Shown in pieces: positions 1 to 64,000 of a DNA stretch of 64,000 nucleotides. The position numbers and the translations under genes were made by a program. Every line of letters starts with the position of its first letter. The stretch's first letter is position 1. Under the pieces are notes generated by a model that was not told where the DNA came from, ran no database searches, and saw nothing but the letters and a program-made list of their open reading frames with translations. Source of the stretch: Mustelus asterias (taxonomy: Eukaryota); contig NW_027590120.1 of the NCBI RefSeq assembly GCF_964213995.1, positions 1,116,001 to 1,180,000 on the forward strand, read 5' to 3'.

Positions 1-2131
1 GCGTGATTGAGAGCACCCTGGTGGATGTGCCCCTACACAACAAGTACTCCTGCCTGAGTACTGTTGGGGGGGACAGCCCGCCTGGGGGAAGCAGCAGTGG
101 CCGTGTCTCCGGGGTGGAGTCCGGCCCTGTAACTCAGAGGGCTAAAGAAAAGAGGGGAAGGCGGTATTAATCGGGGACTCGGCAGTCAGGGGGACGGACA
201 GGCGATTTTGCGGAGGCAGGCAGGAGTCTCGGATGCTGGTCTGCCTCCCTGGGGCTGGGATTCAGGATGTCGCTGGGCGAGTCCCAGAAATCCTGAGGGG
301 GGAGGGAGAGGAGCCGGAGGTAGCGGTACATATTGGTACCGCTGATGTGGGTAGGAAGGGGGAAGGGGTCATGAAAAGAGAGTATAGGGAATTAGGGAGA
401 CAGCCGAGAAGGAGGAAAGCAAAGGTAGTAATCTCAGGATTGCTGCCTGTGCCACGGGAAGGCGAGGACAGGAATGGAGTGAGGTGGAGGATGAATGTGT
501 GGCTGAGGGACTGGTGCAGGGGGCAGGGATTCAGGTTCCTGGACCATTGGGACCTCTTCAGGGGCAGGTGTGACCTGCACACAAAAAACGGGTGGCACTT
601 GAATCCCAGGGGGACCAATATCCTGGCAGGAAGGTTGGCTAAGGCTACTGGGGAGAGTTTAAACTCGATAGGTTTGGGGGAGGGGATCAGAGTGAGGAAG
701 TTAGCTCGCAAACAGAGAAGGGTTATAGACAGTGCAAGAGGGTGGATGGACAGGGAATAGAGAAGGGGAGAGCTCAGACCAAAGGATTGAGATGTGTTTA
801 CTTTAATGCCAGGAGTATAGTGAATAAAGGGGATGAGCTCAGAGCGTGATCGATGCCTGGAAGTATGATGTGGTGGCCATTACGGAGACTTGGATGTCTC
901 AGGGACAGGACTGGATACTCCAGGTGCCGGGATTCAGATGTTTCAGGAAGGACAGGGAGGGAGGCAAGAGAGGGGGTGGAGTGGCACTGCTGATCAGGGA
1001 TAGTGTCACAGCTGTAGAGAAGGTGTATGCTGTGGAGGGATTGTCCACCGAGTCTCTGTGGGTGGAGGTACAGAGTGCAAAGGGGCCGGTCACTTTGCTG
1101 GGAGTTTTCTATAGGCCGCCTAATAGTAACAGGGAGGTGGAGGAGCAGATAGGGTAACAGATCCTGGAGAGATGCAGTAATAGCAGAGTTGTTGTGATGG
1201 GAGACTTTAATTTCCCAAACATAGATTGGAATATCCCGAGGATAAGGGGATTGGATGGGAAAGAGTTCATTCGGTGTGTTCAGGAGGGTTTCCTGACACA
1301 GCATGTGGACAAGCCTACAAGAGGAGAGGCTGTACTTGATCTGATACTGACCAATGAACCTGGACAGGTGTCAGATCTCTCAGTGGGAGAGCATCTTGGG
1401 GATAGCGGTCATAACTCTATCTCCTTTAGGCTTGCATTAGAAAAAAACGAGAGGATCAGGCAAGCCAGGAAAGTGTTTATATGGAGTAAGGGGAAATATG
1501 AAGACATTAGACAGCAAATTAGAGTAGTAAATTGGAAGGAGGTATTCTCAGGGAAATGTACTGAAGAGAGGTGGCAGTTTTTCAAGGAATGCCTGTCTAG
1601 AGTTCTACAGAACAACGTTCCGAGCAGACAGGGAGGTGTTGGTCAGTTAAAGGAACCGTGGTGCACGAAAGCTGTGCGGGACCAAGTCGAGAAGAAAAGG
1701 AAAGCGTACAAAAGACTCAGAGCTTGGCAAAGATAGGGATTTAGAAGAGTATACGACTTGTCGGAAGGGACTAAAGGAGGAAATTAGGAGAGCCAGAATG
1801 GGTCACAAGAAGGCCCTGGCAGGTAGGATTAAGGAGAACCCTAAGGCGTTCTATAAATATGTGAAGAGTAAAAGGATGAGACGTGATGGAATAGGGCCTA
1901 TAAAAGGTGAAGGCGGGAAAGTCTGTACAGAACCAGTAGAAATGGCAGAGGCGCTCTGAGTATTTTGCCTCTGTTTTCACAGAGGAGAAGGACCTGGGTG
2001 GATGTACTGCGGGCTTGTGGTGGACTGAAAAGATTGAGTATGTGGACTTTAAGAAAGAGGTTGTGCTGGAATCTTTGAATGGCATCAAGATAGATAAGTC
2101 GCCGGGTCCGGATGGGATGGACCCCAGGTTA
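1..2131 (+). mobile_element. CR1-clade LINE, ORF1 esterase region plus ORF2 endonuclease, 3'-truncated and disrupted
   Basis: ORF 233-760 has CR1 ORF1 SGNH-esterase motifs (CLPGA, VHIGT, VISGLLPVPR, DHWDLF, HLNPRG). Downstream APE motifs are YFNARS, AITETW, GGGVALL, YRPP, GDFNFP and LDL. In-frame stops at about 847 and 1155, plus frameshifts. Confidence 0.9.
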
Positions 2132-5100
2132 CTCGGCCTGGGGAGGTTTGTTGCTGGCTTTAAAAAGGGATTGTCTTGGAGGTTTCAGCCTCACTGTTCC
2201 ACAGAGAGAGCTGAGGGGAAGAGAGAGTGTTTTTTAGTGGAGATTTATTATTTTTTTCAGTTAATTTTGTGCGTAAAATCAGAGGGTTTTTTTTTCAAAA
2301 CCGGAAGTAGGCCTGGGGAGGTTTGTTGCTGGCTTTAAAAGGCAGGCAGCACTTACGAGCGGGCAGTGGAGCAAGTGAAGCAGAGTGAGAGCTGTCAGGG
2401 CTTTGGCTCAGAGGGCTTAGGCGGTAAGGGCGAGGCAGGGCAAGTTATTTTTATCCAAACCTATATAGGAAAAGGGTAACTATGAATGATAGGCCAGTTC
2501 TGTGCTTCCGGTGTGGGATGTGGGAGTTCCTGGAAACACCTAGCCTCCCGGAGGACCACATTTGCGCCAGGTGCGTGGAACTGCAGCTCCTGAGGGACCG
2601 CGTCACGGAGCAGGAGCTGCAGATTGCTGACCTTGGTCTAGTCAGGGAGAATGAGAATAATTGACACGAGTTATAGGGAACTAGTTACACCGGGGCATCG
2701 GGAGGAAGACACGTGGGTCACAGTTAGGAGTAGTAAAGGTCAGAAGGGTAATGTACCAGAGAGTATTCCAGTGGCTGTCTCTCATAATAGGAAGGGCTCG
2801 GCGACAGGTGTGAGAGGGGAGGGGAGTGAGCAATTAGTGGAGGGGGTCACCTGTGGTTGTCCCCCTCCAAAACAAGTATATTGTTTTGGATAGTGTGGAG
2901 GAGGATGACTCTCCAGGGGTAAGCCACAGTGACCAGGTCACTGGCACAGAGTCAGGCTCTGTGGCCCCGGAAAGGAAAGAGAGGGGTTAGGAGAGCAATA
3001 GTGGTGGGGGATGCATCGGTTAGAGGCACGGACAGGCGATTCTGTGGGTGCGAACAGGACTCCAGGATGGTAGTCTGCCTACCTGGTACTGGGGTAATGG
3101 ATGTCACCAAGTGGATAGGAGGCATCTTAAAAAGGGGAAGATAAAGAAACGGATGTCATTGTACACACTGGTGCAAATGACGTAGATAGGAAGCACAGGG
3201 GGATCCTACGAGAGCAATTCAGGGAGTTGGGAAATAGACTAAAAAGTAGGGCCTCCAGGGTGGCCATCGCTGGTCTGCTCCCAATGCCTCGTGCCAGTGA
3301 GGCTAAGAATAGGGAGTCAGTACAATTGAATGCTTGGCTAAAGGACTGGTCCAGGAGGGAGGGCTTCATTTTCCTAGATCAATGGGAAGTTCAGGAGAGG
3401 ATGGCACCTGTACAAGGAGGACGGGTCACAACTAAGTTGGAAGGGCACGAATATCCTGGCTGGGAGTTTTGCTAGTGCAGTTCGGGGGGGGGGTTTAAAC
3501 TAGTATGGCAGGGGGGTGGGGATCAAAATATTAGGTCTACAAGTGTCGAGGCTGGGGACGAGCTTGGGGCTGGGACAAGGCTGGCAAAGAAGAAGTGCAC
3601 TCTGGGGGAGGATGACCTCACTGGGCCTGGAGGTCTGGAGTGCTTATACTTCAATGCAAGGAGCGTAGCAGGTAAGACAGACAAACTTAGGGCCTTAATG
3701 CTCACAAGGAATTTGGATGTGGTTGCAGTGACAGAGACTTGGTTGAAAGAGGGACTGGACTGGCAGCTGAACATTCCGGGGTACAAGTGTTTTAGGTGAG
3801 ACAGAGGAGGGGCCAAAAGAGGTGGGGGAATAGCAGTATTAGTTGGAGAGCATATTACAGCAGTGCAGAAGGAGGACAATTCAGAGGGGTTGTGTAACAA
3901 GTCACTCTGGGTGGAGCTTAGAAACAGGAAGAGTGCAGTCACTATGTTGGGGGTATACTACAGGCCCCCCAACAGCCCAAGGGAAGTGGAAGAACGGATA
4001 TGTCAGGAGATACTGGATAGGTGCAGGAAAAATAGGGTTGTTGTAGTGGGAGACTTCAATTTCCCTGGTATAGACTGGAAATCGCTGAGAGCAGGGACTC
4101 TGAATGGGGAGGAATTTGTAAAATGCGTACAGGAGAGTTCTTTGGAACAATATGTAGATAGCCCGACTCGAGAGGGGGCTATACTGGACCTAGTACTGGG
4201 GAATGAGCCCGGTCAGGTCTTCAAAGTTTCGGTAGGGGAACATGTGACAAATAGTGACCACAATTGTTAGCTTTAGGATAGCGATGGAAAAGGATGAGTG
4301 GTGTCCCAAGGGTAAGGTGTTGGATTGGGGGAAGGCTAACTTTAGTGGGATTAGGCAGAAATTGGCAGCTCTTGATTGGGAGAGGCTGTTTGAGGGTAAA
4401 TCCACATCTGGCATGTGGGAGTCTTTTAAGGAACAGTTGTTAGGGCTACAGGACAGGCATGTGCCCGTAAAAAAGGATAGGATTCAAGAACCGTGGATAA
4501 CCAGGGAAATTGAGGGACTGGTCAAAAAGAAAAGAGGCGTATGTTAGGTCCAGGCAGCTAAAAACGGAGGGAGCTCTGGAGGAATACAAAGAAAGTAGGA
4601 AAGAACTCAAACAGGGAATTAGAAGGGCAAAAAGGGGTCACGAAATGTCCTTGGCAGACAGGATTAAGGAGAATCCCAAGGCATTTTATTCATACGTTAG
4701 GAACAAAAGGGTTGTCAGGGGAAAAAAAAATTGGACCTCAGGGACAAAAGTGGGGAATTATGCTTGGAGCCCAAAGAAGTCGGGGAGATCCGAAATGAAT
4801 ACTTTGCGTCGGTATTCACAAAGGAGAGGGATGTGTTGACTGGGAGTGTCTGAGGGGAGTGTTGAACCGTTGGAGAAAATCTCCATTACAAGGGAGGAAG
4901 TGTTAGGTTTGTTAGAGAATATAAAGACTGACAAATCCCCAGGGCCTGATGGAATCTATCCAAGGCTGCTCAGGGAGACGAGAGATGAAATCGCTGGGCC
5001 TCTGACACAAATCTTTGTCTCGTCACTGGACACAGGTGAGGTCCCAGAGGATAGCTAATGTGGTCCCGTTATTTAACCCAGGTAATTATAGGCCGGTGAG

Positions 5101-6004
5101 CTTGACATCCGTGGTGGGGAAGTTGTTGAAGATGTGACTGGAATGGTTGACGGGGGAAGGGCCGTGGATGTCGTCTATATGGACTTCAGTAAAGCGTTTG
5201 ACAAAGTCCCTCATGGTAGGCTGGTGAAAAAGATTGGATCTCATGGGATAAAGGGGGAGGTGGCTAGATGGGTGGAGAACTGGCTTGGTCACAGAAGACA
5301 GAGGGTGGTAGTGGAAGGGTCTTTTTCCGGCTGGATGCCTGTGACTAGTGGTGTTCCGCAGGGCTCTGTATTGGGACCTCTGCTGTTTGTGATTTATATA
5401 AACGATCTGGAAGAAGGTGTAACTGGGGTGATCAGTAAGTTTGCGGACGACACAAAATTGGCAGGACTTGCAGATAGTGAGGAGCATTGTCAGAGGCTAC
5501 AGAAGGATATAGATAGGCTGGAAATTTGGGCAAAGAAATGGCAGATGGAGTTCAATCCTGATGAATGCGAAGTGATGCATTTTGGTAGAAATAATGTAGG
5601 GAGGAGCTATACGATAAATGGCAGAACCATAAAGGGTGTAGATACGCAGAGGGACCTGGGTGTGCAAGGCCACAGATCCTTGAAGGTGACGTCACAGGTG
5701 GAGAAGGTGGTGAAGGCAGCATACGGCATGCTTGCCTTTATAGGACAGGGCATAGAGTATAAAGGTTGGGGTCTGATGTTGCAGATGTATAGAACATTGG
5801 TTCGGCCGCATTTGGAATACTGCGTCCAGTTCTGGTCGCCACACTACCAGAAGGACGTGGAGGTTTTGGAGAGAGTCCAGAGGAGGTTTACCAGGATATT
5901 GCCTGGTATGGAGCGGCTTAGTTATGAGGAGAGATTGGATAAACTGGGGTTGTTCTCCCTGGAAAGACGGAGGATGTGGGGAGACTTAATAGAGGTGTAT
6001 AAAA
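2132..6004 (+). mobile_element. Second CR1-clade LINE, near full length (5'UTR, ORF1 zinc finger and esterase, APE, RT), decayed
   Basis: ORF1 start CFRCGMW...CARC at 2482, esterase at 3000-3500, APE at 3630-4270. RT motifs YMDFSKAFDKV, GVPQGSVLGP, FADDTK and RPHLEYC lie in ORF 5134-6004. A 5'UTR repeat ggcctggggaggtttgttgctggctttaaaa occurs at about 2135 and 2310. Confidence 0.9.
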
Positions 6005-6650
6005 GGTCCCTCTACGGAGGGATCTCCCCCAATTACGTCGGGGACCTGGGGTGGAGGGTGATGCATGCAGCAGTTCCGCACAACCGTAGGATTCACTGGT
6101 TCACGGGCCCCGAAGACTGCCCTTTCTGTGGCCTTGTGGAGTCCGTGGACCATGTCCATGTTGAGTGTCTTAGGCTGCACTCCTTTTATGTTTTCCTAAA
6201 GAACCTTTTATTGATGTTTTGTCTGCACTTCAGTCCCACGCTCCTGATCTACGGACCCGGTGCGGAGAGGGGAGGGTCGGGATGGCGACCTCCTCATGAA
6301 CCTGCTCCTGGGCCTGGCGAAACACGCCATTTACCGGTCCAGGCAGCAGGCGATCGAGGGGGCCGTCCACCCTGACTGTCTTCCCCTCTACCGCAGCTAC
6401 GTTCGCGGCCAGGTGTCCCTGGAGAGGGAGCGTGCGGTGTCCACGGGCGCGGTTGACGCTTTCCGTGCCCGTTGAGCACCGCAGAGGTTGGGGTGCATTA
6501 TTGACCCTAATAATCACATTTTAAATTGATCTTTAAGTTTCCTTTGTACTTTGATTTCTGTTCGGGCTGTTCCCCCTCCTTTTGGGGAACTGCCCCGTTT
6601 ACTTTGTCCTGACTTAACCTGAGTTTGTTTATTTGGTTTGACCTTAAAAG
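6005..6650 (+). mobile_element. Tx1/L1-clade LINE 3' fragment (ORF2 C-terminal zf-RVT region and 3'UTR)
   Basis: Translation DLGWRVMHAAV...CPFCGLVESVDHVHVEC.RL...LLLGLAKHAIYRSR is the CCHC C-terminus typical of Tx1-like ORF2, followed by a T-rich tail. Confidence 0.75.
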
Positions 6651-7332
6651 AGGGCAACATCTGTGAGTAACACACTTTCTTGGAGCTTGCTTGCTGGAGA
6701 TGCCCGTTTTCTATTGTTTCTGCCGAATTGTTGGCTTCCTGCAAGGAAGAAGGGAGGAGGGAAGGGGAGGAAGGTGAGCTATCGCCTGCCTGCGGTCCGC
6801 TGGAGGGTGCTCTCTCCCTGGAGGGAGAGGGGGAAAGAGGACACGGAGACACACTCTTTCTTTACTTTTTTCCACCTACGGGAGGGAAGACTGCACCGGG
6901 GGGGAGGGGGGGGGGGGGGGGGGGGGGGGGAAAGACACCCTGGACTTAGTTTGCGCCCAAGAGAGCTGGAAGAGTAAAGTCCCCCTCCCCACTGCTGCTG
7001 CCCCCAACACCGGCACTCCCTCCCTCCTGACTGGGGCACCAGCCCTCCTCAGTGCCCTCTCCCTCGGGTACGATCTGCACCTGCGTCCGTGCAGATTGCC
7101 ACTTTACCGAAACCCGGAATGGCGGTGATCCGCTTTGCGCCCAAAACAGGTGCAATGGCGATTTAAATTGAATGAATGAACTGCCCGCCCAACTTTCCCC
7201 CTTCACCACCGCGTTTGCCAATCCGGAACCGCACCGTAATGGACCTGCTCAATAAAAGTCTGAATCGGGTTCTCCAGCTTCTGAAGGGCACGTTCAGTGT
7301 TTCCAACGGCTCTGACTCAGATCAGTGGTGGT

Positions 7333-7368
<36 letters not shown>

Positions 7369-7419
7369 AGAGAGAGAAAGTGGGTTGACTGATGTGTGGG
7401 TAATGGGGAGGGGTTTGAT

Positions 7420-7625
7420 TCTTTACTCAGTGGTTGGGGTGTGGAATGGACTACCTGCTGTGATAGTGGAGTCAGACACTTTAGGAACATTTAAGCGGTT
7501 ATTGGATAGGCTCATGGAGCACACCAGGATGATAGAGAGTGGGATAGCTTGATTTTGGACAAAGCTCAGCACAACATCAAGGGCCGAAGGGCCTGTACTG
7601 TACTATGTTCTGTGTGTTCCATGTA
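7420..7625 (+). mobile_element. CR1 3' end fragment
   Basis: VVGVWNGLPAVIVESDTLGTFKRLLD C-terminus plus gggccgaagggcctgt and tgttct tail. Confidence 0.75.
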
Positions 7626-8383
7626 ATCCAAGGTTGTCCTCCTCGCTATTTACCACACCACCAATGACAATTTGTTCAATTCTATCACACACCCGTCCCT
7701 GCTTTCTGTACCTACATTGTCCTTCCACACAGTGAACACAGATGCAAAATACTCATTTAGTACCTCAAATACATCTTCCGGCTCCACACCAAAGTTGTCT
7801 AATGGGCAATTGGTTCCTAACCAACCTACTCTTTTCCCGATTACCCTCTTGCCCTTAAAATATAAATAAAAGATCTTGTGATTTTTTCTTTAGTTCTAAC
7901 CTTCTGTGGCAACACACTGCCTCAATAAGACATTGGGACTCAGAGTGTTGATGCAGTTTGATGGACAAGTTGTCTCCATTCTGAACAATGGGGAACAAGC
8001 CCCTCCCATTCACTGACAATTTGCCCCTTACAAAGATGGTGATCACCCATCCACACATCGCCATCTTTATTGGGGGCAGTCATTAAGATCTCAGGGATCT
8101 TTGACCCGCTTGATGCAAATGAGGGAACTGGTGAATTTTCTTTCTGCACTGTAAAGAAGCGGTGATGCGAGTTCCTGACTGATGGGGAAAGATCACAGAC
8201 AGCAGTTCTTAAAGGGAAATGGCAATCCTGAAAACACAATCAGCTCTAGATCCAGAATATTAAACTCCAGCCCAGTTACAGGGATTATTATCAGCAGAAA
8301 CAAACCTCAAATGTCAGAATGAATGTGGCTCACTCCTGGATGTGATTAACAGCAGCAGCTACAGCAGAATCCACTCCCTGCAC

Positions 8384-9188
<805 letters not shown>

Positions 9189-9335
9189 CTGCAAAAGGAG
9201 TTTACAAAACTACTGTCAGTCCAGGATAGAAATTCTGATCAGACAAGTCTAATTTCAAAGGGAACAACTTTTCTGTTCTTGTTCCCCAAAACAGTAAATC
9301 TATGTCCCACACACTCTCCCTCCTCCCTGAGTTGA

Positions 9336-9650
9336 GGGCAGCACGGTGGCACAGTGGTTAGCACTGCTGCCTCACAGCACCAAGGACCCAAGTTTGATTC
9401 CCAGCTTGGGTCACAGTCTGTTTGCACATTCTCCCCATGTCTGCATGGGTTTTCACCAAGTGCTCTGGTTTCCTCCCACAGTCCAAACAGGTGCAGGTTA
9501 GGTGAATTGGCTATGCTAAATTACCCCTAGTGTCAGGGGGACTAGCTCAGGTAAATGCATTGGCTAATGGGGATAGGGCGTGGACGGGATTGTGGTCAGT
9601 GCAGACTCGATGGGCCAAATGGCCTCCTTCTGCACTGTCGGATTCTAGGA
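9336..9650 (+). mobile_element. HE1-type tRNA-derived SINE
   Basis: gggcagcacggtggcacagtggttagcactgctgcctcacag head, central ttctccccatgtctgc domain, gatgggccaaatggcctccttctgcactgt tail. Confidence 0.85.
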
Positions 9651-9844
9651 GATCGAAATGAAATGTTGCATATTTTTCATTCATCCTCACAACTAATTTT
9701 TCCAAATCACTCCAAGGCCTTTTCTTCCCTATCTCTGGAATCACCTCCAGCATTGCTCCAATTCTGGCTTCCTGCACATTCCCTATTTTAATCACTCCAC
9801 CATTAGTGACTAGACCTTCAGTGCACAGGGATGACTTCTCAAAG

Positions 9845-10160
9845 AATTCCTACAGTGCAGAAGGAAAGCATTTGGCCCATCAAGTCTGCACCAACTCTGA
9901 ATATTTTACCCCTGATCTATACCTGTAACCCATGTTTTTACCCCACTAATCCACCTTACCTGTACATCTTTGTACACGGAGGGGCAATATAGCATGGCCA
10001 ATCCCTCTGAGCGTCACATCTTTGGACAGTGGGAGGAAACCAGAGCACCCAGAGGAAACCCACACAATCACAGGGATAACGTGCAAACTCCACACAGACA
10101 GTGACCCAAGGCTGGAATCGAACCTGGGTCCTTGGAGCTGAGAGGCAGTGTTAACCACCC
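9845..10160 (-). mobile_element. HE1-type SINE
   Basis: Reverse complement of the same SINE consensus. Confidence 0.8.
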
Positions 10161-10299
10161 TGATATTAATGGTGTTTTATCAATAGAAGTTGTTGTTGGC
10201 TGTAACCCTCAATTCCGGTTTTCAACAACAGTTTGTTATGAAATCAATCTGATTTTTTTGTCCCCTGTGGGTTATTCATTTGGTTTCACCCCCAAGAAA

Positions 10300-10545
10300 T
10301 ACGGTGGCTGTGCATGCGTTGTTCCAAATTACCCTCAATAAAGATGGCGGATGCGCAGGCACTTTGCAGTACGTGGATCCCTATAAAGATGGTGGATATT
10401 AACTCGGTCCTGAAGCCTCCGGAAGGCCCAAGGAATTTGCTTTGCTAATTGAGGCCAACATCGGGTGTTTATAAAGCCTCACCACCCACCCACCAACTCC
10501 ATTTATGTTTCCAGTTTTATTTCGGGCTCTGCATCCGCACTCAGT
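10300..10545 (-). promoter_or_regulatory. CpG-island remnant / first-intron segment of ZNF locus A
   Basis: YY1-type aagatggcgg at about 10341. The reverse-oriented ggtggtgaggctttataaacacccg motif is paralogous to motifs at about 14350, 22485, 32460 and 45655. Confidence 0.5.
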
Positions 10546-11530
10546 CTTTGTAAACACACTCCTCTTAGAGTGAAGGGCAAGGCTGGCAGAAGTCGGGAAC
10601 CCTGGATGACTCGGGATATTGAGGCCCTGGTCAAGAAGAAGAAAGAGGCAGATGACATGCATAGGGAGCTGGGATCAAGTGAATCCCTTGGCGTATAGGG
10701 GGTGTAGGAGTAGAGTTAAGCGATAAATCAGGAGTGCAAAAAGGGGACAGAAGATTGTTTTGGCAGATAAGGCAAAGGAGAATCCAAAGAGCTTCTACAA
10801 ATACATAAAGGGCAAAAGAGTAACAAGGGAGAGAGTAGGGCCTCTTAAGGATCAACAAGGTCACCTATGTGAGGATCCACAAGAGATGGGTGAGATCCTA
10901 TAATGAATATTTCTCATCAGTATTTACTGTTGAGAAAAGCATGGAACTTGGGGAAATAGTGATGTCTTGAGGAGTGTACATATTACAGAGAAGGAGGTGC
11001 TCGAAGTCTTAAAGTGCATCAAGGTAGATAAATCCCCAGGACCTGAAGAAGTGTATCCCAGAACATTGTGTGAGGCGAGGGAGGAAATTGCAGTTCCCCG
11101 AGCTGAGATATTTGAATCATCGATAGTCACGGGTGAGGTGCCTGAAGATTGGAGTGTGGCAAATGTTGTGCCTTTGTTTAAAAAGGGCTGCAGGGAAAAG
11201 CCTGGGAACGACAGGCCAGTGAGCCTCACATCTGTGGTGGGTAAATTGTTGGAGGGTATTTTGATCCACAGGCATTTAGAGACGCAAGGACTGATTAGGG
11301 ACAGTTCTGCATAGCTTTGAGTGGAAAATCATGTCTCACAAACTTGACTGAGTTTTTTTTGAAGGGGTAACCAAGAAGGTAGGTGAGGGGAGTGCAGTTG
11401 ATGTTATCGACAAAGACTTTAAGCAAGGCCTTTGACAAGGTACCACACGGTAGGTTGTTACACAAGGTTAAATCTCACGGGATCCAGGGTGAGGTGTCTA
11501 AATGGATACAAAATTGGCTTCTTGACAGAA

Positions 11531-11742
11531 TAAGTAGTCTCACAACACCAGGTTAAAGTCCAACAGGTTTATTTGGTAGCCAATACCACAAGCTTTCGGA
11601 GCACTGCTCCTTCGTCAGATGGAGCAGTGCTCTGAAAGCTTATGGTATTTGCTACCAAATAAACCTGTTGGACTTTAACCTGGTGTTGTGAGACTTCTTA
11701 TTGTGTTCATCCCAGTCCAACGCCGGCACCTCCACATCATGA
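11531..11742. mobile_element. Palindromic non-autonomous Penelope-like (pseudo-LTR) element with 13-bp target-site duplication
   Basis: cttcttgacagaa at 11518-11530 and 11743-11755. Arms agtctcacaacaccaggttaaagtccaacaggtttatttggtagc are inverted about 11615. Confidence 0.8.
11586..11622 (-). ncRNA. Minimal type I hammerhead ribozyme core
   Basis: Minus strand reads CCAU-CUGACGA-A-GGAGC-AGU-GCUCC-GAAA-GC-UU-GUGG: CUGANGA and GAAA boxes, 5-bp stem II, stem I CCAU/GUGG, palindromic AAGCUU stem III. Confidence 0.7.
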
Positions 11743-13067
11743 CTTCTTGACAGAAGCCAGAGGATGGGTTGTAGTGAATTGTTTTTCAAACGGGAGGACT
11801 GTGACCAGCGGTGTGCCTCAGGGATCAGTGCTGGGTCCACTGTTATTTGGCATTTATATTCATGATTTGGATGAGAATATGGGCGGCGTGGTTAGTAAGT
11901 TTGCAGATGACACTAAGATTAGTGGCATAATGGACAGTGAAGAGTTATCTTGATCAATTGGACCAGTGGGCTGACGAATGGCAGATGGAGTTTAATTTGG
12001 ATAAATGCGAGGTGATGCATCTTGGTAGATCGAACCAGGGCAGGACTTACTCAGTTCAGGAGAGTTATAGAACAAAGATCATGGGGTACAGGTTCATAGC
12101 TCCTTGAAAGTGGAGTCACAGATGGACAGAGTGGTGAAGAAGGCATTTGGCATGCTTGGTTTCATTGGTCAGAACATTGAATGCAGAAGTTGGCACAATT
12201 TGTTGAAGTTGTACAAGACATTGGTAAGACCACATTTGGAATACTGTGTACAGTTCTGGTCACCCTATTATAGGAAGGATAATATTAAACTAGAAAGTGT
12301 GCAGAGAAGTTTTACGAGGATGCTACCAGGACTTGGTGTGAATGACAAGGAGGCGCTGGATAGAGGGAGGGGAGGGGAGGGGAGGGTCAGGAAGGCAGGC
12401 CCCAGCTCCCCCACTCTCAGGGCACTGAGCGGCACCTGCCTCCCCACAGGCAGCACTAACTCCAGGCCCAAGTGGGCAGGAGGCGGTGAAGCGGATCCTT
12501 ATCTGGGAGGCACTGACACATTTCCCCCAGGGCTGTGCAGGGCAGGGTATCTCAGTGCAGGGGGCCCCGCTCTCTCTGAGCCACAGCCCAAGGCACTGAC
12601 CAGTGCTTCCACACCAACCTAACCTGCTGGCACCAGAGGACCTGCAATTTTCTCCCGAGCCTCCCACTCCATCAAGTCCTGGGGATTTATCTACCTTGAT
12701 GTACTTTAAGACTTCCAGCACCTCCTTCTCTGCAGCACTATTTTAACCTCAATGAATATAAAATAACATTGTTAGCTATTGAGATAAATTAATTTTAAAA
12801 AATAAACACAAATTGCAAATTGATGATCTGCTATGTTAAATTGTCCTGTGGGACTACAGAGATTTAGAAACTTTTACTTTATCTCCTCTCTCTCCCCTTG
12901 ACTCTGGCTGGATTCAATCACAGTCACTGATTCCTCTCGTTCTGTCCCTTCCTGATTCTGAATATTCATTGTTTTACAGAATGATACAGCACAGATGGAA
13001 ACCATTCAGCTCAGTATGCCTGGAAGATCTATCCAATAAATTCAATAGCCCTGTTGGAAAAGTCAGA

Positions 13068-13618
13068 ACAATAAGGCCACACTTGGAATACTGTGTGCAG
13101 TTTTGGTCACCCTATTATAGAAAGGGTATTATTAAACTAGAGAGAGTGCAGAAGAGATTGACTGGGGTGCTACCGGACTTGATGGTTTGAGTTATAAGGA
13201 GAGGCTGGGACTTGTTTTTCTGGAGCGTAGGAGGCTGAGGGGTGACCTTATAGAGGTCTATAAAATAATGAGGGGCACAGATCAGCGAGATAGTCAATAT
13301 ATTTTCCCAAAGGTAGGAGAGTCTAAAACTAGAGGGCATAGGTTTAAGGTGAGAGGGGAGAGATACAGAAGTGTCCAGAGGGGCAGTTTGTTCACACAGA
13401 GGGTGGTGAGTGTCTGGAACAAGCTGCCAGAGGTAGTAGTAGAGGCCGGTACAATTTTATCTTTTAAAAAGCATTGAGACAGTTACATGGGTACGATGGG
13501 TACAGAGGGATATGGGCCAAATGCGGGCAATTGGGATCAGCTTAGGGGTTTTAAAAAGTGCAGCATGAACAAGTTGGGCCGAAGGGCCTGTTTCCAGGCT
13601 GTAAATCTCTGACTCTAT
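13068..13618 (+). mobile_element. CR1 3' fragment with 3'UTR
   Basis: RPHLEYCVQFWSP...LERRRLRGDLIEVYK...TRGHRFKV and gggccgaagggcctgtttcc tail. Confidence 0.88.
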
Positions 13619-13639
13619 AAAAATCCCCATTTAAAACCC

Positions 13640-14450
13640 GCTCGCTCGAGCTCCTTACCGTCTGCCGCAGGCACTGCGCATGCTCCAGCTCCCAAACCAG
13701 GATGGGGCCGTTAACCTGGGCCTGTTCCCGGGAGGGAGGGAGGGAGGGAGGGAGAAGCCCCGCAGCTGCAAACCAGGGAGCTGACAATGATTCTGAACGG
13801 TTTGCGGATCCTCCCCAATCTCCAACCGCCGGCTCCGCCGCTGCGATGTTGACTCCGCCCCCACCAGGTTTTATCTGAGCGTTGGTCCTCCAGCCCCGCC
13901 CCTCATTCACTCCGATTGGTTGGAGGACCAGCCACTCCCGCTCGGTCCTCCAGCCCCGCCCCCTCTTCCCATTGGTTCGGAGCTGCCGACAATCAGTCCC
14001 CGGGCATTGTGATGTGGAGCATGCGCAGTGTCATTGCTGTCCTTGGCGCTTGTTTGTCCCGGAGAAGCGGAGTCAGCGTTCGGCGGTGGCTGGGAGGATT
14101 TGGAAACACTTTGTGGATCCGCAAACCCTTCAGAATCATTGTCAGCTCCCTGGTTTGCAGCTGCGGGGCTTCTCCCTCCCTCCCTCCCGGGAACAGGCCC
14201 AGGTTAACGGCCCCATCCTGGCTCAGCCACTGGAGGATGGTTCACATCAGAGGATGGGGGAGGGGGACAATAAATAAGAGGTTACACTTTGGCCTCAAAT
14301 CAATGAGGACTCTGATCTCTGGGAAGGAAGGAAACCCTGGGAGGTGGGCGGGGAGGATTCACAAACACCCGCTGGAGGCCCCAACACCCCCAATAAGACC
14401 CATTGGTTTTATTGTCAGTCTGCAGACAGGAGCTGGAGAACTGAACCCAG
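13640..14450. promoter_or_regulatory. CpG-island bidirectional promoter between ZNF loci A (-) and B (+)
   Basis: CpG-rich, with GC boxes (ccccgcccc twice), CCAAT boxes (gattgg, cattgg) and NRF1-type gcatgcgca on both arms. A minus-strand donor cagacg|gtaagg lies at about 13657. Confidence 0.65.
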
Positions 14451-14611
14451 ACAGAGGAGAGGGAGGGAGAAAACTGGGAGTGGAGGAAAGAAATGGTTTG
14501 GATTTCAGCCCAGGGAGGAGGGAGAATGTGTGGGACGGGGATTTACAGATTTGGGGGAATGAGAGAGGAAAAAAAGTTCCAGAGAAACTAGAATTGTCTG
14601 TTCAGAATTTC

Positions 14612-14812
14612 ATAGAAATCATAGAAACCCTACAGTACAGAAAGAGGCCATTCGGCCCATTGAGTCTGCACCGACCACAATCCCACCCAGGCCCTACCCC
14701 CAAATCCCTACATATTTACCCACTAATCCCTCTAAACTACACATCTCAGGACACGAAGGGCAATTTTTTTTTTTGCATGGCCAATCAACCTAACCCGCAC
14801 ATCTTTGGACTG
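14612..14812 (-). mobile_element. HE1-type SINE 3' half
   Basis: catagaaatcatagaaaccctacag...gaggccattcggcccat...aacccgcacatctttggactg. Confidence 0.8.
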
Positions 14813-15195
14813 AATTTCTATCTCGATTGACTGTGACGATTTTTGTTAACTCCTTTTACAGGTGAGGTGAGGAAACATCACATAAAAATCAGACTGAGTA
14901 TCGATTTATTAGGACCTGAATATCCTGAGACTTTGAATGTGGAAGGAGAAATGTTTGTCTGTTCTGCCTGGAGGAGAAAATTTCAAACATCAGTGTGACT
15001 GGAAAAGCACTGAGACACACACACACCCGAGTGAGAGTGTTCCAGTGAACTGACTGTGGAAAAAGCTTAAACCAGTTACACAGCCTGAAAAAACATCACA
15101 CCATTCACAGCTGGGAGAAACTGTACATATGTTCTGTGTGTGGACAAGACTTCAACTGATCATCCAACCTGGAGAGACACAAGGACACTGGCACT

Positions 15196-15666
15196 ATGGA
15201 GAAACCTTGGAAATGTGAGGACTGTGGGAAGGGATTCAATTATCCTTCCCATCTCGAAACTCATCGTCGCAGTCACACAGGAGAGAGACCGTTCATCTGC
15301 TGTGTGTGTGGAAAAGGTTTTGTACAGTCACAACACCTGCAGTCACACCAACGCTCTCATTCCAATAAGAGACATTTAAAATGTTCCAACTGTGAGAAGA
15401 GCTTTAAGAGCAAAAAGCACTTGAAACAACACCAACACACACACACTGGAGAGAGGCCATTCATCTGCTCTGTGTGTGGGAAGGGATTCACTCAGTCAGC
15501 CACCCTGATGAGACATCAGCAGACTCACACAGGAAAAAGGCCGTTCACCTGCTCAGTGTGTGGGAAAGGATTCATTCAGTCATCCACTCTGCTGAGGCAT
15601 CAGCGAGTTCACACTGGGGAGAGGCCGTTCCCTTGCTCCAAGTGTGGGAAGGAATTCACTCGGTGA
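15196..15666 (+). CDS. C2H2 zinc-finger protein B (5 complete fingers; sixth cut by TGA)
   Basis: MEKPWKCEDCGKGF...HTGERPF repeats. Decayed finger sequence continues to about 15843. Confidence 0.75.
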   Translation: MEKPWKCEDCGKGFNYPSHLETHRRSHTGERPFICCVCGKGFVQSQHLQSHQRSHSNKRHLKCSNCEKSFKSKKHLKQHQHTHTGERPFICSVCGKGFTQSATLMRHQQTHTGKRPFTCSVCGKGFIQSSTLLRHQRVHTGERPFPCSKCGKEFTR

Positions 15667-16299
15667 GACACTCTCAGTTTGCATCAACATGTTCACACTG
15701 AAAAATTTCTTTTTAAACATTACGAATGAGAGAAGAGTGAGTTGCAGACACACCAATGCATTCGTGTTGAAGAGTGGATGCTCACCTGCTCTGTCTGTGG
15801 GAAGGGACTTATTCAGTCACCACAGCTATTGAGACATCAGTAAGTTTCTGTGCAAGGGTGGGATTCTGTCAATCACTTCCATTGTGTGTTTCTGCTCATG
15901 TTAAACTCCAACCCTGTTCTAGGAGTTATTGATATTCTAGATAAATGTCACTAAGTCAGTTTTTATGGAAATGCGCAGTGCTGTGTTAATATTTCTCCAA
16001 TGGAAGAGGAGACTTGATGTCCTGCTACCAGCTTCATTTTCTCATTTCGAACTCGAGATTATTTCAGTTCTCACGCCTTTGGTTATTCTCATGGACAATT
16101 CTCAGCTCCCATATTTTCCAGAGTGTCTTTCCTGGCGCTGGGATCCAGGGAAGTTATCGGTCACAGTCCTGTGATCAAAAAAGCCAAAAACAAGTCTGCT
16201 TGGACTTCACCCCTGTCCCAAAACATCTCTCTCTTCTTTGACATGTGAATGGAACATGATGCCTGCAAACCTGGTTTAAATTGAAATCGTCTCAGCAAA

Positions 16300-16484
16300 T
16301 TTAACAGGAACCTGCAGGCTGATGAGACTGTGTTACACTGTCAGTGTGTTCCTGCACTTCTCTGTTTTTAACAAGAGCCTGCAGGCCTCTGAAACAGTGT
16401 TAACTGTCAGTGTGCTGATGTACTGCTCTGTACTCAACAGTAGCCTGCAGACTAATGAGACTCTTACACTGTCAGTGTGCTGCT
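16300..16484 (+). repeat. ~60-bp minisatellite, left part
   Basis: Unit approximately acaggagcctgcaggctgatgagactgtgttacactgtcagtgtgttcctgtactgctctgtattta, about 3 copies. Confidence 0.8.
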
Positions 16485-17692
16485 AGAACAACAAAGAACA
16501 GTTCAGCACAGGAAACAGGCCCTTCGGCCCTCCAAGCCTGTGCCGCTCCTTGGTCCAACTAGACCAATCGTTTGTATCCCTCCATTCCCAGGCTGCTCAT
16601 GTGACTATCCAGGTAAGTCTTAAACGATGTCAGCGTGCTTGCCTCCACCACCCTACTTGGCAGCGCATTCCAGGCCCCCACCACCCTCTGTGTAAAAAAT
16701 GTCCCTCTGATATCTGAGTTATACTTCGCCCCTCTCACCTTGAGCCCATGACCCCTCGTGATCGTCACCTCCGACCTGGGAAAAAGCTTCCCACTGTTCA
16801 CCCTATCTATACCCTTCATAATCTTGTATACCTCTATTAGATCTCCCCTCATTCTCCGTCTTTCCAAGGAGAACAACCCCAGTCTACCCAATCTCTCCTC
16901 ATAGCTAAGACCCTCCATACCAGGCAACATCCTGGTAAACTTTCTCTGCACTCTCTCCAATGCCTCCACGTCCTTCTGGTAGTGCGGCGACCAGAACTGG
17001 ACGCAGTACTCCAAATGTGGCCTAACCAGCGTTCTATACAGCTGCATCATCAGACTCCAGCTTTTATACTCTATACCCCATCCTATAAAGGCAAGCATAC
17101 CATATGCCTTCTTCACCACCTTCTCCACCTGTGTTGCCACCTTCAAGGATTTGTGGACTTGCACACCTAGGTCCCTCTGTGTTTCTATACTCCTGATGAC
17201 TCTGCCATTTATTGTATAACTCCTCCCTACATTATTTCTTCCAAAATGCATCACTTCGCATTTATCCGGATTAAACTCCATCTGCCACCTCTCCGCCCAA
17301 TTTTCCAGCCTATCTATATCCTGCTGTATTGCCCGACAATGCTCTTCGCTATCCGCAATTCCAGTCATCTTCGTGTCATCCGCAAACTTGCTGATTACAC
17401 CAGTTACACCTTCTTCCAAATCATTTATATATATCACAAATAGCAGAGGTCCTAGTACAGAGCCCTGCGGAACACCACTGGTCACAAACCTCCAGCCGGA
17501 AAAAGACCCTTCGACCACTACCCTCTGTCTCCTATGGCCAAGTCAGTTCTCCACCCATCTTGCCACTTCTCCTTGTATCCCATGAGCCTTAACCTTCTTA
17601 ACCAACCTGCCATGTGGGACTTTGTCAAATGCCTTACTGAAATCCATATAGACGACATCCACGGCCCTTCCTTCATCAACCGTTTTTGTCAC
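16485..17692 (-). mobile_element. 5'-truncated young CR1 (RT C-terminal half and 3'UTR)
   Basis: Open 319-aa RT frame 16559-17518; 3' tail tgttctttgttgttct. Confidence 0.92.
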
Positions 17693-17910
17693 TGATGTAC
17701 TGCTGTACTGCTCTGTATTTAACAGGAGCCTGTAGGCTTATGAGGCTGTGTTACACTGTCAGTGTGTTCCTGTACTGCTCTGTATTTAACAGGAGCCTGC
17801 AGGCTTATGAGGCTGTGTTACACTGTCAGTGTGTTCCTGTACTGCTCTGTATTTAACAGGAGCCTGCAGGCTGATGAGGCTCTTATACGGTCAGTGTGCT
17901 CCTGTACTGT
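17693..17910 (+). repeat. ~60-bp minisatellite, right part
   Basis: Same unit as 16300-16484, about 3.5 copies. Confidence 0.8.
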
Positions 17911-18537
17911 GGAGCCTTTGCTGTTATGAAATGTGGATGAATAGTAATGAGCCTCACATCCTTGCTCATGTTGCTGTGGTTGTGTAGAAAAGGAGTGTGT
18001 AAAGGGCTGGTATTTGTGTGGAGGTGTGAACGAAGGAAATGGTATCTGTTTGTGACAGTGACACGTTCTTGTGCTCACACTCAGAACAATGCACAGATAT
18101 CATTCTGGTTACAGTTTGAACAGGGTCAGATCACAACTGTAGTGAACAATTTAAACATAAATATCTCCAGTGTAACTGCAGCTTGTTCGATCAGAGCTGG
18201 GGAGGAGAGAGTTCTGAATCCACTGTATTATCTCTGTTCTCCAGACTGGGTAAATTTTAAGTCAAATGATATTTCATTCAAGGAACAGGCTCACAGCCAA
18301 TAGGCTGAATTGCTGTGTAACTTGCATTAAAAAATCATAAAATTCAGGTACAGACTAACTAATCATGTTAAACACATGGAAACTGTGACAATCCAGTGAT
18401 AATAACAATTAACAAATTCATCAGGTAACAGGAAAGTGGTAGACAGGATATTACAGAAGGAATATTGAATTAGATTGTTAAAATTACAGACCAATACACC
18501 ATTACAGGCTCGGAGATGCAGATAAATTTCATATAAA

Positions 18538-18925
18538 AGGCAGGCAGTGGCAGAGTGATATTGTCGCTGGACTAGTAATCAAGAGTCCCAGGTAATACTT
18601 TGGGGACCAGGGTTCGAATCCCACCACGGCAGGTGGTGAAATCTGAATTCAATAAAAATCTGGAGTTAAAAGTCTCATGACCAGGAAACTGTTGTCGATT
18701 GTTGTAAAAAAAACCCATCTGGTTCACTAATGTGTTTAGGGAAGGAAATCTGCCGTCCTTACCTGGTCTGGCACATCTTTGACTCCAGATCCACAGCAAC
18801 GTGGTTGACTCTTAAATGCCCTCTGCAATGGCCTAGCAATCCGCTCAGGTCAAGGGTAATTAGGGTGGGTACTAAATGCTGGCCAAGCCAGTGACATCCA
18901 CATCCCATGAATGAATTTTTAAAAA
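18538..18925 (+). mobile_element. Second tRNA-derived SINE family (not HE1)
   Basis: A-box-like ggcagtggcagagtga, B-box gggttcgaatccc, body ggaaggaaatctgccgtccttacctggtctggc, tail catcccatgaatgaat. Decayed relatives at about 35875-36150, 38335-38425 and 40985-41270. Confidence 0.75.
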
Positions 18926-19289
18926 GTACTTCACTGAGTACTGGAACCATGTGAGGAATTACTCTGTCTGTATTATTGCAGTGCTGTTAATAAAGTCAAT
19001 AAAAGACAATCTGTTGTTGGGAATTTGATTACCTGGTGTCTGAAACCACAAGGCTCAATATTTAGAGTCAATAAGATGAACAAAGAAACACATCAGGGCC
19101 AAATACTCCAGCTGGATATTCAAGGAGAAAGTCTGTTATCTAATACCCTGAGTGGACAGAACAGAGAAAGATCCCAACTGTAAAGAACCCTCAAATTATT
19201 TATAAATAGTTTTCTAATGTTGACAGATTTCAACAGTCAGTTTCTATCACTATTTTCAGACTGTAAAGTTAAACCTGCCGTTTTACTTT

Positions 19290-19406
19290 TGATGTGGAGA
19301 TGCCGGCGTTGGACTGGGGTGAACATGGTAAGAAGTCTCACAACACCAGGTTAAAGTCCAACAGGTTTATTTGGTCTTTAACCTGGTGTTGTGAGACTTC
19401 TTACCA
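19290..19406. mobile_element. Short palindromic Penelope-like pseudo-LTR element with 9-bp TSD
   Basis: ttttacttt at 19281-19289 and 19407-19415; inverted aagaagtctcacaacaccaggttaaag arms. Confidence 0.7.
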
Positions 19407-19626
19407 TTTTACTTTCAGTCAGGAACAGATCCCAGTTTTACACCAATCTCTGATTTGACATCATGTTTCCAGCAATCTTCCTGACTCTAAACATAGTTGT
19501 AAAGGAGCTTCTGTTCCATATCTAGGAGCTCTAAACCATGGAAGAGAGTGGCTTTCTTACACACATCAAGATTAACCCACACATTTAGTCTTCAATATGA
19601 TTAAAAGCAGAATCTAATTCTTGCAG

Positions 19627-20970
19627 TCATTTGTGAACTTGCTGGTGTGTCACAGGGTGTGATGACTAATTGAATCCCTTCCCACACATTGAGCAGGTGA
19701 ACGGCCTCTCCCCAGTGTGAACTCACTGGTGCCTCAGCAGATGGGATGACTGAGTGAATCCCTTCCCACATACGGAGCAGGTGAATGGCCTCCCCTTAGT
19801 ATGAACTTGTTGGTGCACCAGACTGTCTGATGACTGAATGAATTCATTAGCACACACTGAGCAGGTGAATGGCCTCTCTCCAATGTGAACTCGCTGGTGC
19901 AACAGAAGCTGGTATGACTGAGTGAATCCCTTCCCACACTCAGAGCAGATGAATGGTCTGTTCCCAGTGTGAACTCGCTGGTGTGTCACAAGGTGGGATG
20001 TCTGAGTGAATCCCTTCCCACACACACAGCAAATAAATGGCCTCTCCTCAGTGTGAACTCGCTGGTGGGGTTGAGTGAATCCCTTTTCACACACACAGCA
20101 AGTGAATGGCCTCACCCCAGTGTGACGTCACTGGTGCATTAGCAAGTCAAATGACTGAACAAATCTCTTCCCACACTCAGAGCAGATGAACAGTCTCTTC
20201 CCAGTGTGAAGTCGCTGGTGTATTTGCAGATACTTCTTGCTTTTAAAGCTCTTCTCGCAGTCAGAACATTTAAAAAGTCTCTGATCACTGTGTACATGTT
20301 GATGTTCAGTGAGCTGGCATGACTGAGTGAATCCGTTGCCACACACAGGCCTGGTGAATGCGCTCTCCTCAGTGTGAACTTGCTCATGAGCCAGGAGGTC
20401 ATATGAGTCCTTCCCACATGTGGAACATCTGAACGGCCTCTCCTGGGTATGAACTGGCTGGCGTGTCAACAGACTGGATAACTGAGTAAATCCATCTCCA
20501 CACATGGAGAAGGTGAAAGGTCCCTCCCCAGTGTGACTGCATTGATCATGTCCCAGTTTAAAAGGGAAAATTAATCCCATCCCACAATCACCATATGTCC
20601 ACGCTTTCTCCGTGATTCAATTATTAATTTGTCTCTCCAGGTTGGATGATCAGTTGGAGCCTCACACAGAACACATGTACATTTCTCCGCACTGTGAATG
20701 GTATGATGTTTTTTCAGGCTGTGTAACTGGTTAAAGCTCTTTCCACAGTCAGTTCACTGGAACACTCTCACTCAGGTGTGTGTGTGTCTCAGTGCTTTTT
20801 CAGTCACACTGACGTTTAAAATCTTTCCCCACAGATAGAACAGACAAACATTTCTCCTTCCACATTCAGAAGTCGATGATATTCAGGTCCTGATGAATCA
20901 AGTGACTGTCAGATTTTGATATGATGTTTGTTCTGACTTTCCCATCTGGAACTTCTCTCCCTCGAACTCC
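19627..20970 (-). pseudogene. C2H2 zinc-finger locus C, stops/frameshifts
   Basis: Finger ORFs 20128-20580 and 19723-20115 are separated and ended by TGA, many fingers are degenerate, and the shared ZNF leader lies at 20610-20970. Confidence 0.8.
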
Positions 20971-21214
20971 CTGCAAAAGGAGTTTACAGAAGTTATCAGT
21001 GTAAGTACAGGACAGAAATTCAGAGCTAACAATTCTGTGCCCCACACACGCTTTTCCCTCTCTGCTCATTGCTCCAGATTCAGTTTCTAGTCTTCTCCTG
21101 ATTCTTTTCTTCTCTCCAGATTCTCTCCCCTCCTGTCCTCAATCTGGTGACACTGGCTGTGGATCAATCCCACTCCGTCACTCTCATTCTAACAAATAAT
21201 GCAGCTCACAACAA

Positions 21215-22146
21215 TTTAACGAAGGGTCATCTGGACTCAAAACGTTGGCTCTTTTCTCTCTGGTGTGGAGATGCTGGTGTTGGACTGGGGTAAACACAGT
21301 AAAAAGGGGTAGGGCGTGGGTGGGATTGTGGTCGGTGCAGACTCGATGGGCCGAATGGCCTCCTTCTGCACTGTAGGGTTTCTATGATTCTATGAAGTCT
21401 CACAACACCAGGTTAAAGTCCAACAGGTTTATTTGGTAGCAAAATCCACTGGCTTTCGGAGCGCTGCTCCTTCGTCAGGTAAGTGGGAGTTCTGTTCACA
21501 AACAGGGCATATAAAGACACAAACTCAATTTACAAAATAATGGTTGGAATGCGAATCTTTATAGGTAATCAAGTCTTAAAGGTACAGACAATGAGAGTGG
21601 AGAGAGCGTTAAGCACAGGTTAAAGAGATGTGTATTATCTCCAGACAGGACAGTTAGTGAGATTTTGCAAGCCCAGGCAAGTCGTAGGGGTTACAGATAG
21701 TGTGACATGAACCCAAGATCCCGATTGAGGCCGTCCTCATGTGTGCGGAACTTGGCTATCAGTGCTGAACAGAGACTGATATCCAAGTTCCGCACACATG
21801 AGGATGGCCTCAATCGGGATCTTGTCACATTATCTGTAACCCCCACGACTTGCCTGGGCCTTGAAGACTTGATTACCTATAAAGATTCGCATTCCAACCA
21901 TTATTTTGTAAATTGAGTTTGTGTCTTTATATGCCCTGTTTGTGAACAGAACTCCCACTTACCTGACGAAGGAGCAGCGCTCTGAAAGCTAGTGGATTTT
22001 GCTGCCAAATAAACCTGTTGGACTTTAACCTGGTGTGAGACTTCTTACTGTCTTTCCACTCTACACAGATACTGTCAGACCTGCTGAGATTTTCAGCATT
22101 TTGTGTTTTTGTTTCAGATTCCAGCATCCGCAGTATTTTGCTTTTA
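21215..22146. mobile_element. Nested Penelope-like elements: family-2 pLTR split by a family-1 element with inverted arms and GIY-YIG ORF tail
   Basis: Inverted arms about 21394-21762 and 21776-22050 include the peptide KFRTHEDGLNRDL(GFMSHY). Host halves are gaagggtcatctggactcaaaacgttgg (21220) and cacagatactgtcagacctgctgag (22064). An HE1 tail is inserted at 21305-21393. Confidence 0.75.
21960..21995 (+). ncRNA. Minimal hammerhead ribozyme core
   Basis: UAC-CUGACGA-A-GGAGC-AGC-GCUCU-GAAA-GC-UA-GUGG. Confidence 0.6.
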
Positions 22147-22239
22147 TCAATTTATATTTAATGACTTCATTACTGATTTTAAACATGCGGAAATATTCAC
22201 CTTTTCCCAGTTGGGTCTTTGGTTGAAGTTGCTGCTGGG

Positions 22240-22640
22240 CTGAAACCGGAAGCGGCAGAGTGAGATTCCAGAACAATGAGAGTGGGCGGGGCTGGAGGAC
22301 CGAGCGGGAGCGGCTGGTCCTCCAACCAATCGGAGTGAAGGAGGGGCGGGGTCGTAGTCTGACTGATGGTGCCCGCTGCGCAGGCGTGGAGTGGACGCTG
22401 TAGGCGAATGGAATGGAGGCGGTGTCGTGGTGTTTGTGAGGAGACATGAGCTCCGGACAGGAGAGGAACAGAGCCGGTGAGTGGACTGGGAAGTTTCATA
22501 AACACCTTCTGGAGGATTCACAATCCAAATAAGAAGCAATCAGTTCTACGTTGTCAGTAAGAGACGCTACGACTTTTTTTAATGACAGACCCGGGACACG
22601 GCCGCCATCTTGGTGGCAGCAATGCGCATGCGCAGTAGAA
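22240..22640. promoter_or_regulatory. CpG-island bidirectional promoter between ZNF loci C (-) and D (+)
   Basis: Same GC-box/CCAAT core as at 13.9 kb, reversed. ETS-like ccggaag, plus-strand donor gagccg|gtgagt at about 22477, YY1-type gccgccatctt at about 22602, NRF1 tgcgcatgcgca at about 22623. Confidence 0.65.
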
Positions 22641-22871
22641 GGTGAGAATCATGAGTGGATTTTAGGACTGAAGAGAGGTAGAAATGTCACGGCTGTTATA
22701 TTGTTGGAGAGGGTGGAGCAAAATAGAAGGTCAGTGAAAGTAGATCAGGAGAGATTTAACAAATATGTCATGGACACAAGACAACGGAAGTGCTAATGGT
22801 AGTGTTAAAGACTAAGGCAGTCTTAATAGTGGCGTAAAGGTCAGTTTGCAGACTGTGTTCATCAACGAATA

Positions 22872-25800
22872 AACATAGAACATAGAACATAGAAAGTCAC
22901 AGCACAAACAGGCCCTTCGGCCCACAAGTTGCGCCGATCACATCCCCACCTCTAGGCCTATCTATAGCCCTCAATCCCATTAAATCCCATGTACTCATCC
23001 AGAAGTCTCTTAAAAGACCCCAACGAGTTTGCCTCCACCACCACCGACGTCAGCCGATTCCACTCACCCACCACCCTCTGAGTGAAAAACTTACCCCTGA
23101 CATCCCCCCTGTACCTACCCCCCAGCACCTTAAACCTGTGTCCTCTCGTAGCAACCATTTCAGCCCTTGGAAATAGCCTCTGAGAGTCCACCCTATCCAG
23201 ACCCCTCAACATCTTGTAAACCTCTATCAGGTCACCTCTCATCCTTCGTCTCTCCAGGGAGAAGAGACCAAGCTCCCTCAACCTATCCTCATAAGGCATG
23301 CCCCCCAATCCAGGCAACATCCTTGTAAATCTCCTCTGCACCCTTTCAATGGCTTCAACATCTTTCCTGTAATGAGGTGACCAGAACTGCGCGCAGTACT
23401 CCAAGTGGGGTCTAACCAGGGTCCTATAAAGCTGCAGCATTATCTCCCGACTCCTAAACTCAATCCCTCGATTAATGAAGGCTAGTACGCCATACGCCTT
23501 CTTGACCGCATCCTCCACCTGCGAGGCCGATTTAAGAGTCCTATGGACCCGGACCCCAAGGTCCTTCTGATCCTCTACACTGCTAAGAATGGTACCCTTC
23601 ATTTTATACTGCTGCTCCATCCCATTGGATCTGCCAAAATGGATCACTACACACTTATCCGGGTTGAAGTCCATCTGCCACTTCTCCGCCCAGTCTTGCA
23701 TTCTATCTATGTCTCGCTGCAACTTCTGACATCCCTCCAAACTATCCACAACACCACCTACCTTGGTGTCGTCAGCAAACTTACCAACCCATCCCTCCAC
23801 TTCCTCATCCAGGTCATTTATGAAAATGACAAACAGCAAGGGTCCCAGAACAGATCCCTGGGGCACTCCACTGGTCACTGACCTCCATGCAGAGAAAGAC
23901 CCCTCCACAGCCACTCTCTGCCTTCTGCAGGCAAGCCAGTTCTGGATCCACAAGGCAACAGCCCCTTGGATCCCATGCCCTCTCACTTTCTCAAGAAGTC
24001 TTGCATGGGGGACCTTATCGAACGCTTTGCTGAAGTCCATATAGACCACATCCACCGCCCTTCCTTCGTCAATGTGCTTGGTCACATTTTCAAAGAACTC
24101 AACCAGGCTCGTAAGGCACGACCTGCCCCTGACAAAGCCGTGCTGACTACTTTTGATCATACTAAACTTCTCTAGATGATCATAAATCCTGTCTCTCAGG
24201 ATCCTCTCCATCAACTTACCAACCACTGAGGTTAGACTCACCGGTCGGTAATTTCCCGGGCTGTCCCTGTTCCCTTTCTTGAATATAGGGACCACATCCG
24301 CAATCCTCCAATCCTCCGGAACCTCTCCCGTCTCCATCGACGATGCAAAGATCATCGCCAAAGGCTCCGCAATCTCCTCCCTCGCCTCCCACAGTAACCT
24401 GGGGTACATCCCATCCGGTCCCGGCGACTTACCAACCTTGATGCCATTCAATAGTTCCAACACATCCTCTTTCTTTATGTCCACATGCTCGATCCTTTCT
24501 GTCCTCCGCAATCCAGCAGTACAACCACCCAGATCCCTTTCCACCGTGAATACCGAGGTAAAGTATTCATTAAGCAGCTCCGCCATTTCTAACGGTTCCG
24601 CACAAACTTTTCCCCCTTCACCTTTTAAGGGTCCTATGCCTTCACATCTCATCCTTTTACTCTTGACATATTTGTAGAAAGCCTTGGGATTCTCCTTAAT
24701 CTTACCCGCCAAGGTCTTCTCATGACCCCTTCTCGCTCTCCTAATTTCCTTCTTAAGCTCCTTCCTACATCGCGTATACTCCTCTAAATCCTTAACACCT
24801 CCTAGCTCTCTGAACCTTCTGTACGCCTCTCTTTTCTTATTCACCAGGTTCATCACAACCTTCGTGCACCACGGTTCCCGTACCCTACCAACACCCCCCT
24901 GTCTCATCGGAACGTTGTCATGCAGAGCTCCAGACAAACATTCCTTGAAAATCCTCCACTTTCCTTCGGTACTTTTCCCCAAGAATGCCTCCTTCCAATT
25001 TACCCGTCTAATTTCCTCCCTGATGACACTGTATTTCCCTTTACTCCAGAGAAACACTTTCCTAGCCTGCCTGACCCTATCTCTTTCCAATGCTATCGTG
25101 AAGGAGATAGAATTATGATCGCTATCCCCAAGATGTTCACCCACCGAGAGATCCTCCACCTGTCCAGGTTCATTAGCCAGCACCAGATCAAGAACAGCCT
25201 CTCCTCTAGTAGGCTTATCCACATACTGTGTCAGGAAACTCTCCTGGACACACCTAACAAACTCCTCTCCATCCAAACCCCTAGCCCTAGGGATATTCCA
25301 ATCTATGTTTGGGAAATTAAAATCTCCCATCACGACAACTCTGTTATTCCTACATCTCTCCAGGATCTGTTTCCCCATCTGCTCCTCAACATCTCTGTTA
25401 CTATTGGGCGGCCTATAGAAAACACCCAGCAAAGTTACCGACCCCTTCCTATTCCTAACCTCCACCCACAGAGATTCCGTAGTCAGTCCCTCCACGGCGT
25501 CCACCTTCTCTACAGCCGTGACACTATCCCTGATCAACAGTGCCACTCCCCCCCCTCTCTTGCCTCCCTCCCTGTCCTTCCTGAAACATCTAAAACCTGG
25601 CACCTGAAGCACCCAGTCCTGTCCCTGAGACATCCAAGTCTCCGTAATGGCCACCACATCACAATTCGAAGCAGCAATCCACGCTCCAAGCTCATCCACT
25701 TTATTCACTACACTCCTGGCATTAAAATAGACACATCTCAGACCTTCAGCCTGAGCACTTCCCTTCTCCCTCACTCGTCTAACCTCCCTCTTACCCTGTC

Positions 25801-26297
25801 TACATTCCTTATCTATTTGCGAGCTAACCTCCTCGCTCTCAGTCCCCTCATTTCGATTCCCTCCCCCCAACCTTTCTAGTTTAAAGTCTCACCAGTAGCC
25901 TTAGCCAACCTTCCCGCCAGGATATTGGTCCCCCTGGGATTCAAGTGCCACCCGTCTTTTTTAAACAGGTCACACCTGCCCCTAAAGAGGTCCCAATGAT
26001 CCAAGTACCCAAATCCTTGTCCCTTGCTCCAGTCCCTCAGCCACGCATTAATTCTCCACCGATTCCTGTTCTCACTCTCCCGCGGCACAGGCAGCAATCC
26101 CGAGATTACTACCTTTGCATTCCTCTTTCTCAGCTGTCTACCCAACTCCCTATATTCTCTTTTCATGACCCCTTCCCTCTTCCTACCGATGTCAGCAGTA
26201 CCTATATGCATCACGACCTTGGGCTCCTCTCCTTCCCCCTTCAGGATTTCTGGGACTCGACCAGAGACTCGACCAGAGACATCCCGGACCCCTGCAC
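22872..26297 (-). mobile_element. Young CR1 LINE, 5'-truncated within ORF1, with intact ORF2
   Basis: (ctatgtt)n tail at 22872-22893, ORF1 esterase end at 25876-26214, uninterrupted ORF2. Confidence 0.95.
22958..25870 (-). CDS. CR1 ORF2 protein (APE endonuclease and reverse transcriptase), 970 aa open frame
   Basis: YFNARS, ITETW, YRPP, GDFN, LDL, SDH (APE); YRPVSLTS, QHGF, DFSKAFDKV, GVPQGSVLGP, FADD, RPHLEY (RT). No stops. Confidence 0.92.
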   Translation of the reverse strand: MGGGNRNEGTESEEVSSQIDKECRQGKREVRRVREKGSAQAEGLRCVYFNARSVVNKVDELGAWIAASNCDVVAITETWMSQGQDWVLQVPGFRCFRKDREGGKRGGGVALLIRDSVTAVEKVDAVEGLTTESLWVEVRNRKGSVTLLGVFYRPPNSNRDVEEQMGKQILERCRNNRVVVMGDFNFPNIDWNIPRARGLDGEEFVRCVQESFLTQYVDKPTRGEAVLDLVLANEPGQVEDLSVGEHLGDSDHNSISFTIALERDRVRQARKVFLWSKGKYSVIREEIRRVNWKEAFLGKSTEGKWRIFKECLSGALHDNVPMRQGGVGRVREPWCTKVVMNLVNKKREAYRRFRELGGVKDLEEYTRCRKELKKEIRRARRGHEKTLAGKIKENPKAFYKYVKSKRMRCEGIGPLKGEGGKVCAEPLEMAELLNEYFTSVFTVERDLGGCTAGLRRTERIEHVDIKKEDVLELLNGIKVGKSPGPDGMYPRLLWEAREEIAEPLAMIFASSMETGEVPEDWRIADVVPIFKKGNRDSPGNYRPVSLTSVVGKLMERILRDRIYDHLEKFSMIKSSQHGFVRGRSCLTSLVEFFENVTKHIDEGRAVDVVYMDFSKAFDKVPHARLLEKVRGHGIQGAVALWIQNWLACRRQRVAVEGSFSAWRSVTSGVPQGSVLGPLLFVIFINDLDEEVEGWVGKFADDTKVGGVVDSLEGCQKLQRDIDRMQDWAEKWQMDFNPDKCVVIHFGRSNGMEQQYKMKGTILSSVEDQKDLGVRVHRTLKSASQVEDAVKKAYGVLAFINRGIEFRSREIMLQLYRTLVRPHLEYCAQFWSPHYRKDVEAIERVQRRFTRMLPGLGGMPYEDRLRELGLFSLERRRMRGDLIEVYKMLRGLDRVDSQRLFPRAEMVATRGHRFKVLGGRYRGDVRGKFFTQRVVGEWNRLTSVVVEANSLGSFKRLLDEYMGFNGIEGYR

Positions 26298-27739
26298 TAT
26301 CCCTATAAAGGTTAATGTTCTCTCAAAGCAAAACATGCGAAGACGTTAGAGACTGGTGCTTGGGCGGGGAGGTAGTGGAGGGAAGGAGGAGCTTGAAAAA
26401 GTATATATCAAAATGGATTTCCGCTAGGACAAGAGGTATGGCCTTCCTTGGGTAAGGAGACCAAAATTGCACACACTACTCTAGGTGAGGATTTACCATT
26501 GCACTGTAAAATTGTAGTAAGACTTTTTTACTTAATTCCGTATGCACTTAGGAAATATGAGTATGATCAAACAAGTAGCATGGTATTACAAAAGCAAAAT
26601 TGTGCTTGATAAGGTTCTTTGGGTTTTTTGAGGCTGTGACTCATCGGGTAGATGAAGGGCGACCAGTGGGTGTTGTGTACTTGGATTTCAAAAAGACATG
26701 AGACAAAAGGCATGCTGAAGGTCCACCGTCAATAACTCCAGGAGCCTAGTGCACCAAACTGGGATGGCACTGTGCTCTGAGCACGCTCAGTGAGGTTGGT
26801 GGAGGTGGACTGAGGAGGAACAGGTGGCTCAGATAGTAGGAGGAGATTTTGGTGCAGGGGAGGAATTGGAGCTGTGGGTCGGCTGGGAAGCTTCAGAAAC
26901 ACGTGATGTATGGAACTTGCAATAAGAATATCAAATTCCTGAGTTTACAGCGCTGGGGCTTTATGGGGACAGGCCCAGGTTAACAGTTACCATCCTAGTT
27001 TGATGAGTGGCAGAGCGCATGCACAACTTTCTTGGTGTGGGAGTAGAGAGTGGGTGGGACTTCATGGTCCCAGTGATCGGAGAGATAATTATTCACTCAT
27101 TGATTTTATTCTCATTCTTCACTCAGCAGCTGGAGAATTGAACCCAGGCAGAATAAAGGAAAGGAGAAAACTGGGAGGAGAAAGGAAATGATGGAGATTG
27201 CACTGAAATCCAGTGAATCACATTGGGAGGAGGGACAGTTTGTGGAATGTGATTTACTTTGTGAGTTGTGTCAGCAACTTGGAGAACAAGAGAGGAAAAA
27301 ATATTCCAAAGAAACTAGAGTTGTCAGTTTTGGATTTATGCCTGTACTTACAGTGAATCATTTGTGTAATGTCCTTTTACAGGGCATTCACACTGGAGAA
27401 TTTTCAGACAGGAAATCCAAACCAAACATCACATTGAGATCTGACAGAGTCACTCGATTCATCAGGACCTGAATATCTTCGGCCTTTGAATATGGATGGA
27501 GAAATGTTTTTCTGTTCTATCTGTGGGAAAAGATTTCAAACATCAGTGTGACTGGAAAAGCACCGACACAGACACACCCGAGTGAGAGTGTTCCAGTGAA
27601 CTGACTGTGGAAAGAGTTTAACCAGTTACACAGCCTGAAAAAAAATCACACCATTCACAGCGAGGAGAAACGATACATGTGTTCTGTGTGTGGATGAGGC
27701 CTCAGCTGATCATCCAACCTGGAGAGACACCAGGGCACC

Positions 27740-28498
27740 ATGGAGAAACCGTGGAAATGTGGGGACTGTGGGAAGGGGTTTAGTTGTCCATCCCACCTAG
27801 AAACTCATCGACGCAGTCACACTGGGGAGAGGCCGTTCATCTGCTCCAACTGTGGGAAGGGATTCACTCAGCCATCCAGCCTTGTGTCACACCAACGAAT
27901 TCACACTGAGGAGAAACCTTTCAAATGCTTTGACTGTGGGAAAAGCTTTAGGAGCTCTGGGTGTTTAATTCAACATCAGGGACTTCACACAGGAGAGAGA
28001 CCGTTCATCTGCTCCATGTGTGGGAAGAGATTTGCGTCTTCATCGCAACATTCAAAACACCTCCGAGTGCACACGGGGGAAAGACCGTTCACCTGTTCTG
28101 AATGTGGGAAGAGATTCAGGTGTTCATCCAACTTCACTGAACATCTCCGTGTGCACACAGGAGAGAGACCATTCACATGCTCTGAGTGTGGGAAGGGATT
28201 CACTTGTTCATCCCACCTTGCTGAACACAATCGTGTTCACAGTGGAGAGAAACCATTTGTCTGTTCCACGTGTGGGAAAGGATTCACTACGTCATCCCAG
28301 CATCTGACACACCAGCAGGTTCACACTGGGGAGAGACCGTTCAGCTGCTCCACGTGTGGGAAGAAATTTAGTCGTTCATCCACCCTGCAGAGACACCAGC
28401 GGGTTCACACTGGGGAGAGACCGTTCTCCTGCTCCGAGTGTGGGAAGGGACTCACTCAGTCATCCCACCTGCTGAGACATCAGCAAATTCACAAGTGA
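27740..28498 (+). CDS. C2H2 zinc-finger protein D (9 fingers), intact
   Basis: 252-aa ORF with nine CxxC-x12-HxxxH units and TGE(R/K)PF linkers. Acceptor ttttacag at about 27382 upstream. Confidence 0.88.
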
Positions 28499-28544
28499 CT
28501 ACAGGGGTTGGATTCTGCTGTTAGTCACCAATAAGAGACACTCT

Positions 28545-29400
28545 AACTACCGGCCCTTGACATTCAATGGTGTTACCATCACTGATTTCCTCACTGTCAA
28601 CATCCTTGGGGTTACCATTGACCAGAAACTCGCCACATAAACACAATGACTACAAGAGCAGGTCAGAAGCGAGTAACTCACCTCCTGACTCCCCAAAGTC
28701 TGTCCACCATCTACAAGGCACAAGTCAGGAGCGCGATGGAATACTCCCCACTTGCCTGGATGGGTGCAGCTCCAACAACACTCAAGAAGCTCAACACCAT
28801 CCAGGACAAAGCAGCCCGCTTGATTGGCACCACATCTACCAACATCCACTCTCTCCACCACTGATGCTCAGTAGCAGCAGTGTTTACTATCTACAAGATG
28901 CACTGCAGCAATTCACCAAAGATCCTTCGACAGCACCTTCAAAACCCACGACTACTTCCATCTAGAAGGACAAGGGCAGCAGATACATGGGAACACCACC
29001 ACCTGCAAGTTCCCCTCCCAGTCACTCACCATTCTGACTTGGAAATATAATCGCCATTCCTTCGCAGTCACTGGGTCAAAACCCTGGAATTCCCTCCCGA
29101 ACGGCATTGTGGGTCAACCCACAATAGGTGGATTGGCTATGCTAAATTACCCCTTAGTGTCAAGGGGATTAGCAGGGTTATGGGAATAGGGCCTGGGTGG
29201 GATTGCTGTCGGAACAGACACGATGGGCCGAATGGCCGCCTTCTGTATTGTAGGAATTCTATGATTCTATGAATCCATAGCATGTGGACTGCAGTGATTC
29301 AAGAAGGCAGCGCAGCTCCACCTTCTCAAGGCAAATACGAATTGGGCAATAAATGCTGCCCAGCCAGCGACGTCCATGTGCCACGAATGAATTTTAAAAA
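28545..29400 (+). mobile_element. 3' part of a distinct CR1/L2-group LINE, with an HE1 3' fragment inserted at about 29125-29272
   Basis: LLTPQSLSTIYKAQVRSAMEYSPLAWMGAAPTTLKKLNTIQDKAARLIG RT C-terminus; tail gggcaataaatgctg...gaatgaat. Confidence 0.75.
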
Positions 29401-29554
29401 TCAGACCCAGGACTGAACTATGTTCAATCTGACTGAATTCTGAGTTTCTGAACATTGGGTTTGGTGTCCAATGAATCACTTTTGTTTCCATCATTTTATC
29501 CCAACTCCTTGATTTCTCCAAGATGAGAGGAGACTAATTCATCTCCTGTTACTG

Positions 29555-30205
29555 GGATAGAAAGCTGACAAATCCCCTGGATCATACGGTCTGCATTCCA
29601 GGATCTGGGAAGAGGTGACTGCACTGATACTCGAAGCACTGCCAGTGATTTTCCAAAATTCTCTAGATTCTGCAGTGGTACCAATGGATTGGAAAGTGGA
29701 AAATGTAATCCCAATAATAAGAAAAGCCGGAGAAAGGAAACAGGGAATGACAGGCTATTTAGCCTGACATCAGTCATCAGGAAAATATTGGCATCTATCA
29801 TGAAGGAAGTGGTAAAAATGCAATTAGAAAAGTAGAACATGATTGGACAAAGTCAACATTGGTTTATGAAAGAACTTGACAAATCTAGTAGAATTTGTTG
29901 AGGATGTAACTAAAAGGTTAGATAAAGGGGAACCAGGGAATGTTGTATGATTGAATTTCTAAAAGCCATTTCATAAGATGCCATACACAAGATTGTTGCA
30001 CAGGATAAGGGCTCATGTCATTGGGGGTGAAATATTAGCATTGGTAAAGGAGTTGTTAAAGGACAAAGAGAAGGGATTGATGTGTCATTTTCAGGTCGGC
30101 AGGCTCTTATTATGGGGACAGCACAAGAAGCAGGATAGGAGTTTATTAACAATCCATATTCATGACTTATTTCAAGAGACCAAGTCCAATGTATTCAAGT
30201 TTCCC
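29555..30205 (+). mobile_element. Old CR1 RT fragment
   Basis: Decayed DKSPG, WKVENV, SLTSV and FHKMPY..LL homologies. Confidence 0.65.
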
Positions 30206-31492
30206 GATGGGGGACTGTCTCAGGGCAAACAACATCAAAGTGGTCAGTACAAATGACACACAAAATATATCCTTACAAACTTCTGCACTGCGGACCACCT
30301 CTCTGGAGAAAACACTGTGGCGACCGGCACAGGTGGAGGCAGCACTGAAATTTGGTTCAGTTTCAAGGACCATCATCACCAAACTCTGAACATCTGAGGT
30401 GTCCAGAGGAGGATCAGAAGTGGAGTGTGGCAGAGCAAGACCAGAGGTGGAACAGCAGCAGAGGAAGACCAAAGGTAGTTTGGCTGCAGAGTTCACCCCC
30501 CGCCCCCACCCCGCGCCCCGAGCACTATAAAACAACATCATAAACTGCCAGTTCTACGGATATCCATGTTGATCCCACATCTGACTCCCCGTCAGTAGAG
30601 GATCCACAGAAAACAATAAAATCATTGACAGTTTCGACACACTCGAACCAGGAGGAGTCTACCCCAACATTCTCCCTGTTCTCTGAATGGGGTAACTATA
30701 CACTGTAGTTAATACAGTCAGTAAAAGACAATCTATTGTTGGGAGCTTGATTATCTGGTGTCTGAAACCACAAGATTCAATATTTAGAGTCAACAAGATG
30801 AACAAGGAAACAGATCAGGGCCCAATACTCCAGCTGGATATTCACAAGAGAAAGTCTGTTATCTAACACCTCGAGTGGACAGAACAGAGAAAGATCCCAA
30901 CTGTAAGAAATCCTCCAACTATTTGTGAATATCTTTCAAATGCTGACAGGTTTCAATTCCCAGCTTCCATTATGCTGAATCAATGGGAGGTGAGAGAGCG
31001 GTTATCCTGGAACTATTAAAAAAACTAACTAGATCACAGCTAGAGTACTCAGCATCTCAAAGGGACTGCAGAGTATTTCAAACTGTGTAATCATGCTGTA
31101 GTTCACGACCTTGATTTGCGGAGATAGAATTCGGACTGGATATTTTGGAATGTTGTAGAGACATTGATCTAACAATCGTGAAATAACAGCTCATGAGGAG
31201 ACACATCATGTCAATGCCAGCTTATTTTCAAAGAATTATGCAATTAGTCCCAATATTGTTCCCCTTCATAAAAACACGCATATTTCTCCTTTCAATTCTC
31301 TTTTTGAAAAATCTGAGTTAACAAAAAACAATATCGGAAGAGTTGCAGAAGCCTCTGCAGTATTCATGGACATTTTTAAAATTAACAAGTTTCTTGACCC
31401 AATAACATGAACAGTCAGGTGGGAATTTTCTCCCAAAAATTTTGGAAGAAAAACTATTCAATTATGCAGTTGATTTCATAGCATTTCAAGGA

Positions 31493-31780
31493 TCATAGAA
31501 CCCTACAGAGCAGAAGAAGCCCATTCAGCCCATCGAGTCTGCACTGACCACAATCCCACCCAGACCCTATCCCCGTAACCCCATGCATTTACCCTAGCTA
31601 GTTCCCCTGGCAATTTTTAGCATAGCCAATCCACCTAACCCGCACATCTTTGGATTGTGGGAGGAAACCCATGCAGATACGGGGAGAATGTACAGACTCC
31701 ACACAGATCGTGACCCAAGCTGGGAATCGAACCCGGGTCCCTGGCGCTGTGAGACAGCAGTGCTAGCCACCCTGCCGCCC
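31493..31780 (-). mobile_element. HE1-type SINE
   Basis: Reverse complement of the HE1 consensus. Confidence 0.82.
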
Positions 31781-32254
31781 CTCAATGTTGGTCTTGGAAA
31801 CAGGGCAGTGCTGACCCAGCAGAATGTCAGTTCTGGAATGTAAGTGGTCAGTTACCCTATTGACAGCAGCACAGTCACACCAGAAAGAGACCATTCAGGT
31901 ACATTATGTGTGCAAATGGATTTATTCAGTTTCCCCTCCTATTAACATACAAGCTTTAAAAGTTCGAAGGAATTGATCAACCATGAGTTCATTCTTCTTG
32001 TCAAGTCCGTGTGTGTGTGTGTGTGTGTGGAGAGGGGGTGGATGGTAAATCAATCAGTTCGTTACACCAGCTGACATTCCAAGGAGTTCATCTTCAGGTG
32101 TGGACGTTTGTTCCGCTATTAATTAAACTCAGGACAGAACTGTGGTGCCTGTTGACATTAGCTGCTGTATTAGTTATTTTCATTTTATACCTTGGTGCTT
32201 TGGCTTCAGTTGTAATTGAATCACAAAACATAATTTTTTTAATGCAATAACATA

Positions 32255-32640
32255 CTTCAATGGTGGCTATCTTACCCAGCATTCACAGTGAATCAGAATA
32301 TGATCTATCCTTACAACAGACTTTGCGCATGCGTACTGTAGATCCAAAGTGCATGCGCAATGTATGTTGCTCCCGCAGTAGCAGGAGGGCGGTTATATCG
32401 GCTCCGGGTTACCAGGGAAACGGCTTATTCTGGAGGGTAATGCAGGCGGCGGGGTGGATGGAGAGGCTTCATAAGCACCCAGTGGAGACAGGAGAACCCG
32501 AATAATAACTGCTCAGTGCCGCGTTCCAACCATTCGGGGCCGCGACCACAGATGCCGAGTTGGAGGCCCCGAGTTGACGGAGGCCATCTTTCTCGGGGCG
32601 ATGGGCAATAGTGCGCATGCGCGCTGCTCCCTGTCAGCAG
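32255..32640 (+). promoter_or_regulatory. CpG-island promoter probably serving ZNF locus E
   Basis: Three NRF1-type gcgcatgcg motifs (about 32324, 32350, 32612). The 5' part is paralogous to 40700-40790 upstream of locus F. Confidence 0.55.
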
Positions 32641-33034
32641 GAGGAGAGAAAGTTGTGAATTTCTCTCCTGGACTGACAGTGATGGACTTTGGAAACTCCT
32701 TTTACAGGGAGTTAGAAGGGGAGGATTTACACACAGAAAACTCAACCCAAGAGAAATGTTTCTCGCTTAATTTCTATTCTTGACTGACAGTGATGATCTA
32801 TTTTTTACAGGAAATTTGATGACAAAATTTGAAGTGAAACTCAAACCAGACATCAGACCAAAACCTGCCAGAGTCACTCCATTCATCAGAACCTGATTGT
32901 AAGTGTGTCTGTAGAAAAAGATTCAAACATCTGTGTGGCTGGAAATACGGAACAATAATGTCATGGAAGGATTTGCAAACAAAGATGCAATGTTTTAAAT
33001 TGAGTTGTTTAACCGGGAGCCTGTGTGGGTCAGT

Positions 33035-33290
33035 GTTTTAAAGTTTATTTATTACTGTCACAAGTAGGCTTAGCCTACATTAACACTGCAAGTTGCTGTA
33101 AAATTCCCCTAGTTGTCACACTCCGGAACTTGTTCGGGTCAATGCACCTAACCAGCAAGCCTTTCTGACTGTGGGAGGAAACCCATGCAGACATGGGGAG
33201 AATGTGCAGACTCCACACACACAGTCACCCAAGCCATGAATTGAACCCAGGTCCCTGGCACTGTGAGGCAGCAGTGCTAACCACTGCAGC
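33035..33290 (-). mobile_element. HE1-related SINE with alternative tail
   Basis: HE1 head and body with an aagcctacttgtgac...aataaataaac tail. Confidence 0.7.
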
Positions 33291-33972
33291 CCCATGGTGA
33301 GGACATGGTGATGGGTGAGTGTGTGGGACTTGATGCAGAGGACAGGGGTTTATATACACCAAAGTTTTTCATGGGTTAAATGAGGGACGCTGACAGTCAA
33401 GTCTAAAGAAAATAAAGGAATGAATGAAAGTTCTCGAAACATCAGCTGAGACAGGGATTTAGCGAAACTCATGTTGGTAATGAATAGATGAGGCTGTCCG
33501 GTCAAGTCAGGAGGGAATGCATGAAATTTTCAGAAACAATACTAAGACAGGGCCAGGGTGAGCCATGTTAGTGGGATATGTTATATACAGGAGGGGTGGA
33601 AGGTAACTTATTCCACATTGATTTCTCATCTCACATCTGTCTGTGACCAGAAAGATGTTTTTGATTTGATTCGTCCTTTATAAGCAGTGGCATACTACCC
33701 AATACTTCAAGGCTTACTCCTGCTCGTAATTCATACATCCGTATGTATGTTCACTAATGTCCTTTAGGGAAGGAAATGGGTAAGATGGCTATAGAGGGAT
33801 ATGGGCCAAATGCGGGCAATTGGGACTAGCTTAGGGGTTTTAAAAAAGGGGTGGCATGGACAAGTTGGGCCGAAGGGCCTGTTTCCATGCTGTTAACCTC
33901 TATGACTCTAAGTGAGAATTAACTTTAGTTTACTCACAGACACTCCAAATGTGGTAACTCAATGTTGCACCA

Positions 33973-35530
33973 TTTGATTTGATTTATTATTGTCTCACAA
34001 AGTTTATTTATTAGTCACAAGTAGACTTACATTCATACTGCGATGAAGGTGCTGTGAAAATCCCCTCGTCGCCAAGCTCTGGCACCTGTTCAGAGGGAGA
34101 ATTTTAGCATGGCCAATTAACCTCACCTGCACATCTTTGGAGTGTGGGAGGAAACCAGAGCATCCGGAAGAAACCCACGCAGACACAGGGAGAACATGCA
34201 AACTCCACACAGACAGTGAGCCAAGCCGGGAATCGAATCTGGGTCCCCAGTGCTGTGAGGCAGCAGTGCTAACCACTGTGTCACCATGTAATAGTATGAA
34301 GTGAAAAGTATTGTTTCTTGCATACCATAGATAGAGGAAGAAAGGAGAGAGTGCAGAATGTTGTGTTACAGTCAGAGCTAGGGTGTAGAGAAAGATCAAC
34401 TTAATGAAAGTAGGCCCATTCAAAAGTTTGATGGCAGCAGGGAAGAAGCTGTTCTTGAATCGATTGGTACGGGACCTCAGACTTTTGTATCTTTTTCCCG
34501 ACGGAAGAAGTTGGAAGAGAGAATGTCTGGGATGTGTGGGGTCATTGATTATACTGGCTGCTTTTCCGAGGTCGCGGTAAGTGTAGACAGAGTCAATGGT
34601 TGGGAGGCTGGTTTGCGTGATGGACGAGGCTTCGGTTATGACCCATTGTAGTTTCTTGCGTTCTTGGATAGAGCAGGAGCCTCGCCAAGCTGTGATACAA
34701 CCAGAAAGAATGCTTTCTGTGGTGTATCTATAAAAGTTGGTGAAAATCATAACGGACATGCCAAATTTCCTTAGCTTCCTGAGAAAGCAGAGACATTGGT
34801 GGGCTTTCTTAGTTGTAGCATTGGCATGGAGGGACCAGGACAGGTTGTTGGTATCTGGTCGCCGAGAAACTCGAAGCTCTCGACCATTTCTACCTCATCC
34901 CTGTTGATGTAGACAGGGGCATGTTCCCCACTACGCTTCCTGAAGTCGATGACAATCTCCTTCATTTTGTTGACATTGAGGGAGAGATTATTGTTGCTGC
35001 ACCAGTTCACCAGATTCTCTATCTCATTCCTGTTCTCTGTCTCATCACTGTTTGAGAAATGACCCACTGCGGTGGTGTCATCAGCAATCATGAAAATCAA
35101 GTTGGGGGGGGAATTTGGCCACACAGTCATAGGTGTATAAGGAGTATAGTAGGGGGCTGAGGACACAGCCTTGTGGGGTACCGGTTTTGAGGATGATCGT
35201 GGAGGAGGTGTTGTTGCCTATTCTTACTGATCTGAGTGTTAGGAAGTCTTGGACCCAGTCGTAGAGAGAGGAGCTAAGGCCAGGCCATGGAATTTGGGGA
35301 TGTGTTTCGTAGGAATAATGGTGTTGAAGGCTGAGCTGTAGTCAATAAATAGGAGTCTGAAATAGGTGCTTTGTTATTCAGGCGGTTCCCGGGTTGAGTG
35401 CAGGGCCAGGGAGATGGTGTCTGCTGTGGACCTGTTGCGGTGGTTGTGAACTGTAGTGGATCCAGGCAGTCTGGGAGGCCGGACTGATTTGTGCCATGAC
35501 TAACCTTTCGAAGCACTTCATAATGATGGA
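33973..35530 (-). mobile_element. Rex1/Babar-clade LINE, 3' half, decayed; HE1-related SINE nested at about 33997-34287
   Basis: IADDTT, LSLNVNKMKEIVIDFRK, NFYRYTTESILSGCITAW, DPTHP.HSLFQLLPSGKRY and RFKNSFFPAAI motifs; (tcaaa)n tail at 33973. Confidence 0.82.
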
Positions 35531-36928
35531 TGCATTCATATATAGAAGATGGACAGAGAAAGGAAAGATTTACAGTGCAGAGATCACAGAGAACAATTGT
35601 GTTTCACATGATCCAGAATCAAAATGTCGCTCTGGGAGAATGAGGTGTGAGTTTCTTTGTGTCTCCCAGATTGCTCCATTTGTTCAGGGGTCAGAAACAC
35701 ACACAGATTCAGCTATTTCTCCCATTTTAATAATTTTAGAAATAGCTATGAGGATATCAATACATGTTTTCAAAGAAGTATGCAGTGTGAGGTCCCAGCC
35801 CCCTCACCGATGGAAACCCATTCTTGGAGATGGAACAGGTGTGTGGTTGGAAGGGCATCGGGGGTGGGGGGTGAGACCCAGAGTAATGTTCTGGGAACTG
35901 AGGTTCAAATCCTGCCATGGCAGGTGGTGGAATTTACATTGAATACAAGTTTGAATTTGAAAGGCTAATGATGAGCAAAAAAATCATTATTGATTATCAT
36001 AAAAACCCATTGGGTTCACTGGTGCTGTTTAGGGAAAAACAAATCTGCCATCTTCACCTGGTCTGGCCTACATGTATCTCCAGATCTGCAATGTGGTTGA
36101 ATCTTAAATTCCCTCTGATATGGCACAGCAAGCCACTCAGTTGTACCCAACTAGTACAAAGTTACTAAAAAGGTATGGAAATGGGCAGACCAGGCATAGG
36201 CCTTGGCACGGGAAACGGCCTTGTCGACCCTGCAAAGTCAGATTTAGAAAATAAATATTTGAAGCTGGTTGTAAACAGCCTGCTTCAGCACCAGAGTGGG
36301 ATGGTGTCAGTGTCCACGGGGTGGAGTTTGTAGCACGGACTGAAGACAATCGTTTCATGTTTCTCACTCTTTAAATGGAGGAAACTTCTCCGAATCCAGG
36401 ACAGGATCTCAGTCCAGTCGCGATGCTGTGTGACTTTGAGGTGATGATGTTCACATTCACCTGTGAACCTGGTCTTTCTAAATGGTGGAGGTTGAGGGTT
36501 TGGGAGTTTCTATCTGGTTGTAGATGTATCCACTCCTTCACCTCTTCTCCTCCCACATCTCTTAATCCCGCCCATCCGCTGCCTCTTCACATTGAAGCTC
36601 TGGTCTTGTATAGGTTCAGACTGGCTCAAAGGTTCCCTTCCCTGAAGGACATTAGTGAACCAGTTGGGTTTTTATGACAATCCATCAGTTTTCTTGGTCT
36701 CTTTTTCCCAGTGCCGGCCCCACAAATTACCAGATTCATTCAGCTCCATTTCACAACCTGCCTTGGTGATTTTGTGGGTTTTCTCTCACTCTCTTTTCTT
36801 TTTTAAATCAATTTCACAGCATATTCAAAGGTGAGGATTTGCAGTCAGAAAACTGAAACCAAACATCACATCAGGATCAGACAGAGTCGCCCAATTTATC
36901 GTAATATGCGTATCATTGGATTTTGAAC

Positions 36929-37774
36929 ATGGAAGGAAAAAGCACCGCTCACAGTGGGGAGAAACTGTACACGTGTTCCGTGTGTGGACGAGGATTCAGC
37001 CGTTTATCTGGCCTGTCAAAACATAAATGCAGTCACGGTGGGGAGAAATTGTGGAAATGTGAGTGTTGTGGCAAGGGATTCAGTTCCCCATCAGAGCTGG
37101 AAATTCATCGACGGTGTCACACTGGGGAGAGACCGTTCACCTGCTCCGAGTGTGGGAAAGGATTCACTCAGTTGTCCCACCTGGTGAGACACCAGCGAAT
37201 TCACACTGGGGAGAGACCTTTCACCTGCTCTGTGTGCAAGGTGGGATTCACTCAGTCAGCCCACCTGGTGTCACACCAGCGAGTTCACACGGGAGAGAGA
37301 CCATTCACCTGCTCCGAGTGCAAAATGGGATTCACTCAGTCAACCCACCTGGTGACACACCAGCGAGTTCACACTGGGGAGAGACCATTCACCTGCTCCG
37401 AGTGTGGGAAGAAATTCAGCCGGTCGTTTCACCTTCTGATTCACCAGCGAATTCACTCTGGAGAGAGACCATTCACCTGCTCTGAGTGTGAGAAGGCATT
37501 CATTACATCAACAGAACTGTTGACACACCAGCGGATTCACACTGAGGATAACCCGTTCACCTGCTCCAAATGTGGGAAGGAATTCGCTAACTCTTCGAAC
37601 CTGATCTGCCATCAACGGATTCACACTGACGAGAGACCTTTTAAATGCCCAGACTGTGGAAAGTGCTTTAAAAGTTTTGGGAACTTGATGACCCATCAAC
37701 GGGTTCACACTCGAGTCCGTTCAGATGCTTTCACTGTGGGACTGAGTTCAGACAATCATCTCCTCTCACTGTAA
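36929..37774 (+). CDS. C2H2 zinc-finger protein E (9 fingers, then frameshifted tail)
   Basis: ATG at 36929, [16 protein letters not shown]...; canonical linkers. Two further decayed fingers run out of frame to about 37865. Confidence 0.82.
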
Positions 37775-39479
37775 ACCAGCGAGTTCACACTGGGGAGAAA
37801 CCATTCATCTGCTTCAAGTGTGGGAAAGGATTCAATCAGTCATCCAACGTGCTGACACACCAGCCAGATTGGAGTTTGCTGTTAATCACATCCAGAACTG
37901 AACTATATTTATTGGGGTCTGATGTTAACAATATCCAGTGCAGATTTAGATATTAGTATTCTGGGTTAAAAATAAAAAAACATCAACTTTGTTTTAATTT
38001 TTGAATGACTGCATCTTCATTTGGGAGGCTGGGATTATCCCCGTTTCGAGGGAACTAAGGAATAGACCATAAGCCGTAGGAGCAGCATTCGGCCATTCAG
38101 CCTTCATTATAACAATGATCCCATTGTGATTCCTGCTGATTGGGAAATGTGCGATATTGATGCCAGTCTGTCTTTCTTTAATTATCTTCAATCCCAGTCC
38201 TCTGGTTACTGACCCGCATCAGTGGAACAGTTTCTCCCGATCTGCTCTATCAAACCACCCGTCCCCACCCCGATCATCTTGAACAGATCCATGAAATCTC
38301 CATTTCAGCTTCTTTGTTCTAAAGGGAACACATTTGGGGGAGGCGATGTCTAATGGTATTATCGATAGACTATTAATCCAGAAACCCAGCTAATGTTCTG
38401 GGGACCTGGATTCGAATCCACATGTTGAAAAAGATGAACAGTGTCTGTGGTACCTGCTGGATGTGGTGCAGCACATTTCCCAGGACATTGGAGCAGTAAT
38501 GAATGAGGCCAGGATGACAGATTCGAAACAACATTATATTCTTTATGCTTGAAACCTGTCTTAGAATTCTCTTCATTAACTGGACCATCAATGTGAGGGG
38601 AATTAGCATCTTCTGTAATTCCAGAACCCAGAGACACTGATTACCCAAGGATGTTGTTCTGTAATTTACACTATCCCCCAGCAGGGCTCTTCACCCAGGC
38701 TGACAAGAGGCAGCTCAGTGTTAGTGATTTGTCACTGCTGCTGTCCCAGATGTTGTTCAATATAGATTCAAGTTTAGAGAAAGGAGTGGAAATGGGTAAT
38801 CAGAACTGCTCACTGTCCCTGACGGGTAATGGTTACTTGAATTTCTCAAACATCGTAGTTTGTAAAGCCACTGTTATTTCATCTCCAGTATTAGTCAGAA
38901 TGGGCTATATTCTCCACATGATAGGGCTGGAATTATCTGTGTGGGTGTGTGTCTATGAATGAAGATGTCTGTTTGGTTGTGGGTATGTCTCTATGTTTGC
39001 CCATGTCTGTGTAAGAGACAGGGAGAGAGAGTGTGTTTGGATCTCTGTGTTTGGATATCTTTATGTGCTGCTTCTTCTTAGGTGCTTCCTCTCAAAGGTT
39101 CCTCTCCGGGTGATTTGAATAGAATCATTCAGAGATTCTGCATCCTGGGTGAATCCACAGGCTGACCATATGCTGTGTAAAACCTGACATCCACACCACC
39201 AGACCCCACTTTTCCTGGAACAACATCAAGTGTTTGCTGCTTTCCTGATCCTTCCTTTTCCCTCCCTTTTCAATTATATCACTTCTCATTATTCTGAATT
39301 TCAGAGAGGACAGACTCATCCCACTGAATGTCCTCCAAGGACAACCACCTCATCTCAGGAATCAATCCAGTGAAATTTAGTTGCACAAAGACAGTGAGCA
39401 AATAGAACAAAGACCAAAAGAGTGAAATAGAGACACAGACAGAGACTGTTAGAGTGAAAGAGACTGAGTGAGATTTACA

Positions 39480-40270
39480 GTCAGAGTCATACAGTGCAGA
39501 AAACACCCTTCGACCCATCGAGTCTGCACCAACAATAGCTACCACTAAACCCCATGCTAATCCCATTTTCCAGCACCTGTCCCAGATCCTTATCTGAATG
39601 CTATAATATTTCAAGTGCTCATCCAAATACTTTTTAAAGGTTGTTAAGTTTCCAGCCTCCACTACCTTCCCAGGCAGTTTATTACAGATTCCCACCACCC
39701 TCTGATTTTTTTTTTCTCAACTTCCCTCTGAATCTCTTGTCAGGCACCCTAAAACTATGTCCCCTCATGATTGACCCCCTCAACCAAGGGTTCTACTCAC
39801 CCGATCCATATCCTTCATAATCTTATTCACCACAGTCATGTCCCCCTCAGCTTTCTCTGCTCTGCTCTAAACACTCCAAACCTATCCAGTCTCCTTATAG
39901 CTCAAATGTTCCATCCCAGGCAACATCCTGGTGAATCTCCTCTGTACCCCCTCCAGTGCAATCACATCCTTCCTGGAGTGAGGTGACTCGAACTGCACAC
40001 GGTACTCCAGCTGTGGCCTAACCAACATTCTGTACAGCTCCAACATTATCTCTTTGTTCTTATACTGTATGCCACGACTGATAAAAGCAAGTGTCTCATA
40101 TGCCTTCTTATCTATTCTATTCAGCTGCTCTGTTACCTTAAGTGAATAAGTACCCCAAGATCCCCATCTGCTCCTCTGATTTTACCTCGTGTCCTTCCAT
40201 TCATTAATTATTTCTTTGTCTTGTTACTTCTTCCAAAGTGCATCACTTCGCACTTATCAAGATTAAATAC
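39480..40270 (-). mobile_element. Decayed CR1 3' portion
   Basis: VVGICNKLPGKVVEAG..TFKKYLDEHL C-terminus and RPQLEY-type homology. Confidence 0.75.
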
Positions 40271-40689
40271 CATATTTTTTTTATTCATTTGTGGGACATG
40301 GGCGTCGCTAGTTGGCCATCCCGAGTTGCCCTTAAGAAGGTGGTGGTGAGCTACCTTCTTGAATCACTGCAGCTCGTGTGCTGTGGGTTTACCTACAATG
40401 TGGTTAGGGAGGGAATTCCAGGATTTTGTCCCAGCGACTGTGACGGAATGGTGATATATTTTGAAGTCGACCACTGTTCTGCCCATGTGACCAACCCAAC
40501 TATATTGTGCTGCAACCTACGACAGAGTGGGGAAGACTCTAAAAGGACCCTGGGTCTCTGGAATGCTCATCCAGTAACAATTCCACCATGCACATTGGTA
40601 GATGTATCAATTGGTTGAATAATTTTATATATTAACCCTGTAGTTCTGATCGTAATTGGATGACAAAGCACAATTTTGTGTTGAACATT

Positions 40690-40965
40690 ATCTCCTTCCT
40701 ATGGCGGTCCTCTTACCCAGCATTCGCAGCGAGAGAGAATGTGCCGTATTGTCACAAGAGCAGCCGCTTGCGCAGGCGCAGTACCTGATTCTGAGTGGAG
40801 CATGCGCTGTGCGGATTCGGACTGGCCCATGCGCAGTGTGGGTGCTGGAGCTGCAGGGAGGCGGGGAAGTGGGTGCAGAGGCTTCAGAAACAGTTAGTGG
40901 AGGAGGCCTCAAAACCCAGAATAAGGAACCCCCGGGCCCAAGTTTGCACCGACCCGGGGGGTAAT
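40690..40965 (+). promoter_or_regulatory. CpG-rich promoter/first exon of ZNF locus F
   Basis: gcgcaggcgca and gcatgcgc NRF1-like motifs; paralogous to the region starting at 32255. Confidence 0.55.
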
Positions 40966-41615
40966 TGCAGCAGCTCTAAAATCGGGGAGGTGGTGGTAAT
41001 ATCAGTGACACAGCCTCATGTTCTGGGGATGGGTTCAAGTCCCATCATGGAGCTGGGGGGGTTTAAATAGAATTCACAAAACGCTGGAAAATCTGGAATA
41101 TAATTTCACTTGAGTAACCATTACAGCTGTGAACAATTTTAAAAACCCATCCTGTTTATTCATGGGAATCTGCTGTCTCTCCATAGACTTGTCAACATGC
41201 GATTCAGTCTCTAACTGCCCTCCTCAGGGGCAGGAAATAAATGCTGGTCTTGGCAATAAAACCACATCACATGAAATAGTGAAGGAGAAACACTGATAGA
41301 CTTGGGTTAATGGATGTCATCTTTCTCGGGAGCAGGACACAGGCACGGTTATCACTGTCCCTGTGAGAAAATGTGAATTTCTATCCTGGACTGACATTGA
41401 TAGATTTTGGAGTCTCCTTTTCCAGAGGGTGAGAAGGGGAGGATTTACACACAGTAAACTCAAACCAAGTTTGCTTCAATTTTTAACTTTGGACTTTTTC
41501 TTACAGGATATTAGAAGCGCAGGAGTGGAAGGGAGAAAACTCAAACCAAACATCGCATCAGGATCCGACGCTATCGCCTAAATTAGTGTAATCTGAATAT
41601 CATTGGGTTTTGAAC

Positions 41616-44010
41616 ATGGAGGGGGAAAGCACGGTTAACAGTGGAGAGAAACTGTACACGTGTTCTGTGTGTGGACGAACATTCAGCCGATCATCTGGCC
41701 TGTTGAAACATAAATGCAGTCACAACAGGGAGAAACAATGGAAATGTGGAGACTGTGGGAAGAGATTCAGATTTCCATCTGAACTGAAAACTCATCGACA
41801 CAATCACACTGGAGAGAGACGACACAAAACTGGCAGGACTTGCAGATAGTGAGGAACATTGTCAGAGGCTACAGAAGGATATAGATAGGCTGGAAATTTG
41901 GGCAAGGAAATGGCAGATGGAGTTCAATCCTGATAAATGAGAAGTGATGCATTTTGGTGGGAATAATGTAGGGAGGAGCTACACGATAAATGGAAGAACC
42001 ATAAAGGGTGTAGAGTCGCAGAGGGACCTGGGTGTGCAAGTCCACAGATCTTTGAAGGTGACGTCACAGGTGGAGAAGGTGGTGAAGAAGGCATATGGCA
42101 TGCTTGCCTTTATAGGAGGGGGCATAGAGTATAAGAGTTGGGGTCTGATGTTGCAGATGTATAGAACGTTGGTTCGGCCGCATTTGGAATACTGCGTCCA
42201 GTTCTGGTCGCCACACTACCAGAAGGACGTGGAGGCTTTGGAGAGAGTACAGAGGAGGTTTACCAGGATGTTGCCTGGTATGGAGGGGCTTGGTTATGAG
42301 GAGAGATTGGGGAAACTGGGGTTGTTCTCCTTGGAAAGACGGAGGATGAGGGGAGACTTAATAGAGGTGTATAAAATTATGAAAGGCATAGATAGGGTGA
42401 ACGGTGGGAAGCTTTTCCCCGGGTCGGTGGTGACGTTCACGAGGGGTCATAGGTTCAAGGTGAAGGGGGGGAGGTTTAACACAGATATCAGAAGGACATA
42501 TTTCACACAGAGGGTCGTGGGGGCCTGGAATGTGTTGCCGGGCAAGGTGGTGAAGGCGGACACACTGGGAACGTTTAAGACTTATCTAGACAGCTATATG
42601 AACGGAGTGGGAATGGAGGGATACAAAAGAGTGGTCTAGTTTGGACCAGGGAGCGGCGCGGGCTAATTGTTCCTTGTTTCTCGTTTCAAGGCTTCATTCT
42701 ATGATCATCTTGCTGGTGCCAGTACAGAGCGAGACTGCGGATAGTTGGGAACCTGTCTCGGGGGCAGGGAATTCATATGGTGTTTGTGGAAGTGGAAATG
42801 ACTAGGGTTGGGAAGCATTTTCCGATCAGGGCCATTGTGATCTCCTGGACTCGTTTCGATCGCCTCAGGGGGTCGGAGAGGAATTTCCCAGATTCTTTTT
42901 CCCCATATTGGCCCTGGGGTTTTCACTCTGGGTTTTCGCCTCTCCCTGGAGATCACATGGTCTGGAATGGGGGGGTGGGGGTGAGTTAATAGGTTGTGAT
43001 GAACAAAGCATCGTAGCTGTGAGGGACAGCTCGGTGGATAGGATATTGGTATGTAGATAGGCTGGAAAATTGGGCGGGGATCCTGGATTCAGGATTCAAT
43101 CCTGGACCGGGGAGCGGCGCGGGCTTGGAGGGCCGAAGGGCCTGTTCCTGTGCTGTATTGTTCTTTGTTCTTGAGACCATTCACCTGCTCTGAGTGTGGG
43201 AAGGGATTCACTACCTCATCCATCTTGCTGACACACCGGCGAGTTCACACTGGGGAGAGACCGTTCACCTGCTCCAAGTGTGGGATGGGATTCATTTGTT
43301 CATCGCATCTGCTGAAACACTGGTGGGTTCACACTGGGGAGAGGCCATTCAACTGTCATGAGTGTGGGAAGGGATTCGCTACCTCATCAATCCTGCTGAC
43401 ACACCAGAGAGTTCACACTAGAGAGAGACCATTCAGATGCTCTGATTGTGGGAAGGGATTCCCTACCTCTTCTATCCTGCTGAAACACCAGCGAGTTCAC
43501 ACTGGAGAGAGCCCGTTCACCTGCTCTGAGTGTGGAAAGGGATTCACTGATTCATCCGACCTGCTGAAACACCAGAGAATTCATAATGGGGAGAGGCCAT
43601 TTATCTGCTCCGAATGTGGAAAGGGATTTACCCAGTCATTCAACCTCCTAAAACACCAGCGAGGTCACACCGGAGAGAAGCCGTTCACCTGCTCTGAGTG
43701 TGGGAAGGGCTTCAGTCAGTCATTCATCTTGTTGAAACACCAGCGAGTTCACACTGGGGAGAGGCCATTCACTTGCTCCAGTTGTGGGAAGGGATTTATT
43801 GATTCATCCACCCTGCAGAGACACCAGCGAGTTCACACCGGGGAGAGACCATTCACCTGCTCTGATTGTGGTAAGAGATTCAGTCAATCATCCAACCTGG
43901 TAAAGCACCAGCGAATTCACACTGGGGACAAGCCATTCACCTGCTCCGTGTGTGGGAAGGGATTCACTCAGTCACCTCACTTGCTGAAACACCAGCGTGT
44001 TCACGAGTGA
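41616..44010 (+). pseudogene. C2H2 zinc-finger locus F (12 fingers), split by a CR1 insertion at 41821-43172
   Basis: Two fingers at 41616-41820 and ten at 43173-44010. Removing the insert and one gagac copy restores ...HTGERPFTC... in frame with no stops. Confidence 0.85.
41821..43172 (+). mobile_element. 5'-truncated young CR1 with long 3'UTR and 5-bp TSD
   Basis: Starts at the (A)DDTKLAG codons, RT C-terminus at 41944-42639, tail tgttctttgttctt. gagac at 41816-41820 and 43173-43177. Confidence 0.92.
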
Positions 44011-44199
44011 CTGCAAGGACTGGATTTTGCTCTTAATCACATCAAGGTCCTGACTATTTTCATTGGTGTCTGTTTCTGCTGATAAATCCTAGCCCAGCTG
44101 GAAGGTTTATATTTTGGGTGGAACTCAAATACACAAGCTTTATGTTCAACACAGTGTGATGAATGCTTTTAATACCTCAAACATGTTAGTTCCATTTGA

Positions 44200-44380
44200 A
44201 GGGCTTCCCCCTCTCCCGTCTCCTCCATCCTCACCTCCAACAAGTGTGAGGAGCTCATGGAGCTTCTTTGTCACCAAGATTGAGACAATCTGATCAGCTG
44301 TCTCTGCTCCTTCCCTCTCTTCCATTCGCCCACCGGGCCAAACTGTCTTTAAATTTCCTTCTGGCCTGACTCTTGAACTC
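44200..44380 (+). mobile_element. L2-type LINE relic downstream of locus F
   Basis: ctccaacaagtgtgaggagctcatgg..ttctttgtcaccaagattgagacaatc (FFVTKIETI-like). Confidence 0.55.
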
Positions 44381-44457
44381 ATAAATACAAACAGGAAGTG
44401 CTGTAAAAACACGCGGGTCTGACAGCACCTCTGGCGAGAGAAACAGATTTAATGTTT

Positions 44458-44645
44458 TGGGAGGCACGGTAGCACAGTGGTTAGCACTGCTGCTTCACAG
44501 CGCCAGGGACCCAGATTTGATTGCCGGCTTGGGTCACTGTCTGTGTGGAGTTTGCACATTCTCCCCGTGTCTGCGTGGGTTTCCTCCAGGTGCTCCGGTT
44601 TCCTCCCACATTCTGAAAGACGTGCTGGTTAGACGCATTGACCCG
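44458..44645 (+). mobile_element. HE1-type SINE 5' part
   Basis: gggaggcacggtagcacagtggttagcactgctgc head. Confidence 0.8.
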
Positions 44646-44649
44646 AACA

Positions 44650-44980
44650 GCTTGTCTGGACTTGCAGAATCTCACTGGCTGTCCTGTCTGGAGACAATAC
44701 ACATCTCTTTAACGTGTGCTTAATGCTCCCTCCATTCACATTGTTTGTACCTTTAAGACTTGAATATCTGTAAAGACTGCATTCCAATCATTATTCTGTA
44801 AATTGAGTTTGTGTCTCTGTATACCCTATTAGTGAGCATTTCTCCACTCCACCTGACGAAGGGGCAGCGCTCCAAAAGCTAGTGGCATTTGCGACCAAAT
44901 AAACCTGTTGGACTTTAACCTGGTGTTGTTAAACTTCTTATTGTCTTTACCCCAGTCAACGCCGGCATCTCCACATCATG
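44650..44980 (+). mobile_element. Penelope-like pseudo-LTR (family 1) with mutated hammerhead core
   Basis: ccac-ctgacga-a-ggggc-agc-gctcc-AAAA-gcta-gtgg (GAAA to AAAA), followed by ccaaataaacctgttggactttaacctgg. Confidence 0.75.
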
Positions 44981-44981
44981 G

Positions 44982-45830
44982 ATTCAGTTCTCCAGCTCCT
45001 GTCTGCAGACTGAATAAAACCAATGGGTCTTATTGGGGGTGTTGGGGCCTCCAGCGGGTGTTTGTGAATCCTCCCCGCCCACCTCCCAGGGTTTCCTTCC
45101 TTCCCAGAGATCAGAGTCCTCATTGATTTGAGGCCAAAGTGTAACCTCTTATTTATTGTCCCCCTCCCCCATCCTCTGATGTGAACCATCCTCCAGTGGC
45201 TGAGCCAGGATGGGGCCGTTAACCTGGGCCTGTTCCCGGGAGGGAGGGAGGGAGGGAGAAGCCCCGCAGCTGCAAACCAGGGAGCTGACAATGATTCGGA
45301 AGGGTTTGCGGATCCACAAAGTGTTTCCAAATCCTCCCAGCCACCGCCTAACGCTGACTCCGCTTCTCCGGGACAAACAACCGCCAAGGACAGCAATGAC
45401 ACTGCGCATGCTCCACATCACAATGCCCGGCACTGATTGACGGCAGCTCCGGACCAATAGGAAGAGGGGGCGGGGCTGGAGGACTGAGCGGGAGCGGCTG
45501 GTCCTCCGACCAATCAGAGTGAATGAGGGGCGGGACCTGAAGCATGCGCAGTGCGGGTAATGGCGACGGACAGACGGATGGTTTTAACTTGGAAGCGAGA
45601 GCAATACGAGGTAGAGGGCGGCGCGCGGGGAATGATAAATGTGGCGGGTGGGTGGAGAGGCTTTGTAAACATGTTGTTCAAACCCAAAACCAAACCCCAA
45701 CCCCGGAAATGAACTTCCCGGTCCCCCCCTTTGTACCAAATGGAGCGGCAGCTTGTCGTGTTAGACCCGGGCTGACTGCCGCCATTGAGGCTGCATGTGG
45801 GAGGCCGGCAGGGATTGTGATCGGAGAGTG
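44982..45830. promoter_or_regulatory. CpG-island bidirectional promoter; left arm is an inverted copy of 13896-14448, right arm leads toward locus G
   Basis: Near-identical reverse complement of the locus-B promoter/first exon; gcatgcgca at about 45405 and 45542. Confidence 0.7.
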
Positions 45831-45836
45831 AAGCCC

Positions 45837-45918
45837 TGACGTCACAATGGAATGGGTGACAGTGTGACGTCACAATGGAATGGGTGAGGGTGTGATGTCA
45901 CAATGGAATGGGTGAGGG
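45837..45918 (+). repeat. 28-bp tandem repeat x3 carrying CRE palindromes
   Basis: tgacgtcacaatggaatgggtga(c/g)(a/g)gtg units at 45837, 45865 and 45893. Confidence 0.85.
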
Positions 45919-45967
45919 TTCCAGATGAGCTGAGACTGGGCTGGAGTCGGGCGATGGCACTGACATG

Positions 45968-46262
45968 TGGCCCGGTGGCACAGTGGTTAGTGCAGCTGCC
46001 TAACAGCGCCAGGGACCCGGGTTCAATTCCAGCCTCGGGTCGCTGTCTGTGCAGAGTTTCTACATTCTCCCCGTGTCTGTGTGGGTTTCCTCCAGGTGTT
46101 CCGGTTTCCTTCCACAGTCCAAAGATGTGCCGGTTAGACGGATTGGCCATGATAAATTGCCACTTGGTATCGGGGAATTAACAGGTAAATATGTGGATAG
46201 GGCCTGGATGGGATTGTTGTCGGTGCAGGCTCGATGGGCTGAATGGCCTCCTTCTACACTGT
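45968..46262 (+). mobile_element. HE1-type SINE
   Basis: ggtggcacagtggttagtgcagctgcc...gatgggctgaatggcctccttctacactgt. Confidence 0.8.
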
Positions 46263-46693
46263 ATTTTATTATTCATTATTGTTAATTAATTACTATTAAT
46301 GCTTCTATGAATGACGGTGGTCTCTGATGATGATGTGGACATGTGGCTGGAAGCTCATCTTGGGATGAACTATTTCACCCTGGTTGTGAACAGCCGGGTT
46401 CAGCCTCAAGACAGTTGCCAGGAGGAGAGATAAAGTTGTTGGCGAGGGAGTGGAGTTTGTAGTGGGGACTGAACACAATGGGTTCAGTCTTCCCAGAATT
46501 TATATGAAATAAATTTCTGATCTTTCAGTACTGGATGTCAGACAAGTCAGGATGGTGTGTGGGTTGGAGAGGAACTTGGAGCTGATGGTGTTCACAGGGT
46601 TTGGAAATTCTGTCAAAGTTCCTGTTGAGTTGTAGATGTATAAAATCTCTCCTCACCTCCGGCCTCTCCTACTTCTCTCTGTTTCCACTCAGA

Positions 46694-47232
46694 GTGTGGA
46701 GATGCCGGCGTTGGACTGGGGTAAGCACAGTAGGAAGTCTCACAACACCACGTTAAAGTCCAGCTGCCAAATAAACCACAGCAGGAGGTTTATTTGGTAG
46801 CACAAGCCACAAGCTTTTGGAGCGCAGCCCCTTCATCAGGTGAGTGGGAGTCGTGATCCCAAACAGGGCATATAAAGACACAAACTCAATTTACAAGATA
46901 ATGGTTGGAATGTGAGTCTTTACAGGTAATCAAGTCTTAAAGGTACAGACAATGTGAGTGGAGAGAGGATTAAGCACAGATTAAAGAGGTGTGTATTGTC
47001 TGCATGTGGAGATGCAGGCGTTGGACTGGGGTAAACACAGTAAGGAGTCTAACAACACCAGGTTAAAGTCCAACAGGTTTATTTGGTAGCAAATGCCACT
47101 AGCTTTCGGAGCGCTGCTCCTTCATCAGATGAAGGACAGTTAGCGAGATTTTGCAAGCCCAGGCAAGTTGTGGGGGGTTATAGATAGTGTGACATGAACC
47201 CAAGATCCCGGTTGAGGCCGTCCTCATGTGTG
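46694..47232 (-). mobile_element. Two tandem Penelope-like pseudo-LTRs with GIY-YIG ORF tail
   Basis: gtggagatgc.ggcgttggactgggg starts at about 46696 and 47006; THEDGLNRDLGFMSHYL at 47178-47232. Confidence 0.75.
47097..47131 (-). ncRNA. Minimal hammerhead ribozyme core
   Basis: Minus strand CAU-CUGAUGA-A-GGAGC-AGC-GCUCC-GAAA-GC-UA-GUG. Confidence 0.65.
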
Positions 47233-48056
47233 ATTGACAGATCCATGCTCACTGCTTCCTGCCCTGGATGCAGAGTGCTGAAAATACTGCGGGTGCTGGA
47301 ATCTGAAACAGAAACAGAAAATGCTGGAAATCTCAGCATCTGTGGAGAGAGAATAGAGTTAATACTTCCCGTCTGGATGATCACAGATGCTGCCAGACCT
47401 GCTGAGGTTTTCCAGCACTTCCTGTTTTTGATTAACTGAAGGTTCAGCAGGGAACGAAGCAGCGAACTGAACACACTGAACCCAGGAGGAAGGGGTGACG
47501 CAGGATAAGGGACAAGCGCAGCTCAGTGAGGCTCTGCAAAGTCCAGCAACTCATCCACATTGAGAGCTGAGAGCGCCAAGGGGGAGGGGAAGGAGAAACT
47601 ATTTGGGGCACAGCAGGAGGTCACCCCTCCCCCCACTCTGGTTCCACATCCCTCCCACACCTGGGCAAGGTTGGCTCAAGGTGCAGGAAGCTGCAAGCTG
47701 AGAGGCTGAGCTGTGAACTGGGCCGGGTTGGGGGTTGAGTGACAGTCCTGGGGCTATTTCAGGACAGGAACAGCCACAGATTCCCCCTTTTTCCTGGGAC
47801 GTTTCACTGGAGCTGTGTTGGTGAGTGTTTGTGATCTGTGTCTCACTGTCTCGGTAATGGGGGTGGGTTGTAGATTGCTGTGAGTGTTAGACTAAATAAC
47901 CTCTCCTCATGCTGCCAGTTCCAGTCTGCAGACTCCATTTCTCAGTCCAGTTTGCTGCTCTGTCTCTGTCTCTCTGTACTTTGCTGCAGTGCTCCACATT
48001 CTGAGCAACATCCAGCCCATTGTTATCACCCGAAATTTGCGGCAAACTCCCTTCAC

Positions 48057-48730
48057 TGTGGCACAGTGGTTCGCACTGCTGCCTCACAGTGCCAGGGTTC
48101 GACTCCAGCCGTGGGTGTGTGACTGTCAGTGTGGAGTTTGCACAGTAAGAAGTCTCACAATATCAGGTTAAAGTCCACTAAGTTATTTGGAATCAATGCA
48201 AATTACTGCGGATTCTGGAATCTGAAACCAAAAGAGAAAATGCTGGAAAACCTCAGCAGGTCTGGCAGCATCTGTAAGGAGAGAAAAGAACTGACATTTT
48301 GAGTCCAGATGACCGTTTGTCAAAGCTGCTCCTTCATCAGCTCTCCAAAAGCTCGTAGTTCCAAATAACCTGGTGTTGTGAGACTTCTTACTGTGCCCAC
48401 CCCAGTCCAACATCTCCACCTCAGGTGTGGAGTTTGCACAATCTCCCCCAGTCTGTGTGCATTTCCTCTGGGTGCTCTGGTTTCCTCTCACTGATGTGGA
48501 GATGCCGGCGTTGGACTGGGGTAAACACAGTAAGAAGTTTAACAACACCAGGTTAAAGTCCAACAGGTTTATTTGGTAGCCACACAGAAGAAAAAGGTCA
48601 GGATGGGGATTCGCAGGGTCAGTGCGTGGGGTTACTGGGATAGGAGGTGAGCCTGGGAAAGATGCTCTCAGAGTCAGTACAGACTCAATGGGTAAAATGG
48701 CCTCTTCCTGCACTGTCAGGATTCTATGAT
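48057..48730 (+). mobile_element. HE1 SINE fragmented by several Penelope-like pLTR insertions
   Basis: HE1 pieces at 48057-48143, 48425-48492 and 48600-48730 alternate with pLTR family-1 and family-2 pieces. Confidence 0.65.
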
Positions 48731-49153
48731 TAGTGAATTACGGTGAGCAACTTTTGAATAGAGGGGTTTCTGGGGCGCAGAGCATTGTGGGAAATGTGAC
48801 TGCCATTAGTCAGTGCCTGACTCCAGATGTTTCATTATAGACTGAGGGCAAGTCAGCAACCTGAGTCCTCAATAATGTTTGTAACTCTCACAGGCTGCCC
48901 AGTCTGCTGAATATCTCGATGATCCTCAGTTCCTGGCCTCCTGCGTGTTTTATTTTTATTGTTGCTTCGGTCTGGACTCTATTCATCACCTGTCTCTATG
49001 GGTTTTCTCTCAATCCCCTTTTTTGTGTTTTGAATCAGCTTCAAAGGGACTAGAAGGGGACGATTTGCAGTCAGGAAACTGAAAGTAAATATCATATCAG
49101 GAACTGCCAGAGTCGTCTAATTTATCATAACTGAATATCAGTGGATTTTGAAC

Positions 49154-50359
49154 ATGGAAGGAAAAAGCACTATTCACAGTGGGGAGAATCCGTACACGGG
49201 TTCTGTGTGTAGACGAGGCTTCAGCCGATCCTCTGGCCTGTCAAAACGTAAGTGCAGTCACTCCATGGAAAAACTGTGGAAATGTGTGGACTGTGGGAAG
49301 GAATTTAATTCCCCATCCCAGCTGGAAACTCATCGGCGCAGTCACACTGGGGAGAGGCCGTTCACCTGCCCTGAGTGTGGGAAGGGATTCACTCAGTCAT
49401 CCCACCTACTTACTCATCAGCGAGTTCACACTGATGAGAGACCTTTCCAATGCTCAGACTGTGGGAAGTGCTTCAAAAGTTCTTGGGAACTGATGTCCCA
49501 TCAACGTGTTCACACTGATGAGAGACCATTCAGGTGCTCCCACTGTGGGATTGGGTTCCAGCATTCACATAACCTCACTGTACACCAGCGAGTTCACACT
49601 GGGGAGAGACCATTCACCTGCTCCGCGTGTGGAAAGGGATTCACTCGGTCATCCCAACTATTGACACACCAGCGAGTTCACACTGGGGAGAGACCTTTTA
49701 AATGCTCTGACTGTGAGAAGTGCTATAAAAGTTCTGATGAACTGATGTCCCATCAACGTGTTCACACTGATGAGAGACCATTCAGGTGCTCTCACTGCGG
49801 GGCTGGGTTCAAGCGATCATATGACCTCATTCCACACCAGCGCATCCACACTGGGGAAAGGCCATTCACCTGCTCCGAGTGTGGAAAGGGATTCACTCGG
49901 TCATCCCGCCTGCTGCAACACCAGCGAGTTCACACTGGGGAGAGGCCATTCACGTGCTCCTACTGTGGGAAGGGATTCACTCGGTCATCCCACCTATTGA
50001 CACACCAGCGAGTTCACACCGGGGAGAGACCTTTTAAATGCTCTGACTGTGAGAAGTGCTATAAAAGTTCTGATGAACTGATGTCCCATCAACGTGTTCA
50101 CACTGATGAGAGACCGTTCAGGTGCTCTCACTGTGGGACTGGGTTCAGGCGATCATATGATCTCATTCTACACCAGCGCACCCACACTGGGGAAAAGCCA
50201 TTCACCTGCTCTGAATGTGGGAAGGGATTCATTCAGTCCTCCACCCTGCTGAGACACAAGCGAGCTCACACTGGGGAGAGGCCATTCAGCTGCTCTGAGA
50301 GTGGGAAGAGATTCACTCGGTCATCCCACCTACTTAGACACCAAAGAATTCACGAGTAA
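49154..50359 (+). CDS. C2H2 zinc-finger protein G (12 canonical and 2 degenerate fingers), intact
   Basis: ATG at 49154, open frame to TAA, TGERPF/TDERPF linkers, aataaa at about 50471. Confidence 0.9.
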
Positions 50360-50559
50360 CCACAGTGATTGGAATCTGCTGCTAATCCTATCCAGGACTG
50401 TAATATGTTCATTGCGTTTGTTTTTGTTGATGTTAATGAACTCCAGCCAGTTATACTGTTTAATATTCTGAATAAAAGTCAAATAAATTATCTTTGTGTT
50501 CAGTACTGTGAATCTTTTTAATATCATCAGCACAACTGAATTCCTTTTGAGTTGCTCTC

Positions 50560-50995
50560 CCATTGTCCCTCATCCAGCTTCACCTCCCCACAAGTGCTCA
50601 TTGGGAATAAAACTCACAATCTTCTTTGTCACTAAGTTTGAGACAATCCAATCAGCTGTCTCTACTGCTTCCCTCCTTCCCCTAACCCACTGGAACAAAC
50701 CTCCTCTAACGCTCCCCTTTGTCTGAGCTCTGAACTCTCATCTTGCTGCAGTTTCTCTCCTGCCTCCCCTCATGTCCTCTTAGAGCTCATCTTGCCCATG
50801 AGACCCATCTCTTGATCCCTCAATCCTATTCCCACTGTCCTACTGACAGCACAACTTCTCCATATCAGCTGATATTGTCAATATCTTCCTCTCCTTCAAA
50901 TCCGATATCATCACCCACTTCTCAATAAAATATCTTTGACACATGCCCTTGTAAACTACCATCCCATCTCCCTTTCCTCTCTAAAGTCCTTGAAT
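50560..50995 (+). mobile_element. L2-type LINE relic downstream of locus G
   Basis: FFVTKFETIQSA homology, paralogous to 44200-44380. Confidence 0.55.
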
Positions 50996-51317
50996 GTTTT
51001 ACCTTCCACATATTGTAACTTGTTTTCCCTTTATCATTGTGTATAGTAAAGTTTATTTTGTTTGTGCAGAATCTGTGGAATCTTTTGCCTTTATTCACTT
51101 GTTAAGTGTCTTGAATCTCCACCGCTGTCAATTTTATACAAACTCACCCAAATCTAAAAACTATTTTGTGGGAATTGGGGGAATAGAACAGAAGATGGGT
51201 TTCTGCTGCTAAGTTACAATCCCAGCTGATGTTACTTCTGGACTTCTGGACAGGAAGGTCCCAGAATAAAATCCTGGCTCAATTGACCATAACTTTTACC
51301 TTTTTGTTTTAGAAATG

Positions 51318-54300
51318 TTTAATGATGGATTCCAGCATTTTCCCAACTACGGATGTTAAGCTAACCGGGCTGTAGTTACCCGCCTTTTGTCTACCTCCTT
51401 TTTTAAACAGTGGCATCACATTAGCTGTTTTCCAATCAGCTGGCACATCCCCAGAGTCCAGTGAATTTTGATAAATTACAACCAACGCATCTGCTATTAC
51501 TTCTGCCATTTCTATCAGGACCCTGGGATGCATTCCATCCGGGCCCGGGGACTTGTCTACCTTTAGTCCCATTAGCCAACCAAGCACTACCTCTTTAGTA
51601 ATAGTAATCGTTTTAAGGACCTCACCCCCTATAGTCCCACAACCGTCAATTTTCGGTAAGCTATTTGTGTCCTCTACCGTGAAGACCGACACAAAAAACT
51701 TGTTTAAGGCCTTGGCCATTTCCTCGTTTCCCATTATTCAATCCTCCTTCTCGTCTTCTAAGGGTCCAACATTTACTTTAGCTACTCTTTTCCTTTTTAT
51801 ACATTTGTAAAAACTTTTGCTATCAGTTTTTATATTTTGTGCTAGTTTAGTTTCATAATCTATCTTTCCTTTCTTTCTCGCTTTCTTAGTCGTTCTTTGT
51901 TGTTTTTTAAAGCTTTCCCAACCTTCTAATCCCCCACTAGTTTTGGCCACTCTGTACGCATCGGTTTTTAATTTAATACTCTCCTTTATTTCCTTAGTTA
52001 TCCACGGCTGGTTATCCCTTTTCTTACATTCCTTCTTTAACATAGAAACATAGAAAACTGCAGCACAAAACAGGCCCTTCGGCCCCACAAGTTGTGCCGA
52101 ACATATCCCGACCTTTTAGGCCTACCTATAACCCTCCATCCTATTAAGTCCCATGTACTCATCCAGGAGTCTCTTAAAAGACCCTACTGACTTTGCCTCC
52201 ACCACCACTGACGGCAGCCAATTCCATTCGCCCACCACCCTCCATGTGATAAACTTCCCCCGAACATCTCCCCTGCACCTACACCCCAGCACCTTAAACC
52301 TGTGTCCTCTCGTAGCAGCCATTTCCACCCTGGGAAAAAGCCTCTGAGAGTCCACCCGATCTATGCCCCTCAACATCTTATATACCTCTATTAGGTCTCC
52401 CCTCATCCTACGTCTCTCCAAGGAGAAAAGACCGAGCTCCCTCAGCCTATCCTCATAAGGCATGCCACTCAATCCAGGCAACATCCCTGTAAATCGCCTC
52501 TGCACCCTTTCAATCTTTTCCACATCCTTCCTGTAATGAGGCGACCAGAACTGAGCACAGTACTCCAAGTGGGGTCTGACGAGGGTCTTATATGGCTGCA
52601 TCATTATCCCCGGACTCCGAAACTCAATCCCTCGATTGATAAAGGTCAGCACACCATACGCCTTCTTAACCACCTCCTCTACTTGTGGGGCCGATTTTAG
52701 AGCCCTATGGACCCGGACCCCAAGGTCCTTCTGATCCTCTACAGTACTAAGAGTCTTTCCCTTTATATTGTACTCCTTCATCCCATTTGACCTGCCAAAA
52801 TGGACCACTACGCATTTATCTGGGTTGAAGTCCATCTGCCACTTCTCTGCCCAGACTTGCATCCTATCTATGTCCCTCTGTAACTTCTGACATCCCTCCA
52901 GACTATCCACAACCCCACCAACCTTCGTGTCGTCGGCAAACTTACCAACCCATCCCTCCAATTCCTCATCCAGGTCATTTATGAAAATGACAAACAGCAA
53001 GGGTCCGAGAACAGATCCCTGGGGCACACCACTGGTGACCAACCTCCATTTAGAAAAAGACCCATCTATACCTTCATCTTGCCTCCTTTGGGCAAGCCAG
53101 TTCTGGATCCACAGGGCAGCAGCCCCTTGGATCCCATGCCCTCTCACTTTTTCGAGAAGCCTTGCATGGGGGACCTTATCAAACGCCTTGCTAAAATCCA
53201 TATAAACCACATCTACCGCTTTCCCTTCGTCAATGTGTTTAGTCACATTTTCGAAGAACTCCACCAGGCTCGTAAGGCACGATCTGCCTGTGACAAAGCC
53301 ATGCTGAGTATTCTTGAGCATACTAAACCTCTCTAAATGCTCATAAATCTTGTCCCTCAGGATCTTCTCCATCAGCTTACCAACCACTGAGGTTAGACTC
53401 ACCGGTTGGTAATTTCCTGGGCTATCCCTATTCCCCTTCTTGAAAATAGGAACCACATCCGCAATCCTCCAATCCTCCGGCACCTCTCCCGTCTCCATCG
53501 ACGACGCAAAGATCATTGCCAGAGGCTCTGCAATCTCTTCCCTCACCTCCCACAGTAACCTGGGGTACATCTCATGCGGACCCGGCGACTGATCTATCTT
53601 GATGCCATTCAAAGATTCCAGCACAACCTCTTTATTAAAGTCCACATACTCAATCTTTTCAGTCCACCGCAAGCCCACAGTACATCCATCCATGTCCTTC
53701 TCCTCTGTGAAAACCGAGGCAAAATACTCATTAAGCACCTCTGCCATTTCTACTGGTTCCGTACTGATTTTCCCGCCTTCACCTTTTATAGGCCCTATTC
53801 CTTCACGTCTCATCCTTTTACTCTTCACATATTTATAGAACGCCTTAGGGTTTTCCTTAATTCTACTTGCCAAGGCTTTCTCGTGACCCCTACTGGCTCT
53901 CCAAACTTCCTTCTTTAGTCCCTTCCTACAAGCCGTATACTCTTCTAAATCCCTATCTTCGCCAAGCTCTCTGAGCCTTTTGTACGCTTCCTTTCTTCTC
54001 GACTTGGTCCCGCACAGCTTTCGTGCACCATGGTTCCTTTAACCTACCAACTCCTCCCTGTCTGCTCGGAACATTGTCCTGTAGAACCCTAGACAGACAT
54101 TCCTTGAAAAACTGCCACCTCTCTTCAGTAGATTTCCCCGAGAATCCCTCCTTCCAATTTACTCCTCTAATTTGCTGCCTTATGTCTTCATATTTCCCCT
54201 TTATCACAGGAATATATTTTTGCTGACTACTGAGAAAAATCTCCTTAAATATCCGCCACTGTTGCTCAGCTGTCCGACCAACTAGTCTGCGCTCCCAGTC

Positions 54301-56384
54301 TACATTAGCCAATTCTGCCCTCATCCTATTGTACTCCCCTCTGTTCAAGCAGAGGACACTGGTTTGGGACCCTATTTTCTCTCCCTCCATTTGTATTAGA
54401 AATTCAACCATATTGTGATCACTCATTCCAAGAGGATTCCTCACAAGAAGATCATTAATTTTACCTGTCTCATGACACAGGACCAAATCCAAGATAGCTT
54501 GCTCCCTCGTAGGTTCTGTAACATACTGTCCGAGGAGACTATCCCGACAGCATTCTAAGAACTCTTCCTCAAGTCCACCGTGTCCGACTTGAGTCAACCA
54601 ATCAATATGCAGGTTAAAATCCCCCATGATTATTGCTGTTCCGTTTTTGCACGCATCCATTATTTGCTTTTTTGTAGCCCGACCCACCTCAAAGTTATTA
54701 TTTGGGGGCCTATAGACCACACCCACCGGTGACTTTCTCCCCTTACTATTCCTTATCTCCACCCACAACGATTCCACATTCTGCTCCTGAGAGCCTATAT
54801 CGTCTCTCACTACCGCCCTGATGTTATCTTTAATTAACAGAGCTATCCCACCTCCTTTTCCTTCCTGTCTATCCTTCTGAAATGTCTGATACCCCTGGAT
54901 ATTCAGTTCCCAGTCCTGGTCACCCTGCAACCACGTTTCTGTAATGGCCACTAGATCATACCCATTTGTACTGATTTGTGCCATCAACACATTCACTTTG
55001 TTTCAAATGCTACGTGCATTCAGATAAAGTGTCTTTATGCTGGCCTTTATATGGACCTGATTTGTTAGTGCATTCTTTTGATTGCACGCTCTGTCCCTAC
55101 CTGTCGCAAACTGGTTATCCTTCCCCAGACCATCTCCTTGCAGTGCGTTAACCACCTCCCTTCTTGTGTTTGTCACCTTTTTCACTCTGCCTGAGCCCTT
55201 GACTCCTTTAACTCGGTGAATGTCCTCATCATTAACCCTCACTCGTACCCTCTCCTTTACCTTTGATTTTGTAATTCCCCATACCCCTGAACCCTCCCTC
55301 CCTCACACCCCCCCCTCCCCACCTCACTATTCAGTTTAAAGCCCTATTTACAGCCCTGGTTATACGATTCGCCAGGACTCTGGTCCCAGCATGATTCAGA
55401 CGAAGACCATCCCATCTGAACAGGTCCCATCTTCCCCAATACTGGTGCCAATGTCCCATGAATTCAAACCCATTCCTCCCACACCAATCTTTGAGCCACA
55501 CATTTACCTCCTTAATCTTATTGACCCTACGCCAATTTGCTTGTGGCTCAGGTAGTAATCCAGAGATTACCACCTTGTTGGTTCTGCTTTTTAATTTGGC
55601 TCCTAGCTTTTCATACTCCCTCTGCAGAACCTTTGTTCCTGTTCTGCCTATGTCGTTGGCACCTACGTGGACCACTACAACTGGATTCTTACTCTCCCAA
55701 TCCAAGTTCCTCTGCAGCCCAGATGAGATATCCTGGACCCGAGCACCAGGCAGGCAACACAACCTTTGGTATTCTCAATCTTGGTCACAAAGAACAGTGT
55801 CAATGCCCCGAACTACACTATCCCCAATTACCACTACATTTCTTTTTTCTTCCTCCACCTGAACGGCTCCCTGTACCACGGTGCCGTGGGCAGTTTGCTC
55901 ATCCTCCTTGCAGCCCCCGTTCCCGTCCACACTGGGAGCAAGAATCTCAAACTTGTTGCACAGATTCAGGGACTGAGGCTCTTGCAACTCTACCTTCTGG
56001 ATCCCACTTCCTGCCTTGCTCGCAGCCACACCCTCTTGTCCCTGACCCCCGGCTGAATTAGTTAGTCTAAGGGGTGTGACTGCCTCCTGAAACACAGCGT
56101 CCAGGTAACTCTTCCCCTCCCTGATATGTCGCAGTGTCTGAAGCTCAGACTCCAGCTCATCAACCCTGAGCCGGAGTACCTCAAGCAACCAACACTTACT
56201 GCAGACATGCTCACTGGGAACCACAGTGGGGTCCACCAGCTCCCACATAATGCAGAAACAACACATTATTTCCCAAGAGGAAGTAAAGTTTTGCCCCCTC
56301 TCCTCGGGAATGAGAAATTCCTCCTGAATACACTCAACAAATTTTGCTCCATCCAACCGTCTAATACGATGGCTGTCCCAGTCA
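51318..56384 (-). mobile_element. CR1 host element (ORF1, APE, start of RT) containing a nested younger CR1
   Basis: ORF1 CCFCIMWE...CSKC and esterase at 55331-56270, APE at 54204-55030, continuation at 51318-52039 (KKECKKRD...PVSLTSVVGK). Confidence 0.88.
52040..54198 (-). mobile_element. Nested young CR1, 5'-truncated, with 583-aa open RT frame (52122-53873)
   Basis: (ctatgttt)n tail; cttta duplicated at 52035-52039 and 54199-54203. Same subfamily as the element at 1-2131. Confidence 0.9.
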
Positions 56385-56430
56385 ACCTCTAATGCCCAAA
56401 GCGAAAATCATGCCCCTAGACCAACGAGCC
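56385..56430 (-). pseudogene. tRNA-Pro(TGG) 5' fragment
   Basis: GGCTCGTTGGTCTAGGGGCATGATTTTCGCTTTGGGCATTAGAGGT matches the vertebrate tRNA-Pro 5' two-thirds. The anticodon stem is mispaired and the T-arm is replaced by CR1 sequence. Confidence 0.8.
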
Positions 56431-57517
56431 TACGCAACCGGCGCTTTCACCGAAATATAACTGGTTTGCTTGTATCCAAAGCAGCTCAGAAATCCTTGGC
56501 AAAAGCCTGAAATTGTTGAACAAACGCAGCACGTTAGTATTTTGCTAACTCGACTGTTTGGAACTGGGTGCTGTCGTGTATAAAATACAGATGTTACCCG
56601 CTACACTACACAAAGAATGTCGAGTGCCAAACTGAATGAACGTGAATATTTTCTTATGAGTCCACCTCCTCCAAAGACAACCTTTTTCCAGATATGGGTC
56701 ACTGAGATTCTGTCACTCAGCCACTGTCCTCAGCAGTAAAGACAGAAGGAGAAGCGGTGACTTTCCAATATTAAATTATACAATTATATAAATCGCGGCA
56801 TATATTAAATTTATAATGTTAAATTTTACTCTCTGAAAAGAGGAAAATTCTAAACATATCAACTGAGTCGCCTTTGTACCTTCTTGTTTGTAAGCAAAAT
56901 AAACCAAATTAGTCTGTTGATCCCTGGCACTATTCTGATTTATAACCATAAGCCTTTAAGACGATAAGATATAGGAGTAGCATTAGACCATTCGACCCAT
57001 CAAGTCTGCTCCGCCATTCAATTGTGGCTGCTAAGTTTCTCATCCCCATTCTCCCGCCTTTTCCCGGAAACTTTGATCCCCTTACAAATCAAAAACATAT
57101 CTACTCAATGACCTGACCTCCACATCCTTCTGTGGCAATGAATTCCATCGATTCACCACCCACTGGCTGAAGAAATTCCTCCTCATCTCTACTTTAAAGG
57201 ATCGTCCCTTTACTCTGAGGCTGTGCCCTTGGATCCTCGTCTCTCTGACTTACACGGATATATCTCCCCCAGCACCGCACTTTTCCCAAAGTCTTGGTAT
57301 GCTCTGGACTTCGGTGTACCCGGGATTTGAACAGAGAATTCCAGGAATGATGCCCGCAGGTTTAGCATCATTCTACGATGTAAGTAGGAAACGTAACAAG
57401 GACTTTCTACAGAGCACCAATTCGGATTCCTGGGCAGCATTTGCGCCTTGGTATGTGTTGGAGTAAACCCTGAATCGACTCAACAGCCAAATGCGAACTT
57501 GCATTAAACAACATTTG

Positions 57518-57533
57518 TCAGCAGAGGGCGCCA
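57518..57533 (+). promoter_or_regulatory. CTCF-like motif upstream of the V gene
   Basis: tcagcagagggcgcca matches the CCAGCAGRGGGCGC core apart from the first base. Confidence 0.55.
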
Positions 57534-57817
57534 ATCTCGAGCCCGGTTTTGGAGTGGGGAGGGATGCTGGGGGGGGGGGGGGGGGGGGGGAGGGGCGGCG
57601 CTACAATCTCACGTGACATTATCACTGGAGCCTGTATGGATGGTAGGCTGCTGAGGTCACAATAGACTCCACTTCCCCTCCCCACAATCACACCCACACA
57701 GACAAACTGACTCACACTCACTCACACTGCAATCAACGGAGCAGAGTCTGGGTTCCCGCTCTCTTTCTCACTCTCTGACTCCTCCATTCTCATTCACTGA
57801 AATAAATCCACTCGGAC

Positions 57818-57851
57818 ATGTTTCTGATCATTCTGGCGGCGCTCTTGCACA
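57818..57851 (+). CDS. TCR V-gene leader exon (MFLIILAALLH-S)
   Basis: ATG, hydrophobic peptide, phase-1 donor a|gtaagt. Confidence 0.85.
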
Positions 57852-58012
57852 GTAAGTACCGGATAACGTTCATCAAACCACGGAAACATATTTATACACA
57901 AAGATGCCAATTTAATTAACCATCAAAAATATCCATGTGAGGTGTAGATGGGAGGTTCCACAAACTATAAATTTACATGAACTCTTGATATTTAATTCCT
58001 CTACCTTTACAG

Positions 58013-58305
58013 GTGGACTGTGCGCAGATCCAGTAACTCAGTCACCGGTGACAATAACAGCATCAGAAGGGGATTCGGTGCAGTTGGATTGTAACTATAC
58101 AGACAAGGATATGAGCTACATGCAATGGTATCAGCAGAAACCGGCACAGCCACCGAGACGGGTTATGACCAATGCATTAGTAGTGGAGGAAAATGAAGTT
58201 TCAGGACGATATCTGGCGGCTACTGACAAGTCCACACAGAGCGGCTCCCTCAATATAAGCGCCCTCAGTTCGGAGGACGGAGCGGTCTATTACTGTGCAG
58301 TGAGG
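58013..58305 (+). CDS. T-cell receptor alpha/delta-like variable (V) gene segment, open frame
   Basis: Acceptor ctacctttacag|gt joins the leader in frame. GLCA-DPVTQSP...EGDSVQLDC...WYQQKP...GRY...GSLNISAL..ED.AVYYCAVR has both Ig cysteines and the tryptophan. Confidence 0.88.
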
Positions 58306-58344
58306 CACAGCGTTAGATTACAGCTGAAACCCCGTACAAAAACC
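58306..58344 (+). other. Recombination signal sequence, 23-bp spacer
   Basis: Heptamer cacagcg at 58306-58312, spacer 58313-58335 (23 nt), consensus nonamer acaaaaacc at 58336-58344. Confidence 0.92.
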
Positions 58345-58774
58345 TCAGCGCGTATTTACAACTCCATGAAGATGTTTTGATCACGTGTTCACGAAGGCGG
58401 CGATTCTATTTACCGGACAATTTGACCTTGTTCAAATCATCATAGAAGCACTTTGGTAAATCTCGAGACTAAACTCCATGCCGCGATTTATATAGTAAGC
58501 AGATACCAGGAGTATCGAGCTATCAGCTGAAGGATGCGGTCAGAAGTGGAGGTAATATAGCAGAAAATTACCGGCTGTTCATCCAGAATTGTTAACTCAG
58601 ATGAGCCCACGGACACAGACTCCTCGGCATTCGTCCGATAACTCAATGCAGAATGGATCAAAGTCTGCTGAAGTTCATAACAAATGAGATGTAGAATAAC
58701 CGCCACATAGACTCACTTAGCAACACGACTATTATTATACATCCGGGACAGAGACTCACCTCGCAGCACGAAGA

Positions 58775-59400
58775 TAGTCTATTCCCGCAGCTGACATTGG
58801 TGTATTGTGTGGTGGTGAACTGCCTTCTTGTGGTCCCTGATGTGCAGGTACACACACTGTGCTGTTACTGAGGGAGTTCCAGTGATTTGACCCAGTGACC
58901 GTGAAGGAACAACGATATATTTCCATGTAGGGATGTAGAATAACTTGGAAGGGAACCTCGAGGTTGTGGTGTTCCCATGTGCCCGCTGCCCTTCTTCTCC
59001 TAGATGGCAGTGCTCGTGTGTTTGGATTGTGCTGCCCAAAAAAAAAACCTTGGTGAGTTGCTGCAGTGTATCCTGCAGATGGTGCACACGGCTGTCACTG
59101 TTCGTCTGTGGTGGCAGGAATGAATGTTCATGCAATGGGTAGCAATCAAGCGGGCTGATTTGTCCTGCATTCTGTTGAGCCTCTTGAGTGTGGTTGCAGC
59201 TACACTCATCCAAGCAAGTAGAGGGTATTCCATCTCACTCCTGACTTGTACCTTGTAGATGGTGGACAGGCTTTGGGGAGTCAGGAGGTGAGTTACTCGC
59301 CGCAGGATTCCTAACCTTTGATCAGCTCTGGTAGCCACTGTATTTATATTCCTGGGTCCAGTTCAGTTTTCTGTCAACTCCCAGGATGTTGATGGGGTGG
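58775..59400 (-). mobile_element. 3' part of the same LINE family as 28545-29400
   Basis: QRLGILRRVTHLLTPQSLSTIYKVQVRSEMEY in ORF 59000-59338. Confidence 0.75.
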
Positions 59401-60075
59401 GGGTTTAATGTCTATTAAGTCCCATCTTATGTGTACCCATATACAGATGGGTACACATAAGATGGTTGCCTGGCACACAAACAGTCACCCGGGAAAGAGA
59501 CATTAAAGTCAAATCGGTTCTATAGTGTCGTCCCTCTATTCTGGGGTTGTGTGCCGTGTAAACCCTTTCAGTATTCCTGATGGCAGGTGATGGGAACGGA
59601 ACAGATGCCTGGTCAACAATACTGCAGAGGTCAATGGCAATCCGCTGGAATAATTTGAAATAAACAGTCACAGAATGATAAGGACATTCATGGTCACCAA
59701 TGCCCTCTTAGGGCATGGTAACTGGAAGAGCAGGAGGTGGATGGCACAAGAGGCCTAGAGAGTGGACTCTATAAATCATTGCATTCCAATGCCTCTGGGC
59801 AGACTGGGCAACAATGTTTGCACAACGTTTCTCATCAATAAACAAATCTACTTAAAAATAACGGCGTCCACAGTTCCTTATTTGTTAACCAACAAAACCA
59901 CAATCCTACACTAGAAGTTGATGCATGTACTTTACATTGTGATTATATTAATCCGTCAAGCCTGCTTCGACAGCACCTTGCGAACCCGGAATCTCTTCCA
60001 TCTAGAAGGATAAGTGGAACAGCTGCATGAGAACACCCCTTCAAGCCGCACACCATCCTCATTTTGAACCATATC

Positions 60076-60408
60076 ATAGAATCATAGAAACGCTACAGTG
60101 CAGAAAGAGGCCAGTTGGCCCATCGAGTCTGCACCGACCACAATCGCACCAAAGCCCAACCCCATTTCCCTGCTAATTTTACCCACTAATCCCTCTAACC
60201 TACGTATCTCAGGACACTAAGGGGCAATTTTTAGCATGGCCAATCAACCTAACCCGCACATCTTTGGACTGTGGGAGGAAACCGGAGCACCCGGAGGAAA
60301 CCCACGCAGACACGAGGAGAATGTGCAAACTCCACACAGACAGTGACCCGAGCTGGGAATCGAACCCAGGTCCCTGGAGCTGTGAAGCAGCAGTGCTAAC
60401 CACTGTGC
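60076..60408 (-). mobile_element. HE1-type SINE
   Basis: Near full-length reverse copy. Confidence 0.85.
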
Positions 60409-60743
60409 TCTACGTAACGCGGCTCCCTTGCGTCAAAATCCTGGAATTGGTTTTCGGTTTAAGATTACGGGCAGAGGACAACAAATCAGAAAAGTATGAA
60501 AGGAGAATTGAAGGAAAGTGAGACATTACGAGTGCGAAATACAAAGTCAAAAGCTGTGAGAAAGACAGAAAGGAAGAGATTCAGAAATGACCCTGAATGC
60601 ATTGTGCTTTCAAATTACTCATATTTCACTCACGTCTATTTATATAGTTGCATTGTTTGAAAACACGTCTCTCAGTCAAAGCCCGCTGGAGACGGCCCAT
60701 CGACAACCTTGCACTTGCGGACAGCGTCACGTAACCTGAGTCA

Positions 60744-60757
60744 CCGCCAGAGGGCGC
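60744..60757 (+). promoter_or_regulatory. CTCF-like motif
   Basis: ccgccagagggcgc, in the same orientation as the motif at 57518. Confidence 0.55.
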
Positions 60758-60891
60758 AGTCGTCACATATTTCTCCCAACTTGAAATGATGGCGACAAAA
60801 CCTCTGGCACCATTCGCATATCGCTGCTATTGGCAGTAACCACACAGTCCCATTTTTCTGCTCTCACCTCATGTATCCTGTATTAGTAAAT

Positions 60892-61185
60892 GGGCGACAC
60901 GGTGGCACAATGGCTGGCATTCCTGCCTCATAGCAAAGGGGGCCCAGGTTCAATTCCAGCCTTGGGTAACTGCCTGTGTGGGGTTTTCACCTTCTCCCCG
61001 ACTCTACGTGCGTTTCCTCCCACAGTCCAAAAATGTGCAGGTTAGGTGGAATAGCCATGTCCCTTAGTGTTAGGGGGATTAGGAGATTAACACGCGGGGT
61101 TACGGGGATAGGGCCTTGGTGTGACTGTTGTCGGTGCAAGCTTAATGGGCTGAATGGCCTCCTTCGGCACTGTAGGGATTCTATG
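60892..61185 (+). mobile_element. HE1-type SINE
   Basis: gggcgacacggtggcacaatgg head, gggattctatg tail. Confidence 0.8.
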
Positions 61186-62087
61186 AAGATACTTCTGTCG
61201 ATTTACTTGTTTGGCACTGGTTGTATCAGAAATGCGGGTGGATCTATGAGCGTTGTGGGGGCGTGAATCTGTGTTTCCACTCCAGGAGAATATTTCCTGA
61301 GCTGCAACGTTACTGATTCGGGAGAAGGACCTCTGCTCGTCAATATATCACTTTTTCACTTAGCGTTTCCTTCCCAATTAAAAGTAAAGAATATGCTGTT
61401 CTCCTGACTGCTGTAATTTAGGTATTACTATTAATCAAATGATGACTACTCTTTTTAAAGAAAAATATTGATTGGGTGTCGGTCACAAGTCCACGATTTT
61501 GTCGATCACTAATTGTCCTCGAAACGGGCTGGGCTATTTGAGAGTTAGTTATGTGACTACAGTTGTTCTGTAGTCACACACAGACCAGGCTAGGCTAGGA
61601 AGGCAGATTTCCTTCCACAAAGTGCATTAGTGAACCAGGTGGATTTGCAGTGATCGCGTTCGGAACGATCATTGCGAGTAGCTTTCAATATCAATTAATC
61701 ACATTTAAATTTAACCAGCTGCTGGGGTAGAATTTTGACTACTTTTCTCGTAAATCGAATTTAAATGTAACCAGTTGATATGATGGGATTGAACTACTTT
61801 TCCCAAAGCATCATTCTGGGTCCGTGAATTGCTTTTCCAGTGGCCCCATGTTGACAATGATTAAAAAGAAAAAGCGGAAGTTCTTGAAGTTGACACTTCC
61901 CAGTATATTATATGAGATGGGGCCACAACTACCAAGTGCAACTTGTTGTCCCTGATGGACCTTTGAAGAAAAGGCAATGTCATAATTAGCTGCACTATAA
62001 TTTGATATCCTAATCCTACTGATTTCAGGCATGGTCAAGTTTCAGTACAACATCCACAGTACACTTTTTACATTATCTCAGGAACAA

Positions 62088-63740
62088 TAAACATAGAACA
62101 TAGAACATTACAGCGCAGAACAGGCCCTTCGGCCCACGATGTTGCACCGACCAGTTAAAAAAAAAACTGTGACCCTCCAACCTAAACCAATTTCTTTTCG
62201 TCCATGAACCTATCTACGGATCTCTTAAACGCCCCCAAACTAGGCGCATTTACTACTGATGCTGGCAGGGCATTCCAATCCCTCACCACCCTCTGGGTAA
62301 AGAACCTACCCCTGACATCGGTTCTATAACTACCCCCCCTCAATTTAAAGCCATGCCCCCTCGTGCTGGATTTCTCCATCAGAGGAAAAAGGCTATCACT
62401 ATCCACCCTATCTAAACCTCTAATCATCTTATATGTTTCAATAAGATCCCCTCTTAGCCGCCGCCTTTCCAGCGAAAACAATCCCAAATCCCTCAGCCTC
62501 TCCTCATAGGATCTCCCCTCCATACCAGGCAACATCCTGGTAAACCTCCTCTGCACCCTCTCCAAAGCCTCCACATCCTTCCTGTAATGTGGGGACCAGA
62601 ACTGCACACAGTACTCCAAGTGCGGCCGCACCAGAGTTGTGTACAGTTGCAACATAACGCTACGACTCCTAAATTCAATCCCCCTACCAATAAACGCCAA
62701 GACACCATATGCCTTCTTAACAACCTTATCTACTTGATTCCCAACTTTCAGGGATCTATGCACACATACACCTAGATCCCTCTGCTCCTCCACACTATTC
62801 AAAGTCCTCCCGTTAGCCCTATACTCAACACATCTGTTATTCCTACCAAAGTGAATTACCTCACACTTCTCCGCATTAAACTCCATCCGCCACCTCTCGG
62901 CCCAACTTTGCAACCTGTCTAAGTCTTCCTGCAAACTACGACACCCTTCCTCACTGTCTACCACACCACCGACTTTGGTGTCATCAGCAAATTTGCTAAT
63001 CCACCCAACTATACCCTCATCCAGATCATTAATAAATATTACAAACAGCAGTGGCCCCAAAACAGATCCCTGAGGTACACCACTTGTAACCGCACTCCAT
63101 GATGAATATTTACTATCAACCACCACCCTCTGTTTCCTATCCGCTAGCCAATTCCTGATCCAATTTCCTAGATCACCCCCAATCCCATACATCTGCATTT
63201 TCTGCAGAAGCCTACCATGGTGAACCTTATCAAACGCCTTACTAAAATCCATATATACCACGTCCACTGCCTTGCCCCCATCCACCTCCTTGGTCACTTT
63301 CTCAAAAAACTCAATAAGGTTAGTAAGGCACGACCTACCTGCCACAAAACCATGCTGACTATCACCTATCAATTCATTACTCTCCAAATAACTATAAATC
63401 CTATCCCTTATAATTTTTTCCAACATCTTGCCGACAACAGAAGTGAGACTCACCGGTCTATAATTCCCGGGGAAGTCTCTGTTCCCCTTCTTAAACAATG
63501 GGACAACATTCGCTAACCTCCAATCTTCTGGTACTATACCAGAGGCCAACGACGACCCGAAGATCAGAGCCAGAGGCTCTGCAATCACTTCTCTTGCCTC
63601 CCAGAGAATCCTTGGATAAATCCCATCCGGACCAGGGGATTTATCTATTTTCAGACCCTCCAGAATATCCTGCACATCCTCCTTATCAACTGTAATACTG
63701 TCTATTCTACTCCCTTGCAACCCAGTGTCCTCCTCAGCTC
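62088..63740 (-). mobile_element. 5'-truncated young CR1 with 512-aa open RT frame (62182-63720)
   Basis: Full RT motif set without stops; (ctatgtt)n tail at about 62089-62107. Confidence 0.92.
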
Positions 63741-64000
63741 ACTGATCGACTTCCCTGTTCCTTTAGTAAAACAACGAAGATTGCAAAGTATCTCACAGCC
63801 CATCCGCTGATATCTGAACATTCGAACACAAAAATTAGGCTGCCTGCAATCTGCTCTACCATTCAGTCAGATTACAGTTCATCTGATCTTCCGTTTAAAT
63901 CCACTTTGCTGCCTTGATCTTCTTGAACCGTGGCATAAATTTTAGTTAAAATGTTGGTTTCACTCAGCTTTAAAATTATTCTGTGGCCCTCAGCCTCCAC

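Follow-up and report, generated by a model that had tools for sequence, protein, structure and literature searches.

The V segment at positions 57818-58344 of the window (the whole stretch of 64,000 nucleotides analysed, C88:1,116,001-1,180,000, on an unplaced contig of 2.94 Mb) is an ordinary V gene in an unusual locus. Its anatomy is that of a TCR alpha/delta V segment, intact and in germline form. Segmental duplication has carried its family, along with a ZNF gene, through an antigen-receptor complex rich in ZNF and IgM. The explanation that we favour with good confidence is that this segment, one of at least 80 copies, is likely joined over a long range to a distant J-alpha (or D-delta). 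That the window copy itself is used in rearrangement is only slightly more likely than not.

Anatomy and class of the V segment

All the elements named in the initial annotation are borne out on the plus strand. As read from the sequence, a leader exon of 11 codons and one base with a phase-1 donor (57818-57851, ATG at 57818) is followed by a phase-1 GT-AG leader intron of 161 nt (57852-58012). The open V exon of TCR alpha/delta type (58013-58305) has the Cys, Trp and Cys hallmarks, carries T8G9 after the final Cys codon, ends in YYCAVR and is recognized by Pfam as a V-set domain (E=2.4e-16). It stops, without a G strand, at a 23-RSS (58306-58344) composed of the heptamer CACAGCG at 58306 (one mismatch), a 23-nt spacer and a perfect nonamer, ACAAAAACC, ending at 58344. 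This is the sole RSS with at most one mismatch in total within the 64-kb window, and directly before it lies the only D-x-A-x-Y-Y-C motif found in the six frames of the window. Since the best RSS of the window adjoins its only V-type terminal motif, the V call is not a matter of chance. Three further RSS-like sites were rejected: no V frame precedes the 22-spacer site at 62055, which is either a chance match or a relic, and the minus-strand 23-RSS-like sites at 36956 and 49181 lie inside ZNF coding repeats.

The layout of the leader is identical in all 20 closest paralogs, and an NCBI gene model (P0005) carries a leader of the same family. The leader intron is 161 nt long in the 12 close paralogs compared and 164-174 nt long in six distant ones. 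Among 23 distinct family sequences, the window V has two private residues, R45 and M47 of the mature domain, both beside CDR2. The heptamer begins at +13 from the Cys codon in the window V and in all family members examined, as against mostly +15 in zebrafish V genes according to a passage of PMC10322711. The CDR1/CDR2 region, earlier described as short, turned out to be of average size: at 11 and 55 residues, its Cys-Trp and Trp-Cys spacings fall in the middle of the range for V domains taken from this genome, the others having 10-14 and 49-62. With a CDR1 of about 6 aa, the window V shares both domain type and CDR1 length range (5-8 aa) with the nurse shark TRAV families V1-V7, V9 and V10, as far as these are given in the excerpts of Ott et al. 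(2018, PMC5931798). A single-sequence AlphaFold model of the V was poor (mean pLDDT 59), and no fold information was drawn from it.

The region 5' of the leader has its own conserved elements. A predicted CTCF-like core motif (57519-57530, plus strand, a motif match only) lies 299 nt 5' of the ATG and is oriented with the V. It is the single match in the 64-kb window, against 0.23 expected per shuffle, and is kept in 19 of 20 close paralogs and in 1 of 10 distant ones. A palindrome in the promoter (57609-57617, plus strand), presumably an E-box/CRE-like element, is present in 20 of 20 close paralogs, and an octamer scan detected no Ig octamer within 600 nt 5' of the ATG. In the mouse Tcra/Tcrd locus, too, CTCF sites are found at V promoters (PMC5859386, in part), so that the likeness consists in a CTCF or CTCF-like site 5' of the V promoter; the shark site differs in being a sequence motif match alone, kept mostly within one subfamily.

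A split leader with a phase-1 GT-AG intron, a Cys-Trp-Cys V-set exon and an RSS with a 23-nt spacer are features of TRAV/TRDV genes, and leader, V-set exon and 23-RSS support the proposed TRA/D-type, recombination-competent anatomy. Alpha and delta V genes are described as not separable from genomic sequence alone (PMC10322711, in part). The family also deserves to be called divergent, since none of the other V families sampled exceeds 42% identity to it. In a tree of 41 rows, one of which (L138_m702) is junk and roots the drawing, it forms a clade of its own (support 100/99) that includes a catshark sequence and stands apart from the lambda-like, V9-like and supporting-V groups; the backbone is too poorly resolved to place it among the V families. 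Relatives with more than 50% identity turned up only in catsharks, a Mustelus model and one further record, the named ones being catshark and Mustelus proteins. A search of 50%-representative proteins returned mostly multi-V gene models, and only P0001, P0002 and P0004 exceeded 50% identity; a PDB sequence search was uninformative for class. By eye, none of the nine nurse shark alpha families, represented by one or two clones each (PMC5931798), looks like the window V, and neighbours of the window V resemble alphaV1/2, V4 and V9. Assignment to NAR-TCR V or supporting V-delta, which would call for a NAR V-D-J unit just upstream and a sequence of the supporting-V family, was rejected, as identity to supporting-type V is 30-37% and no NAR V was matched in 264 kb of C88. 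A non-rearranging VJ gene of the UrIg type, which has V and J in one exon and no RSS (PMC12227049, in part), was likewise rejected, since the V exon of the window ends at an RSS.

Family and neighbourhood of the V segment

The segment had been regarded as a lone V, either the 5'-most one that fixes the boundary of the locus or a solitary orphon; neither description survived a wider search. A truncated V relic with a splice acceptor, about 20 codons and an in-frame stop lies 1.1 kb upstream, at 56684-56764 on the plus strand (84% identical to the next V over 81 nt, E=3e-19; also matched by tblastn), in the 57 kb where no other V had been seen. It belongs to the family of the next downstream V, whose upstream flank occupies 63736-64000 (plus strand, 99% to the flank of paralog L145). 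This next V, at C88:1,180,555 (starting at window-equivalent about 64,550, about 0.55 kb past the window end), is open, has a 23-RSS and resembles nurse shark alphaV4 by eye (clone aV4.1). Within the 264 kb of C88 searched, 12 V-like matches, four open and eight broken or partial, make up one 82-kb island (C88:1,172.7-1,254.9 kb), which the window V opens. The downstream scan suggested as a check yielded further V genes. The reported absence of D, J and C in the 5.6 kb downstream was correct, and holds for 140 kb past the window as well; a 12-RSS J was not found in 146 kb downstream. Two long single-exon hydrophobic ORFs, presumably GPCR-like, lie inside the island on the minus strand at C88:1,201,215 and 1,230,200 (L073, L075-L076).

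As to the proposed boundary, ZNF arrays flank the V island on both sides, resuming after it, and other V genes are present 0.83 Mb upstream on C88 (at 340,765 and 335,858). The last member of the upstream array is a C2H2 zinc-finger ORF with 12 fingers (49121-50356, plus strand). Together with the relic and the window V, this 12-finger exon lies in a segmental-duplication block (48587-62093; 13,518 nt) that is 98.7% identical to C110:466,549-480,051. Since ZNF gene and V recur together on C110, the ZNF edge belongs to a duplicated unit and is not a locus border. The tRNA neighbourhood that had been suggested was not found (ARAGORN, 0 genes; Rfam, 0 matches). The ZNF array also repeats internally, with units of 2 kb that are 83-85% identical (22,879-25,053 and 52,039-54,212; 269-2,133 and 24,393-26,268).

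Counting as family members matches with at least 65% identity over at least 83 of 97 residues among the best 150 scored of 1615 candidates, we found at least 80 copies (80 of the 150 scored matches) on at least 52 contigs and in both orientations. An internal stop is absent from 69 of the 80, three of which are frameshifted, and present in 11. The neighbouring V family gave at least 150 matches genome-wide, all 150 scored places being filled. On the chromosome-scale contig C71 (20.4 Mb) alone there are at least six near-full-length family V genes, on both strands, and the V field also covers 6.5-17.4 Mb of this contig, which bears J-alpha/C-alpha and C-delta. An orphon is a V outside the main locus; the window V counts among the 80 or more members of its family that share a wide V field, and C88, although unplaced, shares its gene mix and near-identical blocks with C71. 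For instance, C88 and C71:16.05 Mb have a 3.3-kb V locus in common at 99.9% identity, and IgM-type C exons, two of them on C88, are spread over the same contigs as the TCR parts, C71 included. We infer, with some reserve, that C88 may belong on the C71 chromosome.

The flanks of the 20 closest loci have identities of 94-99.9%. Among 12 family members, dN/dS is 0.56 in the framework and 1.59 in the approximate CDR1/2. Recent paralogs have a pN not below pS and give no purifying signal, so selection on the newest copies is not apparent. The 20 closest paralogs include three (L005, L007, L011) with an RSS spacer of 22 nt and three (L015, L016, L019) with a common frameshift before the final Cys. 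Contigs of the sequencing runs X1-X4 behave like DNA: intron and flanks are covered, many family variants occur and no V-J joint is seen.

Partner cassettes and organization of the locus

A C-region search of the assembly found two alpha-type constant genes (C546:240,153 and C71:18,419,401), which are 72% identical in protein and 76.5% in DNA and have the published CLXTD-XF signature. They belong to two complete J-alpha/C-alpha cassettes without C-delta upstream, one with 139 J (C546:138,000-242,100) and the other with 34 J (C71:18,370,800-18,431,900). C-delta was not found on C546; on C71, the C-delta nearest to C-alpha is 6.1 Mb away. The gap-free 230 kb upstream of the C71 J-alpha array hold 23 ZNF arrays, no V and no C-delta, and the nearest V among the matches listed is inverted and about 1 Mb away. 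Since the 230 kb before this array are without V, long-range joining is needed at C71 anyway.

Delta-type genes are far more numerous. There are 19 transmembrane exons of delta type, and each has its counterpart among 19 open C-delta Ig exons, which bear the CLXXXFXP signature; at 19 of 19 the same J lies 7-9 kb upstream. The 19 loci, three of them on C71, form nine groups at a 99% cut-off, with identities of 85.5-100%. Upstream stretches of 20-60 kb were read at nine of the 19 cassettes: five of these have a free 12/23 D, four bear what is presumably a NAR-TCR-like V-D-J together with a supporting V, and in four a V is already fused to a D-type RSS. At C71:11,023,400-11,023,820 (L057), a decayed V is joined to a trimmed D-delta with the 23-RSS intact, the coding joint apparently being fixed in the germline. 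The V side of this joint is 88% like the C546 island and the D side is 99% like the C110 cassette over 19.8 kb. This germline V-D-delta joint at C71:11.024 Mb means that a V of the dispersed field has joined a C-delta cassette. Supporting-type V genes ending in a D-type 23-RSS at +30 occur at C436:213,700, C119:553,600 and C96:1,455,100 (L160, L163, L166), which is consistent with germline V-D fusion in NAR-TCR-like cassettes. Three perfect 23-RSS at 61-nt intervals stand behind a supporting-type V at C71:12,229,725-12,229,890 (L063).

Family members share contigs with J/C on C546 and C71, whereas C88 is without a J/C match. On C546, family member L014 is found 106 kb upstream of the J-alpha array and on the J strand; the interval contains a gap of 200 N, both sides of which are homologous to the region upstream of J on C71. 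Moreover, in model P0005 the C-alpha exon of C546 is spliced to a leader and 5' V of the family. This model is a hint rather than proof, as it is computed, matches L014 and not the window copy, and may derive from the very sequence that underlies the assembly; the GT donor that it uses is present in L014 and absent from the window V. Several paralogs, L014 among them, have a cryptic GT donor in their CDR1 that would permit V-to-C-alpha splicing which skips the rest of the V and J, as P0005 does. Of the 171 RSS-bearing J-alpha segments, 162 begin with TG; 158 would yield an open and in-frame junction with the window V through TG microhomology (V T8G9 / J T1G2), a frame published for cartilaginous-fish TRA (PMC10322711, in part). 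Over the 2.94 Mb of C88 there was no match to C-alpha, C-delta or J, the J pattern detecting only about one J in four. In the absence of a TCR C/J match on C88, the nearest partner would be more than 1.17 Mb away or on another chromosome.

By standard V(D)J rules, the probable course of joining is as follows. RAG would pair the 23-RSS of the window V with the 12-RSS of a J-alpha or D-delta on a distant cassette, once folding of the locus in thymocytes had bridged the more than 1 Mb of ZNF and repeat DNA between them, perhaps aided by the candidate CTCF-like promoter site. Whether joining would proceed by deletion or by inversion would be set by orientation. TG microhomology would tilt the outcome towards in-frame CAV-x junctions, and the product would mainly be a TCR alpha chain.

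For the locus as a whole, we lean, by a modest degree, towards a TCR alpha/delta translocon that in this shark lineage has dissolved into a mosaic of segmental duplications. It would comprise two anciently diverged J-alpha/C-alpha cassettes without nested C-delta, some 10-19 D-J-C-delta miniclusters like shark Ig clusters, and one shared V field, hundreds strong, amid ZNF arrays. Segments would be joined by deletion and inversion, and the window V would come from an unnamed family expanded in carcharhiniforms. Scattered TRA/D V genes of sharks were already known; what is newer is the layout of two J-alpha/C-alpha cassettes without preceding C-delta and 19 J-C-delta. Nesting of TRD is what lets alpha rearrangement delete delta. 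If the layout holds, it would offer a direct test of alpha-beta versus gamma-delta exclusion and of allelic exclusion without nesting. It would also test how great a distance RAG can span over ZNF arrays, and whether miniclusters and translocons can turn into one another.

Several published systems bear on this layout. Cartilaginous-fish TCR genes have been described as translocons (PMC6795676, PMC12227049), in which TRD sits nested ahead of the J-alpha array (PMC10322711). In four elasmobranchs, TCR alpha/delta V exons were reported to be scattered between IgM and NAR-TCR units (Flajnik et al. 2025, PMC12227049), and in the great white they extend over 8.6-17.1 Mb in both orientations (Table S1 therein). 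Our locus resembles this complex in having V genes in both orientations over megabases, with IgM and NAR-TCR between, on the chromosome of the TCR alpha/delta C genes. That paper, however, terms TCR alpha/delta a translocon, and in its table one C-delta directly precedes one C-alpha in catshark and stingray, whereas Mustelus has 19 C-delta and two C-alpha, unlinked and with ZNF arrays between. The words 'zinc' and 'ZNF' are absent from the text and supplements of that paper. In the newt, TRD is not nested in TRA and there are two TRA units (Migalska and Babik 2025, PMC12698447, in part). The likeness lies in TRA and TRD being apart and in the duplication of TRA; the newt loci, however, are on different chromosomes with V sets of their own, while the Mustelus cassettes appear to draw on a single V field, with C-delta present many times over. 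Many C-delta, two detached C-alpha or ZNF interleaving in sharks were not found in the literature covered; key shark TCR papers lie outside this coverage and may describe part of the layout.

Alternative explanations

One must ask whether the family is functional and the window copy a mere passenger, that is, a functional orphon that arose as a young duplicate with a ZNF block, too far from J and intact only by virtue of its youth. We regard this as a doubtful but serious possibility, given the 98.7% identity of the 13.5-kb block to C110, the lack of a J or C match on the 2.94 Mb of C88, the eight broken or partial matches among the 12 of the island and the missing purifying signal among close paralogs. 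Nevertheless, the copy has kept its promoter motifs, its leader, its splice sites and its RSS in full, and published shark V fields span about 9 Mb (PMC12227049, in part). The C71 J-alpha cassette, too, has no V in 230 kb and its nearest V among the matches listed is about 1 Mb away; as this cassette is itself far from any V found, distance alone need not exclude use. The family might instead serve mainly TCR delta, each V joining the nearest D-J-C-delta cassette in minicluster fashion. C-delta cassettes and family members do share contigs C106, C110, C119, C138, C436, C90 and C71, a 23-RSS fits the 5' 12-RSS of D-delta, and in the nurse shark 5 of 7 delta families have V genes in common with alpha (PMC5931798, in part). 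We nonetheless judge this unlikely, since the proximal V at the nine of 19 cassettes examined is V9-like, NAR-TCR-like or other, never of the window V family, and the sole model tying the family to a C exon uses C-alpha.

The copy numbers themselves deserve scrutiny. Those of the V family, C-delta and C-alpha could largely be artefacts of uncollapsed haplotypes: unplaced contigs hold most of the copies, identity reaches 99.8-99.97% over 3.3 kb for some pairs, and read-contig depth on C-delta is modest and uncalibrated, with several variant contigs from three runs. This seems rather improbable, however, when the 19 C-delta fall into nine groups at 99%, range from 85.5 to 100% identity and include three on one scaffold at about 97%, when the two C-alpha loci are 76.5% identical with differing J arrays, and when C71 alone carries at least six near-full-length family V genes. 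It is very improbable indeed that the segment is an Ig light-chain V or some V-set gene that does not rearrange. Antibody constructs were the top PDB sequence matches, but multi-domain constructs drove that ranking; the automatic name of a catshark relative is 'immunoglobulin kappa light chain-like', but this model consists of two V exons, with no J or C. A light-chain minicluster has J and C in the same small cluster and an octamer promoter; here, there is no J within 146 kb downstream and no octamer, and the exon ends at an RSS without a G strand. Identity to the lambda-like V genes of C13 is 34%, and these are placed elsewhere in the tree. The lambda-like V exons themselves (C13:61.02-61.12 Mb; L140, L141), included as an outgroup only, are about 19 kb apart, have no 3' RSS and are probably germline-joined light-chain genes.
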